From Candidatus Azophilus sp. (GTDB lineage: Bacteria; Pseudomonadota; Gammaproteobacteria; Pseudomonadales; Azotimanducaceae), in the NCBI GenBank assembly GCA_965220835.1, contig OZ244842.1, positions 3,495,611 to 3,559,610 of the forward strand: DNA of 64,000 bases, given 5' to 3'. Under the pieces are notes generated by a model. It was given only the letters and a program-made list of their open reading frames with translations. It did no database searches and was not told the origin of the DNA. Shown here piece after piece: positions 1-64,000 of this stretch; the stretch's first letter is position 1; every line of letters starts with the position of its first letter. The translations under genes and the position numbers were made by a program.

Positions 1-1197
1 GAAGATCGTCAGTTCGATGATGCCGGCCGGCGGGTCCAGGGCCAGGGCGGCGGCGGTGACTGCGAAGCCGATGATGCCCATGCGCGTCCAGGCCAGCGGC
101 CGCTGACTGGGCTTGAAGGTCTTGATGATGTCGTTGTAGAGCACCGAGGCCGCCACCAGCAGCACGCTGTCCATGGACGACATGGCGGCGGCCAGGATGG
201 CGATGATGAGGAAGTCTGACACCGCCAGCGGGAAGACGCTGCGGTCATTGATCAGCAGGGGCACGATGTTGTCGGTGTCGGTGACGCCTTCCACCAGGAA
301 GTGGGCGTACATGCCGATGGGATACAGGCAGAACTGCACCAAGGCGATGCCGACAACGGACACCCACATGCCGACTTTCAGCGCCTTCTCGTCTCGTAGG
401 GCATAGAAGCGCGCCACCTGCCGGGGGTCGACCAAGAGCTTCAGGCTGCCGCTCAGGGCGATGCCCATGAGCACCACCAAGGGCACCGCACCGCCGAACT
501 CGAAGAGAATGGCGGTGTCCGCCCGCTCCCGCAATTCAGGCAGAACGCTGACGCCGCCGGCAGCCGATGTGACGAAGTAGAACATCAGCGCAGACCCCGC
601 AACCATTAGCAAGCCTTGGGCCACATCGGTTCGCACCACGGAGACGAAGCCGCCCACGGACGTGTACAACATGACGATGACCAAGGTCACGCCGATGGCG
701 GCCGTGTAGGGAATCTGCAGGAAGTGCTGAAACAAGGCGCCGGCGCCTTTGAAGATGGCCATCAGGTAAAGCAGGCTTGAAGCCACCACCACTAGCGCTG
801 AAACCAGCCGCAACGTCGGCGTCTTGGCAGCGAAGCGGGCGTGCAGCAGGTCCGGCAGGGTGAGGGCGTCCCAATGCGCGGCGAAGCGGCGCACCTTGGG
901 CGCCACCGTCGTCCAGGCCAGCCACGTGAAGAACACCATGACGCCGGCGTAGGCCAACCACGGCAGGCCGTAATCGTAGCTCTTGCCGGCGTTGCCGATG
1001 TAGCTGTTGGTGCTGGCGTAGGTGGCGAAGAAGGAAACCCCAATGACGAAGCCGCCGGCGTTGCGCCCACCAACGTAGTAGCCCGCTACGCCGTTCGCCC
1101 GGCGCCTTCCCAGGTTGGCGTGATGAAGCAGCAAGCCAGTGTAAGCGAGCAGCAGCAATCCGGCCAGCCAATGCTCGGCCCACCAATCAAGGGTCAC
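1..1197 (-). CDS. sodium:solute symporter (SSF) family transporter, 3' end outside window
   Basis: Absent from the ORF track because this frame has no stop inside the window. My own reverse-strand translation starts at GTG (complement of 1195-1197) and reads VTLDWWAEHWLAGLLLLAYTG...GYYVGGRNAGGFVIGVSFFATYASTNSYIGNAGKSYDYGLPW. It stays open to base 1 (399 codons), ending GIIELTIF. The product is multi-TM and hydrophobic with an SSF-like N-terminal region. Confidence 0.75.
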   Translation of the reverse strand, partial: MTLDWWAEHWLAGLLLLAYTGLLLHHANLGRRRANGVAGYYVGGRNAGGFVIGVSFFATYASTNSYIGNAGKSYDYGLPWLAYAGVMVFFTWLAWTTVAPKVRRFAAHWDALTLPDLLHARFAAKTPTLRLVSALVVVASSLLYLMAIFKGAGALFQHFLQIPYTAAIGVTLVIVMLYTSVGGFVSVVRTDVAQGLLMVAGSALMFYFVTSAAGGVSVLPELRERADTAILFEFGGAVPLVVLMGIALSGSLKLLVDPRQVARFYALRDEKALKVGMWVSVVGIALVQFCLYPIGMYAHFLVEGVTDTDNIVPLLINDRSVFPLAVSDFLIIAILAAAMSSMDSVLLVAASVLYNDIIKTFKPSQRPLAWTRMGIIGFAVTAAALALDPPAGIIELTIF

Positions 1198-1302
1198 GCC
1201 GGCCTCGCCGCGCCAATGGAGCGAACACGGCTCCGGTTCATCTTGGAGCCGATTGCCGCTATGCTCCCGAACACGTAACGCCTCCCCATTCGACGGGTCC
1301 GC

Positions 1303-1545
1303 TTGCTGAAGGAATCGGAGCTATCGACAGGCTCGCAACGCCAAACCAATTCTTGGCTTCCCATGCGCTACCTCATTCAGTTTGTCGTTCCGGCGCTCAT
1401 TCTCCTCGCCGTCATCGCCATCGTCAGCCGCAGCCGAAGGCAGGGTGATGATGAAGATGGCCGTGGCCTCTTCTTGGTGCTCCTGGTCATTGGCGCGGTG
1501 GCTGCGGTGGCGATTTTATTCGCTGTTCAAGGGTACTTGGACTAG
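1303..1545 (+). CDS. hypothetical small membrane protein
   Basis: ORF track, 80 aa. Two hydrophobic helices (VVPALILLAVIAIV and FLVLLVIGAVAAVAILFAV) are separated by the charged loop SRSRRQGDDEDGR. The start is TTG, with an ATG alternative at 1363 (MRYLIQ). No family recognised. Confidence 0.4.
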   Translation: MLKESELSTGSQRQTNSWLPMRYLIQFVVPALILLAVIAIVSRSRRQGDDEDGRGLFLVLLVIGAVAAVAILFAVQGYLD

Positions 1546-1814
1546 GAGCCTGCGACACCGCTTGCGTGTGCGGCAGCGTCTCGAACGTTCTCGTGGGAGA
1601 GTCAGCATTAAGTAAGATGCTGAAGAAACCAACATGAACACGTGGCGGCACCGCGCTAGAGATCTCAGCGCCTGCTCGCCCTCGGGCAAGCAACTCCCTA
1701 GCAGCCCGTCGGGCTTGGCCTAGGCACTGCAGCGTGGGTTTGGTGCATGGCTTGCGCTTCGGGGGTTGGGCTGGGTGTAGACTCAACAGTGCCTTTGAGT
1801 GAATTCGAACATGT

Positions 1815-2699
1815 TTGATCGCAACTATTTCTTCTTCTTCGCCCGCTGAAGTGAATACGCCATCGGACAGCCACGATGTACGTGACGCAGCGCTGACCGC
1901 CGAAGCAGCCAAGCGCTATCAGCCCAAGCTGGGGTTTATGGTTGTCGGAGCCCAAAAGTGCGGGACTACGGCGCTCTGGGAATATCTCACCTTGGCGCTC
2001 ACCCGGAAGTTGCCATGGCCGTCCCAAAGGAGGTTCACCTATTCGATAGCCCTGACTATTCCCCCGAGTGGTCGTCTGCGGAGATTGATGAGCGCTACGC
2101 ACCTTCGTTCTCTCATTGCTCGGGCGTGAAGGTCCGTGGTGAGGTCACGCCAATCTACATGTCGGCACGCCATCTTTCCGGAAGTTGCGCCTGAGTTGAA
2201 GCGCTACAATCCAGAATTGAAGCTTATAGTGCTGTTGCGGGACAGTGCGGACAGGGCCGTATCCCACTACTACATGGAGCGGTCCAAGGGCAATGAGTCG
2301 GCGCCTCTGTGGCTCGCTCTGCTGGCGGAGCCATGGCGATTGCGTCGCTGCGCCAAAACTCGCGATTGGGGTTCAGCCGCCCGCGTGCACAGTTACCGCA
2401 TCCGTGGCCTGTACAGCTTTCAGCTACGCAACCTGCATCGCTACTTTCCCCGCCAGCAAATGCTCGTCGTGAGCAACCGCCTCCTGCTGCGGGATCACCA
2501 AGCGGCGCTGCGCCGAATCTTCAGCTTTCTAGGTGTCTCCGAGAACGTGAGTACTTGCCTCAGTTTCCTAACGATGGCTAAGCGCCCCGCTTCCGCAGGG
2601 GACCTGCTCGGTAAGCGACGGCACCCCATCCTGTCCTGGTTGCTAGGACTGAGCTACTTGGCTGAACGGCGGCGGGCGCGAGGCCTTTACCAGCTATAG
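1815..2699 (+). pseudogene. sulfotransferase disrupted by two compensating frameshifts
   Basis: Sulfotransferase motifs are split over three ORF-track pieces. 1815..2129 carries the PAPS 5'-phosphosulfate loop (PKLGFMVVGAQKCGTTALWEYL). 1958..2194, in another frame, carries HPEVAMAVPKEVHLFDS...GEVTPIYM. 2136..2699, back in the first frame, carries NPELKLIVLLRDSADRAVSHYY. The frame switches fall at about 1989-2000 and 2161-2166. Confidence 0.6.
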
Positions 2700-2908
2700 G
2701 CGGAGGCAATCGGCAGGCCTCCAATGAGGTAGCGCGCCGAAAGACAAGACGCTTGACACTCTCCGTGATCGTCATTGGCATGCATCGATTCGAAGTCTCA
2801 TTGTTGACTGGTAGCCTTCGTTGGCGCAGCAAGACATCGTGTTGCTTGACCCTTGGTGGTGGCGGCACAACGCCGGCTTACCAAATGCTCTGGATGTCGC
2901 CAAGAATC

Positions 2909-3871
2909 TCATGGAACGGTTTTTTGGCGCTGCCTCTCTCCCGCCAAGTTGTGCTGGCGGACGGATTCGTTGGCGCCACGGCGCATTGCTTTGCGGACTT
3001 TGGGGTAGAACGTCAAGGCTTGGATGACAGCTGCGGCCAGAGCGTCGGGGTCTGGGGTGGCGATAAGGCAATTCTGGCGGTGATGGCACAAGCCCCGGTT
3101 GCCTATGCAGTCCAAAGTCACAACGACGCTGCCGCAGGCCATCGCCTCTAGGGTGGGTAGGTGGAAACCCTCCTCCGCGGTGGGTAGGCAGACCGTCACT
3201 TCCGTGCCCGCTAGTGCGGCAAGGAATTGCTGGCGCGGCAGGAAGTCCAGCAGCAAGCGATGGGGCACTTGGGCGTCGGTAAGGCGGTTCGACAAGGCCT
3301 TGGCTAAGTCCGGGTGCTTGTGGCCCACGACGATCACGGAGCGGCGCCTGCGTCTTAGCCGATCGGCTGCTTGGCGGCGCAGAGCGACCGCAGGTGGCAT
3401 GCGCATGCCGTTGACGATGGTGAACACCGGGCCGTTGGCTTGGCCGGTGGCGCGCAGTGCCTCCGCAACCCCCTCGCTGACGCAGATGCGCACTGCCCTC
3501 TGGCTGAGGTAGGTGTGCCGTTCGGTGCCCTCACCGACGTGGCGGACGCTTTGAATCAAGTTAATGCGCGGGTTAGGCAGGGTGTCGAGGCCGTTTTGGA
3601 TCAAGTAGCGCCAGTCCTGCCCGGCGAGAAACAGGATGTCCTGGCGCCCCGGCTGCCAACGTTCGGCATAAGCCCCCTTGCGCGGCGGCCAAAGGCGACG
3701 TTGGTCGGGGTGAGGGGTTGCGCCGGGTTCGGCGGTGAAACTGATGCGCGGTGCGTATCCGGGCAGGCGCCGAACGTGGTCGAAGTAGTGGGCATGCTTG
3801 AGATGGCCGCCGGTCAAGCGCCGGAATTGGCGATGAAACCAAACCGTCGTTGCGTCTTCCTTTGCCGCCAT
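2909..3871 (-). CDS. glycosyltransferase (GT-B, family 1/4-like)
   Basis: This is the C-terminal part of ORF 2909..4096. It has the typical GT1 motif TAEEGFHLPTLEAMACGSVVVT. The start is placed at the internal ATG at 3871 (MAAKEDATTVWF), because the upstream 75 codons look like non-coding read-through. Confidence 0.7.
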   Translation of the reverse strand: MAAKEDATTVWFHRQFRRLTGGHLKHAHYFDHVRRLPGYAPRISFTAEPGATPHPDQRRLWPPRKGAYAERWQPGRQDILFLAGQDWRYLIQNGLDTLPNPRINLIQSVRHVGEGTERHTYLSQRAVRICVSEGVAEALRATGQANGPVFTIVNGMRMPPAVALRRQAADRLRRRRRSVIVVGHKHPDLAKALSNRLTDAQVPHRLLLDFLPRQQFLAALAGTEVTVCLPTAEEGFHLPTLEAMACGSVVVTLDCIGNRGLCHHRQNCLIATPDPDALAAAVIQALTFYPKVRKAMRRGANESVRQHNLAGERQRQKTVP

Positions 3872-4094
3872 GTCATTTTGTCCTTCAAGCCTTGAGCGCC
3901 GGCGCAGTCTATGCCAAAGCGACACCCCTTGCCCTGTTGCTGGGATTGAAGACGGCCCGATGTCAGGCACGATGCTTTCCAAGCCAAGGCGAGATGGCCC
4001 TGCGCAAGGAGAACTTGCTGTGTAGAGCCCGGTTATCGGTAGTGAAAACACGGCTTCCCAAGTCGAGTAAACTAGCTTGCAAAGGGGAGTGGGC

Positions 4095-4958
4095 ATGGAC
4101 CGACTGGCGCAAGGCTACGGCCTCATCGAGGGGCCGGTGTGGGAGGACGGCAAGGGGCTGCTGTTCAGCGACGTGCTGTTCGGAGGCGTCTTCCGGCTGA
4201 GTCTCGACGGTGCCGTGGAAACGGTGTTTGAGCACCGCCGGGGCATCGGCGGCATGGCGCTGCACGAGGCGGGCGGCTTGATCGTCAGCGGCCGGAACCT
4301 ATCCTTCAAGCCGTTTTCCGGGGGCGCCACGGTCACCGTGCTGGAGCAGGATGAGTCCGCCGGCGTGGTGGGCTTCAACGACCTGACCACCGATGCCGAC
4401 GGGCGCATCTACGCCGGCGCTTTGGGGGCCAGCCCGGTTTTCGAGGATGGCCGCGAGCCGCGGGCGGGCGATCTGTACGTGGTTGACCTTGATGGCTCAG
4501 CCCGCGTGGTGGCGCAGGACGTGCAGCTCACCAATGGCCTGGGCTTTTCCCCTGACGGCGCCACGCTGTACCACTCCGACTCCCGCCGCCAGACGGTCTT
4601 CTGCTACAGCGTTGCCGCAGACGGTGCGTTGGGCGAGAAGCGCGTGTTCGTCCGGACGGACAACGGGTCGCCGGACGGCTTGGCCGTTTCGGAGGACGGT
4701 GCGGTTTGGGTGGCCTTGGCGGGAGCTGGCGGAGTGAGTGTTTACTCTGATTCTGGGGCGCATCAGGACTTGGTCGAGATTCCCGAACCCATGTGCACCA
4801 GCCTCTGTTTTGGCGGCGCTGACCGGCGCGATCTGTACATCGTTTCGGGTTCGCAGGGCAGCCAAGGCGAGCGCGCTGGCGCCGTTTACCGCACCCGAAC
4901 CAGTGTGGCTGGGCTGCCGGTTGCCGCCGCGCGAACCCGTTTAGGGAGCACGGATTGA
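4095..4958 (+). CDS. SMP-30/gluconolactonase/LRE family protein
   Basis: ORF 4077..4958, with ATG at 4095 preceded by GGGGAG. Repeated beta-propeller motifs are EGPVWEDGKGLLFSDV, NDLTTDADGRIYAG, TNGLGFSPDGATLYHSDS and PDGLAVSEDGAVWVA. Confidence 0.8.
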   Translation: MDRLAQGYGLIEGPVWEDGKGLLFSDVLFGGVFRLSLDGAVETVFEHRRGIGGMALHEAGGLIVSGRNLSFKPFSGGATVTVLEQDESAGVVGFNDLTTDADGRIYAGALGASPVFEDGREPRAGDLYVVDLDGSARVVAQDVQLTNGLGFSPDGATLYHSDSRRQTVFCYSVAADGALGEKRVFVRTDNGSPDGLAVSEDGAVWVALAGAGGVSVYSDSGAHQDLVEIPEPMCTSLCFGGADRRDLYIVSGSQGSQGERAGAVYRTRTSVAGLPVAAARTRLGSTD

Positions 4959-5027
4959 GCGAGTAGGTCTTGGCTCGCTGCAGCCACAAGTGCGCACAAC
5001 CACACTTCTAACCGCTAAGGAACAAAC

Positions 5028-5858
5028 ATGTCCAAAACCGCCATCGAAACAGGCACCGACGATCTCTTGGCCCATGAGGAGGCTCAGGTTCTCACCATCA
5101 CCTTGAACCGGCCTGCGGCGCGCAACGCCATGAGTGGCGAGATGAACAGCGCCTTGGCCACCACCTTGGAGTACGGCGAGCGCTCCCCCAACGTGCGCTG
5201 CATCGTGCTGACGGGGGCAGGCGGCGCCTTTTGCGCGGGCGGTGACGTCAAAGGCATGGCCGCACGAGGCGAGGGCGGCGGCCCCGGGCCCACCCTTGAT
5301 GAGCGCATCCACGGCCAGCGGCTCAACCAGCGCAACACCGCCGGGCGCATTTACTTGATGCCCAAGCCGGTAGTCGCTGCCCTGCCGGGGCCCGCTGCGG
5401 GTGCTGGCCTGTCATTGGCGTTGGCCGCGGACCTTCGCATCATGGCCGACACCGCCTTCATCACGTCCGCCTTTGCCAAAGTCGGCTTCAGCGGCGACTA
5501 CGGCGGCACTTTCTTCCTGTCCCATCTGGTGGGTGCCGCCAAGGCCAAGGAAATCTACTACCTCTCCGACCGAGTAAGCGCGGAGGAGTGCCAGCGCTTG
5601 GGCTTGGCCAACTATGTGGTCCCCGCCGACCAACTCGAAGCCGAGACCGCGGCTCTAGCCCGCCGCTTGGCATCCGGCCCGCCGGTCGCCTACCGCTACA
5701 TGAAGGAGAACTTCAACCGTGCGGCGATGGGAGCGGACGTGATCGAATGCCTTGACTTGGAGGCCACCCACCACGTCCACACTGGCCTGACCGAAGACCA
5801 CCGCAACGCCGCACGGGCCTTCGTGGAGAAGCAACAGCCGGTGTTTTCTGGCCGTTGA
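5028..5858 (+). CDS. enoyl-CoA hydratase/isomerase (crotonase) family
   Basis: 276 aa with crotonase signatures: ITLNRPAARNAM, VLTGAGGAFCAGGDV, PVVAALPGPAAGAGLSLALAADLRI. Confidence 0.85.
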   Translation: MSKTAIETGTDDLLAHEEAQVLTITLNRPAARNAMSGEMNSALATTLEYGERSPNVRCIVLTGAGGAFCAGGDVKGMAARGEGGGPGPTLDERIHGQRLNQRNTAGRIYLMPKPVVAALPGPAAGAGLSLALAADLRIMADTAFITSAFAKVGFSGDYGGTFFLSHLVGAAKAKEIYYLSDRVSAEECQRLGLANYVVPADQLEAETAALARRLASGPPVAYRYMKENFNRAAMGADVIECLDLEATHHVHTGLTEDHRNAARAFVEKQQPVFSGR

Positions 5859-5889
5859 GTGGGGCATCAGCCAAGCAAGCGGGCCCAGC

Positions 5890-6870
5890 CTACGCGTCGT
5901 TGCGCAGGCCGCGCTGCGCCAGGAATTGCGGGTTGTACAGGCTTGACTGATACTTGTGGCCGGTGTCGGTGAGCACGGTGACTATGGTGTGGCCGGGGCC
6001 AAGGCGCTTGGCAATGGCCACTGCGGCACACAGGTTGATGCCCGTGCTGGAGCCGAAGAACCAACCTTGGCTGCGTAGCTGGCCGTAGACCATCTCCACC
6101 ATTTGCTGGTCATCGATCTGCACGGCGTCGTCGATTTCGGTGCCCGCGAGATTGTCCGTGACCCGGCTGTTGCCAATGCCCTCGGTGATCGACGGTCCCG
6201 GCGTCATGGTGGCCTCGCCGGTGGTCACCCAGTTGTACAGGGCGCTGCCGTGGGGGTCGGCGAGCACGACCTCGATGTCCGATCGGCGCTCCTTCAGGTA
6301 GCGGGAGACCCCAGCCAAGGTGCCGCCGGTGCCCACCGAACAGGTGAAGGCGTCGAGGGCGCCGCCGGTCTGCGCCCAGATTTCCGGGCCGGTGGACTCA
6401 AAGTGCGCCAGCCGGTTGGCCACGTTGTCGAATTGGTTGGCCCACACGGCGTTGGGCAGCTCATCGGCATAGCGCCCGGCCTGCTTCTGGTAGTTCATTT
6501 CGTCGCGGTAGGGCACCGTGGGCACCACCCGCACCTCGGCGCCAAGGGTCTTCAGGATGGCGACTTTTTCCGGCGACTGGTTGTCTGGCATGAAGATGAC
6601 GCAAGGGTAGCCGCGCTCATTGCAGACGTGGGCGAGGCCGATGCCCGTGTTGCCGGCAGTGCCTTCCACCACCGTGCCGCCGGGTTTGAGCGTCCCGCTT
6701 CTCTCGTGCTCCCTCACCATCCACAGGGCGGCGCGGTCCTTGACCGAACCGCCGGGGTTCAGAAACTCCGCCTTGCCCAGAATTTCGCAGCCAGTGGCCT
6801 CACTCAAGGCCGCCATGCGGATCAGCGGCGTGTTGCCCACGCTGCCAGCGAAGCCTTCCCTTGTTTCCAT
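5890..6870 (-). CDS. cysteine synthase-like PLP-dependent enzyme (CysK/CysM/CBS fold)
   Basis: 326 aa. VGNTPLIRM...AEFLNPGGSVKDRAAL (PLP lysine motif), TAGNTGIGLA, SVGTGGTLAG. Confidence 0.85.
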   Translation of the reverse strand: METREGFAGSVGNTPLIRMAALSEATGCEILGKAEFLNPGGSVKDRAALWMVREHERSGTLKPGGTVVEGTAGNTGIGLAHVCNERGYPCVIFMPDNQSPEKVAILKTLGAEVRVVPTVPYRDEMNYQKQAGRYADELPNAVWANQFDNVANRLAHFESTGPEIWAQTGGALDAFTCSVGTGGTLAGVSRYLKERRSDIEVVLADPHGSALYNWVTTGEATMTPGPSITEGIGNSRVTDNLAGTEIDDAVQIDDQQMVEMVYGQLRSQGWFFGSSTGINLCAAVAIAKRLGPGHTIVTVLTDTGHKYQSSLYNPQFLAQRGLRNDA

Positions 6871-6977
6871 AGCGGCGTTCCGTCGAGCAAAACCCCAAGT
6901 TTAACTTGCTTGGCTTACGCTAATCCGTCCGCGAAGCGGCTGTTTCGTCAATCCGACCCCGACGCCTACTGTGGCGC

Positions 6978-7017
6978 CGAGTTGCGAAGCAACTCGATCA
7001 CGTCGCCATAGGCGACG
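6978..7017. repeat. pair of REP-like palindromes (CGAGTTGC-GAA-GCAACTCG, then CGTCGCC-ATA-GGCGACG)
   Basis: Read directly in the 215-bp divergent gap. The first palindrome has the same arms as hairpin H1 of the 48.5-kb element. Confidence 0.7.
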
Positions 7018-7085
7018 CGGGCTTGAACTAATCCCGTGACGGGGCCAACATCCTCTGTTAACTCCCAAGGAAGTCGGAAGGCCCC

Positions 7086-8237
7086 ATGGTTCCAGAATCA
7101 CTCAAGTGCAGCATTGCAGACGCTGGGCTGAACCCTGCCAAGGTGGATGAACTGCTGGCCCGCGTGCGCCGGGAGGTTGACGCCGGGCTGCTGTCGGCCG
7201 CGCAGGTGGCGCTGGCCCGCAACGGCAGGCTCGCCGCGCTGGCCTCCTTTGGCGACGCCTCCGAAGAGAGCCTCTTCTGCGTTTTCTCGGCCACCAAGGC
7301 GGTGACTTCGGCAGCGGCTTGGATTCTCATCCAGGAAGGCCGGCTGGACGAGGACGAAATCGTGGCCGACATCATTCCCGAGTTCGCCAGCAACGGCAAG
7401 GAAGTGATTCGGGTGGGACAACTGTTCACCCACACGGCCGGTTTTCCGGCCGCTCCGTTTCGGCCGTTGGACTGGAACGATCCGGTCCGGCGGCTGGAGC
7501 GCTATGCCCAGTGGACGCTTAACTGGGCGCCGGGCAGCCGCTTCGAGTACCACCCCTCTTCGAGCATGTGGGTGATTGCGGAGATCATCGAGCGTCGCGC
7601 AGGGCAGTCCTTTCAGTCCTTCGTTCGGGAGCGCATTGCCCAGCCCCTGGGCTTGGACGACCTGCATGTGGGCCTGCCGGACAGCCAGCAAGGCCGCGCT
7701 GCGCTTTGCGAGCACGCCGGCGAAGCCATGACCGATCAGGACTGGATTGACCTCGGCATGCCGCCGCCGCCCGTCACCGAGGTCACCGAGGATGCCATCC
7801 TGAGCTTCAACCGCCCGGAAGTGCGCGCCGTTGGCGTGCCCGGCGGCGGTGCCTACATGAGTGCCGCTGAACTGGCCCTGTTCTACCAAGGCCTGCTGCA
7901 CGGTGGGTTGGGGGGCCAGCGGGTCTGGAGCGATGCCATGCTCAACGAGGCGCGCCGGGTGCGCACTGGCGACTTAACAGACATGGTGGGCACGGTGGCC
8001 AACCGAGGCCTCGGCATCATCATCGCCGGTGATGAGAAGCGCAGCTTTCGCGGCTTCGGCAAGACCAACTCGCCCGCCGCCTTTGGCCACAACGGCGCCG
8101 GTGGTCAGCTTGCTTGGGCAGACCCCGCCACCGGGCTGTCGTTGGGGTATTGCACCCGAACCCACGACCGCCATGCCATTCGCCAAGGCCGGCGCGGCGT
8201 GGCGATTTCCAGCATCGCCGCCCTGTGCGCATCCTAG
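7086..8237 (+). CDS. serine hydrolase, beta-lactamase-related (class C/esterase-like)
   Basis: 383 aa. SxxK nucleophile motif in FCVFSATKAVTSAAAW, with length and pattern typical of the beta-lactamase family. Confidence 0.8.
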   Translation: MVPESLKCSIADAGLNPAKVDELLARVRREVDAGLLSAAQVALARNGRLAALASFGDASEESLFCVFSATKAVTSAAAWILIQEGRLDEDEIVADIIPEFASNGKEVIRVGQLFTHTAGFPAAPFRPLDWNDPVRRLERYAQWTLNWAPGSRFEYHPSSSMWVIAEIIERRAGQSFQSFVRERIAQPLGLDDLHVGLPDSQQGRAALCEHAGEAMTDQDWIDLGMPPPPVTEVTEDAILSFNRPEVRAVGVPGGGAYMSAAELALFYQGLLHGGLGGQRVWSDAMLNEARRVRTGDLTDMVGTVANRGLGIIIAGDEKRSFRGFGKTNSPAAFGHNGAGGQLAWADPATGLSLGYCTRTHDRHAIRQGRRGVAISSIAALCAS

Positions 8238-8250
8238 GGGCGCCCAACGC

Positions 8251-9678
8251 ATGAACAGCATGACTTTCGTAGGATGCTTGGCTGCGCTGCTGCTCGCCGC
8301 CGGAGTGGCCGCCGCAGCCGACCAGCGGGTTCTGGCCGAGGTGGAAAAGGAGCGCGCGGCATCCATTGCCGTGGCCGACGACATTTGGTCGTTCGCCGAA
8401 CTCGGCTATCTGGAAACCAAGAGTTCCGGGCGCCTGCAGGGCTACCTGTCCGACGCCGGATTCAAAGTCGAGAGCGGCGTCGCCGACATCCCCACAGCCT
8501 TCGTGGCGAGCTATGGCACAGGCGCGCCGGTGATCGGCATCCTGGCGGAGTTCGATGCCCTGCCCGGGCTCTCCCAAGCGGCCAAGCCGGTTCGGGAGCC
8601 CCTTGCGGCAGGCATGCCCGGCCATGCCTGCGGCCACCACCTGTTCGGCGCCGCCTCGGCCTCAGCGGGTGTGGCGGTGGCCCGCTGGCTGGCGGCAACG
8701 GGCGTCGCCGGCACCGTGCGCGTGTACGGCACGCCTGCCGAAGAGGGTGGCTCCGGCAAGGTGTACATGGTTCGGGCGGGCCTGTTCGATGACGTGGACG
8801 TGGTGCTGCACTGGCACCCCGCCGACCGCAACGACGCCTCCGCATCCAGCAGCACGGCCAACAAGTCCGGCCGCTTTCGCTTTCAAGGCACCGCGGCCCA
8901 TGCCGCTTCCGCTCCGGAACGAGGCCGCTCAGCACTCGACGGCGTTGAGGCGATGAACTTCATGGTCAACCTGATGCGCGAACACATCCCGGAGGACTCC
9001 CGCGTTCACTATGTCATCACCGATGGCGGGGACGCCCCCAACATCGTGCCTGAGTCGGCAGAAGTTTATTACTACGTGCGCCATCCCAAGCTGCCCACCG
9101 TCAAGGCGTTGTTTGAGCGGGTGGTCAAGGCTGCCGAGGCCGCGGCACTGGGCACTGAGACGCAAATGACCTACGAGGTCATGCACGGCAACTACCCCGT
9201 CCTGCCCAATGAAACCCTGGCGCGGCTGGTGGACGCCAACCTGCGCCGCTTGGGCGGCTACGCCTACAGCCCCAAGGAACAGCGCTTCGCCGCAGCCGTG
9301 CATCAAACCTTGGGCGCATCGGCTCTGCCGCTCGGCACGCAGACTCAGGTCCAGCCTTTCCGTCAGCGGCAAGGGCGGGGCTCCACAGACGTGGGTGATG
9401 TCAGCTGGGCAGCGCCGACCGTGGGCTTCGGCACCGCCACTTGGGTGCCGGGAACCCCCGCCCACTCCTGGCAGGCCGTTGCTGCGGGAGGCACCAGCAT
9501 TGGCCACAAGGGCATGCTGCTGGCGTCGCGCCTGCTGGCGCTGACGGCCACGGACCTGTTCCAGGATGCTGGCCTCATCGAGCGGGCTTGGGCGGAGCTG
9601 CGGGAAAAGCGGGGCGTGGACTTCAAGTACGAAGCCCTGTTGGGCGACCGAGAGCCGCCCTTGGACTATCGCCTCTAG
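8251..9678 (+). CDS. M20 family amidohydrolase (AbgB-like), secreted
   Basis: ORF 8029..9678, with the start moved to ATG 8251, where a signal peptide begins (MNSMTFVGCLAALLLAAGVAAAAD). M20 features are PGHACGHHL, YGTPAEEGGSGK and GSTDVGDVSW. Confidence 0.8.
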   Translation: MNSMTFVGCLAALLLAAGVAAAADQRVLAEVEKERAASIAVADDIWSFAELGYLETKSSGRLQGYLSDAGFKVESGVADIPTAFVASYGTGAPVIGILAEFDALPGLSQAAKPVREPLAAGMPGHACGHHLFGAASASAGVAVARWLAATGVAGTVRVYGTPAEEGGSGKVYMVRAGLFDDVDVVLHWHPADRNDASASSSTANKSGRFRFQGTAAHAASAPERGRSALDGVEAMNFMVNLMREHIPEDSRVHYVITDGGDAPNIVPESAEVYYYVRHPKLPTVKALFERVVKAAEAAALGTETQMTYEVMHGNYPVLPNETLARLVDANLRRLGGYAYSPKEQRFAAAVHQTLGASALPLGTQTQVQPFRQRQGRGSTDVGDVSWAAPTVGFGTATWVPGTPAHSWQAVAAGGTSIGHKGMLLASRLLALTATDLFQDAGLIERAWAELREKRGVDFKYEALLGDREPPLDYRL

Positions 9679-9680
9679 CC

Positions 9681-10499
9681 GTGAACATCGGCTTGCTGCA
9701 CCCCGGTGCCATGGGCGTCACCGTGGGCATGGCGCTGGCCAAGTCAGGACATCAGGTGCATTGGGTGTCTGAAGGGCGCAGCGCGGCCACGGCCAAACGC
9801 GCCGCAAGCGCCGAGTTCGCTGATCTACAGGCCTTGGGGAGCCTCACGAGCACTGTGGACGGCATCATCTGCGTTTGCCCTCCGGAGGTTGCCCTTGAAG
9901 TGGCTTCAGGCGTCGCCCGGAGCGGCTTCTCCGGCCTCTATGTGGACGCCAACGCCGTATCGCCCCAGACCGGTGCCCGCTTAGCGGAATTGCTGGGCGA
10001 ACGCTACGTGGCTGGCGGCATCATAGGCCCGCCGGCCCGCTCGCCCGGCACCACTCGCCTGTTCCTGTCCGGTCCCCATGCAGCCGTTGCCGCGGGTTGG
10101 TTTGGGGCCGGGTTCCTGGAAACGGTGGCTCTCGGCGAGCGTCCCGGCGCGGCCAAGGCGCTGAAGATGTGCTACGCCGCCCACACCAAGGGAGCAAGCG
10201 CCCTGTTGCTGGCCGTACGGGCGTTGGCCGAGGTTGAGGGCGTCACCGACGCGCTGCTGGCCGAATGGTCCCGTTCGCAGCCCGGCTTGGCGGAACGCGC
10301 GGAACGCACCGCGCAGGCGGTGAGCCGCAAGGCTTGGCGATTCGCCGGGGAGATGCTCGAGATCGCCGCCACGTTTGAAGCCGCCAACTTGCCCCGTGGC
10401 TTCCATGGGGCCGCCGCTTCCGTGTACGCGCGCATGGCCGATCTCAAGGACGCCGACCACCCGCAAATGGCCGACGTGATCGAGCGCTTGATCAGGTAG
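9681..10499 (+). CDS. NAD(P)-binding dehydrogenase-like protein (6PGDH NAD-binding / DUF1932 type)
   Basis: ORF 9441..10499, with the start moved to GTG 9681, 3 nt after the upstream stop. N-terminal Rossmann-like VNIGLLHPGAMGVTVGMALAKSGHQV. The family call is from memory of similar annotations. Confidence 0.6.
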   Translation: MNIGLLHPGAMGVTVGMALAKSGHQVHWVSEGRSAATAKRAASAEFADLQALGSLTSTVDGIICVCPPEVALEVASGVARSGFSGLYVDANAVSPQTGARLAELLGERYVAGGIIGPPARSPGTTRLFLSGPHAAVAAGWFGAGFLETVALGERPGAAKALKMCYAAHTKGASALLLAVRALAEVEGVTDALLAEWSRSQPGLAERAERTAQAVSRKAWRFAGEMLEIAATFEAANLPRGFHGAAASVYARMADLKDADHPQMADVIERLIR

Positions 10500-10714
10500 C
10501 CGGCAGCTTGTCCCCGTGCAGCAAGCCACTGGCTTCCATCAAGCGGTGGGGATGGCTTGGAACACGGTTTGTCGCGGGCCAAGTCGCGGGCAAAAAGCAA
10601 CCCGTCGCGCCGCTTCGCGCCCACGCCGCCAAAATGCGGCACCGCGCACTTCAGGGTGCGCATCTTCGCGGCCCTTTCTGAAACATCCGGGCTAGCGGTT
10701 GGCCAAATCATGTG

Positions 10715-10744
10715 TTGACAGCCAAGGCCGCAGTCAATGATATT
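10715..10744 (+). promoter_or_regulatory. candidate sigma70 promoter for the VOC gene
   Basis: TTGACA at 10715-10720. After 17-18 bp come TGATAT/GATATT (10738-10744), about 38 nt before ATG 10782, which has GGAGA 6 nt upstream. Confidence 0.35.
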
Positions 10745-10781
10745 GCCCCCGACCTAGCAAGGCATTGACTGGAGAGCAGGC

Positions 10782-11321
10782 ATGGAATCCAACGAAAAGT
10801 TCGAAATTCGCGGCATCAACCACTTGGCATTGGTGTGCCGAGACATGAAAAAGACCGTGGACTTCTACTCCGGCGTGCTGGGCATGCCGTTGACCAAGAC
10901 CATTGAGCTGCCCAACGGCGCGGGCCAGCATTTCTTCTTTGACATCGGCAAGGGTGATTCCTTGGCCTTCTTCTGGTTTCCGAACGCCGGGGACAGCCAA
11001 CCGGGGGTTACCCATGCGCGGGAATTGGTGGGCCGGGGGGACATCACCTCCGCCCACGCATCCATGAACCATGTGGCCTTTGACGTGCCGGAAGAGAAGA
11101 TTGACGCCTATCAGCGCCAACTCAAGGCGGCGGGCGTGGATGTCACGGAAGTGGTCAACCACGACGATTCCGAGATGGGCGCCAGCCCTGAGATCACCGA
11201 AAGCACCTTCGTGCGCTCGATCTACTTCAAGGATCCGGACGGCATTTTGCTGGAGTTCGCGGCCTGGACCCGGGAGCTTGACGAGCGCGACGTAAACCTC
11301 GCGCCCGTCAGCGTTGACTGA
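10782..11321 (+). CDS. VOC (glyoxalase/bleomycin resistance/dioxygenase) family protein
   Basis: 179 aa. INHLALVCRDMKKTVDFYSGVLGM and MNHVAFDV...YFKDPDGILLEF are typical paired beta-alpha-beta-beta-beta modules. Confidence 0.8.
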   Translation: MESNEKFEIRGINHLALVCRDMKKTVDFYSGVLGMPLTKTIELPNGAGQHFFFDIGKGDSLAFFWFPNAGDSQPGVTHARELVGRGDITSAHASMNHVAFDVPEEKIDAYQRQLKAAGVDVTEVVNHDDSEMGASPEITESTFVRSIYFKDPDGILLEFAAWTRELDERDVNLAPVSVD

Positions 11322-11330
11322 ACCCGGCTT

Positions 11331-12680
11331 TTGCCGGCAGCGGGTGAGCAAGCGCCGGTGGGCGTAGCGAGCGCTGCTGCGCCTGTGCGGTTGGGCTATG
11401 CGTGGTACGTGGTGGGCGTGCTGCTCATCGCCCAGACCTTTTCGTTTCTTGATCGCATGATCATGGGGCTGCTGGTGGGCCCCATTCGCGAGACCTTCCA
11501 GATATCGGACACGCAGTTCAGCCTGCTGGCGGGGCTCGCGTTCTCGCTGTTCTACGCCCTGATGGGATTGCCCTTGGCGCGGATTGCCGACAGCAGGAGC
11601 CGGCGCAACCTCATCGCCGCCGGGATTGCGGTCTGGAGCATCATGACCGCCTTGTGCGGGCTGGCCAAAGGCTATTGGTCGCTGTTTTGGGCGCGGGTTG
11701 GGGTTGGTGTTGGCGAGGCGACCCTCGCACCCGGCGCCTACTCAATGATCACGGACTACTTTCCGAGATCCGTCTTGGCCCGCGCCCTATCCGTTTACAT
11801 GGTGGGCGTGACGTTGGGGTCTGGGTTCGCCTACATGCTTGGCGGCGCGGTGGTCGCCTACGTGGAGGACATGGACCAGTTGGTGCTGCCCGTCGTTGGC
11901 GCGCTGCATGGCTGGCAGCTGACATTCCTGATCGTCGGGCTGCCCGGTGTGCTGGTCGCCTTCCTCATGCTGGCAACCGTTCGCGAACCGGCCAGACGCG
12001 GCTTGGATGCTGGCGATGCGGCCTCCATTCCCTTGGCCGACGTGGTGCGCTACCTGTGGGACCGCCGCGCGGCCTACGGCGGCCACATTGTCGGCGTGTC
12101 CATCTTTATCATGGTGGTCTATGCCCTGAACTTGTGGGGCCCCAGCTATCTCATTCGCACGTTCGGCTACAGCCGGCCGGAGGCGGGCTGGGTGTTTGGC
12201 GTGGTCATGATCGTGGCCGGCACCGCCGGGCTGCTGCTGGCGGGTACCTTGGCGGATGCCTGGATGCAGCGTGGCACCCGCGATGCCTACGTGCGCACAA
12301 TTTTGCTCAGCATCGTCTGCATCATCCCCTGCGCGCTGTCCTTGGGCTTCGTCACCAACGATGTGCTGGGCGTCGTGATGATCGGGCTGGCCGTGTTCTT
12401 CTCGGCCTTTCAAGGCGGCCTTTCCGGGGGCACGTTGCAGCTGATGACGCCCAACCGCATGCGCGGCCAAGTCACTGCCGTTTATCAGCTGGTGGCCAAT
12501 CTGATCGGCTTGGGCTTAGGTCCCACGGTGGTCGCGGCGACCACGGACTATGTGTTTGGCTACGATGCGGCCATCGGCAAATCCATCGCGCTGTCGGCCG
12601 CCCTATTGTGCCCCTTGGGCGGCTTCATCTTGTGGCGGGCGCTGCCGAAGATTCGCGACGAGTTGGAGCGGCAAGCCTAG
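11331..12680 (+). CDS. MFS transporter
   Basis: 449 aa with about 12 hydrophobic segments. MFS loop motif in GLPLARIADSRSRRN. TTG start at 11331, with in-frame GTG alternatives at 11358 and 11385. Confidence 0.85.
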   Translation: MPAAGEQAPVGVASAAAPVRLGYAWYVVGVLLIAQTFSFLDRMIMGLLVGPIRETFQISDTQFSLLAGLAFSLFYALMGLPLARIADSRSRRNLIAAGIAVWSIMTALCGLAKGYWSLFWARVGVGVGEATLAPGAYSMITDYFPRSVLARALSVYMVGVTLGSGFAYMLGGAVVAYVEDMDQLVLPVVGALHGWQLTFLIVGLPGVLVAFLMLATVREPARRGLDAGDAASIPLADVVRYLWDRRAAYGGHIVGVSIFIMVVYALNLWGPSYLIRTFGYSRPEAGWVFGVVMIVAGTAGLLLAGTLADAWMQRGTRDAYVRTILLSIVCIIPCALSLGFVTNDVLGVVMIGLAVFFSAFQGGLSGGTLQLMTPNRMRGQVTAVYQLVANLIGLGLGPTVVAATTDYVFGYDAAIGKSIALSAALLCPLGGFILWRALPKIRDELERQA

Positions 12681-12723
12681 CTGCCGACCCAGCTCGTTGG
12701 CAGCAGGGACAATGTCATGGCCG

Positions 12724-14559
12724 TTAGGGCAAGCGCCAGATGGGTGAGGACCAAGCGCGTTGCTGAACCATCACATCTTGATCCGGAAACTGCGCGCACA
12801 ACCCGCTGCCTTGGCATAGATGCTTGGTCCAGCGCGGCGTTGGCTGCTCCAGCACTCGGGCGTACCAGAAGGCGGGTGTGGCGGGGTCGTGGTCCGGGTC
12901 GCGCCAGGCGACGCACAAGGTGTCTCGGCCCTCGGCGAATTCCGCCAGCACCATCGTCCGTTCCTGGTAGCTGCCATTCACCAAGCTGCCTTTGATGAGG
13001 TCGACGCGGGCCAACCGTTGCCGGTCCCGGGCCGCTTGCACGATGAATGTGGGCGGCTCGGCGGTGTCCAACAGCTCGCCCATGAAGGGCGTGAATTGGG
13101 GTGCGGCCTGCTCGCAGGCGTCCGCGGGGCTGACCCCGAAGCGCAGCCTGATGCGCGGCCCGCTGGTGGCGTAGGCCGAGCGTGCCTTGAGCGCATCGAA
13201 GATCGAAGCCCGGGTGTTTTCCTCGGCCCAGACGGCAACCAGCCCGCCCGGGTTGTAGCCGGGCGCGCCCAAACGCTGCTCGTCCGTCAGCCACAGGGAT
13301 GAAATGCCGCCGAAGAAGTCCTCGCTGCTCACTTTGCCGGCGGTGCCGAAGTGCGTGTCCGTGGAGCCGATGGCGCCGAGCATCAGCGGGTTGCGCTGGC
13401 CGCCGCTGGACTCGTAGGCGACCAACCCCCGCCCCAGCAGCGTGCGGTAGTAGCTTGAGCGCGCATTCGCCCAGATCTGCGCTTCGGTTAGGTTCTCCTG
13501 GCCGGTCAAGCGCTCCTTGGCGGCATTGGTGATGAGGCGCTCGAAGGCGCAGTCAGGGCTGGTGTCGTTGCCGTCTGCGGGCAAGCATTCGCTGTTGCCC
13601 TTTTCTTGGTGGATCTCAGCGAGGCGCTCGTATCGCGCCCGGGCGGCCAGCTCCGCTTCGGGGGCGCGCTCCACTTCGAAGGTGCCGCCGTCCGCCCAGT
13701 TGATGTTGTGTGGAATGGTCAGCACGTCACAGCCGTTCTCGGCCGTGCAAGCCGCTGCCAACGCTTGCCAGAGCGCGCCCACTTGCGGGTAGCGGATGTA
13801 GTCGAACACTTGGTTCGGGACTTGCTCGCTGCGATAGATCACGTTGCGGTGCCAGTGGCGGCCGCCCGGGGAGGGGGTCCATTCATAGCCAATCAGCGCC
13901 GTGAACGCGCAGGGTTCGTTGGCCTCATTGGCGGCGTGCTGCATGCGGCGCCATTGGCTGGCGCTGGCAGCGCCGCAGTCGATGCCGTTGGCTTGCCCCC
14001 GTGCGCCAAGCTGCTGATGCCGAAGGAACGGGCTGTCCGCTGCGGTGCCGGGTTCACTGGTGTCAAAGAGGCCGTCCTTGGCGCATATCTCCGCTGGCTG
14101 CGGAGGTGAGTCGCTGACCAAGGGCAAGAGGTAGGTGTTGAAGATGTGCCGGGCCAGCTTCCCTTTGCTGTCCCGGCCGTCGCGAATCGCCTCGCAGTAG
14201 GCGTTGTCGGCATACAGCGGGTCGGTGCACGCGTACATGACGTCGAAGGTCTCGGCGTGATCGGTCACTGCGGCGAAGTCCAGCGGCCGGTCGAGGGATG
14301 TGGTTGTGCCGTCGGCCATGCGCAGCGGCTGGCCCTTGGCAAAGGCGTATGCCTCCTTGGGCGTTGCGATGGCGCCGAATGCGTAGGCGTCCAGCGAGAA
14401 GGCCGTGTGCACGTGCAGGTCGCCCCAATACAACGCCTTCACGCCGGGCATGGCGTTGTCGCAGGTAACCCCATGGGCGCTGAAGGCGACGCCGCAGAGG
14501 CAAAGGGTCAGCGTTAGGACCATTGCCGGTTCAGCGCATCGGCGGGCTCGGTTAAGCAC
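12724..14559 (-). CDS. DUF3604 domain protein (PHP-like metal-dependent hydrolase fold), secreted
   Basis: 611 aa. Signal peptide MVLTLTLCLCGVAFSAHG, then the hallmark LYWGDLHVHTAFSLDAYAFG. Confidence 0.8.
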   Translation of the reverse strand: MLNRARRCAEPAMVLTLTLCLCGVAFSAHGVTCDNAMPGVKALYWGDLHVHTAFSLDAYAFGAIATPKEAYAFAKGQPLRMADGTTTSLDRPLDFAAVTDHAETFDVMYACTDPLYADNAYCEAIRDGRDSKGKLARHIFNTYLLPLVSDSPPQPAEICAKDGLFDTSEPGTAADSPFLRHQQLGARGQANGIDCGAASASQWRRMQHAANEANEPCAFTALIGYEWTPSPGGRHWHRNVIYRSEQVPNQVFDYIRYPQVGALWQALAAACTAENGCDVLTIPHNINWADGGTFEVERAPEAELAARARYERLAEIHQEKGNSECLPADGNDTSPDCAFERLITNAAKERLTGQENLTEAQIWANARSSYYRTLLGRGLVAYESSGGQRNPLMLGAIGSTDTHFGTAGKVSSEDFFGGISSLWLTDEQRLGAPGYNPGGLVAVWAEENTRASIFDALKARSAYATSGPRIRLRFGVSPADACEQAAPQFTPFMGELLDTAEPPTFIVQAARDRQRLARVDLIKGSLVNGSYQERTMVLAEFAEGRDTLCVAWRDPDHDPATPAFWYARVLEQPTPRWTKHLCQGSGLCAQFPDQDVMVQQRAWSSPIWRLP

Positions 14560-15670
14560 TGTGGGCCTTTAGCCAGCCGGTGATTAGATCCGCCACTTGG
14601 TCGCGCGCGGTTTCGGGGGTCTGCAGGTAGTGGTCGCCGGTTATCATCTCAAGCTTCTTGTCGGCGGACCCCAAGGCGTCGAAGATGGCCTTGGCATCGC
14701 TTGGAAAGACCCCGGTGTCGCCCAGGCTTTGAATCACCAGCGCCGGCTGCGTGATGCGATTGAGATGGGGCGCCCCGCGACAGTGGGAGTCCCTAAGGCT
14801 CCACATGGACAGCCAAGTGCGCAGGGTGTTGGTCAGCCCGATGCCCCGCGGGCCGAAGTTTGCCGCTTTGGGATCCCCGGCATAGCACACGCCCACCTGG
14901 CGTTCGGACGGGTCCAAGGTGCCGTCCATGAGCCGAAGGTCCGCCCAGGTGCGGTACAGGTTGAAAGCGCGGTCGAACCAGCCCGACGCCTGCAGCCGCT
15001 CAAGCTCGGCATGGCACCACTCGGTGATCCGATGGTTGCGCGCTTGCTGGGCAGCGCGGTATCGGTTCACGAAGTCGGGCGAGTACGGCGGTCCATTGGC
15101 GGGATCGTACATGTTCAGGCTGGCATCGACGCTGATCGGATCCGTCTCGTCCGTAATCGACGGATCGAACCAGTCGGTCAGCACTTCCGGTCGGCCGAGG
15201 TGTGCGCAAAGTGAGACGTACAGCGCCGCTCCCGGCAGGTCATGCACGGCGTCCGGCAACCTGAGTCCGGGAGTGGGTGTCATGGTGACCCCTTGGGCTT
15301 GGGAGAGGTAGGCGCCCATGAGCGAGCCGCCGCCGGAGTTGCCCAGAATCACCACCTGTTCAACACCGGCGCTTTCCCTCAGCCAACGCACTCCGGCGCC
15401 GATGTCGATGAGGGCGTGCTCAAGCAGGAAAAACCCTTCGTTGCCGCGAAAACGCGTGTTCCAGCCCAGAAACCCGTAACCGCGAACGGCCATCAGCTCG
15501 CCGAGGTAGTGCTCGCTGAAGTCCACGTTGTAGTGGGTGGCAATGAGCGCCGTCTTGGGCGGCTGGCCGGTGGGACGGTAGTACAGGCCTTGGCAAGGCA
15601 TGAATCCCGCCCCGTTGCGAATGCTGGTCGCAGATTCCAGCGATACGAATTCGCGCTGCCACTGTGCCAT
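14552..15670 (-). CDS. alpha/beta hydrolase
   Basis: 372 aa. Nucleophile elbow VVILGNSGGGSLMG. It overlaps the DUF3604 start by 8 nt, so the two are probably an operon. Confidence 0.75.
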   Translation of the reverse strand: MAQWQREFVSLESATSIRNGAGFMPCQGLYYRPTGQPPKTALIATHYNVDFSEHYLGELMAVRGYGFLGWNTRFRGNEGFFLLEHALIDIGAGVRWLRESAGVEQVVILGNSGGGSLMGAYLSQAQGVTMTPTPGLRLPDAVHDLPGAALYVSLCAHLGRPEVLTDWFDPSITDETDPISVDASLNMYDPANGPPYSPDFVNRYRAAQQARNHRITEWCHAELERLQASGWFDRAFNLYRTWADLRLMDGTLDPSERQVGVCYAGDPKAANFGPRGIGLTNTLRTWLSMWSLRDSHCRGAPHLNRITQPALVIQSLGDTGVFPSDAKAIFDALGSADKKLEMITGDHYLQTPETARDQVADLITGWLKAHSA

Positions 15671-15877
15671 AACCTACCGCGCAGTATCGTCCCGGCGAAC
15701 CGCGACGATACTGGGAAAGCGCTTGGAGTTCAAAAGAGTGCGGGAGCACGCTTGGCCCGTAGGCGCCAAGAGTGGGTTGGCGTTTCAATGGCGCGCGACT
15801 CCGCCGCCGTTTGATCCGGGCCTCTTTCTGTGTAAGATGATTTGACGCCAACTTCGTCAACATTGGGAGAGTGAGAC

Positions 15878-18331
15878 GTGAGAATTGAGCTAGCATCGGA
15901 CCTGCGAGTCGCTAACGTGAGTGTCGCCAAGGTTGTGGGAACAACCGAAAAGCGGCCGGATTGTCCTCATCGGAAGCACCGGAGTGCATCCCGCTTGTTT
16001 CGGGGCCATTCCGTGGTGGTCGCCTTGGCGGCGGCGGCCCTGTCGTTGCCCTTCTCGGGCGAAGTTCGCGCCGCGGATGACCAGCCTGCGGCCCGCACGC
16101 TTGAGGAAATCGTCGTCACCGCGCGGCGCCGGGAGGAGCGCCTTCAGGAAGTGCCCACTTCGGTGGCCGTGATTTCCAGTGAGGAGATTCAGGCCCGCGG
16201 CGAAGCCAACTTCGACGTCATTGGCCAGATCGTGCCCAACGTGCACTTTGAAAGCGCTGGAGGCACCAGCGGCGTGGAGTCGCCGGTGGTCTTTGTCCGT
16301 GGCATGGGCCAAGCGGACTTCATCATTGTTGAGGATCCCGCCGTTGGGCTCTATCTCGATGGCGTGTTCATGGGCCGCATGGTGGGCCAGGCCTCGGACT
16401 TGGTGGATGTGGAGCGCATCGAAGTGCTGCGCGGCCCTCAAGGCACCTTGTTCGGGCGCAATACCATCGGCGGCGCCATCAACATCGTGTCCAAAAAGCC
16501 CGACGACGTGTTTGGGGCGTCGATCAAGCTGGCCGTTGGAGAGGATGGCCTTATGGAAGCTCGGGGCACGCTCAACGTCCCGTTAGGTGACGATTGGGGC
16601 GCCCGCTTGAGCGCCTTCGGCCGCGAAATGGACGGCTACGTCGATGCGCTTCAGTACGATGGCTATGAGCTGGGCAGCGAGGATGTTTGGGGAACGCGGC
16701 TGATGATCAGCGGCATGGCGGGCGAGCAGCTTTCCGTTGACTTCAGCTTTGACTACGCCAAGGACGAAAGCACGCCGGGCGCCATCGTCCCCTTGAACGG
16801 CATCGGCGTTTGGGACGGGCAGCAAAAGGAGGGCCCGGGGCAACCCGGCGCGTTTGGCAACTTCTGGAACGTCTTCTACAGTGGCGACCCGGCAAGCTGC
16901 ACCTCCCCGGCCGGGCAGGCCAGCAATCCGGCCTGCTACGGGTCGGTGTGGAACGCCGGGCAGTACGAGTCCAACAGCGTCTTCACTGATCTGGAAGGCA
17001 ATCCGATCGAGGCCGATCAGGACATCGAGGTGTGGGGCGCGAATCTGACGCTGGGGATGGACTTTGAGGCGGTTTCCGTCAAGTCCATCACGTCCTACCG
17101 CGAGTTCGACATCTTTCTGTTCAACGACCTCGACTTCTCACCGCACATCGTGTTCGCGAACACGCACCCGGAGTACAGTCAGGAGCAGTTCTCCCAAGAG
17201 CTGCAGCTGACGGGGGCCGGCATGGATGGCCGGTTGAACTACGTGGTTGGCGCCTACTACTTCGAAGAGGAAGGGGTGGAGGACATCTTCAATCAGATCG
17301 CCCACGTTCCGGCCATCAGCGGCGGGCCGCCGGCCAACTTCTTCCAAAACTTGGCGCGCAACATCGACAACGAAAGCTGGGCGCTGTACGGCCAATTGAC
17401 CTTCGACATCACCGACATACTGCACCTGACCGTGGGCACCCGGTACACGGAGTCGGAAAAGGACTTCGAGATGATCACGGAGCGGGTCACGGCAACGACG
17501 GTGCAGCCGGGCTTATTGAAGACCAAGGAGCACACGCCCATGGCGAGCTTGTCCTACGACCTGAACGAGCGGTCCATGGCGTACTTCACCTATTCGGAAG
17601 GCTACCGGGACGGCGGATTCCCGGCGCGATTCACGGGCGTGGTGCCCATTCCGCTGCCCAACTACGAGCCGGAATTCGTTGAGAACTACGAGCTGGGCTA
17701 CAAGACCACGCTGTTTGGCGGGCGTTTGCGCGCCAATGTGGCGGCGTTTCTGATGGACTACTCCGACATGCAGATCTCCGCCACCTCACTGCTGCCGGGG
17801 GTGGGTGACAACACCACCAAGTTCAACTTGGGGGATGCCAACTACAAGGGCTTTGAGATTGAGCTGACGGCTCTGGTCACCGAAAACTTCATGCTGGGCA
17901 TCAACGTCGGCCATCTGGACGACGAGATCGACTCTCTGGTTGGGGGCGGGTTGGTGTCATCCGGGGTTGTGGTCACCGAGGATCACGACCTGCCGTTTTC
18001 GCCTGCCTGGACCTTGGCGATCACTGCGGCCTACGATTTCGATCTGCCCAACGGTGCGGTGCTCACGCTGCGGGGCGACTACTCGACCAAGGACGACTAC
18101 TACACCCGCACCGAGAACACCGTTGAATCGTTCACCGATGACTACGAGCTCATGAACGCGAGCTTCGTGTATCGCAGCCGGGACGAAAAGTGGAGCTTGG
18201 GCGTGCGAGCCCGCAACCTGACCGATGAGTTCTTCTTTGAGTCGCGCACAACGTTCTCGGCTTTCCAGATGGGCTTTGGCAAGCCGGTCCGGCCGCGTAC
18301 GGTTAGCGCCTTCTTCACCTACGACCTATAG
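15878..18331 (+). CDS. TonB-dependent receptor
   Basis: 817 aa. Plug region LEEIVVTARRREERLQEVPTSVAVIS, RIEVLRGPQGTLFGRNTIGGAINIV, and a C-terminal beta-barrel ending SAFFTYDL. GTG start; the true start is uncertain. Confidence 0.9.
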   Translation: MRIELASDLRVANVSVAKVVGTTEKRPDCPHRKHRSASRLFRGHSVVVALAAAALSLPFSGEVRAADDQPAARTLEEIVVTARRREERLQEVPTSVAVISSEEIQARGEANFDVIGQIVPNVHFESAGGTSGVESPVVFVRGMGQADFIIVEDPAVGLYLDGVFMGRMVGQASDLVDVERIEVLRGPQGTLFGRNTIGGAINIVSKKPDDVFGASIKLAVGEDGLMEARGTLNVPLGDDWGARLSAFGREMDGYVDALQYDGYELGSEDVWGTRLMISGMAGEQLSVDFSFDYAKDESTPGAIVPLNGIGVWDGQQKEGPGQPGAFGNFWNVFYSGDPASCTSPAGQASNPACYGSVWNAGQYESNSVFTDLEGNPIEADQDIEVWGANLTLGMDFEAVSVKSITSYREFDIFLFNDLDFSPHIVFANTHPEYSQEQFSQELQLTGAGMDGRLNYVVGAYYFEEEGVEDIFNQIAHVPAISGGPPANFFQNLARNIDNESWALYGQLTFDITDILHLTVGTRYTESEKDFEMITERVTATTVQPGLLKTKEHTPMASLSYDLNERSMAYFTYSEGYRDGGFPARFTGVVPIPLPNYEPEFVENYELGYKTTLFGGRLRANVAAFLMDYSDMQISATSLLPGVGDNTTKFNLGDANYKGFEIELTALVTENFMLGINVGHLDDEIDSLVGGGLVSSGVVVTEDHDLPFSPAWTLAITAAYDFDLPNGAVLTLRGDYSTKDDYYTRTENTVESFTDDYELMNASFVYRSRDEKWSLGVRARNLTDEFFFESRTTFSAFQMGFGKPVRPRTVSAFFTYDL

Positions 18332-18356
18332 CGTCTGGGGTTTGCAGCCTTGCCGG

Positions 18357-18890
18357 GTGTCCGCGATCAGTAAAGACAACCAACCAGCGCAGCTCGCATT
18401 CCCTCACCGAATCGACCGGCACCTGCTGGCGGGTTTGGTGCGCGCCGTTGATTGGTTCGACAACGGTTTGCAGAACGCCTTGGCATCGCGCGGCTTCAAG
18501 ACCCTGCATCGCACCCAGTCGATGATCATGGTTCACGTGGCCAGTGGCATCGAGTCGCCCGCGGACATCGCAAGGGAGATGGGATTAACCCGTCAGAACG
18601 TGCACCACATGGCCAAGAGCCTCATTGCCGATGGGCTCATCGAGCAAGCGGTGGATCCCAAGGATCCGCGCCGCTCCTTGTATCGGCTCTCGGACGCTGC
18701 ACTGGACATTCGGGGCACCGCATTGGCAACCCTCGGGCAATTGGAAGCGGCCTTGGCGGAACGCATTGGCAATGCCGAGGTGCGGCAACTCAAGCGCTTG
18801 GTGGGGCTCGATTGGGGCCCTGAGTTCACGGATCACGGCGAGCTGGAGGCGGCAGCGAGTGTCAGGTCCCGTTCCGCCGGGGGAGGCTAG
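18357..18890 (+). CDS. MarR family transcriptional regulator
   Basis: ORF 18225..18890 overlaps the receptor gene, so the start was moved to in-frame GTG 18357. Winged-HTH region SPADIAREMGLTRQNVHHMAKSLIADGLIEQAVDPKDPRRSLYRLS. Confidence 0.75.
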   Translation: MSAISKDNQPAQLAFPHRIDRHLLAGLVRAVDWFDNGLQNALASRGFKTLHRTQSMIMVHVASGIESPADIAREMGLTRQNVHHMAKSLIADGLIEQAVDPKDPRRSLYRLSDAALDIRGTALATLGQLEAALAERIGNAEVRQLKRLVGLDWGPEFTDHGELEAAASVRSRSAGGG

Positions 18891-18893
18891 GGC

Positions 18894-20057
18894 ATGCGGG
18901 AACAGGAACTGATCGAGCGCATACGCGCACTGGTGCCCATGGTGGCCGCCCACGCCGCCCAGGCGGAGCGTGAGCGCAAGCCGGTGGATGCGGTGATGCA
19001 GGCCATTGAAGACACCGGCGCTTACAAGTTCTTTGTGCCGAAGCGCTACGGCGGCTTTGAGTTCAGCCTTGAGTCCTTCATGGAAATCGGCATGCTGCTC
19101 GGCGAAGGGTGCCTGTCCACCGGATGGGTGGTGACCTTCTGCATGGAGCACAACTGGCTGCTGGGCCTGTTCAACGAGCAGGCCCAGGACGAGATCTTTG
19201 GCCAGCAGCCCTACATCATCGCCCCCGGGGCGCTGGCGCCAAAGGGAACGGCCACACCGGTGGACGGCGGCTATCAAATCAGCGGCCGCTGGGAGTGGGG
19301 CACCGGCGTCATGCACGCGGATTGGGTCATGGTCGGTGCGCTGACCGCCAACGGCGACCCGGAAAAGCCGGAGTTGTGCATGTATCTCATTCCGCGCGAC
19401 CAAGTGAACGTCATTGACACTTGGCATGTGGCTGGGATGGTGGGCACTGGCAGCAACGACATCGAGGTCACCGACGTGGTGGTGCCGGGCCACTTAAGGC
19501 AGAACATCGCCGACATGCGCGATGGGGGCAGCCCAGGGGCTGCGTTGCACGGTTCGGCCACCTACCGCATGCCCATGATGCCCGTTCTGGGGCTCACCGC
19601 GGCCGCGCCCGCCGTAGGGGCCGCGCGCAAGGCTGTGGCCCTGTTTCGCGAACGGCTCTCGAGCCGCGACGTGTATGGAACCCAGGATAAGCAGAGCCAG
19701 CGGGCCACGGCCCAAGCCCGCTTGGCCAACGCCCAGGTTGCGGTTGAAAACGCCGAAACGCTGCTTGTGCACATCGCTCGGCAGGTTATGGAGTGGGGCG
19801 AGAGCGGGCGGCGTTGCGAAGTCGAGCAGCGCGCGCACTTGCGGCTGCAAATCGCCACGGTGGTGCGCCACGCGCGGGACGTGGTGCGGGACGTGGTGGA
19901 GGCCAGCGGCGCCCATGCGCACTTTCTGGACAGCCCCTTGCAGCGCAGCCTGCGGGACCTGCACACGCTGTCCTGCCACACCGTGTTCGACATGGACGTT
20001 GGCGCGGAGCTCTACGGCCGATTGCTGCTGGGGTTTGCTCCGAACGCGCCCGTGTAG
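18894..20057 (+). CDS. acyl-CoA dehydrogenase-fold flavin-dependent monooxygenase (HsaA/HpaB-C2-like)
   Basis: 387 aa. N-terminus ELIERIRALVPMVAAHAAQAERERKPVDAVMQAIEDTGAYKFFVPKRYGGFE is typical of the type-2 ACAD-like oxygenases. Confidence 0.7.
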   Translation: MREQELIERIRALVPMVAAHAAQAERERKPVDAVMQAIEDTGAYKFFVPKRYGGFEFSLESFMEIGMLLGEGCLSTGWVVTFCMEHNWLLGLFNEQAQDEIFGQQPYIIAPGALAPKGTATPVDGGYQISGRWEWGTGVMHADWVMVGALTANGDPEKPELCMYLIPRDQVNVIDTWHVAGMVGTGSNDIEVTDVVVPGHLRQNIADMRDGGSPGAALHGSATYRMPMMPVLGLTAAAPAVGAARKAVALFRERLSSRDVYGTQDKQSQRATAQARLANAQVAVENAETLLVHIARQVMEWGESGRRCEVEQRAHLRLQIATVVRHARDVVRDVVEASGAHAHFLDSPLQRSLRDLHTLSCHTVFDMDVGAELYGRLLLGFAPNAPV

Positions 20058-20226
20058 GCGAACCAAACGCTCTATGCGCGGCTCATGCGGCTTGGCCTTG
20101 GCCGCCCTTTGCCGTTGCCACGTTGGCCGTTGGGGGCGCTTTTGCGGCAAAGTGCGGCTCGCCGACCGGCGGCGGTTTTCGTCAACGGCCCGCTCTGCTG
20201 TGTTGGCAAGTCAGGGGCTAATGCGC

Positions 20227-21114
20227 CTATTGGCCTTTGAGCCAAGGCAACGCCCTGCCGCCGACTGGGACGCCGACCAAAGTTCCAAGCAGTTGCAGCG
20301 CGCTGAGCAGAGCGGGCAAGTCGATGCCTGTTTGAAAGCCGGACTGATGCAGCATGCTGACCAGGTCCTCGGTGGCCAGATTGCCCGCTGCGCCGGGGGC
20401 GAATGGGCAGCCGCCGAGTCCGCCCAGGGAGGCATCGAACTTGCGAATGCCCGAGCCCAACGCCGCCCAGACGTTGGCCAGGGCCAAGGCGCGGGTGTCG
20501 TGCAGGTGCGCGGCCACTCGGTTGGCTCCGAAGGCCGCCACCATGCGGCCAAACAAGGCCTCGGCCCGCGCCGGGTTGCCGGCTCCGATGGTGTCGGCGA
20601 CGATGATTTCAGTGGCGCCCGCCTTGCACATTTCGTTGGCCAACCGCTCAACCTCGGAATCCGGCACCATCCCTTCGTACGGGCACTCGAAGGCCACGGA
20701 AATGTAGCAGCGGGCTGCCAAGCCATCGGCACGGGCTTGCTGCAGCACTTCACCGCACACGGCCGTGGCGGTGTCGAGGCTCATGTTGATGTTGTTGCGG
20801 TTCATCTGCTCCGTTGCCGAGAGCACCAGGGCGACTGAGCGGGCGCCTGCCGCTCGGGCCAGTTCGTAGCCCTTGTGATTGGGAACCAGGGCGCTGAAGT
20901 CGGCACGGTTCAGATCGAGTTGCCCCAAAACCTGCGCCGCACCCGCCATCTTGGGCACCGCCTTGGGGCTGACGAAGCTGGCCACTTCCACCGCCGGCAC
21001 CCCCGCGTCGACCAGCTTGTTGATCAATCTCACCCGCTCTTCGGGCGATACCGTGGCTGGATGATTCTGCAGCCCGTCGCGGGGCGCCACATCGTTAACG
21101 ATCACCTGTTCCAT
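20227..21114 (-). CDS. hydroxymethylglutaryl-CoA lyase-like (HMGL family)
   Basis: ORF 20227..21153, with the start at ATG 21114 (MEQVIVNDVAPRDGLQN). DRE-TIM aldolase motifs and GLGGCPFAPGAAGNLATEDLV. Confidence 0.85.
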   Translation of the reverse strand: MEQVIVNDVAPRDGLQNHPATVSPEERVRLINKLVDAGVPAVEVASFVSPKAVPKMAGAAQVLGQLDLNRADFSALVPNHKGYELARAAGARSVALVLSATEQMNRNNINMSLDTATAVCGEVLQQARADGLAARCYISVAFECPYEGMVPDSEVERLANEMCKAGATEIIVADTIGAGNPARAEALFGRMVAAFGANRVAAHLHDTRALALANVWAALGSGIRKFDASLGGLGGCPFAPGAAGNLATEDLVSMLHQSGFQTGIDLPALLSALQLLGTLVGVPVGGRALPWLKGQ

Positions 21115-21124
21115 CAGGGTTTCC

Positions 21125-22357
21125 TCAAGCGCTTGGGGCCTGCTGCAGCGCACCTGCGGCGATGCCTTGGTGGATTCGTTCCTGGGACATGCCCGCCCAC
21201 TCCTCGAGCACGGTCACCGTATGCGCGCCGAGCACGGGGGGTGGCGCAAAGGTCTCGGCCGCATTGACCGACAGCTTCACGGGGTTGCCAGGCACCTTGG
21301 CACTGCCGCCAAGGGGATGGTCGAGCTCCACCACCATGTTGCGATGCAAGACTTGGGGGTCGCTCAAGGCTTGGGCGAAGTTGTTGACGCGGGCGCTGGG
21401 CACGCGGGCGGCCTCCAGCTTGGCCAGCCACTCGGCGGCTGGGCGGGTTTTCAGTTTTTCGGCGATCAGGCTCTCGATGTGGGCTTGGACCTTAAGGCGC
21501 TCAGGGGCAGTCGCGTAGGTGGGGTTGCGCAGCTCATCGATGTCCACCACATCCAGGAACGGGGGCCAAAAGGTGTCGCCGATCACGGCAATGGTGATCG
21601 TGTCATCGGCCGTAGCGAAGGTGTTGTAGGGCGTATGCACGAAATGACCGTTGCCGATGGGTTCCGGTATGTCACCGGACATCAGGTGCATGGTGGCCAT
21701 GTAGTTAAGCAGGCTGATCTGCACATCGAGCATGGAAATGTCCACGTGCTGGCCGACACCCGTGCGCTCTCGCGCCAGCAATGCCGCTTGAACGCCCATG
21801 ACCGCGAACATCCCCCCGCCTAGGTCGCCGATGGGGATGCCGGCGCGCACGCTGCGCCCCGGTCCCTCACCGGTGATTGACATGCCGCCGCCGAGGCCTT
21901 GGACGATTTGATCGAATGCGGGCCTCTGATAATGAGGCCCCCCTTCGCCGAACCCGGTGACCGTGCAGGTGATGATCTTCGGGTTTCGTGCCGCCAGCCG
22001 CTCGTGGTCGATGCTCAGTCTTTGCGTTACCCCGGCGGAGAAATTGTCCAGCACCACATCCGCATGGCCCACCAATTCATAGAAGAAGTCGAGCCCGGCG
22101 GGTGTCTTCAAATCGATTGCCACGGAGCGCTTGTTGCGGTTCAGCGTGAAAAAGTAAGCCCCCATGCCGTTCAGCGAATAGCGTCCATCATTCTCCAGCA
22201 GCCGCCGAGTCCCTTCGCCGTTGCCCGGCGGCTCGACCTTGACGGTGTCGCATCCGAGATCGGCCAGGATCATGCCCGCATAGGGCCCGGCCACCATGTG
22301 CGTGAGGTCGATGAGGCGAATGCCGGCCAGCGGCTTGGATGGGGGGCGCTCGTTCAT
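21125..22357 (-). CDS. CoA-transferase family III (CaiB/BaiF)
   Basis: ORF 21125..22504, with the start at ATG 22357 (MNERPPSKPLAGIRLIDLTHMVAGPYAGMILADLG). Its stop is 11 nt before the HMGL start. Confidence 0.85.
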   Translation of the reverse strand: MNERPPSKPLAGIRLIDLTHMVAGPYAGMILADLGCDTVKVEPPGNGEGTRRLLENDGRYSLNGMGAYFFTLNRNKRSVAIDLKTPAGLDFFYELVGHADVVLDNFSAGVTQRLSIDHERLAARNPKIITCTVTGFGEGGPHYQRPAFDQIVQGLGGGMSITGEGPGRSVRAGIPIGDLGGGMFAVMGVQAALLARERTGVGQHVDISMLDVQISLLNYMATMHLMSGDIPEPIGNGHFVHTPYNTFATADDTITIAVIGDTFWPPFLDVVDIDELRNPTYATAPERLKVQAHIESLIAEKLKTRPAAEWLAKLEAARVPSARVNNFAQALSDPQVLHRNMVVELDHPLGGSAKVPGNPVKLSVNAAETFAPPPVLGAHTVTVLEEWAGMSQERIHQGIAAGALQQAPSA

Positions 22358-22585
22358 GGGGCGGTGCAATGAGAGTGACGTTGGATTATAGGGCGCGGTC
22401 CTATGCCTGTCTGAACGGGGGCGTTGCGCCGTCCTTGCGCACCGCCCGCCGCTACGAAGCCAAAGCTCGCGTACGTCAGCCAGAGTCCGGCGAGCAGCCA
22501 CCATCGGCCGCTAGCCCAGGTCGCGTCTTGAATTGAGGATTGGCCCCGGATAAGTTCCACCATCAACCTTTGTTTGGGAAAGCTC

Positions 22586-23482
22586 ATGACGCTGCAGACG
22601 CTCGACGCCGCCGCGACCACGCAGGACGTTTTGGACGTGTTGGACCAGGACGGCGCGGCCATCGTGCGCGATGTCATCGACCAGGATGCTGTTCGTCAGT
22701 TGGTCGGCGAAGTCGCGCCCTACATCGAAGCCACGCCCATGGGCCGCGACGATTTTTCGGGGCGCCGAACGCAGCGCACCGGCGCCTTGGTGGCCCGGTC
22801 GCCCAGTTGTCGAGCGCTGATCATGAATCCGCTGGTGTTGGATGCCGCCCGCGGCTTTCTGTCGCCCTTCACCGATCGCATCATTCTGCACCTTACGCAA
22901 ACCATCCACATCCATTCCGGCAGTCGGGCACAGCCTCTGCATCGGGATCGCCTCGCTTGGGGCAAACACATCCCAAGGCAGATTGAACCCCAGTTCAACA
23001 CCCTGTGGGCGCTCACCGACTTCACCGCCGAAAACGGCGCCACCCGCTGCGTGCCGGGCAGCCACAAGTGGGATTGGGAGCGACGCGCTGAACCGGGCCA
23101 GATCCTCCAGGCGGAGATGGCCGCCGGCTCGGTCTTCCTTTACACGGGCAGCGTGCTGCACAGCGGCGGCGAGAACCGGGCGCGGGAATCACGGCTGGGC
23201 CTCAACCTGACCTACACCCTAGGCTGGCTGCGTCAGGAGGAGAACCAATACCTGTCCTGCCCGCCGCACATCGCCAAGGATCTTGAACCGGAACTGCAGG
23301 AGCTGTTGGGCTACACCCAAGGCAACTACGCGTTGGGCTACTTCACCGATCCCGAGCGGCACCATCCGGGCCAGGACATCATGCCGCCGGAGGCGGCGCT
23401 CGGGCGGCAACCGCGGCGAGGCGCCAGCGTCAGTTTCACGGAAATGGGGGCTTTGGACTTTTCCGCCACCGAGCAAATCTAG
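22586..23482 (+). CDS. phytanoyl-CoA dioxygenase (PhyH) family Fe(II)/2OG oxygenase
   Basis: ORF 22574..23482, ATG at 22586. It has PLHRDRLAWG (the HxD region of the facial triad), TAENGATRCVPGSHKW and GSVLHSGGENR. Confidence 0.8.
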   Translation: MTLQTLDAAATTQDVLDVLDQDGAAIVRDVIDQDAVRQLVGEVAPYIEATPMGRDDFSGRRTQRTGALVARSPSCRALIMNPLVLDAARGFLSPFTDRIILHLTQTIHIHSGSRAQPLHRDRLAWGKHIPRQIEPQFNTLWALTDFTAENGATRCVPGSHKWDWERRAEPGQILQAEMAAGSVFLYTGSVLHSGGENRARESRLGLNLTYTLGWLRQEENQYLSCPPHIAKDLEPELQELLGYTQGNYALGYFTDPERHHPGQDIMPPEAALGRQPRRGASVSFTEMGALDFSATEQI

Positions 23483-23520
23483 TGCCGGTTAGCGATTAAG
23501 GTCGCGAAACGCCGAATTGG

Positions 23521-23817
23521 TCAGGCGCGGCTTCCCGAAAAGCTGGCATTGCCGAAGGCGCCCAGCTTGACGTCGCCGCTGATGCTGTCGCCGTCCACCG
23601 TGGCGCTGAACTCCAAAGTCATGGCCATGGGCGTGGTGATGTCCGCCTTCCAACTCAGCGAGTCACCGTCGGCGGCGCCGTCCTTGAGTTCGATTTCGCC
23701 CTGGGGCCCGCTCATTTTGCCGCTCAGCGCGGCACCGTCCGTGGCCAACTCCAAGGTCGCGTTCTGGGCGCCCATTGGCGTGTTCATGGTGATGCTCCAA
23801 GTGCCGTCTGCGCTCAT
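23521..23817 (-). CDS. hypothetical small soluble protein
   Basis: 98 aa. Balanced composition unlike off-frame GC-rich ORFs: MSADGTWSITMNTPMGAQNATLELATDG...SGDVKLGAFGNASFSGSRA. No family recognised. Confidence 0.5.
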   Translation of the reverse strand: MSADGTWSITMNTPMGAQNATLELATDGAALSGKMSGPQGEIELKDGAADGDSLSWKADITTPMAMTLEFSATVDGDSISGDVKLGAFGNASFSGSRA

Positions 23818-24077
23818 GGGATTCTTCCTTTGGGTTTCAAGAGGGGGCGCAGTATGTCACAGGAGTTCGGGCGGGTCACTAATGGGTTGCTGCGCCAGTT
23901 GGCGGCAAAAGAAGTGCCCGGCCTTGGCCGCGGCATGCCTGCCGAGGTGCGCGCAGCGCGGGACAACGCGACACTGAAAGGCGTTATGGAGACCGGGCCA
24001 TTGGTTAAGGGGCTTTACTAGATTGTGCGAAGTTGCTATGGTGCCCGACGACGTTTTGCTTGAAGTGGGAGGTTCCA

Positions 24078-26261
24078 ATGACGTTATCTGCGGCACGGTC
24101 GAAGAAGTGGCCTCAGCTTGCCGTTCTCGCCCTGTTTGGGTTCTACCTTCCGGCCCTCTTTGCCCAGGAAGACACCATTGAGGAGGTCCGCGTCATCGGC
24201 GAAAGGGCGTTCTTTGAAGCCCAGTTCAATGCCACCCGCACCAGCGCGGGCGCTGACTCGGCCTCCTTGATCAACCTTGTTCCCGGCGGGGCCGCCACCA
24301 GCAACGGCGCTCTATCCGGGCAAATCCAGTACCGGGGCATGTTCGGCCCGCGCATAAACGTGCGCATTGACGGCATGCTCATCCACGGCGGCGGGCCCAA
24401 CTGGATGGCGCCACCGCTGCACCACATCCCGGCCGCCTTGATGGAAGATCTCATCGTGGAGAAGGGCATTGCATCCATTGCGACTGGCGGCGGCATCGGC
24501 GGTGCGGCCAGAGCCCGCTGGAAGCGCCTGCCGTTCAGCGAGGACGGCTGGGGCTTGAAGGGCGATGCGGAATTCTCCGCCAGCTCCGCCGTTGAGGGCA
24601 CCAGCTCGTCGTTCGTTTTCGGCGGCGCTTCCGCCAATCAACGCATCTACCTGATCGGCAACCTGGACGAGGGGGACGACTTCGAATCGCCGGACGGCGA
24701 GGTCGCCGCCACCCGGTACGAGCGTGCCGTGTATGGCTTGAGCTACGGCTTTCAGACCAGCGACCGCAATCACGAATTCAACATCGATGCAAACCGCATT
24801 GAAACGGAAGACACGGGCACGCCAAGCCTGCCGATGGACATTGACTGGTTCGACACCGAAACCTTCAACTTTAGATATAGCGGGTTCCTCGGCGGCTTGG
24901 GCTTGGAGGCCGGCGTTTACCTGTCATCGATCGACCACGGCATGGACAACTTTCGTTTGCGGCCCGCACCGGACTTCTCCTCCTTGCCGCTGCCGCCGTT
25001 TCTCGGCGATGACAAGCGGACCGCGTTTGCCGAGAGCGACGAGTGGGGTTTTCGCGCTGCCGCCAATTGGGACTTGGCACGGGGGCAACTGGTCATCGGC
25101 GCTGAGGGCAAGTACGGCGAACACGACGTATGGGTTGAAGACCCGGACTTCGCGCCGTTTTTCGTCCGCAACTTCAACGATGCGGACACCAAGCACACAT
25201 CAGCCTTTGCCCAATGGTCCGGGGTTGTGGCGGATGACTGGTACTTGGAAGTTGGCGCCCGTCACGAGTGGGTGAAGACGAGCACGGGCGAAGTGGACGC
25301 CTTCCCGGCGCGCTTGGCGGACATGAATCCAGCCATGTGGGGGCCAGGCACGCCGCCGCGGGCGGTATGGCTGCTGCGCGAGCAGTTCAATGCACGGGAT
25401 CGCTCGCAAACGGACGGCAACGTGGATTTGCTGGCCAAGGTGCGTCATCGGCTGACCGACACCCTAGTGGTGGAGGTCGCCGCCGGCCGCAAGACCCGCT
25501 CCCCGATCTACCAGGAGCGCTATCTCTGGATACCGCTGGAGATCAACGCCGGGCTGGGCGACGGCAACAACTACGTTGGCAACCCGGAGCTGAAGCCCGA
25601 GAAATCCGATCAATTCGAATTGGGCTTGGAGTGGCGGCGCGGCGACGCTTGGTTTTCGCCACGGTTGTTTCTGCGCGACGTGGATGACTACATTCAGGGG
25701 GTTCCAGTCACCAACATGGCAGCCATTGGCGTCAGCCGCAACGCCAACGGAGACCCGACGCCACTGATGTTCGACAACACCGAGGCCCGATTCCGGGGTT
25801 TCGACCTGTCGTTCGGTTTCCCGCTCCACACCAACCTGCGCGTTGAGGGCATTGCTTCGAAAGTGACTGGCAAGCGCAGGGACGTCAGTGACCATCTGTA
25901 TCGAATCAACCCGGACAATGCCCGGCTTTCACTGGTGTACGAGCGGGGCAGATTCACCGCGAGCGCCCATCAGATATTCGTCCTGGACCAAGACAATCTC
26001 TCGTTTGCCAACACCCACGATCCCTTGAATCCCAACAACAGCTTTGAGGAGACGGACGGTTACGCGCTGACCAACCTGTACCTGAACTGGACCACAAGCC
26101 GTGGCCTCAGCTTCACGGTCGGTGCGGAAAACCTGTTCGACAATTCCTACATCGACCACCTCTCGGGGTTCAATCGAGTGCTGGACAGTGTTGTGCCGCG
26201 GGGAAGCCGCCTGTATGGTCAAGGCATCAATCTGTTTGGGCGGGTCAGGTTGCAGTGGTAA
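24078..26261 (+). CDS. TonB-dependent receptor (copper context, OprC/NosA-like by position only)
   Basis: ORF 24033..26261, with ATG 24078 preceded by GGGAGG. Signal peptide LAVLALFGFYLPALFAQED. Plug region IEEVRVIGER. Terminal barrel strand GRVRLQW. Confidence 0.85.
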   Translation: MTLSAARSKKWPQLAVLALFGFYLPALFAQEDTIEEVRVIGERAFFEAQFNATRTSAGADSASLINLVPGGAATSNGALSGQIQYRGMFGPRINVRIDGMLIHGGGPNWMAPPLHHIPAALMEDLIVEKGIASIATGGGIGGAARARWKRLPFSEDGWGLKGDAEFSASSAVEGTSSSFVFGGASANQRIYLIGNLDEGDDFESPDGEVAATRYERAVYGLSYGFQTSDRNHEFNIDANRIETEDTGTPSLPMDIDWFDTETFNFRYSGFLGGLGLEAGVYLSSIDHGMDNFRLRPAPDFSSLPLPPFLGDDKRTAFAESDEWGFRAAANWDLARGQLVIGAEGKYGEHDVWVEDPDFAPFFVRNFNDADTKHTSAFAQWSGVVADDWYLEVGARHEWVKTSTGEVDAFPARLADMNPAMWGPGTPPRAVWLLREQFNARDRSQTDGNVDLLAKVRHRLTDTLVVEVAAGRKTRSPIYQERYLWIPLEINAGLGDGNNYVGNPELKPEKSDQFELGLEWRRGDAWFSPRLFLRDVDDYIQGVPVTNMAAIGVSRNANGDPTPLMFDNTEARFRGFDLSFGFPLHTNLRVEGIASKVTGKRRDVSDHLYRINPDNARLSLVYERGRFTASAHQIFVLDQDNLSFANTHDPLNPNNSFEETDGYALTNLYLNWTTSRGLSFTVGAENLFDNSYIDHLSGFNRVLDSVVPRGSRLYGQGINLFGRVRLQW

Positions 26262-26381
26262 CAGCTTTCCTGCTAGCTTCGCCGGGTTGGCTGGCTGGCT
26301 GCGCCCAGGCTGCATTGCCACGGCTGCTGGAACGGGAGAACGACGGCATGGATTCGATGGCATTTGATTGCGGGGCGGCCT

Positions 26382-28835
26382 ATGGAGGCTAGTGCGGAAG
26401 ACCGGCAAAGGTACGACCTGGTAATCGAGGGGATGACCTGCAGCGCCTGTTCGAGCCGGCTGGAGAAGGTGCTCAACGCGACGGATGGCATCGACAGCGC
26501 GGTCGTCAATCTAGCCCTGGAGCGCGCCAACGTCACCGCGCTGCGGGAAAGCCTGAACCTCCAAGGCGTCATCGAGGTCGTGCGCCGCTGCGGTTTCCGG
26601 GTGGGTAGCGAATCCTCCACCTATTTCGTCAGTGGGCTGGACAGCGACGAGGTGGCGAACCACGTGGACGCAACCCTGCGCGGGATTCCCGGCGTCATCG
26701 ACGTGGAGATGGACAGAGCGCAAGAGCGCGTTGAGATCTCGCTGGCTTCGTTGATGGTGCCAGATGCCCTGCTGTTCGAGCAGGCTCGGGGCGCGGGCTT
26801 CGACTTGGTTCCCGATTCCCTGGAGGTGGACGAGCAGGGGCATGCGCAATCGATGCGCGAACGCCAGCAGACTCGGCGGGAACGCATCGCGATCGCCGTG
26901 GCAGTGACTTTGACCGCCCCCTTCTTGGCGCAGATGTTCGTCATGTTCCTGGCCGGGCCCGATGCCATGCACTTGCATCTGCCACCCTTCGCCGAGCTTG
27001 CCTTGGCCATTCCGCTGCAGTTCGTGCTTGGCCTGCGTTTCTATCGGGGGGCCATCAACTCCCTGCGCGGCGGCGGCGCCAACATGGACGTTCTGGTGGC
27101 GATGGGCACCACGTCGGCATTCGCCTACAGCCTGTACCTGATGATTTCGGACTTGGACGCCGCGCGGGGCCAACTGTACTTCGAAGCTTCCGCCATGATC
27201 ATCACGTTGGTGATGATCGGCAAGTATTTTGAGGCTCGCGCCAAACGCGGGGCGGCGGCGGCCATTCAGGAGCTGCTTGCCCTGCAGCCGGACACCGCCT
27301 TGGTGCGCCTGCCCAACGGCGAAGTGGAGGAGCGGCGGGGCAGCCTGCTGCGGGTGGGCGACATCATCGTCTGCCGCCCTGGAGACCGGATCGCCGCCGA
27401 TGGCGTGATCACCCGGGGAGAGGCCGATGTGGACGAGTCCTTGATCACCGGCGAAAGCAACCCCGTGCCCAAGGGCGAGGGTAGTGATGTGGTCACCGGC
27501 TCCATCAACGTCGATGGATTCATCGACATTGAAATCAGCGCCGTGGGCGAAAACTCCACGCTCGCCCGCATGATCCATCTGGTTGAAAGCGCGCAGATCG
27601 GCAAGCCTGCCGTGCAGCGCCTCGTGGACAAGGTCAGCACCATCTTCGTTCCGGCCGTGGTCGCCATCGCCATCGTCACCTTTGTTGGTTGGCTGGTGGG
27701 CGGCGCCGGGCTGGCCGTGGCCGTCAAAAGCGCCGCAGCCACGCTGGTGATCGCCTGCCCCTGCGCACTCGGGTTGGCAACGCCTACGGCCATCATGACC
27801 GGCTCGAGCATCGCCGCTCGCGCCGGCGTCCTCATCAAGGACATCGCCACCCTGGAGCAAGCCCACAAGGTGGATCATGTCGTTTTCGACAAGACTGGCA
27901 CGTTGACCGAAGGCAAGCCGAGCGTTGCGGACATCGAACTGCTGGCCGGCCTTGAGGAAGACGAAGTGCTGCGCATCGCCGCCTCCCTGCAACAGGGCAG
28001 CGAGCATCCCATCGCTCGGGCGTTTCGGGACGAAGTGGAGCGTCGCGGCTTGGCGCTGGCGGATGTGGAGCATTTCAAGAACGTGGTGTCACGGGGCGTT
28101 GAAGGGGACATAGCGGGCACGCGGTATCTGGTTGGCAACGACCGGCTGTTTCTGGATCGCAATCTGGACCCGCCCCCTCGGGAACTGTTCCGTGGCGGCA
28201 CGGAAGTCTGGCTGGGGGCCAGCCTTGCCGGAGGCGATGCGCTGCTGGCGAGGTTCGAGCTGGTGGATGAGTTGCGGCCGATGGCGAAAGCGGCCGTGGC
28301 GCAGCTGCAAGGACAGGGCATCGTGCCCCTGCTGGTATCTGGAGATGCCATCCCGGTGGCCAAGCGCGTCGGCGCGGAGCTGGGCATTGGGGAGGACTAC
28401 GTTCACGGGGAAACCAAGCCGGAAGACAAGGCCCGAATCATCGCTGAGCTGTCCGAAGGGGGGGCGCAGGTTGGCATGGTGGGCGATGGCGTGAATGATG
28501 CGCCGGCGCTTGCCCAAGCCAGCGTGGGGATTGCGCTCGGCACCGGAACCGGGGTGGCCATGGAGACGGCGGCCATCACGCTCATGCGGCCGGACCCCCG
28601 CCTCGTTGCGAGCGCGATTGACATCAGCCGCCGGACGTTTCGCAAGATCAAGCAAAACCTCTTCTGGGCCTTCATCTACAATGTTGTGGGCCTGCCGCTC
28701 GCCGCGTTTGGCTTTTTGAGCCCAACGCTGGCGGGCGCCGCAATGGCCTTCTCCAGCGTCAGCGTGGTCAGCAATTCACTGTTGCTGCGCCGCTGGAAGG
28801 CTGAACTCAACCCTTCAAGTCACCCACAGTCTTAA
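26382..28835 (+). CDS. copA: copper-translocating P1B-type ATPase
   Basis: One N-terminal HMA domain (GMTCSACSSRLEKVL), CPC in TM6 (VIACPCALGLATP), DKTGTLTEGKP, GDGVNDAPAL. ATG 26382 is preferred over TTG 26364. Confidence 0.92.
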   Translation: MEASAEDRQRYDLVIEGMTCSACSSRLEKVLNATDGIDSAVVNLALERANVTALRESLNLQGVIEVVRRCGFRVGSESSTYFVSGLDSDEVANHVDATLRGIPGVIDVEMDRAQERVEISLASLMVPDALLFEQARGAGFDLVPDSLEVDEQGHAQSMRERQQTRRERIAIAVAVTLTAPFLAQMFVMFLAGPDAMHLHLPPFAELALAIPLQFVLGLRFYRGAINSLRGGGANMDVLVAMGTTSAFAYSLYLMISDLDAARGQLYFEASAMIITLVMIGKYFEARAKRGAAAAIQELLALQPDTALVRLPNGEVEERRGSLLRVGDIIVCRPGDRIAADGVITRGEADVDESLITGESNPVPKGEGSDVVTGSINVDGFIDIEISAVGENSTLARMIHLVESAQIGKPAVQRLVDKVSTIFVPAVVAIAIVTFVGWLVGGAGLAVAVKSAAATLVIACPCALGLATPTAIMTGSSIAARAGVLIKDIATLEQAHKVDHVVFDKTGTLTEGKPSVADIELLAGLEEDEVLRIAASLQQGSEHPIARAFRDEVERRGLALADVEHFKNVVSRGVEGDIAGTRYLVGNDRLFLDRNLDPPPRELFRGGTEVWLGASLAGGDALLARFELVDELRPMAKAAVAQLQGQGIVPLLVSGDAIPVAKRVGAELGIGEDYVHGETKPEDKARIIAELSEGGAQVGMVGDGVNDAPALAQASVGIALGTGTGVAMETAAITLMRPDPRLVASAIDISRRTFRKIKQNLFWAFIYNVVGLPLAAFGFLSPTLAGAAMAFSSVSVVSNSLLLRRWKAELNPSSHPQS

Positions 28836-28846
28836 GGAGACCATAG

Positions 28847-29179
28847 ATGACCACATTGGAAATGAAGGTAACCGGAATGTCATGTTCCGGCTGTTCGGGC
28901 ACCGTTCATAACGTCGTTGTCGGACTGAGCGGCGTGAGCAGCGCGAGTGTCGATCACGCCAGTGGGGCGACCACTGTTGAACACGACGGCAGCGTGGACT
29001 CGGAAGCCATCTTCGGCGCCATCCGCGATGCAGGCTTCGGTGTGTCCACCTGCGGCAACGAGAGTTGTGTTTGCGCCAATTGCGGCTGCGATCCCTGTGC
29101 TTGCGCCAAGGGTTCGAACGCTGCAAACGAAAAGTGCAAGTGCAGCAATTGCCAGTGCGACCCCTGCGTCTGCAATTGA
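28847..29179 (+). CDS. HMA-domain copper chaperone (CopZ-like) fused to a Cys-rich metallothionein-like tail
   Basis: 110 aa, with AAGGAG 8 nt upstream of the ATG. Residues 1-67 form an HMA fold with GMSCSGC. Residues 69-109 carry 13 Cys, including CVCANCGCDPCAC and CKCSNCQCDPCVC. Confidence 0.8.
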   Translation: MTTLEMKVTGMSCSGCSGTVHNVVVGLSGVSSASVDHASGATTVEHDGSVDSEAIFGAIRDAGFGVSTCGNESCVCANCGCDPCACAKGSNAANEKCKCSNCQCDPCVCN

Positions 29180-29395
29180 CAAGCATTTCCTAGGAAACCG
29201 GACCCGGCCGTTAAGCTGTCCAGGCAGCGAGGCGCGTTGAAGCCTCTTGTCGTCAGCGGGAGCTGCCCGGTTCCCCAATGGCTGTTTGGCGCCCCTTCGA
29301 CCCGCCCACCAAGGCGGCAGGGGCGCTGTTGACCGGAAACGCCAAGACTGACGGAAAGGCTGAACATACCAATTCAACGGGAGGGATTTCGAGGG

Positions 29396-29605
29396 ATGCT
29401 GAAGAGATACTATCGAGTAATATGGCCATTCGTCTTTTTCGGATTCGGGATCTATGCCCTGATGGCCAGCTCGGGCGGCGGCCATGGCCATCATGGCGGC
29501 GGCATGCCGCAGGTGTTCGGGCTCGACCTGCATACGCTGATGTGGTTCCTGATGGGCCTTGCGCATGCCGATGCGCTGTGGGGTGGCAGCCACGGCCCCG
29601 ACTAG
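29396..29605 (+). CDS. hypothetical small membrane protein with His/Gly-rich loop
   Basis: 69 aa, with GGGAGGG 10 nt upstream. Two hydrophobic helices flank SSGGGHGHHGGGMPQ. It sits between the chaperone and the multicopper oxidase on the same strand. Confidence 0.45.
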   Translation: MLKRYYRVIWPFVFFGFGIYALMASSGGGHGHHGGGMPQVFGLDLHTLMWFLMGLAHADALWGGSHGPD

Positions 29606-29672
29606 TTGACCTTGGGCCGCACTGGCGCTGTGCGGCCGTTCAGCGAATCCGAGCCTAGGAGTTGATGGCCCC

Positions 29673-31580
29673 ATGCGGCAATCGCGCAGACAGTTCGTAG
29701 GCTGGAGCACGCTGGCAGCGGCGGCGGCTGGCGTGAATGTCGCCCTGCCCGCATGGGCTAGGTCCGGTGCGGCCACCGGGGTCCAGGGCTTAAGTGCGGT
29801 CTCTGGAACCACCTTCGATCTTTCCATTTCCCAGGCGCAGGTGCCGATCGACGGCAGGCTTGGCAACGCGATACTCATCAACGACAGTTTGCCCGGCCCG
29901 CTGCTGCGCTGGCGTGAAGGCCAGGACGTCACCTTGCGCGTCACCAATCACCTTGGTGCCCCAACATCAATCCACTGGCACGGCTTGCTGCTGCCGCCCG
30001 GAATGGACGGCGTGCCCGGCGTTTCCTTCCCCGGCATCGCGCCAGGCGAGACCTTTGTTTACCGGTATCCGATCCTTCAGGCGGGCACCTACTGGTACCA
30101 CAGCCACTCCGGATTGCAGGAACAGTTGGGTCACTATGGCCCGATCGTGATCGAGCCCAAGGCGGACCCGGTCAGCTTTGACCGGGAGTACGTGCTGGTG
30201 CTTTCCGACTGGACTTTCGAAAACCCTCATCACCTGTATGCCAAGCTCAAGAAGAAGAGCAACGTTTACAACCGGCAACGCCGCACCTTGGTGGAGCTCA
30301 TTGGTGACGCGCGTGAGCAAGGGTGGGGCACTGTGCTGGCCGACCGCAGCATGTGGGGTCGAATGCGCATGGATGCAACGGATCTTTCCGACGTCACCGC
30401 CTCCACCTATTCCTACCTGATCAACGGACATGGGGTGTCCGACAACTGGACCGGCCTGTTTCGCGCCGGTGAGCGCGTGCGCCTGAGGTTCGTGAACGCG
30501 GCGGCGATGACCATCTTCAACGTGCGCATTCCCGGCCTGCCCATGACGGTGGTGCAGAGCGATGGCCTTGATCTCCAGCCGGTGGAAACCGACGAGTTCC
30601 AGATCGGCGTGGCGGAAACCTTCGACGTCGTTGTCCAGCCGCTCGATTCAGCCTACACGATCATGGCGGAGTCCAATGATCGCAGCGGCTTCGGGCGGGC
30701 CACGCTGGCCGTTCGCGAAGGTTTGAGCGCACCCATTCCGGAGTTGCGCCCGCGGCCGGTGCTCTCCATGCGAGACATGGCCATGGCGCATGACATGGAG
30801 GGCGGCGGCCATGGCGGGCACAAGGCCATGGGTCATGACATGGAAGGCGGTGGCCATGACGGGCATAAAGCCATGGGTCATGACATGGAAGGCGGTGGCC
30901 ATAACGGACATAAGGCCATGGGTCATGGACGGATGTCTGACGAAAACCCGAAGCCGGCCAGTCATCACGCGCACAAGGGGCATCGCGCCCGCGCCACGCG
31001 CGCTGCTGCGACTTCAGTTCGCGAAGGCGCAACCCAGATTTTTCCTCATGCCAAGGGCCCCGGGGTGGTTGGGTTGGCGGACGTGCAGCAGTTTCGCTTG
31101 GATGAACGGCCCTTCGGCCTTGAAGACGCGCCCCACCGAGTGCTCGTTTACGCGGACCTCAAGAGCCTGACGCCGATTCCCGACCCGCGTCCGCCGGAAC
31201 GGGAGTTGGAGCTGCATCTGACGGGCAACATGGAGCGCTACATGTGGTCCTTCGATGGCGTGAAGCTCTCGGAGGTCGATGGGCCGATCGTGTTCCACGA
31301 GGGCGAGCGCCTGCGGCTGGTCATGGTGAACAACACCATGATGCTGCATCCGGTCCATCTGCACGGCATGTTCTTCGAGCTCAACACCGGCGAGGACCTG
31401 TACCGGCCGCGCAAGCACACGGTGACCATCAAGCCGGGTGAGCGCCTGTCCATCGACGTGACCGCCGATGCCTTTGGTGACTGGGCCTTCCACTGCCATC
31501 TGCTCTACCACATGCACGCAGGCATGATGCGTGTGGTTTCCGTGCGCCGCCAGGACGGCACGGCATGGCAACCCGCCTGA
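29673..31580 (+). CDS. pcoA: copper-resistance multicopper oxidase (CopA/PcoA type), Tat-exported
   Basis: 635 aa. Twin-arginine signal MRQSRRQFVGWSTLAAAAAGVNVALPAWA. Copper-ligand motifs HWHGL, WYHSHS, HPVHLHG and HCHLLYHMHAGMM. Internal Met/His-rich repeats. Confidence 0.92.
   Translation: MRQSRRQFVGWSTLAAAAAGVNVALPAWARSGAATGVQGLSAVSGTTFDLSISQAQVPIDGRLGNAILINDSLPGPLLRWREGQDVTLRVTNHLGAPTSIHWHGLLLPPGMDGVPGVSFPGIAPGETFVYRYPILQAGTYWYHSHSGLQEQLGHYGPIVIEPKADPVSFDREYVLVLSDWTFENPHHLYAKLKKKSNVYNRQRRTLVELIGDAREQGWGTVLADRSMWGRMRMDATDLSDVTASTYSYLINGHGVSDNWTGLFRAGERVRLRFVNAAAMTIFNVRIPGLPMTVVQSDGLDLQPVETDEFQIGVAETFDVVVQPLDSAYTIMAESNDRSGFGRATLAVREGLSAPIPELRPRPVLSMRDMAMAHDMEGGGHGGHKAMGHDMEGGGHDGHKAMGHDMEGGGHNGHKAMGHGRMSDENPKPASHHAHKGHRARATRAAATSVREGATQIFPHAKGPGVVGLADVQQFRLDERPFGLEDAPHRVLVYADLKSLTPIPDPRPPERELELHLTGNMERYMWSFDGVKLSEVDGPIVFHEGERLRLVMVNNTMMLHPVHLHGMFFELNTGEDLYRPRKHTVTIKPGERLSIDVTADAFGDWAFHCHLLYHMHAGMMRVVSVRRQDGTAWQPA
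30789..30923 (+). repeat. 3 x 45-bp in-frame tandem repeat encoding HDMEGGGH(G/D/N)GHKAMG
   Basis: Units at 30789-30833, 30834-30878 and 30879-30923, read directly. They lie inside the multicopper oxidase CDS. Confidence 0.9.
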
Positions 31581-32287
31581 GTCCGGCCGCGTTCATATTG
31601 GCCGCGGTGACGCTTGCCGCGCTCGGTACGGCGACGCCGGCGTGGAGCGAGGCGCGGCCCATCACCATGGCCGAAGCCAAGGCAGCGATGCTCCACGAGC
31701 ATGGTGGCGGGCGTTTCTGGATGGTGGCGGCGGAGCGCCTCGAGCGCACCATCAATTCCGGCGACCAATCAGTGTGGGACATGAGCGCTTGGTACGGCGG
31801 TGACATCCACCGGCTGCGCATCAAGTCGGAAGGCGAGTATGTGGACGGCCGGATCGAGCATGGCGATGTGCAGCTGCTGTACTCCCGCGCCACAACCGCG
31901 TTCTGGGACCTGCACGTGGGCGTGCGCAAGTCCTTAGGCCACGAGCCTGGTCGGCACTGGGCCGCGTTCGGCATTGCAGGCGTGGCGCCCTATTGGCTGG
32001 AAACGGATTTCAGTGTGTATGTCGGCGACAACGGTGCTGCCTTTGCCACCTTGGAATTGGAGCACGAACTGCTTGTCACCCAGAGGGTCGCAGTCCTTTC
32101 CCGTGGCGAGTGGGGGTTGCGGCTGGCCGGCAGCGAATTGGAAGCGCCCAGCGACGAAATGGCCCTCGGCCTGCGCTTGGCGTTCTTCCCCAGTCCTCAA
32201 CTGGCGCCGTACCTGGGCTTCGAATGGACACGTAGCGACGGGGAGAGTGACACCGTGGTGGTTGCCGGCGTCTCGCTCTGGTTCTAG
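31565..32287 (+). CDS. pcoB: copper resistance protein B (CopB/PcoB outer-membrane protein)
   Basis: 240 aa. Signal peptide AAFILAAVTLAALGTATPAWS. Family-typical GDIHRLRIKSEGEY...DLHVGVR...APYWLETDFSVYV. It overlaps the oxidase stop by 16 nt. Confidence 0.85.
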   Translation: MATRLSPAAFILAAVTLAALGTATPAWSEARPITMAEAKAAMLHEHGGGRFWMVAAERLERTINSGDQSVWDMSAWYGGDIHRLRIKSEGEYVDGRIEHGDVQLLYSRATTAFWDLHVGVRKSLGHEPGRHWAAFGIAGVAPYWLETDFSVYVGDNGAAFATLELEHELLVTQRVAVLSRGEWGLRLAGSELEAPSDEMALGLRLAFFPSPQLAPYLGFEWTRSDGESDTVVVAGVSLWF

Positions 32288-32357
32288 GCGCCGCTCCGGA
32301 CGCGGAGTGCGTGATTCAAGGGCGACGCGAAACAGAACTGGCGCACGCTGGCAGGAT

Positions 32358-32437
32358 CACCGCACGCCGGTAAAATTACCGCACGCCGGTAAAGTTACCG
32401 TACGCCGGCAAAGTTACCGTACACCGGCAAAAAGGTA
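32358..32437. repeat. 4 x 19-bp tandem repeat, each unit carrying TTACCG-N5-CGGTAA
   Basis: Units at 32358-32376, 32377-32395, 32396-32414 and 32415 onward. The last unit forms the final codons (LFAGVR-stop) of the lipoprotein gene. Confidence 0.85.
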
Positions 32438-33913
32438 ATCGGCTGCACAGGAGTCCGTTTCGTTTTGAAAGGAGACGGAAAACGCGACAGTGGACGCCGT
32501 CGGCAAGGCGAAGCGGTCAATGGTCCAAGTTCCCGTTTGGTCGCTGCTGGAACGATAGGTGCCTGACGCGGTGAGCGCTTCGGCGTTCTCCACCGGAGTG
32601 CCGGACAGCTCCAGAACCCGCCCGTAGAAGTTATCGAACTGAAGTGCCAATGCCTCGTCTTCCGCAGTGACCGTCAGTGTGGTCGAGTCTGCCAGCGGAA
32701 TGCTGCCGATGCACTCTGGCGCGCCCGCGGTCACCAAGCTCTTGCCGACCGAGGTCTGGGCTAGCAGCAACGGACCATAGGTGGCGAGAGGGGCCGCGGA
32801 CGGCATGGGCCACTCCGCCTCGATGGTGGTGCCGACGCGCGCGCCCTCGGCGCCGAGCACGACGGACTCCCGGTGGGTTGCCACGGTGCCCGCGCCATCC
32901 CCCCATTCGACGAGAACGTCATAGGGGCCGATGATCATTCCCTCGAACCGGGCGAGCGGCTCGTCACGCTCGAGCGTGACCGTCTGAGCTTGCCCGTGCC
33001 CCAGCACCTCCACCGTAGCCAGTGCGTCCCGAGACCCCTTGACCACGCCCAAGGAAGGCGGGTTTTCGAGCAAACCGGCAAACTCCAGCGTCGTCTGGCA
33101 GGAGCCAGCGGGATTTTCCAGTTCAACCAAGATGGCTGCCGCATTTGGCGCGGGCTCCGATAAGTGAGTGAGAGCCCAAGGCCCAGCCACGCCATAGGAC
33201 GACTTGAAGGTTCCCCTGGCGGTGAGCGGCGAGGAATCCGGATCGAACTGGCCAGATAGCGTCAGTGTGTCGCCTTGGGCTCCGCTGAAGTTCAGGTTCA
33301 AGGCCTCACCGTCCGCGATGAGGGCCAATTCCAAACGGGCGGCATCCTCTGCGCCGGGTTCTATGTCGGGACGCAAGCATCCTGCTTGGTCGAAATTCGC
33401 CCTGCCGGTGTAGCGACGCTGCGTGGATGTCTTGATCGCTGCTTCGACCACCAGATCGGCTCGCTGGTAGTCCACGTTCACGGTCACGTCGCCGGTGGTT
33501 TCCTGCAAGTTGATGAAGTAGGCGTAAGTGCCGATTTCCGCGCCGGCGCTGTTCACGGCAACCCGCAGGTCGTAGCGGCCAACCTCGAGGTCATCAAAGC
33601 GCACGAGCCTTGCGCCTTTCGGCATTTCCCGCTCGAACGTGCCGCTTTCGCCCTCAAGCGTGACCACGGCGACGGCGCCCGCGGGCATGGCCTCGTCTGA
33701 GCTGATGTGCAGGCGCACGATAGCCGAACTCAGCACGGGCGTCGGCTCCACCTCGACGACTTCGGCCTCCGACTCGTCCGCGGCATCCGACTCCGGCGGC
33801 ATCGGTTCAGGCACGTCAACCGTTTCACATCCCGAAACGGCCAAGAGGACGATGCCAAAAGCGAGCATCGACTTCGTTGCAGCGCACAGTTGCGCTCGAT
33901 TGGAATTCCGCAC
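32414..33913 (-). CDS. hypothetical lipoprotein with internal two-fold duplication
   Basis: 499 aa. Lipobox LLAVSGC. An acidic linker is followed by two homologous halves of about 215 aa, each with a conserved Cys pair and ending SC...(E/L)FAG(L/V). Confidence 0.7.
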   Translation of the reverse strand: MRNSNRAQLCAATKSMLAFGIVLLAVSGCETVDVPEPMPPESDAADESEAEVVEVEPTPVLSSAIVRLHISSDEAMPAGAVAVVTLEGESGTFEREMPKGARLVRFDDLEVGRYDLRVAVNSAGAEIGTYAYFINLQETTGDVTVNVDYQRADLVVEAAIKTSTQRRYTGRANFDQAGCLRPDIEPGAEDAARLELALIADGEALNLNFSGAQGDTLTLSGQFDPDSSPLTARGTFKSSYGVAGPWALTHLSEPAPNAAAILVELENPAGSCQTTLEFAGLLENPPSLGVVKGSRDALATVEVLGHGQAQTVTLERDEPLARFEGMIIGPYDVLVEWGDGAGTVATHRESVVLGAEGARVGTTIEAEWPMPSAAPLATYGPLLLAQTSVGKSLVTAGAPECIGSIPLADSTTLTVTAEDEALALQFDNFYGRVLELSGTPVENAEALTASGTYRSSSDQTGTWTIDRFALPTASTVAFSVSFQNETDSCAADYLFAGVR

Positions 33914-34221
33914 GATAGCCTTCCCCGTCAGTGTCAGTCAGCGCGCCGCTTGCTCCGCCCTCGCATTCTCCACGGCGGTGCTGAAACCGCAGTGCGTCGC
34001 AGCCCGAGCGATTCTATGAAAAATCCAAATCGCAAACAAATCGCCGCGCAGTCATCGCGCACTCATCAAGGGCCGCCACCTGTCCAGCGCCCGCGCGGCT
34101 CCGAAAGGCAAAGGGAAACCACCCCATTAGGCAGTACGAACCTTGGCCCCAAGGCCAAGGTTCGCCTTGTTTCGGCTCGTTCAAGAAATGTAGTATTCGG
34201 TGGCGGACAAAGAGGAAGATT

Positions 34222-36330
34222 GTGGGGCTGCCAAAGCGCTTGCGGACCGAACCGATGCTGCGTGCCGTGCGGCGAATCGTTCCGAATGCCGAAGGGTTGG
34301 CGGAACGCCTAAAGCGTTGCTCCGCTTGGTTAGGGCGCCAGCCGGCGGTTCGCCTGATCACCCGCGTGCTGTCTAGGATCTCCGGGCAGCTCTATGCCGG
34401 CATGGGCGCCATTGTGGCGCTGACCTTGGTCGCAAGCTTGGTGGCATGGCTGGCGTTCGAGGCGATCGGCAATGCCCAGTCCGAAGTCAACGAAACCAGC
34501 ATGCCGCAGCTTGCCGGGTCCTTCGCTGTTGCGCAGCAAGGCAGCGCTTTGGCGGTCGCGGCCATGCGTCTTTCAGGCGCTGCATCGGCTGAGGAACTCG
34601 CGCAAATTGGTTCCGAGATCGATCAGCAGCGCTTGGAGTTCGAGATTCGTCTGTCGGAACTGACGGATCACAGCGGCGAACGGTTCGATAGCGTGCGCAG
34701 CTATGGTGGGGCGCTGATCACCAACATTGACGCACTGCGGCGAGTGGCCCAGGAGCGGATGGCATTGCGGTCACGCGTTCAATCCTCGCGCGAGGAACTG
34801 GCGGGCTTGGATCGGGATCTTTCGCGCCTGCCGGCATCGGCCGCCCAGCTTCGCGACCGGGGAGCGCTGGCCGTCCAGTTCCTGGAGAGCGCGCTGGGCG
34901 CCGTTGATGCCGAGTCCCTCGAGTCCGTTGAGGAACGCCTCTCACAGCACGTCACCACCCTGCGCGGCAACAACGCCATCGCTGAAGGCCTGCGCAGGCT
35001 GGGCCTGGCTCGAGACGGCGTGATCGCACTGCGGGCACAACAGCTGGTGCTGGACGGTCGCCTGAATGATCTGGCCAGCCAGAATCGCAATCTGGCGGCG
35101 GATTTGCTCAGTGCGGTGGAGCGCCTCGTTGACGACGCGCGCAGTGCCGCCGCCGGGGCGGCCAGTGCGTCACAGGAGGCCATCGACGCCGCACTCACCC
35201 AGCTGTTCGTCATCAACGGCTTCAGCATTGTGGGTGCCATCCTGATTGCCTGGCTGCTGATCGGCCGGCTGTTGGCGCCCCGCCTGCAGGCGCTGTCCAA
35301 TCGAATGCTGGCGATGGCCGATGGCGATCTTGAGGCCCCGGTCGCCATCGGCGGCCGCGACGAAGTCGCCGAGCTCGCCTCAGCCTTGGAAGTGTTCCGG
35401 CGCCATGCCATCGAAGTGCAGCGGCTAAACCTAGTCGAAAAGCTCGCCGAAGAGTTGCGCGGCAAGAACGATCAGCTTGAAACCGCACTGGAGGACTTGC
35501 GCCACGCCCAGAACCAGATCGTGGCGAGGGAGAAACTCGCCGGTTTGGGTGAGCTCACGGCCGGCGTCGCCCACGAAATCAGAAATCCCCTCAACTTCGT
35601 GCACAACTTCTCTGAAGTCTCGGTGGACTTGATGGAGGAGCTGCTCGAGGAGCTTGCGGACAGCCAGAACGGCTTCTCCGATGATCAGAAGGAATTGCTT
35701 GAGCCCATTTGCACCGACATTTCCGGCAACCTCAAGCGCATACGCAGCCACGGCGGGCGAGCGGAACGAATCGTCGGCGACATGTTGAAGATGGGCGGCA
35801 GCACGGGTTCGCGGGAGCTGACAGCCATCAACAGCTTAATCGACGAGCAGATCAATCTCGTGCTCGCCAAGCAGGAGGGCAACGACGAGCCGCCTCTGAA
35901 CATCGAGCGGGACTTCGACTCCCAAGCGGGCAAGATTGAAGTCGTTCCACAGGACATCGCCCGCGTGGTGCAGAACTTGATCATCAACGCTTGCCAAGCC
36001 ACTGCGGAGCGCAGCCGTGCCGAAGAGGAGGCCGGCCGGACTTACGAGCCTACCATCGTCGTGGGAACCCGCAATCTGAACGATCGCCTTGAGGTGTACG
36101 TGCACGACAACGGCACTGGCATCCCTGATGACGCGGTCGACATGATTTTCAATCCCTTTTTCACCACGAGACCAACTGATCAAGGCACAGGGCTTGGGCT
36201 GTCGTTGTGCAACGACATTGCCAGGGGCCACGGCGGCTCCATCCGTGTGGAAACGGAGGTTGGCAGCCACGCCCGGATGACTTTGGAACTGCCCATCTCG
36301 CAGCTGCCCGCGGCGGAGCCGGCAGCCTAA
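34222..36330 (+). CDS. sensor histidine kinase (TM - long helical sensor - HAMP - HisKA - HATPase)
   Basis: 702 aa. H-box LGELTAGVAHEIRNPLNF, N-box NLIINACQA, G-boxes HDNGTGIP and GTGLGLSL. GTG start, with an ATG alternative at 34255. Confidence 0.85.
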   Translation: MGLPKRLRTEPMLRAVRRIVPNAEGLAERLKRCSAWLGRQPAVRLITRVLSRISGQLYAGMGAIVALTLVASLVAWLAFEAIGNAQSEVNETSMPQLAGSFAVAQQGSALAVAAMRLSGAASAEELAQIGSEIDQQRLEFEIRLSELTDHSGERFDSVRSYGGALITNIDALRRVAQERMALRSRVQSSREELAGLDRDLSRLPASAAQLRDRGALAVQFLESALGAVDAESLESVEERLSQHVTTLRGNNAIAEGLRRLGLARDGVIALRAQQLVLDGRLNDLASQNRNLAADLLSAVERLVDDARSAAAGAASASQEAIDAALTQLFVINGFSIVGAILIAWLLIGRLLAPRLQALSNRMLAMADGDLEAPVAIGGRDEVAELASALEVFRRHAIEVQRLNLVEKLAEELRGKNDQLETALEDLRHAQNQIVAREKLAGLGELTAGVAHEIRNPLNFVHNFSEVSVDLMEELLEELADSQNGFSDDQKELLEPICTDISGNLKRIRSHGGRAERIVGDMLKMGGSTGSRELTAINSLIDEQINLVLAKQEGNDEPPLNIERDFDSQAGKIEVVPQDIARVVQNLIINACQATAERSRAEEEAGRTYEPTIVVGTRNLNDRLEVYVHDNGTGIPDDAVDMIFNPFFTTRPTDQGTGLGLSLCNDIARGHGGSIRVETEVGSHARMTLELPISQLPAAEPAA

Positions 36331-36382
36331 ATCGCTGAATTGGAGCGGTTGGACTCCGACGGCCGAAACCGGACGACGGCGC

Positions 36383-37183
36383 ATGCATAAAACGGTGATC
36401 GACGTGGATGCCCTGCGGGCGCTTGATGGCCAAGTGCGCCTGATCGACTGCCGCGCCCGCCTCGGCGACTTGGGCTACGGGCGGCGAGCCTATGAACAAG
36501 GCCACATCCCCGGCGCCCAGCACGGCGACTTGGACCGCGACCTTGCCGCCCCACCCGGCCCGAAGGGCCGTCATCCGCTCCCGGACCGGGCCGCGCTGGC
36601 CAAGCGCTTCGCCGCTTGGGGCGTCAACAACGACGACCAGCTGGTCTTCTACGATGACGCGGCAGGCGCCTTCGCTGCCCGCGGGTGGTGGTTGGCCCGG
36701 TGGTGCGGCCACGAGGCGGCAGCGGTGCTCGAAGTCGGCATAGGCGCTTGGCCGGGTTCGCTGGCCACCGGTTCCCCGGTGGCGAAACGCGGCAACTTCT
36801 CGCTGCGAACACCCCTGACGCGAACCGTCGGGGTGGCCGAGATCGCGGCCAATCCAGCCGCCCTGATCCTGATCGACGCCCGCGCCCAGCGCCGCTTCGA
36901 CGGCCTTGATGAGCCTGTCGATCCGGTGGCCGGGCACATTCCCGGCGCCCACTGCCGGCCCTTTCAGGGCAACCTGGACGACGCCGGCCGTTTTCTGCCC
37001 GCCGCGCAACTGCGTGAGCGCTTCGCCAGCTTAGCGGACCATGCAGTCTGCTACTGCGGATCGGGGGTGACCGCCGCCCACAACGTGCTCGCCATGCGCT
37101 TGGCGGGCTTTGGCGAGCCGGCGCTCTATCCGGGGTCCTGGAGCGAGTGGATCAGCGACCCCGAACGCCCCATCGCGCCGTGA
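36383..37183 (+). CDS. tandem-rhodanese sulfurtransferase (SseA/thiosulfate-3-mercaptopyruvate type)
   Basis: 266 aa. YEQGHIPGAQH, HIPGAHC, and active-site loop VCYCGSGVTAAHN. Confidence 0.85.
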   Translation: MHKTVIDVDALRALDGQVRLIDCRARLGDLGYGRRAYEQGHIPGAQHGDLDRDLAAPPGPKGRHPLPDRAALAKRFAAWGVNNDDQLVFYDDAAGAFAARGWWLARWCGHEAAAVLEVGIGAWPGSLATGSPVAKRGNFSLRTPLTRTVGVAEIAANPAALILIDARAQRRFDGLDEPVDPVAGHIPGAHCRPFQGNLDDAGRFLPAAQLRERFASLADHAVCYCGSGVTAAHNVLAMRLAGFGEPALYPGSWSEWISDPERPIAP

Positions 37184-38922
37184 TTGAACCGGCCCGTTTC
37201 GGGTGGGTGGACGGCCAACCCTTTGCTCAGGACTTTGGCGACATCTATCATGCCCCGGACGGCGCTCGCGAGGTCCGCAACGTTTTCATGGCGCCTGCCG
37301 AGATCGAGCGCAAAGCGGCGCAGGCGAGCGCCCGGGGCTGGACGCTGCGGATCGGCGAGTTGGGATTTGGCACCGGTCTGAACTTCGCAGTGGCCGCCGC
37401 CGCTGCCCTCAGCGCCGGCTGCCGGCTGCATTTCATCAGCTTCGACCTGCGCCCCATCGCTGCCGCCGACTTCGCCGAACTCGCCCGCCGCCGCCGTGCG
37501 AGCTGGCCGATCTACGATGAGTTGAGTCGGGCCTATCCGCCCTTGCTGCCGGGTTGGCACCGCCGCGGCTTCGCTGAGGGCCGCATCGAGCTCTCACTCT
37601 ACTGGGGCGATGCTGGTGATGGCCTGAGCGACCTGGCGAAGCGGCAGCGCCAGCCCATTGACGCCTGGTTTTTGGACGGTTTCGCGCCAAACCGAAACCC
37701 GGCGATGTGGGCCGAGAGCTTGCTGCAGCAGTTGGCCAACCTGTCCACTGCCGGCACGTCCGTCGCCACCTTTTCCGCCGCCGGAGCGGTTCGGCGAAAT
37801 CTGGAAGCCTGCGGCTTCAGCATGCGGCGGGTGGATCAGCGCCCGCACAAGCGCGAGAGTTTGGCCGGCACTTTCGCCAAGCCAGGCCTTGGCCGCCAGC
37901 CGGTGGCGAAGCGGGTGGCCGTTGCTGGGGCGGGTGTGGCGGGCGCCAGCATCGCCCGTCATTTGGCCGATCGAGGCATAGCCGTGGACGTGTTCGACCC
38001 GGCCGCTTCCATAGCCTCCGCAGCCTCGGGCATCCCTGCCGCACTGCTGCATCCAAGACTGCTTGGCGACGGCAGCCCCAGCGCCGCGTGGCGCGCTCAT
38101 GCCTATGCCTACAGCCAAGCCTTTGTGCGGCGTTTTCCGGGCTTCCTCAAAAGCGGCGTGCTGCATGCTCAAGGGCCGAACCTCAATAGCGCCAAGGTGC
38201 GCCGCATTACTGCGGCCTATGCTGGCAGCGGATTGGTGAGCGCCTGGAGTGCCGAGGAGGCCAGCCAAGCCAGTGGCTGGCCCATCAATGGCGAAGCCTT
38301 GCTCTTTGCGGACGGTGGACTTGTGGAGCCCAAGGTGCTCGCCCGTGCTCTATTGGACCATCCGCTCATTACCGTTCAACTCGGGCGCCTTGCGCCAACC
38401 GGCTTGCGGCCGCTGACTTTGGCCTGCGCCGCCGCCGTGCGCCGTTGCGCAGCGGCTTCCTTTCTGGAGCTGGTGGAGGTGGCTGGGCAAATGGACATTG
38501 TGGCCCTGGCGGAACCGCCTCGCCTGCCAGTGGTCAGCGATGGCTATCTGGCGCCCTTCGGCTGGGGCGTGGCCGCCGGAGCTACCTTTGAGCATCGGCC
38601 TTGGCCCGTCGAAGACGCCACCGCCCACAATCTGCGCCAACTGAGCGGATGCCCCCATCGATGGCTGAGACGTTTCCGGGCCAACCGAGCCATCGCTTCC
38701 GATCGCACGCCCATCGTCGGCGAATTGGCCGAGGGCCTCACCGTCAGCACCGCCCACGGTGCGATGGGCATGACCACCGCGCCCTTCGCCGGCGCCATCG
38801 TCGCCAGCCGTGTGACCGGCGACTTCCCGCCGTTGGAGTGCGCCGTTGAAGCCCTTGTGGAGCCGTCCCGTTTCCGTCGCCGTCAAGCTCGGCGCGGCTA
38901 CCGGCTCGGCGCTTCGGCTTGA
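37180..38922 (+). CDS. mnmC: bifunctional tRNA mnm5s2U34 methyltransferase / FAD-dependent cmnm5s2U34 oxidoreductase
   Basis: ORF 37147..38922, with GTG 37180 overlapping the rhodanese stop (GTGA). N-terminal FGDIYH...LRIGELGFGTGLNF...DAWFLDGFAP. C-terminal FAD fold VAVAGAGVAGASIARHLADRG. Confidence 0.85.
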   Translation: MIEPARFGWVDGQPFAQDFGDIYHAPDGAREVRNVFMAPAEIERKAAQASARGWTLRIGELGFGTGLNFAVAAAAALSAGCRLHFISFDLRPIAAADFAELARRRRASWPIYDELSRAYPPLLPGWHRRGFAEGRIELSLYWGDAGDGLSDLAKRQRQPIDAWFLDGFAPNRNPAMWAESLLQQLANLSTAGTSVATFSAAGAVRRNLEACGFSMRRVDQRPHKRESLAGTFAKPGLGRQPVAKRVAVAGAGVAGASIARHLADRGIAVDVFDPAASIASAASGIPAALLHPRLLGDGSPSAAWRAHAYAYSQAFVRRFPGFLKSGVLHAQGPNLNSAKVRRITAAYAGSGLVSAWSAEEASQASGWPINGEALLFADGGLVEPKVLARALLDHPLITVQLGRLAPTGLRPLTLACAAAVRRCAAASFLELVEVAGQMDIVALAEPPRLPVVSDGYLAPFGWGVAAGATFEHRPWPVEDATAHNLRQLSGCPHRWLRRFRANRAIASDRTPIVGELAEGLTVSTAHGAMGMTTAPFAGAIVASRVTGDFPPLECAVEALVEPSRFRRRQARRGYRLGASA

Positions 38923-38931
38923 TTTGGGCGG

Positions 38932-40119
38932 TCAGGCAGCGGCGTTGCCGTTGAGAACGCGGACGTTGATGACGCTGTCGATGGCGGCGAGCTCGCCAAG
39001 CAGCGCATTGTCCGGAGCCGCTTCGATGTCGAGCAGGTTGTAGGCAACGTCGCCAAGGCTCTTGTTGAGCATGTCGATGATGTTGATGTCGTGCTTGGCG
39101 AGCACTGAGGTCATCTGGCCGAGCATGCCAGCCACGTTGCGGTTGGTAATGGCCAGGCGATGCCCGCCCGAGGGCTCTAGGGCCACCGCCGGAAAGTTGA
39201 CCGAGTTGACGATGTTGCCCGTCTCCAGAAAGTCGATGAGCTGGTTGGCCGCCATGACCGCGCAGTTCTCCTCCGCCTCCGCCGTGCTGGCCCCTAGGTG
39301 GGGGGTGAGGCGAACGTTGGGGCGGCCGATCAGCCCTGGCACCGGGAAGTCCGCCACATAGCTGGCGAGGCGCCCGTCGTCCAGCGCACGGGTCAGCGCC
39401 TGCAGGTCCACGACCGGCTCCCGAGCGAAGTTGAGCAGCACGCTGCCGGGGCGGAACGAGCGCAGTGCCTCCTCGCTGATGAGGCCCTCAGTCTCCGGCA
39501 GCAACGGCATGTGCAGGGTCACGAAGTCGCAGCGGGCGAACAGGCTGGGCAGGTTCTCCATTCGCCGCACCTCGCTGGGCAGCCGCCACGCGGCGTCCAC
39601 CGAGATGGAGGGGTCGTAGCCGAGGACGTCCATGCCCAAGTCCAGCGCGGCACGGGCCACCAAGGAGCCGATGGCCCCAAGGCCCACGACGCCCAGCGAC
39701 TTGCCCCTCAGCTCGCGGCCCTTGAAGCGCTTCTTCTCCGCCTCGACTAAGGCGTTCAGTTCCGCAGCATCGGTAACGCCGTCGAGGGTGGCGACGAAGT
39801 CCACCCCGCCAACCACGTCCCGGGAACTGATGAAAAGCGCTGCCAGCACCAACTCCTTCACCGAGTTGGCGTTGGCGCCCGGCGTGTTGAACACCACCAC
39901 CCCTTGCCGGGTGCAGTGCGCCACGGGCACGTTGTTGACGCCGGCCCCAGCCCGGGCGATGGCGCGCAGGCGGTCGTGGATGTCGTCCTCGCCGAGCTTG
40001 TGGCTGCGCAGCAGTATGGCATCCGGGTCCGCAATTTCGGTACCCAGTTCATAGCGCTGCCGCGGAAAGCGCTCTAGACCACGAACGGCGATCTGATTGT
40101 AGGTGCGAATCTTGTACAT
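38932..40119 (-). CDS. serA: D-3-phosphoglycerate dehydrogenase with C-terminal ACT domain
   Basis: ORF 38932..40173, with ATG 40119 (MYKIRTYNQIA). NAD motif LGVVGLGAIGSLVARAA, then TPHLGASTAEAEE, and an ACT-like HRLAITNRNVAGMLGQMTSVLA. Confidence 0.85.
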   Translation of the reverse strand: MYKIRTYNQIAVRGLERFPRQRYELGTEIADPDAILLRSHKLGEDDIHDRLRAIARAGAGVNNVPVAHCTRQGVVVFNTPGANANSVKELVLAALFISSRDVVGGVDFVATLDGVTDAAELNALVEAEKKRFKGRELRGKSLGVVGLGAIGSLVARAALDLGMDVLGYDPSISVDAAWRLPSEVRRMENLPSLFARCDFVTLHMPLLPETEGLISEEALRSFRPGSVLLNFAREPVVDLQALTRALDDGRLASYVADFPVPGLIGRPNVRLTPHLGASTAEAEENCAVMAANQLIDFLETGNIVNSVNFPAVALEPSGGHRLAITNRNVAGMLGQMTSVLAKHDINIIDMLNKSLGDVAYNLLDIEAAPDNALLGELAAIDSVINVRVLNGNAAA

Positions 40120-40138
40120 GCTGATGGTCGAACGCCCC

Positions 40139-40921
40139 TCATTCGCCTGTGAAGTTGGCGGTGCGCTTCTCAAGGAACGCTGACACCCCTTCCTTGAAAT
40201 CCGCAGATGCGCCAGCTAGGTTTTGCAGGCGAGCCTCCAGATCAAGCTGCTGCTCGTAGGAATTGTGCCAAGTGTTCCAGTAGGCCTGACGTATCAGGCC
40301 CAATGAGCGCGGGCCATCGGCGAGTTGGCGGGCCAGGGCGACGGCGCCCTCCATGAGCGCGTTGTTGTCGTCAAACAGCCTGTTCACCATGCCCCACTCG
40401 TGGGCCTTCTCGGCGGGCAGCCGCTCCGCCAGAAGCGACAGCTCCACAGCCCGGCCCCAGCCGATCAGGCGGGGCAGCATGAAGGTGGAGCCGCCGTCCG
40501 GCACAAGGCCGATGCGGGCGAAGGCCTGCAGGAAGTAGGCCCCCTTCTGAGCGCAGACGATGTCGCCGATCAGCGCGAAGCTCATGCCCACACCGGCCGC
40601 CGGGCCGTTGACCGCGGTGACGATGGGCATGTCGAGATCCCGCAAACCCAGCAGCAAGGGATGGTAGCCGCCGCGCAGGCCATCGCCGGCGCCGCCGCGG
40701 CGTTCGTTGCGGCCCTCATCCTGCAGATTGGCCCCGGCGCAGAACGCCCGGCCTTGGCCAGTCAGCAACAGGCAGCGGGCGCCGTTGGCGGGATCCTTCA
40801 CCCGGTGGAAGGCTTCTTGAAAGTCGGCCAGCATCTGCGCGCCGACGGCGTTGAGCACCTCGGGATGATTGAATTTCAGGACGGCCACCTTGCCGTCGAA
40901 GTCCAGCGACATGCGTTCCAT
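40139..40921 (-). CDS. enoyl-CoA hydratase/isomerase family
   Basis: 260 aa. LKFNHPEVLNAV, LLTGQGRAFCAGANL, PIVTAVNGPAAGVGMSFALIGDIV. Its stop is 20 nt before the serA start. Confidence 0.85.
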   Translation of the reverse strand: MERMSLDFDGKVAVLKFNHPEVLNAVGAQMLADFQEAFHRVKDPANGARCLLLTGQGRAFCAGANLQDEGRNERRGGAGDGLRGGYHPLLLGLRDLDMPIVTAVNGPAAGVGMSFALIGDIVCAQKGAYFLQAFARIGLVPDGGSTFMLPRLIGWGRAVELSLLAERLPAEKAHEWGMVNRLFDDNNALMEGAVALARQLADGPRSLGLIRQAYWNTWHNSYEQQLDLEARLQNLAGASADFKEGVSAFLEKRTANFTGE

Positions 40922-41087
40922 GTTCAGGCTCCCAAAAAGCCGGTAACCTTAACGCATCTGCCCAACGCTTTGTATTGGTGTGCGCCCGCGTCCAGTAATT
41001 CTCAATGTGGCTTTTTCGTTACGTCAGACTACGCCCCCGCTCCGACAAAGTGAGAACTGCTGTATCCGAGTCGCGGGTGCGTTGGGC

Positions 41088-41105
41088 GTTTCGCTGACGC
41101 GAAAC
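41088..41105. repeat. REP-like palindrome GTTTCGC-TGAC-GCGAAAC
   Basis: Read directly. The arms match hairpin H3 (GAGTTTCG-CTGGCG-CGAAACTC) of the 48.5-kb element. Confidence 0.65.
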
Positions 41106-41174
41106 CCGGCACTTGCTATTGCTGGGAGTGAATTCTCATAGGTTTCTGAACTTGGAAAGACCACTCTTCGCCGG

Positions 41175-42083
41175 ATGAAACGCAAGGGCGAAAACGGGCG
41201 CTCACTTTCGGCCGCCCTCAATGGTGGCGAGCGCCGCAGTCAAGCGCTGTTGGGACGCGCCTTCGTCCTGATCGCGGGCTTCGCCGTGGTGGAGATCGTT
41301 GGCGGCATCCTGAGCAACTCGCTGACGCTGCTAGCGGACGCCGGCCACATGGTTCTCGACGCTGCTGCGCTGGGCTTGGCTTGGGGCGCACTGTGGCTGT
41401 CCAAGCGGCCCGCCACGGCGAGCCTGACCTACGGGCACCATCGCGTGCAGGTCATGGCAGCGTTTCTTAACGGCTTGGCGCTTGCCTTGCTGGTGCTGTG
41501 GATTCTCAAGGAAGCCGTCGAGCGCCTTATGGCGCCCCAGCCGATGGCCCCCCTGACCGCGCTGGGCGTTGCGACAATTGGCCTGATCGTAAATCTGATC
41601 GCCTACCGCTGGCTCGCGCATAGCCACGATAGCGTCAATGTGCAGGCCGCCGCGCTGCACGTTCTCGGCGACCTGCTCGGCAGCCTGGCGGCGATCACGG
41701 CGGCCCTGACCGTCCATTTCACTGGCTGGGCTCGCGTGGATCCATTGCTTGCGCTGCTGGTCGCCGCGATTCTCACCCGAGGCACTTGGCGGGTGCTGAA
41801 GGCGTCGAGCCACCTGCTGTTGCAGGGCGCTCCGAACGCGGTCAGCATCGTCGATCTGCGCACCGCACTGACGGCGACGCCAGGCGTCATCGATGTGCAC
41901 GATCTTCATGTTTGGGGCCTCACCGCAGAGCGGCCTGTTGCCACGCTCCACGCGCGCATCGCTGACGGCGCCGACCGCCACAGCGTCACCGCAGCGCTCA
42001 AGAAGGCGCTGCGTGAAGGCTTCGGCGTGGCACACTCCACCATTCAGCTCGAACGCGGTGAGTGCCCGGACAGAGTTGCTTGA
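41175..42083 (+). CDS. cation diffusion facilitator (CzcD/ZitB-type) divalent-metal efflux protein
   Basis: 302 aa. LLADAGHMVLDAAALG, HVLGDLLGSLAAI, and a C-terminal cytoplasmic domain VIDVHDLHVWGL. Confidence 0.9.
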   Translation: MKRKGENGRSLSAALNGGERRSQALLGRAFVLIAGFAVVEIVGGILSNSLTLLADAGHMVLDAAALGLAWGALWLSKRPATASLTYGHHRVQVMAAFLNGLALALLVLWILKEAVERLMAPQPMAPLTALGVATIGLIVNLIAYRWLAHSHDSVNVQAAALHVLGDLLGSLAAITAALTVHFTGWARVDPLLALLVAAILTRGTWRVLKASSHLLLQGAPNAVSIVDLRTALTATPGVIDVHDLHVWGLTAERPVATLHARIADGADRHSVTAALKKALREGFGVAHSTIQLERGECPDRVA

Positions 42084-42089
42084 AAGCAA

Positions 42090-42335
42090 GGGGCGACCCC
42101 CTCGCGAAGCGAGGGGCACTCGCCTGCTCCCCGGCTGAGGGCTGTTTCCTGCGAGGGGCGAACCCCACACGCTCCCCGGCTGAGGGCTCTTTCTTGCGAG
42201 GGGCGAACCCCACACGCTCCCCGGCTGAGGGCTCTTTCTTGCGAGGGGTTGCCCCCTCGCGCTCCCCGGCTGAGGGCTCTTTCTCGCGAGGGGTTGCCCC
42301 CTCGCGCTCCCCGGCTGAAGGCTCTTTCTCGCGAG
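42090..42335. repeat. palindromic tandem array 1: head element plus 4 x 45-bp units
   Basis: The head contains CCCCTCGC-GAA-GCGAGGGG (42098-42116). Units start at 42151, 42196, 42241 and 42286 (GCGAGGGG-N4-CCCC(TCGC/ACAC)-GCTCCCCGGCTGAGGGCTCTTTCTT). The array begins 7 nt after the CDF stop. Confidence 0.9.
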
Positions 42336-42391
42336 CTTCCGCTCCGATGCGCCGAGCCGCTGACGCGCAGGAACTAAGAGGCTCACTGGGA

Positions 42392-42506
42392 GAGAACCGG
42401 CATGCGGTGCGCGCATCCGGCGCTGTTAAGGCTCGTGCCTGCGCGTATCGTCGCGGTAAGCGCCTCCGCCTGGCGCGCCGGATGCGCGCACCTCATGCCG
42501 GTTCTC
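42392..42506. repeat. long inverted repeat: 31-bp arms, 53-nt loop
   Basis: The left arm GAGAACCGGCATGCGGTGCGCGCATCCGGCG (42392-42422) pairs with the right arm at 42476-42506 with one mismatch. Confidence 0.85.
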
Positions 42507-42583
42507 GGCGCCGGATCGAAGGAACGATTCCCCCCGAAAGTGAGTGGCTCAAAATCAACAACTTGAAGACCCGTTCCGTGGAA

Positions 42584-42828
42584 GGGGTGGACCCCCTCGC
42601 TAAGCGAGGGGCACTCGCCTGCTCCTCGGCTGAGGGCTCTTTCCTGCGAGGGGCGGACCCCTCGCGCTCCCCAAGCTGAAGGCTCTTTCTTGCGAGGGGT
42701 TGCCCCCTCGCGCTCCCCGGCTGAGGGCTCTTTCTTGCGAGGGGTTGCCCCCTCGCGCTCCCCAAGCTGAAGGCTCTTTCTTGCGAGGGGCGGACCCCTC
42801 GCGCACCCCAAGCTGAGGGCTCTAACCC
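42584..42828. repeat. palindromic tandem array 2: same head element plus 4 x 45/46-bp units
   Basis: The head at 42584-42645 is nearly identical to the array 1 head. Units start at 42646, 42692, 42737 and 42783. The last unit overlaps the MFS stop codon (42822-42824). Confidence 0.9.
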
Positions 42829-44063
42829 GCGGCGTTCGTCGGGAGACCGCGTACGCTGAAGATGAGCGGCACGATGAGGCCGATGAAAATGCTCAGGCTC
42901 AGTGCGGCCAGCATGAGCAGCGTTGTGCCCAAGCCCCAGAGGTCGAAGGCCAGCCCCACCAGTGGCCCAGTCGCGACGAAGAGGCCGCGAAAGCCGAAGC
43001 TGGCCAGCGAGTTGGCCGTGGCGCGGAATTCGCTCGGCACCCGGCTGTTCAGCGCGTCGGTGAGGATCACGGTGCCGAGGCCGCGGGCGATGAAAAACGC
43101 CGAGGCGGCCAACAGACCGCCCACGACACCCAATCGGTGAAACCCCAGATAGCCCAGCGCCGGCAGCAGGCCCATGATCGCCAAAACCCCGGTCGGACCG
43201 ATGCGTTCCTCAAGATGGTGGGTCCAACGCCCCGCCACCGCGCTCAAGGCGCACAGGGCCGCCCAGAGGTAGCCAAAGTGCGCCAAGCCGAGGCCTTGCT
43301 GCTCCCACAGCTTGGGCAGCAGCCACACGGCGTAGAAGGTGGTCAGGCTCCAGATGCAAAGCGCCAGGAACACCAGCCGCAACACCAAGTCGCCGCGCAG
43401 CAGGTGGCGCGTGATGCGGGCCATGTTGGCCCAGTGGCCTTCGGCGGACAGTCTTGCCGCCGGTGGCTCGTGCAGGCGCAGGGCGAACGCCAAGGGCAGC
43501 CAGCCGACCAGCACTTGGACGGCGACCACGCCGCCGAGGGTGCCCCACACCAGCAGCAACGAGCAGGCGACGCCCGCCATGGCTTCGGACAGGGTGCGCA
43601 CCGCGTAGAGCTTGCCCACCACTTGCCGTTGTCGCCGGTCGCTGCTGCCCCGGGCCAGTTCGGTGTCGTAGAGCAGGGCCAGATCGGCGCCGGAAGTCAG
43701 GCTGAAGCTGATCGCCAGGGCAGTCTCGAACAGCGCCAGGGTCCAGAAACCATCGGCGATCGCCAGCAAGCTGTAGCCGACACCCGCAAACGCAGTGCCC
43801 AGGATCAGGCAGCGGCGCCGGCCAATCAAGTCGGCCAGGTACCCGGACGGCGCCTCGGTGACCATGACCACGAAGGCGAACAGCGCCTGCAGGGTGAAGA
43901 CCTGCTGCATGGACAGCCCCTTGCTCTGAAAGAAGGGCACGGCCACCGGCATGATCACCAGGAACGCCTTGAAGAACCCCAGCCACAGCGTGCGGCCCAC
44001 ATTGGCCTTCAGCCGTGCTGCATCGCGTTCCATCGTTTCTGCATGCAACCTGTTCACACTCAC
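42822..44063 (-). CDS. MFS transporter
   Basis: 413 aa with 12 predicted hydrophobic segments. MFS loop GYLADLIGRRRCL. GTG start at 44063, ATG alternative at 44033. Confidence 0.85.
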   Translation of the reverse strand: MSVNRLHAETMERDAARLKANVGRTLWLGFFKAFLVIMPVAVPFFQSKGLSMQQVFTLQALFAFVVMVTEAPSGYLADLIGRRRCLILGTAFAGVGYSLLAIADGFWTLALFETALAISFSLTSGADLALLYDTELARGSSDRRQRQVVGKLYAVRTLSEAMAGVACSLLLVWGTLGGVVAVQVLVGWLPLAFALRLHEPPAARLSAEGHWANMARITRHLLRGDLVLRLVFLALCIWSLTTFYAVWLLPKLWEQQGLGLAHFGYLWAALCALSAVAGRWTHHLEERIGPTGVLAIMGLLPALGYLGFHRLGVVGGLLAASAFFIARGLGTVILTDALNSRVPSEFRATANSLASFGFRGLFVATGPLVGLAFDLWGLGTTLLMLAALSLSIFIGLIVPLIFSVRGLPTNAAG

Positions 44064-44154
44064 ATCCTTCGCAATTCAAACCGCTTGTTGTTCAACAACC
44101 TTCGGTATTGGCAACTTTCCAGACTGGACGCCTAGAAAAAGATGTCCGGAAAAT

Positions 44155-44360
44155 GGCTGCCCGGAGAAGTTGCCCAAAAGGAGCTGCCCAAAAGGAGCTG
44201 CCCAAATGGGGCTGCCCAAAAGGGGCTGCCCAAAACCCAAGAGGAGCTGCCCAAAAACCAAATAGAGCTGCCCAAAACCCACAAGAGCTGCCCAAAACCC
44301 ACAAGAGCTGCCCAAACCCCAAGTGAGCTGCCCAAACCCCAAATGAGCTGCCCAAAAAAG
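44155..44360. repeat. 12-copy direct-repeat array with core (G)AGCTGCCCAAA
   Basis: CTGCCC (TTGCCC in copy 2) starts at 44157, 44170, 44184, 44198, 44212, 44226, 44247, 44268, 44288, 44308, 44328 and 44348. Spacing is 13-14 bp for the first 5 intervals, then 20-21 bp. Confidence 0.9.
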
Positions 44361-44392
44361 AAAAACCCCGAAGGCCTTAGGGCGCTTCGGGG
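44354..44392 (-). terminator. intrinsic (Rho-independent) terminator on the minus strand
   Basis: On the minus strand, CCCCGAAG (comp 44385-44392) and CTTCGGGG (comp 44366-44373) form the stem with an 11-nt loop. TTTTTCTTTTTT follows (comp 44354-44365). Confidence 0.7.
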
Positions 44393-44577
44393 TCTTTCGA
44401 ATCAACGGAAGGGCTTCCCAACGGGGTCACCCTCCGACGCTGCGCGCACTATCCATGCACCCCCGCCGCCTTTGGCACGGTCACGTCCACTCGCCCGCTC
44501 GTGGCGTGCGGAAAGACCCGGCAATTTCGGGAAATCGGCTTCATGGCAGCGGCAATGTCCTTTGCTGACGTCAAGGG
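44354..44577 (-). ncRNA. candidate orphan small RNA or cis-regulatory leader (about 220 nt), family unknown
   Basis: Bounded by the promoter-like element at 44584-44612 and the terminator at 44354-44392. There is no ORF with a Shine-Dalgarno sequence inside. Internal hairpins include CGGAGGG...CCCUUCCG. No known RNA family recognised. Confidence 0.3.
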
Positions 44578-44583
44578 CGGCGC

Positions 44584-44612
44584 ACCATACGCAGGCTGAG
44601 ACCCTGTGTCAA
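44584..44612 (-). promoter_or_regulatory. candidate sigma70 promoter (TTGACA-17 bp-TATGGT) on the minus strand
   Basis: The -35 element TTGACA is the complement of 44607-44612. The spacer is exactly 17 nt. The -10 element TATGGT is the complement of 44584-44589. Confidence 0.45.
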
Positions 44613-44718
44613 TCAAAAGCGCGCGGAAGTGTTGGCAACAAATGGACTTGCCCGCTTTTGGAACAAATGAACTGTCCGCTTTCACGGTCCGGGTTCCACC
44701 CCTGTCCCTCGGCCCGCA

Positions 44719-45618
44719 TCAGGGCGCAGCCTTGTCACCGAAAGCGGCCAGTAGGGCTGACGGAGGCGGCGCGTAGAAGAAGCTGCCGCTCACAGGTTGG
44801 GAGTGGCCGAGCAGCCGATCGCTAAGGCCATCCTCAGTTAGCCCGTACATGGACTCGAGCAGCCAGCGGAAGCGGTCCGGATCGGCGCTGAAGGCCAGAA
44901 AGTAGAGGCCGGCGTCTTGCAGGCGGCCCACCGGGCTGCTGCGGCGGTACACCTTGACCGCTTCGCCGCCGCGCTTGATGTCGGTGCGGCTGACGTGACT
45001 GTCCGGGGGCATGGCGTCGCCGGTGAGTTCAATGCTGTCCGCCTTGGTGCGGCCAATCACCTGCTCCTGGTCGGCCACCGGCAAAGTGTTGAATCCGGCC
45101 AAGTCATGTATCCAACGCTGGGCCATGATGAAGCTGCCGCCTGCATGAGGGCCGTCATGAATCAAGGCGGCCGCCAGTCTGGCGTCCTCCTTGGGGTTGG
45201 CGGAGCCGTCGACAAACCCTGTCAGGTCGCGGCTGTCACGGAAGCGGAAGCCGTGCTCCTCCGCCTGCAAGCGCGCCACGCCGGACAGTGCATCGCACCA
45301 AGCCAAGGCACGGGCGAAGAGCTCATCACGGGCTTCCCCGTGCAGCCAGATGAAGAGGTCGCGCTGGGAGGCTGGCGCGGACTTGCCGCTGCCTGCCACG
45401 GTGTTGAAGTCCGCCAATGCCGGAGGGGGCGAGGATTCGGACGAGCCCAGACCCGCCATCAAGCCTCGGCTGAAGCCAATGACCTGCTCCCCAGCGGCCA
45501 CCGGCGCCAGCACCAGCGAGCGCCCGGGCAGGCGGGCCGGCACGTTGGGAACGCTGAACTCCAAAAAGACGTGGTGCGCGGTGCCTTCCAGGAAGATGCC
45601 TGCTTGATGGTCGATCAT
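44719..45618 (-). CDS. Dyp-type (dye-decolorizing) heme peroxidase, YfeX/EfeB-like, cytoplasmic
   Basis: 299 aa. GxxDG region DLTGFVDGSANP, then GGSFIMAQRWIHDL, DSHVSRT, LYFLAFSADPDRF. No signal peptide. Confidence 0.85.
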   Translation of the reverse strand: MIDHQAGIFLEGTAHHVFLEFSVPNVPARLPGRSLVLAPVAAGEQVIGFSRGLMAGLGSSESSPPPALADFNTVAGSGKSAPASQRDLFIWLHGEARDELFARALAWCDALSGVARLQAEEHGFRFRDSRDLTGFVDGSANPKEDARLAAALIHDGPHAGGSFIMAQRWIHDLAGFNTLPVADQEQVIGRTKADSIELTGDAMPPDSHVSRTDIKRGGEAVKVYRRSSPVGRLQDAGLYFLAFSADPDRFRWLLESMYGLTEDGLSDRLLGHSQPVSGSFFYAPPPSALLAAFGDKAAP

Positions 45619-45659
45619 TGGGATGGGCCTAGTGCTCAGGGAATGGAAACAGGTCGCGT

Positions 45660-48449
45660 TCAGGCCTGTCGAGCTTTGGCAGTGCGGCGGCCCGTGCCCT
45701 TAGCACGCGTGCTCTTAGCACGCGTGCTGTTGGCAGGCTTGCTCTTGGCCGGCGTGCCTTTGGCACGGCCGCTTCCAGCTGGCCTGCTGCCAGCAGGCTT
45801 GCGCTTGGCCGCTTTGGCTCGCGCCTTGCGCGGCGCCGCCTTGCGCTCCACCCACTTCCCGTCCTGATAGAACGCCTGCCAGCCCGTGGCCTTGCCGTCG
45901 ATCTCGGACTGCACGTATTGCTGCGCCGTTTTGCGGCTGTAACGAATCACTGCCGGCACCCCATCGGGATCTTGAGCCGGTGCCGAGAGCAAGTACTTGA
46001 ACTTAGGGTCCAGCTCATTGGCGTGGGGCAGCAGTTCGGAGACTTTAGGCGCCCGCGTTTCCCGGTTCTTGGGGAACTGGCTGGCTGCCAGAAAGATGCC
46101 CGCTGCACCGTCGCGCAGCAGATAGTGGTCGTCCACCTTTTCGCAGCGCAGTTCCGGCATGGGCACCGGGTCGGCCTTGGGTGGCGCAGGCTGGCCGTTG
46201 CGCAGCAGCTTGCGGGTGTTGGCGCAGGCGGTGCAGCCGAAGTACTTGCCGAAGCGGCCCGTCTTCAATTGCATCTCGGCGCCGCAGCGGTCGCACTCCA
46301 GCACTGGCCCGTCGTAGCCCTTGAGGCGGAACTGCCCCTCCTCCACCTCAAAGCCAGCGCAGTCCGGGTTGTTGCCGCAGACGTGCAGCTTGCGTGTCTC
46401 ATCCACTAGGTAGCAGGTCATCGGCGTGTCGCAGAGTGGGCATTTGCGGCGGCTGCGCAGCAGCTTCGACTCGCCTTCATCATCGACGTCCACGTCCACC
46501 GCTTCCTCGCCGGGCGTCAGGTTCATCGTGTTCTGGCAGCGCTCCTTGGGCGGCAGTGCGTACCCCGAACAACCCAGAAAAACGCCCGTGCCCGCAGTGC
46601 GCAGCTGCATGGGTCGGCCGCACTTCGCGCAGGCAATGCCGGTTTCCGTTGGGGAATTGGGGCGCATGCCGCCATCGCTGCGGGCGACTCGTAGCTTGGT
46701 GCTGAAGTCCCCGTAGAACGTATCGAGCACGCCGCGCCAATTGGCCTCGCCCTCAGCAATTTGGTCGAGCTCCCGCTCCAAGGCAGCGGTGAAGCCGTAG
46801 TCCATGAGATTGCTGAACTGCTCCACAAGCCGGTCGGTGACCAACTCGCCGATCTTCTCGGCGTGAAAGCGGCGATTGACGATGCTGACGTAGCCACGCT
46901 CCTGGATGGTGGAAATGATGGCGGCGTAGGTGGAAGGCCGGCCGATGCCACGTTTTTCCAACTCCCGGACGAGGCTGGCCTCGCCATATCGCGGCGGCGG
47001 CTTGGTGAAGTGCTGCACGGCATCGGCATCCACCAAGGCCAGGGCCTCGCCGACGGCCAGATCTGGCAAGGGCTTGGCGTCGTCGCCTCTCGTCATCGGG
47101 GGCAACGCCCGGGTGTGGCCGTCGAATCGCTGGATGCGGCCGCGTATGCGCAACTCAAACTCGCCGCCGGTGGCCAGCACCGTGGTGGCGAGGTATTCCG
47201 CATCCGGCATCTGGCAGGCGATGAACTGTTGGCGGATCAGGTTGTAGAGCCGCGCCGCATCCTCGGCCACACCGGACAGCCCCTCGGCGGGGGTTGCAAC
47301 GTTGGTTGGGCGAATGGCTTCGTGGGCTTCCTGAGCGCCCTTCTTGCTGGCGTAGGAACGGGGCTTTTCGGGCACGTAACGCGGGCCGAACTCAGCCTTG
47401 ATGTGGTCTCGGCAGGCGGCCACCGCATCGCCGCTGAGATTGGTCGAATCCGTGCGCATGTAGGTGATGTGCCCGGCCTCGTAAAGACGCTGGGCCAAGG
47501 TCATCGTGCGCTTGACGCCGTAGCCCAATCGACCGCTGGCGGCCTGCTGCAGGGTGGAGGTGATGAGCGGTGGATTGGGGCGGGTCTTGGTGGGCCGGTC
47601 GGTGCGGTCGCTGACCGCAAAGCGGCGCTGCCGAAGCCGGCCAAGCGCGTCCTCCGCGGTCGCTTGGTTGCCGGGACGGAAGGCCTTGTCGTTTTCCTTG
47701 ACCACTTGGAAGCGTAGCGGCTCGGCGTCGTCCTGGCGTTTTAGATCGGCGAACAGTTCCCAATACTCTTCGGGCTTGAACGCCCTGATCTCCCGCTCGC
47801 GCTCCACCACCAGCCGCACCGCAACCGACTGCACGCGCCCAGCCGAGAGGCCCCGCGCCACCTTGGCCCAGAGCAGCGGGGAGAGTTCGAAGCCCACCAC
47901 CCGGTCGAGGAAGCGCCGCGCCTGCTGCGCATTGACCTGGTCCATGTCCAATTCGCCGGGCGAGCGAAAGGCGTCTTGAATGGCCTTGCGGGTGATCTCA
48001 TTGAAAACCACGCGCCGATAGCGGTCAGCAGGCCCGCCGATGGTTTCGCGCAAGTGCCAAGCAATCGCCTCCCCTTCCCGGTCCAGATCGGTGGCGAGGT
48101 AAACCGCATCGGCCTTTGCCGCCGAGCGGCACAGCTCATCGACCACCTTCTCCTTGCCGGGCAGCACTTCGTAGTCCGCCTGCCATTGATTGTCCGGATC
48201 CACGCCCATGCGCCGCACCAGCTGCGCCCGTGCCCGGCGCTCCCGCTCCGCCGCCCGCTCGCTGGCCGAAAGCTTGGGGCTCTTGGATGCCTTGCCGCGT
48301 TGGCTGGCGCTGCCGGCCTTGGCGCCTTTGCCGGTGGGCAAGTCCCGGATGTGGCCAACACTGGACTTGACGACATAGTCCTTGCCGAGATAACGGTTGA
48401 TGGTGCGCGCCTTTGCGGGCGATTCGACGATGACAAGCGATTGGGCCAA
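45660..48449 (-). CDS. topA: DNA topoisomerase I
   Basis: 929 aa. [19 protein letters not shown] (Toprim), ITYMRTDS (active-site Tyr), four Cys4 zinc-ribbon motifs, and a Lys/Arg/Ala-rich C-terminal tail. TTG start. Confidence 0.95.
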
Positions 48450-48536
48450 GACTGTTTCCGGTTGGTGAGAATCTGTGCGAAAGGCGCGGACAGGGACGGG
48501 CGCCGTTATACGGCTAGGGGAAAAGCACTGTCAAGG

Positions 48537-48844
48537 CGTGCGCCTTCGGCGCACGTGCGAGTTGCTCCGCAACTCGGTGTCGCGCGACCTGGCGGTCGCG
48601 TTGGAGTTTCGCTGGCGCGAAACTCTGCGTGCGGTCGACAGGACAGGTTCCGATGGGGTTGCGAACCAGTGCGGGCTTGCGGCTTCGGCGCACGTGCGAG
48701 TTGCTTCGCAACTCGGTGTCGCGCGACCTAGCGGTCGCGTTGGAGTTTCGCTGGTGCGAAAGCGAACCTTCGGTTCGTTGGAGTTTCGCTGGCGCGAAAC
48801 TCTGCGTGCGGGCAACAGGACAGGTTCCGATGGGGTTGCGATCC
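48537..48844. repeat. two tandem copies (123 bp and 161 bp) of a multi-hairpin element
   Basis: Unit A is 48545-48667 and unit B is 48684-48844; B equals A plus a 38-bp internal insertion. Each unit carries CGCACGTGCG, CGAGTTGC-N3-GCAACTCG, CGCGACC-N4-GGTCGCG, GAGTTTCG-N6-CGAAACTC and GGTTC-N12-GAACC. A lead hairpin CGTGCGCC-TTC-GGCGCACG lies at 48537-48555. Confidence 0.9.
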
Positions 48845-48941
48845 AACTACGCGCTCGTTGGGCGGGGTGCGGTGCCGTTTCTCGTCGGGTACCTTGTGGT
48901 CAGCGACCGTTGCTTTAAGCTCGCTTTCACTGAACCGGAGT

Positions 48942-50477
48942 ATGCCTTTGGGCGTTAGAAAATGGTTGGCTTGCGGCTCGGCGGCCGTCGCGTCGGTAGC
49001 GGCGGGGCTCTGGAGTGCGCGCTGTTCGGCGTCCGGCATCGACGAAGCGGTTGATGCGGCATTCCAACCGGTCGCCAAGGCGATGTCGGAGTTCGTGTTC
49101 TTCGCGGTGCCCTTGGGTGGTGCCCAATTGCAGTTGATCGTGCTGTGGTTGATCGCTGGCGCCGTTTTCTTCACCTTCTACTTCCGCTTCATCAACATTC
49201 GCGGCTTTGCCCATGCCCTTCGCATCGTGACCGGCGCCGTGGACGGCGATGCCAAGGGCGCTGGGGAGGTATCCCACTTTCAGGCCCTCACGACTGCGGT
49301 TTCCGGCACGGTCGGGGTCGGCAACATCGTGCATGTGGCGGTGGCAATCTCCATCGGCGGGCCGGGTGCCACCTTCTGGCTGATTGTCGCTGGCTTTCTG
49401 GGGATGGCTTCGAAATTCGTCGAATGCACCTTGGGCGTCAAGTACCGCCAGCGGAACGCCGACGGGTCGGTGTCCGGCGGACCCATGTTCTACTTGGACA
49501 AAGGGCTTAAGGACCGCGGCCTGCCACGGCTTGGCAAGGCCATGGCGTGGTACTACGCGGTTTGCATCATCATCGGCTGCCTCGGCGCTGGCTGCATGTT
49601 CCAAGCCAACCAAGCCTACGTTCAGTTCGTCAATGTAACGGGCGGCGAGCATAGCGCCTTTGCTGACCGGGGCTGGTTGTTTGGGCTTGCGCTTGCGTTG
49701 CTGGTGGCGCTGGTCATTGTCGGCGGCATCCGTAGCATCGCCCGGGTCACAGTGCGCTTGGTGCCCTTCATGGCGCTGCTGTACCTCGGCACCGCGCTCA
49801 TCGTGATCGGCGCCAACTATGCCGACATTCCGGGTGCACTTGGCGCCATCGTGACCCAAGCTTTCACGCCGGCTGGCGCCACGGGCGGGTTTATCGCGGT
49901 GCTGATCCTGGGCTTTCGCCGCGCCGCCTTTTCCAACGAGGCGGGCATCGGCTCCTCATCCATTGCCCATGCGGCGGTCAAGACCGGGGAACCCCTGACC
50001 CAAGGCTTCGTGGCAATGCTCGAACCCTTCATCGATACCGTGGTCATCTGCACCGTGACCGCCCTGCTGATCACGGTCACCGTCTATGACCCGGCGCTGC
50101 TGACCGACGGGGCCATAAGCGGCGTGGAGTTGACCTCATCGGCCTTTGCCAGCGTCATTCCGTGGTTTCCCTACGTGCTGGCGGTGGTGATCATGCTGTT
50201 TGCCTATTCGACCATGATTTCCTGGTCCTACTACGGCTTGGAAGGCTGCATCTATCTGTTCGGCAACCGGCGCAGCGCCAAAGTGGCCTTCAACACCGTC
50301 TTTTGCGTCTTCGTGGTCGTAGGCTGCACCACGCAACTCGATGCGGTGCTGGACTTTTCCGATGCGATGATCTTCGCCATGGCGCTGGCCAACGTGCTGG
50401 GCCTCTACCTGCTCGCGCCCTTGGTCAAGCGGGACTTGGATGCCTACTGGCGGCGGGTCAAGGACTCGCCTCTCTGA
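48942..50477 (+). CDS. alanine/glycine:cation symporter (AGCS family)
   Basis: ORF 48858..50477, ATG at 48942. Family-typical FINIRGFAHALRIV...EVSHFQALTTAVSGTVGVGNI...AAFSNEAGIGSSSIAHAA. Confidence 0.9.
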   Translation: MPLGVRKWLACGSAAVASVAAGLWSARCSASGIDEAVDAAFQPVAKAMSEFVFFAVPLGGAQLQLIVLWLIAGAVFFTFYFRFINIRGFAHALRIVTGAVDGDAKGAGEVSHFQALTTAVSGTVGVGNIVHVAVAISIGGPGATFWLIVAGFLGMASKFVECTLGVKYRQRNADGSVSGGPMFYLDKGLKDRGLPRLGKAMAWYYAVCIIIGCLGAGCMFQANQAYVQFVNVTGGEHSAFADRGWLFGLALALLVALVIVGGIRSIARVTVRLVPFMALLYLGTALIVIGANYADIPGALGAIVTQAFTPAGATGGFIAVLILGFRRAAFSNEAGIGSSSIAHAAVKTGEPLTQGFVAMLEPFIDTVVICTVTALLITVTVYDPALLTDGAISGVELTSSAFASVIPWFPYVLAVVIMLFAYSTMISWSYYGLEGCIYLFGNRRSAKVAFNTVFCVFVVVGCTTQLDAVLDFSDAMIFAMALANVLGLYLLAPLVKRDLDAYWRRVKDSPL

Positions 50478-52197
50478 CTATCGGATGGGGCTTGCCCTCG
50501 AACACCGTTCCCCAGACCGGAATGTCCTTGACTTGCATGGGCGCAACCTCAAGCGGGCCGGCTTCCAGCACGGTGAAGTCCGCCCGCTTGCCTGCCACGA
50601 TGCTGCCGATTTCCTGCTCCATGCGCAACGCAAAGGCGGCGTCGATGGTGACCGCGCGCATTGCCTGCTCAATGGTGATCCGCTCAGACGGCGCCATCAA
50701 GGAGCCTTCGGAAGTGACCCGGTTGACGGCCACCCAAGCCAAGGTGAGCGGTGCCGCCGGCGCCATGGTGAAGTCCGAATGCAGGGAAGTGGGAATGCCG
50801 TTGCGCACCATGGCGCCGATGCGCGACATCTGCGAGGCGCGGTCGTAGCCAAGCCCATGGGCGGCGTATAGGTCGCCCAGTGCCCAGATGTAGAAGGGCT
50901 GCGCGGAGATGACCGCACCCAGCCGGCCCGCTCTACGGAGTTGGTCATTGGTGGCATAGCCGACGTGATGCAGGGTCGTGCGGTGGTCTGGCCGAGGGCT
51001 GGCGGCCAGTGCCCGTTCCAGGATGCCCAGCACCACATCCATCCCCTCGTCGCCGTTGACGTGAACGTGAAGTTGGTAGCCCCTATTCCAGAACAGCCGG
51101 GCCAGCGCTTCCAGTTCCGCGGGCGGGGTCAGCCACTTGCCTTGGTGGCCGTCGATGTAGCCGGGGGGATTCATGCGCATGTATTGGGCGAAGAAACCCC
51201 CGTCGGCCAGCAGTTTCATGTGTCTGCCGATGCGCACCTTCGGTGATGCCGCCGCCGGGAAGTCCTCGAACGCCTGCAGCCAAGCGTCGCGTTCGGATGC
51301 GTCCGGCAGGCTTGAGGCTGCGGGCACCAGCACGATGCGCACCGGCGAGGAATCGGCGTCGAATGTCTCCCGCAGCAGGGCCGCCTCCCTGTCGAGCCCG
51401 AAGTACAGGCCAACGCCCATGTCGGCGATGGTGGTGACGCCACCCTGGTGGACGATCGAGCGCACCGCTTCGAGCCCGGCTTGGCGGCGCTCCGGAGTCA
51501 GCAGGAAGGGAACCAAGCGGCCGAGGGCGGCGGACAGCCCGCGCTCGGAGAACAGCCCCTGCTCGAAGTCCACATCGACCGGCTCCGCATCCACAGCCGG
51601 ATCGAATCCGAGCCATTGCAGCGCAGCGGAGTTGACCACAACCTCGTGGAACGACCGTTGCCAGAGAATCACCGGGCGCTGCGGTGCGATCCGGTCGAGA
51701 TCGGCACGACGCACCACCCCGTGCCACAGCTCGTGATAGCCCCAAGTGATGAAGGGCTCATCGTCGGCACCTGCTTCCGCCGCCCCGGCCGCGACTTGAT
51801 CGAGATAGGCGCTGCGCCCCCGGGTTGCTTCCACTTCCCGGCCCGGCAAAGACCAACGCTGCGGGGTGATCCAGCGGGTGTTGAGCAGCATGGTCGCCAT
51901 CAGGGGGTGCAGATGATTGTCGATCAGGCCAGGCAGCAGCACCTTGTCCGCGAATCGGTCGTCGATGACGTGATCGTGCGCATCGCGCCAGGCAGCCATC
52001 GAGTCAAGGTCACCAACCGCCACGATGCGTCCGTCGGCCACCGCAACCGCTTTGGCCCGGGGCAGCGACTCGTCCATGGTGATGATGGAGCGGGCGGTGT
52101 AGATGCGCAATGGCTCGGCCACGGCCGCGGCCAGGGCCACGGCCGCTTGGGACGCGAATGAAGAGGCTGCGATCAACAGGACGGTCAGCCACCGCAT
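50458..52197 (-). CDS. amidohydrolase-3 family metal-dependent hydrolase (YtcJ-like), secreted
   Basis: 579 aa. Signal peptide MRWLTVLLIAASSFASQAAVALAAA. Also LPGLIDNHLHPLM, HVHVNGDEG and SLHSDF. Confidence 0.8.
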   Translation of the reverse strand: MRWLTVLLIAASSFASQAAVALAAAVAEPLRIYTARSIITMDESLPRAKAVAVADGRIVAVGDLDSMAAWRDAHDHVIDDRFADKVLLPGLIDNHLHPLMATMLLNTRWITPQRWSLPGREVEATRGRSAYLDQVAAGAAEAGADDEPFITWGYHELWHGVVRRADLDRIAPQRPVILWQRSFHEVVVNSAALQWLGFDPAVDAEPVDVDFEQGLFSERGLSAALGRLVPFLLTPERRQAGLEAVRSIVHQGGVTTIADMGVGLYFGLDREAALLRETFDADSSPVRIVLVPAASSLPDASERDAWLQAFEDFPAAASPKVRIGRHMKLLADGGFFAQYMRMNPPGYIDGHQGKWLTPPAELEALARLFWNRGYQLHVHVNGDEGMDVVLGILERALAASPRPDHRTTLHHVGYATNDQLRRAGRLGAVISAQPFYIWALGDLYAAHGLGYDRASQMSRIGAMVRNGIPTSLHSDFTMAPAAPLTLAWVAVNRVTSEGSLMAPSERITIEQAMRAVTIDAAFALRMEQEIGSIVAGKRADFTVLEAGPLEVAPMQVKDIPVWGTVFEGKPHPIVREASP

Positions 52198-52414
52198 GAG
52201 GGTTCCTTTGGCGAACGAGCCGTGGGTTGTGGCAATGATAGCTTAGTGCTGCGCACGGCACAGATTTTGGAAGTTGCCTGCTTGGTGTGCTGTTCCGCAA
52301 ACAAGTGGGTTATGGTCGCTAGGCCGTTTGGGCTCCTGTGCAAGGGCCTATCCGTGACCGGAAAGGCCTTTCCCTTAGCCGAAAGAGCGCTGCCGCCGCG
52401 TGGCTGGCCCCTCG

Positions 52415-52430
52415 CCCCCCCCCCCCCCCC
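52415..52430. repeat. homopolymeric C16 tract (G16 on the minus strand)
   Basis: Counted directly: 16 consecutive C. The tract is embedded in CCCCTCGC-C16-GGGCTGAGGGCTC, which is a half-copy of the 45-bp unit at 42.1-42.8 kb. Confidence 0.9.
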
Positions 52431-52517
52431 GGGCTGAGGGCTCCGCGGAGCATCTCGGGTCGCCGTGCCCGTAGCAGAGCATCCGGGGGTAAGGGGAGGC
52501 AGGCGCGCCACGAACAA

Positions 52518-53075
52518 TCACACTTGTTTGCCGGACAGCACGCTCGCGTCTGCTTCGGCGGCCAAGGTTGCCACTTCACTGCCGATGGACGCCAACGACT
52601 CCTTGAGCTTGGCGACCGCAGCGGTGTCCGCCATCGGCCGCTCAAGCCAAAAGCAGCCTAGGTCGCGCCCGCCGCAATCCACCGCCACCACGTCATCCGG
52701 CAGGGTCTCGATCAGCGGTTGAAGCGGGTCGGCCCATCCCGGCGGCAACGCCATGCCCTCATCCGCAATCCAGCCCCGGGTGGAGCGCAACAGCCGCCAA
52801 GGGGGCGCTTCATCACGCATCTGATCCAAGGCCAGGGCATATCGCGCGGTGGCGTGCATGGGCTCGCGCAGCCGCCCGCCAGCCGTCACCCGATCCTCGG
52901 GCGCAGCATCGGGGTTGCGCACCGGCTTCAGCGACACGGTCAGCCCCAGCTGCCGCGCCTGCGCCCTGAGTGCTGCGAGACGACGGTCCTTCTTGGTGGG
53001 CAGCACGTAGAGAATTGGCCCAAAGGCGACAATCAAGACGCCGACAATGATGACGCCAATCCAAATCCCATCCAT
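52518..53075 (-). CDS. hypothetical N-terminally membrane-anchored protein
   Basis: ORF 52518..53117, with ATG 53075 (MDGIWIGVIIVGVLIVAFGPILYVLPTKKDRR). One TM segment plus a soluble domain of about 150 aa. No family recognised. Confidence 0.55.
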   Translation of the reverse strand: MDGIWIGVIIVGVLIVAFGPILYVLPTKKDRRLAALRAQARQLGLTVSLKPVRNPDAAPEDRVTAGGRLREPMHATARYALALDQMRDEAPPWRLLRSTRGWIADEGMALPPGWADPLQPLIETLPDDVVAVDCGGRDLGCFWLERPMADTAAVAKLKESLASIGSEVATLAAEADASVLSGKQV

Positions 53076-53172
53076 GGGCCTCCCCTTTTCTCTGATTGCG
53101 TTCTCTGATTGCGGCACTGCTGCCTCCGAAGCATCCTAGGCGGGCGCAACCCACCTTGAGACTGCGCCGCTC

Positions 53173-55194
53173 TTGCAGTTAGTCTATTCCATTGCCGTTT
53201 GGTTGCGATTGGATTGGGAGAATGAAGCGGTACGACATCGGCAGCCAACGGCGGCGCGGCCAATCACCTTGAACGAGTTTCCGGGAAGGCGTTGCCTGGC
53301 GCTGGCGCTGACATTGCTGCTGTCGGCCGCCAGCCCACTGGCCGGCGGGGCGGTCGAAGCGTCGCGCTACGAACAGCGCCAGTCTTACCGCAAGGCGGTG
53401 GACTTGGTGCGTGCGGGCCAAGTGACGGCTGCCTTGAAGATCCAGCAGGAGCTAGGTGACTATGCCCTCGCGCCCTACATCACCTACCATCGCTATCGGC
53501 TGCGCTTGAGCCGCCTGAGCGCGGCTGAGGTCAACGGCTTTCGGCGCGACTACCCGGACCTCCCAGGCGCCCAGCGCATCTTCCGGCAGTGGCTGCAGGC
53601 CTTGGCCGCACGTGGCCAGTGGCGCAACTTTCTCGAGCATCACGAGCCAACCGACAGCGTGGAGCTGCAATGCCTGCGCCTGCGGGCGCTGCACATCACC
53701 GGCCAACGGGAAGCCGCATTGGATGGTGTGGAAGCGCTCTGGACGGTGGGCAAGTCGCAACCCAAGGCCTGCGACACCATCTTTCAGATCTGGCAGCGTG
53801 AGCGGCTCGACGACGCCATCGCTTGGCAGCGCTTGGCCCTTGCTGTCAACGCCAACCAAAGGCAGCTGGCCCGCTACTTGGTGCGCTTTTTCTCGGCCAC
53901 GGTGAGAGTTTGGGCGCAGGCCCTCTACGACGTGCACGTCAATCCCGCCCACATCGAGCGAACCAGCCGGTACCGTGCGGATCATGAGTGGTCCCGAGGC
54001 GTCATCGCCCACGGGTTGAAGCGGCTGGCCGGGCGGGACGCCGAAGCCGCCCGGGACGCTTGGTCGAAGTACCAGGTCAGCCACGGGTTTTCCGAAGCCG
54101 AGCGGCGCCCCATTGATGAAGCCATCGATGCCGCGCTGGCGGAAGCCGGGCTGCTGGACCGGGTGCCAACGGCGGAGGACTCGGCGGAAACGGCCACTCG
54201 TTTCGCCCTTGCCTACCTCAAACAGCAAAACTGGCCGCTGCTCCAGGCTTGGATTGAGCGGATGCCGGAGGCGGAGCGCTTCAGCGACAAGTGGCAGTAC
54301 TGGCTGGCTCGGGCCGTGGACGCCTCCCACGCGGGCTCTGAACGGGCACGGCTGGCCTACCGTTCATTGGCCGAAAAGCGCTCCTACTACGGGTTCCTGG
54401 CGGCGCAACGGGCCGGTCTTGCCGTGCGGATGAACGATGCCTCAAGAGCCATTGGTGAAGCGGAGATGCAGCGGGCCCTTGCCATTCCTGCAGTCGGGCG
54501 CATGACCGAACTGTTCGCCGTCGGCGATGAGGTGAACGCCCGCCGGGAACTGCTCAGCGTCATTCCCCGGCTCAGCGTCGAAGAGCGCCGGGCCACCACC
54601 GCCATGGTGCAGCGCATCGGCCGACCCACCCTCGCCATTCACACCGCCAATCGGGCCCAGCTGCGCAATGACCTGCAGCTGCGGTTCCCCGTGCTGCACC
54701 AACCCCTGTTCGGGCAGGCCAGCCACGCCACCACCGTGCCGCTGCCGCTGCTGTTGGCATTCGCCCGCCAGGAAAGCGCCTTTGAGGCTGATGCCCGCTC
54801 GTCGGCCAATGCCCGGGGCGTGCTGCAGATGCTCACCAGCACTGCACGGCTGGCGGCCAAGCGGGCTGGGCTGCCCGCACCGACCGCCAATGACCTTTAC
54901 GATCCGGCCATCAACATACCCCTTGGCGCCAGCCACATCGCTTGGCTGCTGCGGCGCTACGATGACGTGCTGCCGTTGGCGATGGCTGCCTACAATGCCG
55001 GTGAGCACCGCGTTGACCGCTGGATGCGCGAGCGTGCGGGCTTGACGCTTGACGTGTGGATTGACGCCATTCCCTTCCGGGAAACCCGAAACTACGTTCA
55101 CAACGTGCTGGCCTTCAACCAGATCTACGCCGCCCGCTTTGGCGATGAGAGGCCGATGCTGCCTAACCTCGACATGGAGGTGGTGCCGCGGTGA
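53173..55194 (+). CDS. slt: soluble lytic murein transglycosylase (Slt70-like)
   Basis: Superhelical N-terminal region, then the SLT catalytic domain LLLAFARQESAFEADARSSANARGVLQM and AAYNAGEHRV. The start is uncertain: TTG at 53173, or TTG at 53269 just before the signal peptide CLALALTLLLSAASPLAGG. Confidence 0.85.
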   Translation: MQLVYSIAVWLRLDWENEAVRHRQPTAARPITLNEFPGRRCLALALTLLLSAASPLAGGAVEASRYEQRQSYRKAVDLVRAGQVTAALKIQQELGDYALAPYITYHRYRLRLSRLSAAEVNGFRRDYPDLPGAQRIFRQWLQALAARGQWRNFLEHHEPTDSVELQCLRLRALHITGQREAALDGVEALWTVGKSQPKACDTIFQIWQRERLDDAIAWQRLALAVNANQRQLARYLVRFFSATVRVWAQALYDVHVNPAHIERTSRYRADHEWSRGVIAHGLKRLAGRDAEAARDAWSKYQVSHGFSEAERRPIDEAIDAALAEAGLLDRVPTAEDSAETATRFALAYLKQQNWPLLQAWIERMPEAERFSDKWQYWLARAVDASHAGSERARLAYRSLAEKRSYYGFLAAQRAGLAVRMNDASRAIGEAEMQRALAIPAVGRMTELFAVGDEVNARRELLSVIPRLSVEERRATTAMVQRIGRPTLAIHTANRAQLRNDLQLRFPVLHQPLFGQASHATTVPLPLLLAFARQESAFEADARSSANARGVLQMLTSTARLAAKRAGLPAPTANDLYDPAINIPLGASHIAWLLRRYDDVLPLAMAAYNAGEHRVDRWMRERAGLTLDVWIDAIPFRETRNYVHNVLAFNQIYAARFGDERPMLPNLDMEVVPR

Positions 55195-55994
55195 GCGAGG
55201 TTGAGCTGGTGGACATTGGCGTCAACCTGCTAAACGGGCAGTTCCACGACGACCTTGACGCCGTGCTGGCCCGCGCCAGAGCCGCCGGGCTCGGCCACAT
55301 GATCGTCACCGGCACCAGCGTCGCGGACTCAGCGGCCGCCATCGAACTGTGCCGGGTCCATGGGGATCTCTCCTGCACGGTTGGCGTTCACCCTCACCAT
55401 GCCGCCAAGACGCTGGCTGAGGGCGGGGACTGGGTGGCGCATCTGCGGGCGATGGGCGGCCAAGAAACGGTCTGCGCCATCGGCGAGGCCGGGCTCGACT
55501 TCTACCGCAACTTCTCCCCGCCGCAAGCTCAGCACGCTGTGTTCGACGCCCAGATACGCTTGGCCGCCGAACTTGGCCTGCCGCTGTTCGTCCACGACCG
55601 GGACAGCGGCGGGGCAGTTTACGAGGCCTTGATGAGCCATGCCGAACAACTCAATGGCGTGGTGATCCACTGCTTCACAGGCGATGAAGCGGACCTGCAG
55701 CGCTATTTGGCAGCAGGCTTTTACATCGGCGTGACTGGCTGGGTCTGCGACCGCCGGCGTGGCGGGCGCCTGCGCGGCCTGATCCCGCAAATTCCCCTGG
55801 ATCGCCTGTTGATCGAAACCGATGCGCCCTTTCTGCTGCCCCATGGCGCCGCCAGCCCAACAGCCCACAAGCGGCGCAACGAACCCGCCTTGCTGCCCTT
55901 CATCGCCGGCGCCATCGCGGAACTGCGGGACCTGCCGGCGTCGGAGCTGGTCCGCCAAACCGCGGCCAACGCAAGGCGCCTGTTTCGCCTCTGA
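55191..55994 (+). CDS. tatD: TatD family metal-dependent hydrolase/DNase
   Basis: 267 aa. VDIGVNL, IGEAGLDFYRNFS, FVHDRDS, HCFTG, ETDAPFL. The GTG start overlaps the slt stop. Confidence 0.85.
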   Translation: MSEVELVDIGVNLLNGQFHDDLDAVLARARAAGLGHMIVTGTSVADSAAAIELCRVHGDLSCTVGVHPHHAAKTLAEGGDWVAHLRAMGGQETVCAIGEAGLDFYRNFSPPQAQHAVFDAQIRLAAELGLPLFVHDRDSGGAVYEALMSHAEQLNGVVIHCFTGDEADLQRYLAAGFYIGVTGWVCDRRRGGRLRGLIPQIPLDRLLIETDAPFLLPHGAASPTAHKRRNEPALLPFIAGAIAELRDLPASELVRQTAANARRLFRL

Positions 55995-56019
55995 TGGTGT
56001 CCTGGGCGGCCAGCACACG

Positions 56020-56271
56020 CTATTGCTCGTCAAGCAGCACGCTGGGGCCCAACAAGCCAATGACGGCATCCCGGTCGAAGGGCGAGTCGATTTCCCGGCT
56101 CGCGAAGCGCAGCACGGGGATGCGTTCGCCATAGCGCTGCAGCAAGGCATCCTCGGTGGCCACATCCACCACACGCAAAGCCAGGCCGCTGAGTTCTGGC
56201 ATACTCAGCAGCAGATCCAGCGCCTGCTCGCACAGGGTGCAGGCGCCGGTCGAGTAGAGAATCAACTCCAT
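56020..56271 (-). CDS. glutaredoxin-like small thioredoxin-fold protein (DUF836 type)
   Basis: ORF 56020..56430, with the start at ATG 56271 (MELILYSTGACTLCEQALDLL...GERIPVL). CxxC motif. Confidence 0.75.
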   Translation of the reverse strand: MELILYSTGACTLCEQALDLLLSMPELSGLALRVVDVATEDALLQRYGERIPVLRFASREIDSPFDRDAVIGLLGPSVLLDEQ

Positions 56272-57214
56272 GCTTGCATCATACCGCCACGGCGACCGGG
56301 CCAGCGCCGCCAAGTACCCGTTGGCCACCGGCAACGCCTTGCCATGGCACGCAACGGCCGATGGTGCTTGGTGCGAGCTGGCCTTGCCGCCTTGCCCTGC
56401 CGCCCACATCATCGTGCCCAGCCTGTCCACGAATCTTGGGGATTGCGTCTACCAAGTGTCTTTGCGCACGGCCGACGACGGCTGGACTTTGCAGACCGTG
56501 CCGTCTTGGCCGGAAGCCCGCCGCCGGACCCGCGGCCGGTCAGCGAACGGCTTGGTCAGCACCCACATCGACTGCTTTCACACCGAAGCGGACCTGCCCG
56601 CCAGCCGCCTGCGGTTCACGCTGCACCAAGCGGAGCCGCCGCCGCGCCATTTGCTGGCCGTCTCGGTGCGTCCCCTCGTGATGCCTCCCCAAGCGCCCAA
56701 GGCAACGCGGGCGCTGGCTCCGCAGCCTCCTGTCATCAGCCAAATGCAAGGACCTCGCGCCATTCGGCAACGCATCTGCTCGCCCACGGCATTGGCGATG
56801 ACCCTAAAGGCGCTGGATGCCGGCATTGACTGGCTTGAGGTGGTGGCGCAGTGCTTCGACCAACGCACCCAATCCTACGGCTGCTGGCCGATGGCCATCC
56901 GCTGCGCCGCCGGCTTTGGCCGGCTTGGGGCGGTGGAGGCGCTGCCCAGTTGGGAGCCAGCACTCCAGGTGCTGCGCTGCGGCCTGCCCATCGTCGCCAG
57001 CATTGACTTCGCCGCGGGCGAGCTGCCCGGCGCGCCGCTTTCCAAGACCGCAGGCCACTTGGTAACCTGTTACGGCGTTGACGGCGATGCAGTGCTGGTC
57101 AACGATCCGGCGGCCGACGAAGCGGCAGGCGTGTCCCGCCGCTATGACATCGAAGCCTTCAGCCACGCATGGCTGCACCGCCGGGGAGCGGCTTACATCA
57201 TACCGGTGACGTAG
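56270..57214 (+). CDS. peptidase C39-like (papain-fold) domain protein with an uncharacterised N-terminal domain
   Basis: 314 aa. The C-terminal half carries a candidate catalytic Cys (RICSPTALAMTL) and His (TAGHLVTCYGVDGDAVLVNDP). ATG 56270 overlaps the divergent start codon; an alternative in-frame TTG lies at 56321. Confidence 0.6.
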   Translation: MLASYRHGDRASAAKYPLATGNALPWHATADGAWCELALPPCPAAHIIVPSLSTNLGDCVYQVSLRTADDGWTLQTVPSWPEARRRTRGRSANGLVSTHIDCFHTEADLPASRLRFTLHQAEPPPRHLLAVSVRPLVMPPQAPKATRALAPQPPVISQMQGPRAIRQRICSPTALAMTLKALDAGIDWLEVVAQCFDQRTQSYGCWPMAIRCAAGFGRLGAVEALPSWEPALQVLRCGLPIVASIDFAAGELPGAPLSKTAGHLVTCYGVDGDAVLVNDPAADEAAGVSRRYDIEAFSHAWLHRRGAAYIIPVT

Positions 57215-57336
57215 CGGGCTAACCGTGTACAGGCAGGAAGGCCCATCCTAGGGGGATTGCGAGCCACCGGCCTTGGATCGGGCAATTGGCGTGGGCATTC
57301 TGTCGGGAGGCCAGAAACTTGGTTCGTGGATTTGCG

Positions 57337-57552
57337 ATGAAGCACTTGGCGTGGTTCCTGCTGCTGGCGGCCGGCTTTGGCCTGACCACGGCCGGGTTGA
57401 TGCTCTGGCACGATCGGGGCTTCACCTTCAACGGCATGTGGCAGCTTGACGACGGCCTGCATCCGCTGTACTTGCTGATCCTCGGCATTGCCATGATTCC
57501 GCCGGCGCTGGCTGAGATCATCCTGCTTGAGCAGCGCCGCGACGATGGCTGA
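57337..57552 (+). CDS. hypothetical small membrane protein
   Basis: ORF 57286..57552, ATG at 57337 (MKHLAWFLLLAAGFGLTTAGLMLW...LYLLILGIAMIPPALAEIILL). Two TM segments. It overlaps the next start by 8 nt. Confidence 0.45.
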   Translation: MKHLAWFLLLAAGFGLTTAGLMLWHDRGFTFNGMWQLDDGLHPLYLLILGIAMIPPALAEIILLEQRRDDG

Positions 57553-58096
57553 GGCTAGGGCTGAGCCTGCTGAGCGGCGGGTGTACCTGCGCCCGGTCAG
57601 CCGCCGGGACCGGGATGAGTTCATCACCGTCATGCGTCGAAGCGCATCATTGCACGAGCCGTGGATCCACCCGCCCATCACCCGCGATGCCTTCAGCCGC
57701 TACCTGAAGCGCCTGGAGCAGGACGACCATGTGGGCCTATTGGCCATCGAGAAGGAAACCGAAGCCATCGTCGGATGCTTCAACCTCAACAACATCGTGC
57801 GCGGTTCTTTTCTGAGCGCCACCCTCGGTTATTATGCCGCCCAACCTTACGCGGGACGCGGCTACATGCAGGAGGGTCTTGAATTGGTCATTGCATGGGC
57901 CGTGGAAAAACTGGGCCTGCACCGCTTGGAGGCAAACATCCAACCACGCAACGAACGATCCATCGCCTTGGTGAGGCGTTGCGGCTTCAAACGGGAGGGT
58001 GTCTCGCCAAGCTACTTGTTCATTGCCGGCGCTTGGCGGGACCATGAGCGCTGGGCTTGGCTTGACCGGCGCCACGGCCTGCGTCCGCCATTGTGA
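57545..58096 (+). CDS. GNAT family N-acetyltransferase (RimJ/RimL-like)
   Basis: ORF 57527..58096, ATG at 57545. It has YAGRGYMQEGLELVIAWAVEKLGLHRLEANIQPRNERSIALVRRCGFKREG. Confidence 0.8.
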   Translation: MAEARAEPAERRVYLRPVSRRDRDEFITVMRRSASLHEPWIHPPITRDAFSRYLKRLEQDDHVGLLAIEKETEAIVGCFNLNNIVRGSFLSATLGYYAAQPYAGRGYMQEGLELVIAWAVEKLGLHRLEANIQPRNERSIALVRRCGFKREGVSPSYLFIAGAWRDHERWAWLDRRHGLRPPL

Positions 58097-59982
58097 CGCC
58101 TTACGGCACTTGGCCTTCGCCGATCACGCCGCGCCTAGTGGCCGAATCGGCGGTCGGCATTGGCGATCCCCAGGTCAGCGGCGGCGCCGCCTACTGGCTG
58201 GAATCGCGCCCCGCCGAAGGGGGCCGCGTCACCCTGTTCAAGCAGCTGGGAAAGCAGGCTACTGAGCTCACGCCAGGCACCTTCAGCGTCAGGAGCCGGG
58301 TCCATGAGTACGGCGGTGGCGCCTACCTGCCCACCGACAGCGGCGTCTTCTTCGTCAACGACCGCGGCCAGAACATCCATCGGATTGCCCCGGACGGCGG
58401 CATCAGCCCGGTCACGGACTCCCCCTCCAGCGTGCGCTACGCAGACCTCTGCTTCGATGCCACCCGCCGCCGGCTGATCGCCGTCACCGAGATTCACGGC
58501 GATGGCGAGCCGCAGAACGCCCTTGCCACGATCAGCATCGACGATGGCCACGTGGCCTTGCTGCACCAAGGCCATGACTTCTACTCAGCACCCCGGCTTT
58601 CGGCCGACGGCCAGGAATTGCTGTTCATCGCTTGGGACCATCCGAACATGCCGTGGGATGGCACCCAACTGCTGCGTTGCCGCTTGGACGGGCAAGGCAT
58701 CGGCGAGGCCGCCGTGATTGCCGGCGGCGCTCGGGAATCGGTGATGCAACCAAGTTGGACGCCGGATGGCGCGGTGCTCTACATCAGCGACCGCAGTGGC
58801 TACTGGAACCTCCATCGGCTGGACGAATCCGGGGACGAGCCCGTATTGGCCGACGATGCGGACTGGGGCGGCCCGGCGTGGCAATTCGGCCAACGCAGCT
58901 ACGCCTGCCTTGACGAACGTTTCATCGCCGCCTGCCGGCACGGGCAAGGCGGGCAGGACTTGGTGCTGGTTGATCGGCAAAGCGGCTTCGCCAGCCCGTT
59001 GCTGGAAGGCACCGCCGGGTGCGGTCAGCTTTCGGTTCACGGGAACGACATCTACTTTCTGGCTGCCTACAGCGACCGGCCCACCGAGTTCGTCCGCTTG
59101 AACCCAGGCACCGGCGCCACCACCACGGTGGCCAAGCCAGCGCCGCCGGACGTGAACCGGGCCCATTTCATCGCCGCGGAGCGCATCGCCTACCCAACGC
59201 GGGACGGCGAGCGGGCCTACGCCTACCTCTACCGACCCCACAATCCCGATCACGCCAGCGAGGGCGAAAAGCCGCCCCTCTTGACGCTTTGCCACGGCGG
59301 GCCAACCGGGGCGGCATCGCCGGCGCTCAGGCTGCTTGTGCAGTTCTACACCAGCCGGGGCTGGCTGGTGGTGGACGTGGACTACCGCGGCAGCACCGGC
59401 TATGGACGCGCTTACCGGGAGGCCCTGAACGGCCGCTGGGGCGAACTGGACCTCAGTGATTGCGAAGACGCCGTGTACCACCTTGCCGCCCAAGGCGAGG
59501 CCGACCCGGCCCGCGCGGCGATCCGCGGCGGCAGCGCGGGCGGCTACACGGTGCTGCGCGCCCTCACCGCAGGCAGCGTGTTTCGGGCCGGCGCCAGCCA
59601 CTACGGCATTGGCGACCTCTCCGCCCTGGCCCGCGACACCCACAAGTTCGAGTCCCGCTACCTCGATGCGCTGCTCGGTTCGGACGAGGCGCTCACTGAG
59701 CGCTCACCCATCAACCACCTCGACGGCCTGAACTGCCCGGTGATCTTCTTCCAGGGCGCCGAGGACCGCATCGTGCCGCCCAATCAGGCCCAAGCCATGG
59801 TTTCGGCGTTGCGCGCCAAGGGCCTGCCGGTTGCCTACATCGAGTATCCCGGCGAGGGGCACGGTTTTCGGGATGGTGCCAACATCGCCCACAGCATTGG
59901 CGCGGAATATGCTTTCTTCTGCCGAGTCTTCGGCCTGCCCGTGCCTGACGGGCTGCCGAACATTGAGGTGGAGAGCCTGTGA
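58093..59982 (+). CDS. S9 family serine peptidase (prolyl oligopeptidase/acylaminoacyl-peptidase type)
   Basis: 629 aa. N-terminal beta-propeller region, then a C-terminal alpha/beta domain with IRGGSAGGYTVL (GxSxGG nucleophile), DRIVPPNQ and EGHGF. The GTGA overlaps the GNAT stop. Confidence 0.85.
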   Translation: MTPYGTWPSPITPRLVAESAVGIGDPQVSGGAAYWLESRPAEGGRVTLFKQLGKQATELTPGTFSVRSRVHEYGGGAYLPTDSGVFFVNDRGQNIHRIAPDGGISPVTDSPSSVRYADLCFDATRRRLIAVTEIHGDGEPQNALATISIDDGHVALLHQGHDFYSAPRLSADGQELLFIAWDHPNMPWDGTQLLRCRLDGQGIGEAAVIAGGARESVMQPSWTPDGAVLYISDRSGYWNLHRLDESGDEPVLADDADWGGPAWQFGQRSYACLDERFIAACRHGQGGQDLVLVDRQSGFASPLLEGTAGCGQLSVHGNDIYFLAAYSDRPTEFVRLNPGTGATTTVAKPAPPDVNRAHFIAAERIAYPTRDGERAYAYLYRPHNPDHASEGEKPPLLTLCHGGPTGAASPALRLLVQFYTSRGWLVVDVDYRGSTGYGRAYREALNGRWGELDLSDCEDAVYHLAAQGEADPARAAIRGGSAGGYTVLRALTAGSVFRAGASHYGIGDLSALARDTHKFESRYLDALLGSDEALTERSPINHLDGLNCPVIFFQGAEDRIVPPNQAQAMVSALRAKGLPVAYIEYPGEGHGFRDGANIAHSIGAEYAFFCRVFGLPVPDGLPNIEVESL

Positions 59983-60920
59983 GCGAAGCCTGCGATGTGA
60001 TCGTGCTGCAGGGCGGCCAGTCGCTGGAAGCCGAGATTTCCCGCGTGTCCGCCGGCCAAGTGGCCGCTGGCCTGGAAGCTGCCGGGCACCGCGTCACGCT
60101 CTTGGAAGTGGACCGGGATGCGCCGGCACAGCTGGCCCAGGCGCGCCCGGATGTGGTGTTTCCCGCCCTGCACGGCCCTCCCGGAGAGGATGGCACAGTG
60201 CAGGGGCTGCTGGACATATTGCAGTTGCCTTATGTGGGCGGCGGCGTGGCTGCCAGCGCGGCGGCGATGGACAAAGTCTGCGCCAAGGCCCTATTCCGCC
60301 GCGCCGGGTTGCCGGTGGCCGATGATGTGATCCTCTTTCCAGGCAGCGCCGCCGAGGACGCCGCCGCGCGCATCATCGACACCCTAGGCGATCAACTGGT
60401 CATCAAACCGTCCGCACAGGGCAGCGCCATCGGTGTCGCACGGCTGCCCAAGGCCACCGATATTGCCGCCGCCGTGGCCGACGGGTTGAAGCTCGGCAGC
60501 GTCATCGTCGAGCCGTTCGTCACCGGGCGCGAGATCACCGTCGGCGTGCTCGATCTCCACGGCCAAGCGCCGCGCGCCTTCCCGGTGATCGAAATCCGCA
60601 CCGCGCCGGGGGAGTGGTACGATGCCGTGAACCGCTACCAAGCCGGTGCCAGCGAGCACGTCATCCCCGCCCCGCTGCCCGCCGCCGTCAACGCCGAGCT
60701 GCAGCGCATCGCCATCGCCGCCCATCGGGCATTGGGATTGCGGGATCTGTCGCGAGCCGATTTCATCGTCGGCAACGACGAAGACATCCACCTGCTTGAA
60801 GTCAACTCCCTGCCGGGCATGACGCCCACCAGCCTCTACCCCGACGGAGCGAGGGCGGATGGCTTGGCGTTTCCCCAGTTGCTGGATGCCTTGGTGCGGA
60901 GCGCTTTGGAACGGGGGTAG
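59979..60920 (+). CDS. ddl: D-alanine--D-alanine ligase
   Basis: 313 aa. VFPALHGPPGEDGTVQGLLDILQLPYVGGGV, LVIKPSAQGSAIGV, LEVNSLPGMT. The GTG overlaps the peptidase stop. Confidence 0.9.
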   Translation: MSEACDVIVLQGGQSLEAEISRVSAGQVAAGLEAAGHRVTLLEVDRDAPAQLAQARPDVVFPALHGPPGEDGTVQGLLDILQLPYVGGGVAASAAAMDKVCAKALFRRAGLPVADDVILFPGSAAEDAAARIIDTLGDQLVIKPSAQGSAIGVARLPKATDIAAAVADGLKLGSVIVEPFVTGREITVGVLDLHGQAPRAFPVIEIRTAPGEWYDAVNRYQAGASEHVIPAPLPAAVNAELQRIAIAAHRALGLRDLSRADFIVGNDEDIHLLEVNSLPGMTPTSLYPDGARADGLAFPQLLDALVRSALERG

Positions 60921-60982
60921 GGGTTGGAGGGCCAGTGGCGCGAATAGGAGCGCGAGTCGAACCCGACAGGACCGCAAGTGCA

Positions 60983-61489
60983 ATGGCCACAGATAGTGGA
61001 GAGTGTGACCCCAACGATTGGTCGGAAGTGCCGACGTTGCTTGGAGAACTGTATCGCGTCGTCAATCGTCTGGAGGCTCTTTTCCCGGGTCGCCGATTCA
61101 CGCTGGATGGGCATCTAGTCGGCAGTATCGGAGAAGTCGTTGCCGCCCGGATGTTCGGGCTTGAGTTGCTTCCTGCTACCACGCCAGAGCACGATGCCAT
61201 CACAACTGACAATGGAACTCGGGTTCAGATCAAACTCACGCAAAGGGACCGCGTCGCCCTCACAGCGGATCCAAGACATCTGTTGGTTCTGAAGCTAACC
61301 GCCGATCTGCGTGTGGAAGTCATCTACAACGGTTGCGGGGCTACACCGTGGTTGAACGCGGGCAGGATGCAGAAAAACGGCCAGCGACAAATCTCGCTGT
61401 CGAAGCTCCGAGGACTAGACGAGGATGTCCCTGACTCAGACCGCCTTCCAATTCTCAATCGAGTGAGTCTGCACCAAACCGACGAGTGA
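60983..61489 (+). CDS. hypothetical protein, PD-(D/E)xK-nuclease-like (resembles the family annotated DUF6998, from memory)
   Basis: ORF 60935..61489 (GTG), with ATG at 60983. Core FTLDGHLVGSIGEVVAARMFGLELLPATTPEHDAITTDNGTRVQIKLTQ gives an E...D...QxK arrangement. The gene is visibly more A/T-rich than its flanks. Confidence 0.6.
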   Translation: MATDSGECDPNDWSEVPTLLGELYRVVNRLEALFPGRRFTLDGHLVGSIGEVVAARMFGLELLPATTPEHDAITTDNGTRVQIKLTQRDRVALTADPRHLLVLKLTADLRVEVIYNGCGATPWLNAGRMQKNGQRQISLSKLRGLDEDVPDSDRLPILNRVSLHQTDE

Positions 61490-61627
61490 TGCTGTTTCTT
61501 CATTCCCCCTGATGCCCGTGTTCCTTCAAACGCGAAAACAGTCCATTTGCGCAGTCGACTCGTCGTTTAGCGACGGAGCAACCCCGGAATCAACACCATG
61601 GCGTTGCTTTCTTGATGCTGTGCAATC

Positions 61628-62140
61628 TCAAGTCTCTGGCCACAGCGTGGGAGCCACGGAGTACGGCAAGTAAAGCGGGTGCTTGGGATGGCCCGCTTTG
61701 GTCAGGCCGAGATGGAAGAGGGCGCGGTCGCTGTGGCGCATAAGGTCCTCGACCGCCGAGCCTCGGCCGTGCAAGGCGCCATGATTGCCCCAGCCGCAGA
61801 TGACTTGATCCGCCCAATGGCAGGCTTCAACCAAGACGTCATCGGTTTCCTGCCCCACCGGTGCGGCTGCCGCCCGCAGTTGCTGTGGATCAGTGGCCCG
61901 CCAGGCAAAGAGATTGCAGACTCGATAGGCTCCAAAGCCCATGCGCTGGGCCCGACGCTCCACCCGCTCGATGGTCGCGTCGTTCGCCAATTCGGTGGCG
62001 GTTGAGGGATTGAGCATGACGAACAGCGCCTTGGGGCCGGCCGGCGCCCAAGTGCGCGTGAGATCGTAACGGTACTGCTCGCACGGGGAGTACCGTGCGA
62101 CCGAGACGCGGCCCACGCGCTCGTGGCGGCGGACGATCAT
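61628..62140 (-). CDS. DUF1643 domain protein
   Basis: Only the C-terminal 170 aa of ORF 61628..63361 look coding. From ATG 62140: MIVRRHERV...YRYDLTRTW...ALFVMLNPSTA...TIERVERRAQRMGFGAYRVCNLFAWRATDP...VICGWGNHG. The start is 20 nt after the amtB stop. Confidence 0.7.
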   Translation of the reverse strand: MIVRRHERVGRVSVARYSPCEQYRYDLTRTWAPAGPKALFVMLNPSTATELANDATIERVERRAQRMGFGAYRVCNLFAWRATDPQQLRAAAAPVGQETDDVLVEACHWADQVICGWGNHGALHGRGSAVEDLMRHSDRALFHLGLTKAGHPKHPLYLPYSVAPTLWPET

Positions 62141-62160
62141 CCGCACGGACCGGACAGACC

Positions 62161-63447
62161 CTACAGATCGTAGCCCCGCTCGTTGTGCATCACCAAGTCG
62201 AGGCCTTGCTGCTCGTCCTCCTCCGTGACCCGGTTGCCAAGCAGGACGCCGGTGATCTTGAGAATGACGAAGGTGGCCAGCGCCGTGTAGGCCAAGGTGG
62301 CGACCACGCCGATGGCTTGCACGCCGAGTTGCGAGCCCATGGTGGCGCCCTCGGTGCTGTAGCCCTGGCCACTGAAGATGCCGATGGAGGTGCTGGCGAA
62401 CACCGCGGTCAGCAGGGTGCCAAGCACACCGCCAACGCCGTGCACCGGGAAGACGTCCAGGGAATCGTCGATCTTCAAGGAGCGCTTGATGTAGTTGGTG
62501 GCCAGGAAGCAGATGAAGCCAGCGGCGATGCCGATGATGAGCGCGCCCGCCGGGCCGACGAATCCGGAGGCGGGAGTGATGGTGCCGAGGCCCGCCACCA
62601 TGCCGGTGACGGCGCCGAGCGCGCTCGGCTTGCCGAACCGGACCCACTCGCACACCATCCAGGTGAAGGCCCCGGCGGAGGCCGACAGGTGGGTGACCAG
62701 CATGGCCATGGCGGCATCGCCATTGGCCGCCAGTGCGCTGCCGCCGTTGAAGCCAAACCAGCCCACCCAGAGCATGCCCGCACCAGCCATGGTGAGGGTC
62801 ATGTTGTGGGGTGGCATGGCCTGGGTGGGAAAGCCGCGCCGATTGCCCAGCACCATGGCGGCCACGATGGCGGCGGTGCCGGCCGTGATGTGCACCACGG
62901 TGCCGCCGGCGAAGTCCATCAGGCCCATGTCGCCGAGCCAGCCGCCACCCCACACCCAGTGGCAGATGGGCGCGTAAACCAGCAGCAGCCAAAGGGCGCT
63001 GAACAGCAGCATTGAGGAAAAGCGCATGCGCTCCGCAAAGCCGCCGACAATCAGCGCCGGGGTGATGATGGCGAAGGTGAGCTGGAACAGGGCGAAGGAG
63101 GATTCCGGTATGGCGCCGCTCATGGCGTCCTCGCGGACGCCGGCGAAGAACACCTTGCCCAAGCCGCCGACCCAGGCGTTGCCATCGGCAAAGGCAAGGC
63201 TGTAGGCGGCGATGAGCCACAGAATCGAGACCATGCACGTGATGGTGAAGCACTGCATCAGCACGCTGAGCACGTTTCTGGTGCGCACCAAGCCAGAGTA
63301 AAACAACGAAAGCCCGGGTATGGTCATGAACAACACCAAGGCCGCAGAGGTCAAAATCCACGCCGTGTCGCCCTTATCCAGCCCTTCATTGGCCCAAACG
63401 GGCATTGCCAAAAGGCCTAAGCCCAAGGCCACTGTCCAACGCATCAT
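62161..63447 (-). CDS. amtB: ammonium transporter
   Basis: ORF 62161..63597, with the start at ATG-ATG 63447 (signal peptide MMRWTVALGLGLLAMPVWA). Amt signatures DFAGGTVVHITAG, VHGVGGVLGTLLT and WVGWFGFNGGSA. Confidence 0.9.
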   Translation of the reverse strand: MMRWTVALGLGLLAMPVWANEGLDKGDTAWILTSAALVLFMTIPGLSLFYSGLVRTRNVLSVLMQCFTITCMVSILWLIAAYSLAFADGNAWVGGLGKVFFAGVREDAMSGAIPESSFALFQLTFAIITPALIVGGFAERMRFSSMLLFSALWLLLVYAPICHWVWGGGWLGDMGLMDFAGGTVVHITAGTAAIVAAMVLGNRRGFPTQAMPPHNMTLTMAGAGMLWVGWFGFNGGSALAANGDAAMAMLVTHLSASAGAFTWMVCEWVRFGKPSALGAVTGMVAGLGTITPASGFVGPAGALIIGIAAGFICFLATNYIKRSLKIDDSLDVFPVHGVGGVLGTLLTAVFASTSIGIFSGQGYSTEGATMGSQLGVQAIGVVATLAYTALATFVILKITGVLLGNRVTEEDEQQGLDLVMHNERGYDL

Positions 63448-63664
63448 GTTCGTTTCACTCCCCTTGAAGATTGTGTCCCCACACTCCTGGCAGCTATTGA
63501 CGAAGCGCCGGAGCGGCGATTCGGAAAGACTACTTGAAGGCGATGCACCATTCCAGCGCACGTGCGCCTTTGGCGCAAGTTCGAGTGGCTTCACCACTTG
63601 GCGCCCTTTGCCAAGGACCCCCTCTGACCAGTTTGTGAACCCCGCAGCACGCTCACGGCCGTCT

Positions 63665-63698
63665 CGACCGCTAGGTCGCGCTTTCGCTCACGCGAAAC
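63665..63698. repeat. REP-like palindrome pair (CGACC-GCTA-GGTCG, then TTTCGC-TCAC-GCGAAA)
   Basis: Read directly. The arms match modules H2 and H3 of the 48.5-kb element. Confidence 0.65.
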
Positions 63699-63758
63699 TC
63701 CGCTGCCTTTGGCTGGGGTGGATTTCGACGAGTCTTTTGGAAGCAAACGGCGCTGGGC

Positions 63759-64000
63759 CTATGGCACGCCCTCCGGAGGAGGTGGCATTTTGATTTCCAG
63801 CGGCGGGCAGCCTGGTGGTTGGGGTTGGGGTTCCCGGGGCGTGATCTGGCCGACCAGCTCGAGAAAGACGCCATCCGGGTCGATGGCATGGACGATGCCG
63901 GTCTCGTCCCGCCCGGTGCCGGAGCAGCAGGGCGCAATCTCCGAAAGGAAGGGCACTCCCTGGGCCTGCAACAGGCGCACGGCCCGGTCCAAGTCCGGCA
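63759..64000 (-). CDS. VOC/glyoxalase-like protein, C-terminal part only (5' end outside window)
   Basis: The frame of ORF 63759..63992 stays open to the window edge. It has GIVHAIDPDGVFLELV typical of the last VOC beta-strands, followed by a Pro-rich tail. Confidence 0.45.
   Translation of the reverse strand, partial: PDLDRAVRLLQAQGVPFLSEIAPCCSGTGRDETGIVHAIDPDGVFLELVGQITPREPQPQPPGCPPLEIKMPPPPEGVP

Follow-up and report, generated by a model that had tools for sequence, protein, structure and literature searches.

A CopZ-like copper chaperone with a putative double Cu(I)-thionein tail, and the distribution of its cysteine module among prokaryotes

Copper chaperones and small copper-binding proteins

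Few cytoplasmic copper buffers have been characterised in bacteria. They are CopZ, CutC, the Csp proteins and, in mycobacteria, MymT (PMC11672702). CopZ proteins are treated in reviews as single-site (PMC7558416), and CopZ is seen as a shuttle for one copper. MymT serves copper resistance, with a predicted maximum of six bound Cu(I) (PMC7558416, PMC11672702). Csp1 and Csp3 are high-capacity Cu(I)-thiolate stores of the cytoplasm or the periplasm (PMC7558416, PMC11672702). Each Csp protein is a tetramer of pre-folded four-helix bundles, and one monomer takes 13-20 Cu. The HMA chaperone CopZ of Archaeoglobus fulgidus has an extra Cys-rich metal-binding domain (PMC7558416). On the eukaryotic side, the six-Cys segment CNCTNCKCD...C of Drosophila MTF-1 binds four Cu(I) as a Cu4S6 cage, and a 19-residue segment is sufficient for this cooperative binding (PMC2396432).

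The gene studied here lies in a window of 64,000 nucleotides, which is the whole stretch of DNA analysed. In our opinion it probably codes for a cytoplasmic CopZ/HMA Cu(I) metallochaperone whose C-terminus is extended by a two-module Cu(I)-thionein buffer; that the tail binds metal is inferred here from comparative genomics.

The chaperone gene and its copper locus

The gene, its parts and its neighbours are listed in Table 1. An earlier note on this DNA had described a 110-aa ORF with an AAGGAG Shine-Dalgarno straight behind a P1B-ATPase gene, and this is what the DNA contains, with a spacing of 7 nt between AAGGAG and ATG. The gap between the ATPase ORF and the chaperone gene is 11 nt, and the Shine-Dalgarno overlaps the ATPase stop codon TAA (28833-28835), which indicates translational coupling of both genes. 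By sequence scan no terminator-like site was found between the two genes, nor did the surroundings of the chaperone gene show a noteworthy sigma-70-like promoter or terminator. The product has no signal peptide and its N-terminus is directly beta-strand 1, so it is expected to be cytoplasmic. A horizontal-island origin was rejected, because the GC content over 24-33 kb (61.5-65.1%) resembles that of the flanks and gives no such signal.

Table 1. Features of the copper locus in the window
Feature	Position	Strand	Basis
TonB-dependent outer-membrane receptor, upstream edge of copper cluster	24033..26261	+	Pfam Plug, TonB_dep_Rec_b-barrel
P1B-1 Cu(I)-exporting ATPase, CopA-like	26364..28835	+	E1-E2_ATPase, Hydrolase and HMA domains
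Shine-Dalgarno AAGGAG	28834..28839	+	sequence read; overlaps ATPase stop
HMA chaperone with double thionein-like tail, 110 aa	28847..29179	+	ORF read; orthologues in kept gene order
HMA / CopZ-type domain, residues 1-67	28847..29047	+	Pfam PF00403, AlphaFold2 fold, closest PDB sequences
Putative thionein module 1, 7-Cys 18-residue unit CGNESCVCANCGCDPCAC, residues 69-86	29051..29104	+	consensus match, Cys kept in orthologues
Cys-free linker AKGSNAANEK, residues 87-96 (A87-K96)	29105..29134	+	sequence read
Putative thionein module 2, 6-Cys unit CKCSNCQCDPCVC, residues 97-109	29135..29173	+	pattern match
Conserved 69-aa ORF, hydrophobic segment and GGHGHHGG loop	29396..29605	+	no Pfam or NCBIfam match
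CopA-type periplasmic multicopper oxidase	29673..31580	+	three Cu-oxidase domains
CopB outer-membrane copper resistance protein	31565..32287	+	Pfam CopB PF05275, E=1.7e-48

The first 67 residues had been assigned to a CopZ-type HMA domain with the motif GMSCSGC, and this assignment is sound. Pfam HMA PF00403 covers residues 6-64 with E=1.5e-10 (41.8 bits, past the gathering threshold of 24.8), and in the PDB the sequences closest to it come from ATP7B, HMA4 and B. subtilis CopA, in each case from an HMA domain. The predicted Cu(I) site GMSCSGC (MxCxxC) occupies residues 10-16 (28874-28894). Structure prediction, which the earlier note had proposed, was done with AlphaFold2 and gave this part a confident beta-alpha-beta-beta-alpha-beta fold (E2-9, H16-25, E30-35, E41-46, H52-61, E65-67), with block-mean pLDDT of 82-91 for residues 1-60 and 70 for residues 61-70. 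MxCxxC sits at the junction of loop 1 and helix 1 in the modelled ferredoxin-like HMA fold.

With CopZ of B. subtilis and E. hirae and with Atx1-type chaperones the protein has in common the single HMA domain, the MxCxxC site, the same fold, the cytoplasmic location, and a gene beside that of a Cu(I)-exporting P1B-1 ATPase with which it is probably co-translated, a pairing that is kept in relatives. In contrast to single-domain CopZ, which has about 65-70 residues and one Cu(I) site, it has 110 residues, with an added tail of 43 residues and 13 Cys. It also stays below the cut-offs of the NCBIfam CopZ equivalogs (NF047957, 49.2 against 85 bits; NF033795, 45.5 against 91; NF033794, 34.6 against 95).

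The ATPase is presumably the protein to which the chaperone delivers its copper. It scores 542 bits with the copper-translocating ATPase model TIGR01511 (cut-off 397) and has the signatures CPC465, YN772, MAFSS794 and DKTGT509, of the Cu(I) pump type (CPC/YN/MxxSS). The CopA oxidase reaches 785.7 bits with TIGR01480 copper_res_A (cut-off 479) and is followed by CopB, and together these genes bear out the copper context suggested for a cytoplasmic protein. The suggested position between an exporter and a periplasmic oxidase is right as far as the flanking genes are concerned, but the 69-aa ORF intervenes before the oxidase. This ORF has 69-84% identity to its counterparts in Foliamicus and Azophilus, and copies about 40% identical to it lie behind P0004 (locus L178) and beside an ATPase gene of Binatia (L016). 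It is consistently found near the chaperone/ATPase pair, and the small membrane protein is possibly part of the copper system. For the TonB receptor the best NCBIfam match is TIGR01778 TonB-copper (152.8 bits, below the cut-off of 472), and such a receptor gene also precedes the ATPase gene in the Azophilus locus L123. No copper-sensing regulator was identified beside the chaperone gene in the window.

The cysteine-rich tail and its conservation

The tail consists of 43 residues, of which 13 are Cys (30%) and none are F, W, Y or H, and it has the spacing CxCxxCxCxxCxC twice. By its short length, about 30% Cys, CxC and CxxC pairs and lack of aromatic residues, it fits the operational sequence definition of a metallothionein. 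Counting places the Cys at residues 69, 74, 76, 79, 81, 84, 86, 97, 99, 102, 104, 107 and 109, in agreement with the 13 Cys and the two CxCxxCxCDPCxC modules with a 10-residue linker reported before. The degenerate DNA pattern of the module has two occurrences in the window (0.00 expected, 100 shuffles), and 13 Cys in a stop-free stretch of 43 aa are reached nowhere else in the window in any frame. The description as two 13-residue copies can be refined, as module 1 really is an 18-residue unit of seven Cys that starts at C69, with its six-Cys core CVCANCGCDPCAC at 29066-29104. It fits the consensus without gaps alongside 17 other modules; module 2 retains six Cys and D-P and lacks the first Cys of the 18-residue unit. 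In the AlphaFold2 model of the metal-free tail pLDDT is below 50, as would be expected for an apo-thionein. The tail has two helices of 4-5 residues, and the model shows no helical bundle.

Orthologues of the chaperone in Foliamicus and Azophilus have 72-75% identity and the same gene order, in which the ATPase, the HMA protein with tail, the small ORF, the CopA oxidase and CopB follow one another. Across the three orthologues (window, Foliamicus, Azophilus) the 12 module Cys columns are invariant, and four of them vary synonymously between TGT and TGC. Between the window and Foliamicus the tail codons have 14 synonymous and 9 non-synonymous differences. The linker differs in sequence among the orthologues, and in length by one residue. 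At the level of codons this establishes the tail as a real coding sequence conserved under purifying selection. Module 1 of the window is closer to module 1 of Foliamicus than to module 2 of the window, so the internal duplication that links module 2 to module 1 is old and predates the split of the lineages.

Low AlphaFold confidence in the tail and the existence of a close relative without it (P0005, 63% identical) could suggest a non-functional low-complexity extension or an annotation or assembly artefact. We find this scarcely credible. The identical protein is present on four contigs, with the same gene order on the three further contigs (two assemblies) that carry it; the orthologues keep every module Cys at 72-75% identity with synonymous variation; and the same junction and module occur in Alphaproteobacteria (a 35-member cluster) and in Binatia. 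The conservation data effectively refute both the artefact and the idle extension. What P0005 does show is that a chaperone of this kind can fill its basic role without the tail.

How common is the fusion? An exhaustive HMMER search of 1.84 billion representatives with the full-length profile was swamped by multi-HMA proteins. Among its best 150 matches two clusters (P0001 and P0081) combine HMA with the module, and this number of fusion clusters is a lower bound. A metagenome scan seeded on HMA peptides yielded 51 relatives, and none of the 51 had a Cys tail. The combination, which had been called unusual, is rare by both counts. All fusion proteins fall in one HMA clade, in which the number of module copies is 0, 1 or 2, and they share a common origin. 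In loci L009 and L016 one-module fusion genes directly follow a P1B-ATPase gene.

The tail searched on its own (residues 68-110) did not lead to any already characterised family in Pfam, NCBIfam or the PDB. No Pfam or NCBIfam model covers it, and PF02069 (SmtA/BmtA) matches neither the tail nor seven module peptides at E<=10, so that the earlier statement of its unlikeness to SmtA/BmtA holds. PDB sequences gave no match with the tail or with a profile of 18 module sequences, an outcome in which the bias filters of HMMER may play a part. Nothing was returned either when the tail by itself was run in a word-indexed homology search, and such an index copes poorly with Cys-rich words. Nothing relevant was found in the literature on the motif, on CopZ-metallothionein fusions or on CsoR/CueR-linked Cys-rich peptides. 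A "thioredoxin-metallothionein chimera" of 2026 was rejected as a relative, its tail being of SmtA type.

The likeness to eukaryotic copper clusters, pointed out before, is borne out in two ways. The eukaryotic metallothionein models PF00131, PF01439, PF12749 and PF02066 have sub-threshold matches to the Azophilus two-module peptide only (8-14.4 bits against cut-offs of 22-27, E 0.07-4), and none to the window tail even below threshold. In MTF-1 (CNCTNCKCDQTKSCHGGDC) the first four Cys and the Asp of the Cu4S6-forming segment are spaced identically (CxCxxCxCD; PMC2396432). MTF-1, Ace1/Amt1/Mac1 and Neurospora metallothionein also resemble the module in the close packing of their Cys, of which six or seven fall in a stretch shorter than 20 residues. 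The D-P-C-x-C end and the C-x-N-P-x-C lead-in, however, are specific to the prokaryotic module, and the likeness is probably convergent, because there is no detectable homology.

Among bacterial proteins, MymT is alike as a small Cys-rich cytoplasmic Cu(I) sequesterer, and we propose the stand-alone module peptides as its functional analogue. The MymT motif includes His and has another spacing. MymT is confined to mycobacteria and has no HMA fusion, whereas the module occurs in many phyla. No Pfam or NCBIfam model that would stand for MymT matched the tail or the module peptides. SmtA/BmtA belong to the same class of bacterial Cys-rich proteins with a multi-metal thiolate cluster, but SmtA is a Zn4 protein of about 56 aa with a zinc-finger-like fold and His ligands. 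Unlike the pre-folded Csp proteins, the chaperone tail is short, predicted to be disordered without metal, and unrelated in sequence. In A. fulgidus CopZ the extra domain is N-terminal, much larger and carries Zn and [2Fe-2S], whereas here a tandem thionein-like unit is C-terminal.

We propose the following course of events for the chaperone as a copper carrier with its own buffer. The tail would be disordered when metal-free, and each module, with seven and six thiolates, would fold round a polynuclear Cu(I)-thiolate cluster of the Cu4S6 type, so that one chain could hold about 8-10 Cu(I) in the tail and one at MxCxxC. During a copper surge the tail may act as a local high-capacity buffer that catches cytoplasmic Cu(I), which would then move by thiolate ligand exchange onto the neighbouring HMA site. 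The loaded HMA site would dock on the ATPase and hand Cu(I) over for export, and the periplasmic copper would be dealt with by the CopA oxidase and CopB. Such a built-in multi-copper buffer would, if true, show how sequestration is joined directly to export in some bacteria.

The module outside the chaperone

The module is not an oddity of the window protein, as it is widespread, both stand-alone and on other proteins. A degenerate DNA scan detected it in at least 119 genomic loci of many phyla, where about 4 are expected by our own calculation from its information content. Eighteen modules of diverse loci give the consensus C-x-N-P-x-C-x-C-x2-C-x-C-D-P-C-x-C, with [DN] at the D position; seven Cys and one Pro are invariant, and conservation is 90% or more for N and D. 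Stand-alone module peptides have 21-60 aa, and some of 21-25 aa consist of nothing beyond the module. They are close in size and Cys count to the Neurospora Cu-thionein, which with 25 residues and seven Cys is among the shortest metallothioneins known.

As an appendage, the module occurs on a ferredoxin, an ABC ATPase, a Ser/Thr kinase, SLH and outer-membrane proteins, and it is also found behind signal peptides. The fusions without an obvious copper link and the forms with signal peptides imply that the module may serve more generally, for soft metals or as a structural element. A RiPP-precursor reading was considered for the small peptides and was set aside for the tail, given the fused folded chaperone and the lack of recurring maturation enzymes among the neighbours of stand-alone genes.

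Ferredoxins carry the module in two loci, and the two-domain CopZ with an Fe-S domain provides a precedent (PMC7558416) for reading the tail as an Fe-S cluster or a redox/disulfide module, which might, for example, reduce Cu(II) ahead of its transfer as Cu(I), a role proposed for the additional Cys-rich domain of A. fulgidus CopZ. This seems to us highly unlikely. The CxCxxCxC spacing, the adjacent CxC pairs and 30% Cys are typical of thioneins, no Fe-S Pfam model matches the tail, and the regulators next to stand-alone modules are metal-sensing MerR and CsoR proteins and not redox sensors. To our knowledge, CxCxxCxC is not a typical spacing for Fe-S ligation.

Tails on unrelated enzymes (kinase, ABC ATPase, ferredoxin, amine oxidase) would also suit a regulatory appendage. 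The tail of the chaperone might then be a copper-dependent switch or docking element, whose cluster alters the engagement of HMA with the ATPase or drives oligomerisation and so tunes export, like the Cu4 clusters of Ace1, Mac1 and MTF-1. The nearest characterised motif, that of MTF-1, is indeed a sensor and not a store (PMC2396432), and the module copy number varies from 0 to 1 or 2 among close relatives. Nevertheless, peptides of 21-25 aa that are only a module have no fused partner to regulate, CsoR/MerR-type control of a gene for a small Cys-rich peptide is what we would look for in a sequestration protein, and a duplicated module means more capacity, which makes better sense for a buffer. 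We therefore think a switch improbable.

The free-standing module is associated with metal-sensing regulators in other organisms. A metal-sensing MerR or a C-H-C CsoR adjoins the module gene in 11 of 41 stand-alone loci, ten of them in canonical arrangement, and the remaining 30 have no metal regulator nearby. Among the 123 immediate neighbours of these 41 genes, the commonest Pfam families were metal-type MerR (six) and CsoR/RcnR (five), ahead of DUF305 (three) and NosL (two). As a control, in 123 distal ORFs of the same loci no family had more than two members, and neither regulator family reached two. All six MerR genes are divergent, with gaps of 114-176 bp. The CsoR genes are co-oriented and upstream in four cases of five, and all five products have the C...H...C triad. 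This adjacency is the strongest evidence for the thionein reading, and it would mark a widespread unannotated family as metal-responsive.

The MerR neighbours bear on which metal is bound. Two have a CueR-like loop and two have a C-x8-C loop, unlike CueR, in which the loop is C-x7-C. The MerR, ZntR, CueR and CadR models all score alike with these neighbours, which lie below every equivalog cut-off, so some of them may sense Zn, Cd or Hg and not Cu. The tail could accordingly be imagined as a general soft-metal thionein for Zn(II), Cd(II), Hg(II) or Ag(I), with one or two divalent ions per module, that broadens the metal range of the locus; in Foliamicus a gene for CDF cation efflux is found close to the locus, and the MTF-1 Cys cluster also gives 1:1 complexes with Zn and Cd (PMC2396432). 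We judge this unlikely for the window protein. Its partner ATPase with CPC/YN/MxxSS is of the Cu(I)/Ag(I) type and not of the Zn/Cd type, the rest of the operon is the CopA oxidase and CopB, the C-H-C triad is present in five of five CsoR neighbours, and Cu(I) readily displaces Zn(II) in MTF-1 (PMC2396432).

Being widespread, without a name and often encoded beside copper-sensing regulators in other microbes, the module itself probably represents a type of copper sponge in bacteria that has been overlooked. A broader proposal, for which we see the chances as even, is that the 7-Cys unit defines an unrecognised, phylum-spanning family of prokaryotic mini-metallothioneins, mostly missed by gene callers. 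A substantial fraction would be under Cu(I)-type CsoR or metal-type (some CueR-like) MerR regulators, and the unit would serve as a portable copper-cluster cassette on chaperones, cuproenzymes and other proteins. The HMA fusion of the window would be the "Rosetta stone" that links this family with the trafficking of Cu(I). Should the members bind copper, metallothioneins would be far commoner in bacteria than assumed, and many of these peptides have been invisible so far because their genes are too short for calling. Being very compact, the module is also a candidate for use as a tag in metal capture or in biosensing. Two further loci join it to copper proteins or oxidase genes: in L100 it forms the C-terminus of a copper amine oxidase, and in L097 a stand-alone peptide is encoded directly upstream of coxB/ctaD.

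The gene, its product and the copper cluster

The gene under study encodes 110 aa from an ATG start. Its AAGGAG (28834-28839), with the ATG 7 nt further on, overlaps the TAA (28833-28835) that ends the preceding 823-aa ORF. Pfam recognises an HMA domain over residues 6-64 (E=1.5e-10, exceeding the gathering threshold), and the metal site GMSCSGC occupies residues 10-16. The tail holds exactly 13 Cys in residues 69-109, arranged as CVCANCGCDPCAC and CKCSNCQCDPCVC with a 10-residue linker between them. The ORF, the domain and the two-module tail are as the earlier note had described them from the bare sequence. A degenerate DNA pattern for CxCxxCxC(D/N)PCxC matched twice in the window versus 0.00 times in 100 shuffles, and no other stop-free 43-aa stretch in any of the six frames of the window contains 13 Cys. 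The protein has no signal peptide and is therefore cytoplasmic. AlphaFold2 gave a confident HMA domain (block-mean pLDDT 82-91 for residues 1-60) and a tail with pLDDT below 50. The protein belongs to the HMA family, falls short of the curated CopZ equivalog cut-offs, and is not a single-domain protein as CopZ is. Its tail has the composition by which metallothioneins are defined.

The gene is part of a copper cluster on the + strand. No terminator-like site was found between the ATPase and HMA genes, and GC content is even (61.5-65.1%) over 24-33 kb of the window.

Coordinates of the copper cluster and of further features in the window and at other loci
Feature	Location	Strand	Identification
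TonB-dependent receptor	24033-26261	+	top NCBIfam match TonB-copper, under cut-off
P1B ATPase	26364-28835	+	TIGR01511, 542 bits; CPC465, YN772, MAFSS794 (Cu(I)/Ag(I) P1B-1 signature)
HMA+tail gene	28847-29179	+	ORF reading, Pfam HMA
Conserved 69-aa ORF	29396-29605	+	kept in relatives
CopA multicopper oxidase	29673-31580	+	TIGR01480, 786 bits
45-bp tandem repeat within CopA gene	30775-30927	+	3.4 copies, 89% matches
CopB	31565-32287	+	Pfam PF05275
499-aa ORF	32414-33913	-	signal/lipoprotein-like N-terminus
Small ORF copy	L120:8459-8680
Small ORF copy (Azophilus)	L123:8566-8775
Small ORF copy	L178:407-625
Small ORF copy	L016:3323-3493
Bacillus repeat protein	L075:2984-4372
Bacillus repeat protein	L118:789-2411
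Stand-alone two-module peptide, Candidatus Azophilus chromosome OZ244892.1	L047:7523-7756

Three further features in or beside the cluster were observed. In four lineages the HMA+module/ATPase pair is found together with an ORF of 69-73 aa, whose product has a hydrophobic segment, a GGHGHHGG loop and the conserved motif LH..MWFLM..AHAD..W. Its copies are 69-84% identical in the two closely related genera and about 40% identical in two remoter lineages; no Pfam or NCBIfam model matches it, and it is a candidate for an unrecognised small membrane part of the copper system. The 45-bp repeat in the oxidase gene is translated as at least three copies of the Met/His-rich MGHDMEGGGH(G/D/N)GHKA, which presumably form a variable loop of the enzyme that binds copper. 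On the minus strand, directly past the end of copB, the 499-aa ORF had no Pfam match.

Conservation of the tail and ancestry of the fusion

Two orthologues keep the gene order of the window: P0003 from Candidatus Foliamicus (111 aa, 72% identical) and P0002 from Candidatus Azophilus (105 aa, 75% identical). Records of the identical protein exist for four contigs, and gene order is unchanged on three further contigs from two assemblies. In the codon alignment of the window gene with the orthologues, the module Cys columns are invariant (12/12), with TGT/TGC variation in four of them; a comparison of the tail in the window and in Foliamicus gives 14 synonymous and 9 non-synonymous codon differences. 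This pattern indicates that selection acts on the tail as part of the protein. The reading that it is a non-functional extension is opposed by its conservation and is effectively excluded. Module 1 of Foliamicus is nearer to module 1 of the window than is the window's own module 2, so the internal duplication is older than the split of these lineages.

How rare is the fusion? The earlier note had proposed a search with the full protein. With HMMER and a profile of four fusion proteins against 1.84 billion representatives we obtained 12,634 HMA hits, and among the best 150 of these one HMA domain plus module occurred only in the clusters P0001 and P0081. P0081 is an alphaproteobacterial protein of 86 aa with one module; its cluster at 90% identity has 35 members, those with names all being called just "heavy-metal-associated domain-containing protein". 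A further fusion protein, from Binatia (L016, 88 aa), came out of the genome pattern scan. No Cys tail was found among 51 HMA relatives from a metagenome scan. The HMA domains of fusion proteins are 44-82% identical among themselves versus 30-51% to non-fusion HMAs, and share the junction GFGV-x-x-CGN-x-x-C; the fusion proteins therefore form one clade, in which the module number is 0 (P0005), 1 (P0004, P0081, L016) or 2. In the loci with sufficient flank (L009 and L016), the fusion gene again lies directly after a P1B-ATPase.

A putative mini-thionein module and its neighbours

The tail has no match in Pfam, NCBIfam or the PDB sequences; related peptides likewise matched no Pfam or NCBIfam model, one of them giving sub-threshold eukaryotic metallothionein hits only. 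The tail appears to lie outside the described metallothionein families, and our literature search found no paper describing the motif. The pattern scan, which covered one genome for each of 185,579 species, gave at least 119 loci, where we estimate from the 38 bits of the pattern that chance would give about 4; some 15 of the matches are clearly off-frame in low-complexity sequence. Translated matches define a full unit of 18 residues with seven Cys, C-x-N-P-x-C-x-C-x2-C-x-C-D-P-C-x-C, whose seven Cys and Pro do not vary among 18 modules of diverse loci. Module 1 of the window (C69-C86) is a complete unit, and module 2 is without the first Cys, which we read as lost.

Among the matches listed, about 40 stand alone as ORFs of 21-60 aa; they come from Chloroflexota/SAR202, Sphingomonadales, candidate-phyla-radiation (CPR) lineages, Melainabacteria, Acidimicrobiales and others. 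Only three of 20 such peptides were present in a 15-billion-protein collection by exact-sequence look-up, and none has a functional name. Elsewhere the module is a C-terminal tail of a copper amine oxidase, a ferredoxin, an ABC ATPase, a Ser/Thr kinase and surface proteins, and it occurs in Bacteroidota lipoproteins.

For 41 stand-alone module genes we compared the immediate neighbours within 1.5 kb, 123 in all, with Pfam. The most frequent families were metal-type MerR regulators with PF09278 (six), CsoR/RcnR (PF02583; five), DUF305 (three) and NosL (two). All six MerR genes are divergent at 114-176 bp, as is canonical for MerR, and two of the proteins end in C-x7-C-P-I-L, which is the CueR loop. 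Of the five CsoR genes, four lie just upstream in the same orientation, and all five products have the C...H...C triad expected of a Cu(I)-sensing CsoR; PMC11672702 implies its canonical x-C-H-C motif. One stand-alone peptide lies directly upstream of coxB/ctaD. Among 123 distal ORFs of the same loci, taken as a control, no family had more than two members, and neither MerR nor CsoR/RcnR was among those with two. Judged from these neighbourhoods and the control, the module family therefore appears to be metal-responsive, with copper the best-supported metal; a rival reading takes the tail as a broader soft-metal thionein. The tail exposes a widespread, unannotated module, a putative mini-thionein, that is linked to metal-sensing, largely copper-type, regulators; this is of more interest than the fusion itself.

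Proposed copper buffering and comparison with known systems

A copper buffer is suggested for the tail because it joins an HMA chaperone domain, its duplicated Cys7/Cys6 arrangement is conserved, and the gene is coupled to a Cu(I) pump; for the free module, regulation and fusion partners are linked to copper. Each module would wrap a polynuclear Cu(I)-thiolate cluster. There is a precedent in Drosophila MTF-1, whose six-Cys segment CNCTNCKCD...C shares the CxCxxCxCD spacing and binds 4 Cu(I) cooperatively in a Cu4S6 cage (PMC2396432). The tail could then buffer roughly 8-10 Cu(I) beside the single-Cu shuttle site; through ligand exchange the HMA site would receive this Cu(I) and hand it on to the ATPase. 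Alternatively, the tail may be a copper-dependent switch or docking element, or an Fe-S or redox module. The chaperone-plus-buffer interpretation of the earlier note seems largely right as far as sequence can tell.

Reviews list SmtA/BmtA, MymT, CutC, CopZ and Csp proteins as the bacterial cytoplasmic metal-sequestering proteins and describe CopZ as single-site; the A. fulgidus Fe-S form is the one two-domain CopZ that they cite (PMC7558416, PMC11672702). In contrast to the single-site, single-domain CopZ, the window protein combines HMA with a two-module tail. The fusion is of a chaperone and a putative thionein, both known kinds.

Several other module proteins were seen. In the genome that encodes P0002, the stand-alone L047 peptide, ...CKCSNCKCDPCRC-(9 aa)-CKCSNCKCDPCRC, lies at a separate place, and an Acidimicrobiales MAG (L049) has a comparable stand-alone two-module protein preceded by a csoR-like gene. 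Stand-alone peptides at L063, L072, L082, L106 and L109 have clear N-terminal signal peptides, yet CsoR-like or MerR-type regulators flank them; this suggests exported, periplasmic versions, whose thiolate cluster would need shielding from oxidation. Prevotella/Bacteroidaceae (L012, L014, L019, L041, L059, L117) have membrane proteins of about 300 aa that start MWL(I/F)NSS..GRKVVMS and end in two to four modules. We take them to resemble fumarate-reductase/succinate-dehydrogenase cytochrome b subunits; the L014 protein had no Pfam match. A conserved family of about 190 aa in Chloroflexia/Ktedonobacteria (L002, L039, L044, L052, L086, L092, L103, L114) has an N-terminal module GARG-x-SCSC(D/N)PCDC(D/N)PC-x-C followed by a DUF1326-like domain (PF07040, 24.3 bits, slightly below cut-off). 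The Bacillus proteins (about 460-540 aa) carry many N-terminal tandem repeats of CKCHRC(N/D)CDPCKC, and in Clostridia proteins (L056, L073) a module at the N-terminus is paired with GPT repeats of collagen type; both may be spore-surface or exosporium proteins using the motif. Finally, the published Runella "natural thioredoxin-metallothionein chimera" (PMC13578184) is 96% identical to enterobacterial TrxA in its Trx part and 98% identical to Synechococcus SmtA in its metallothionein part, and for this reason a contaminating expression construct in the assembly seems likelier than a native gene.
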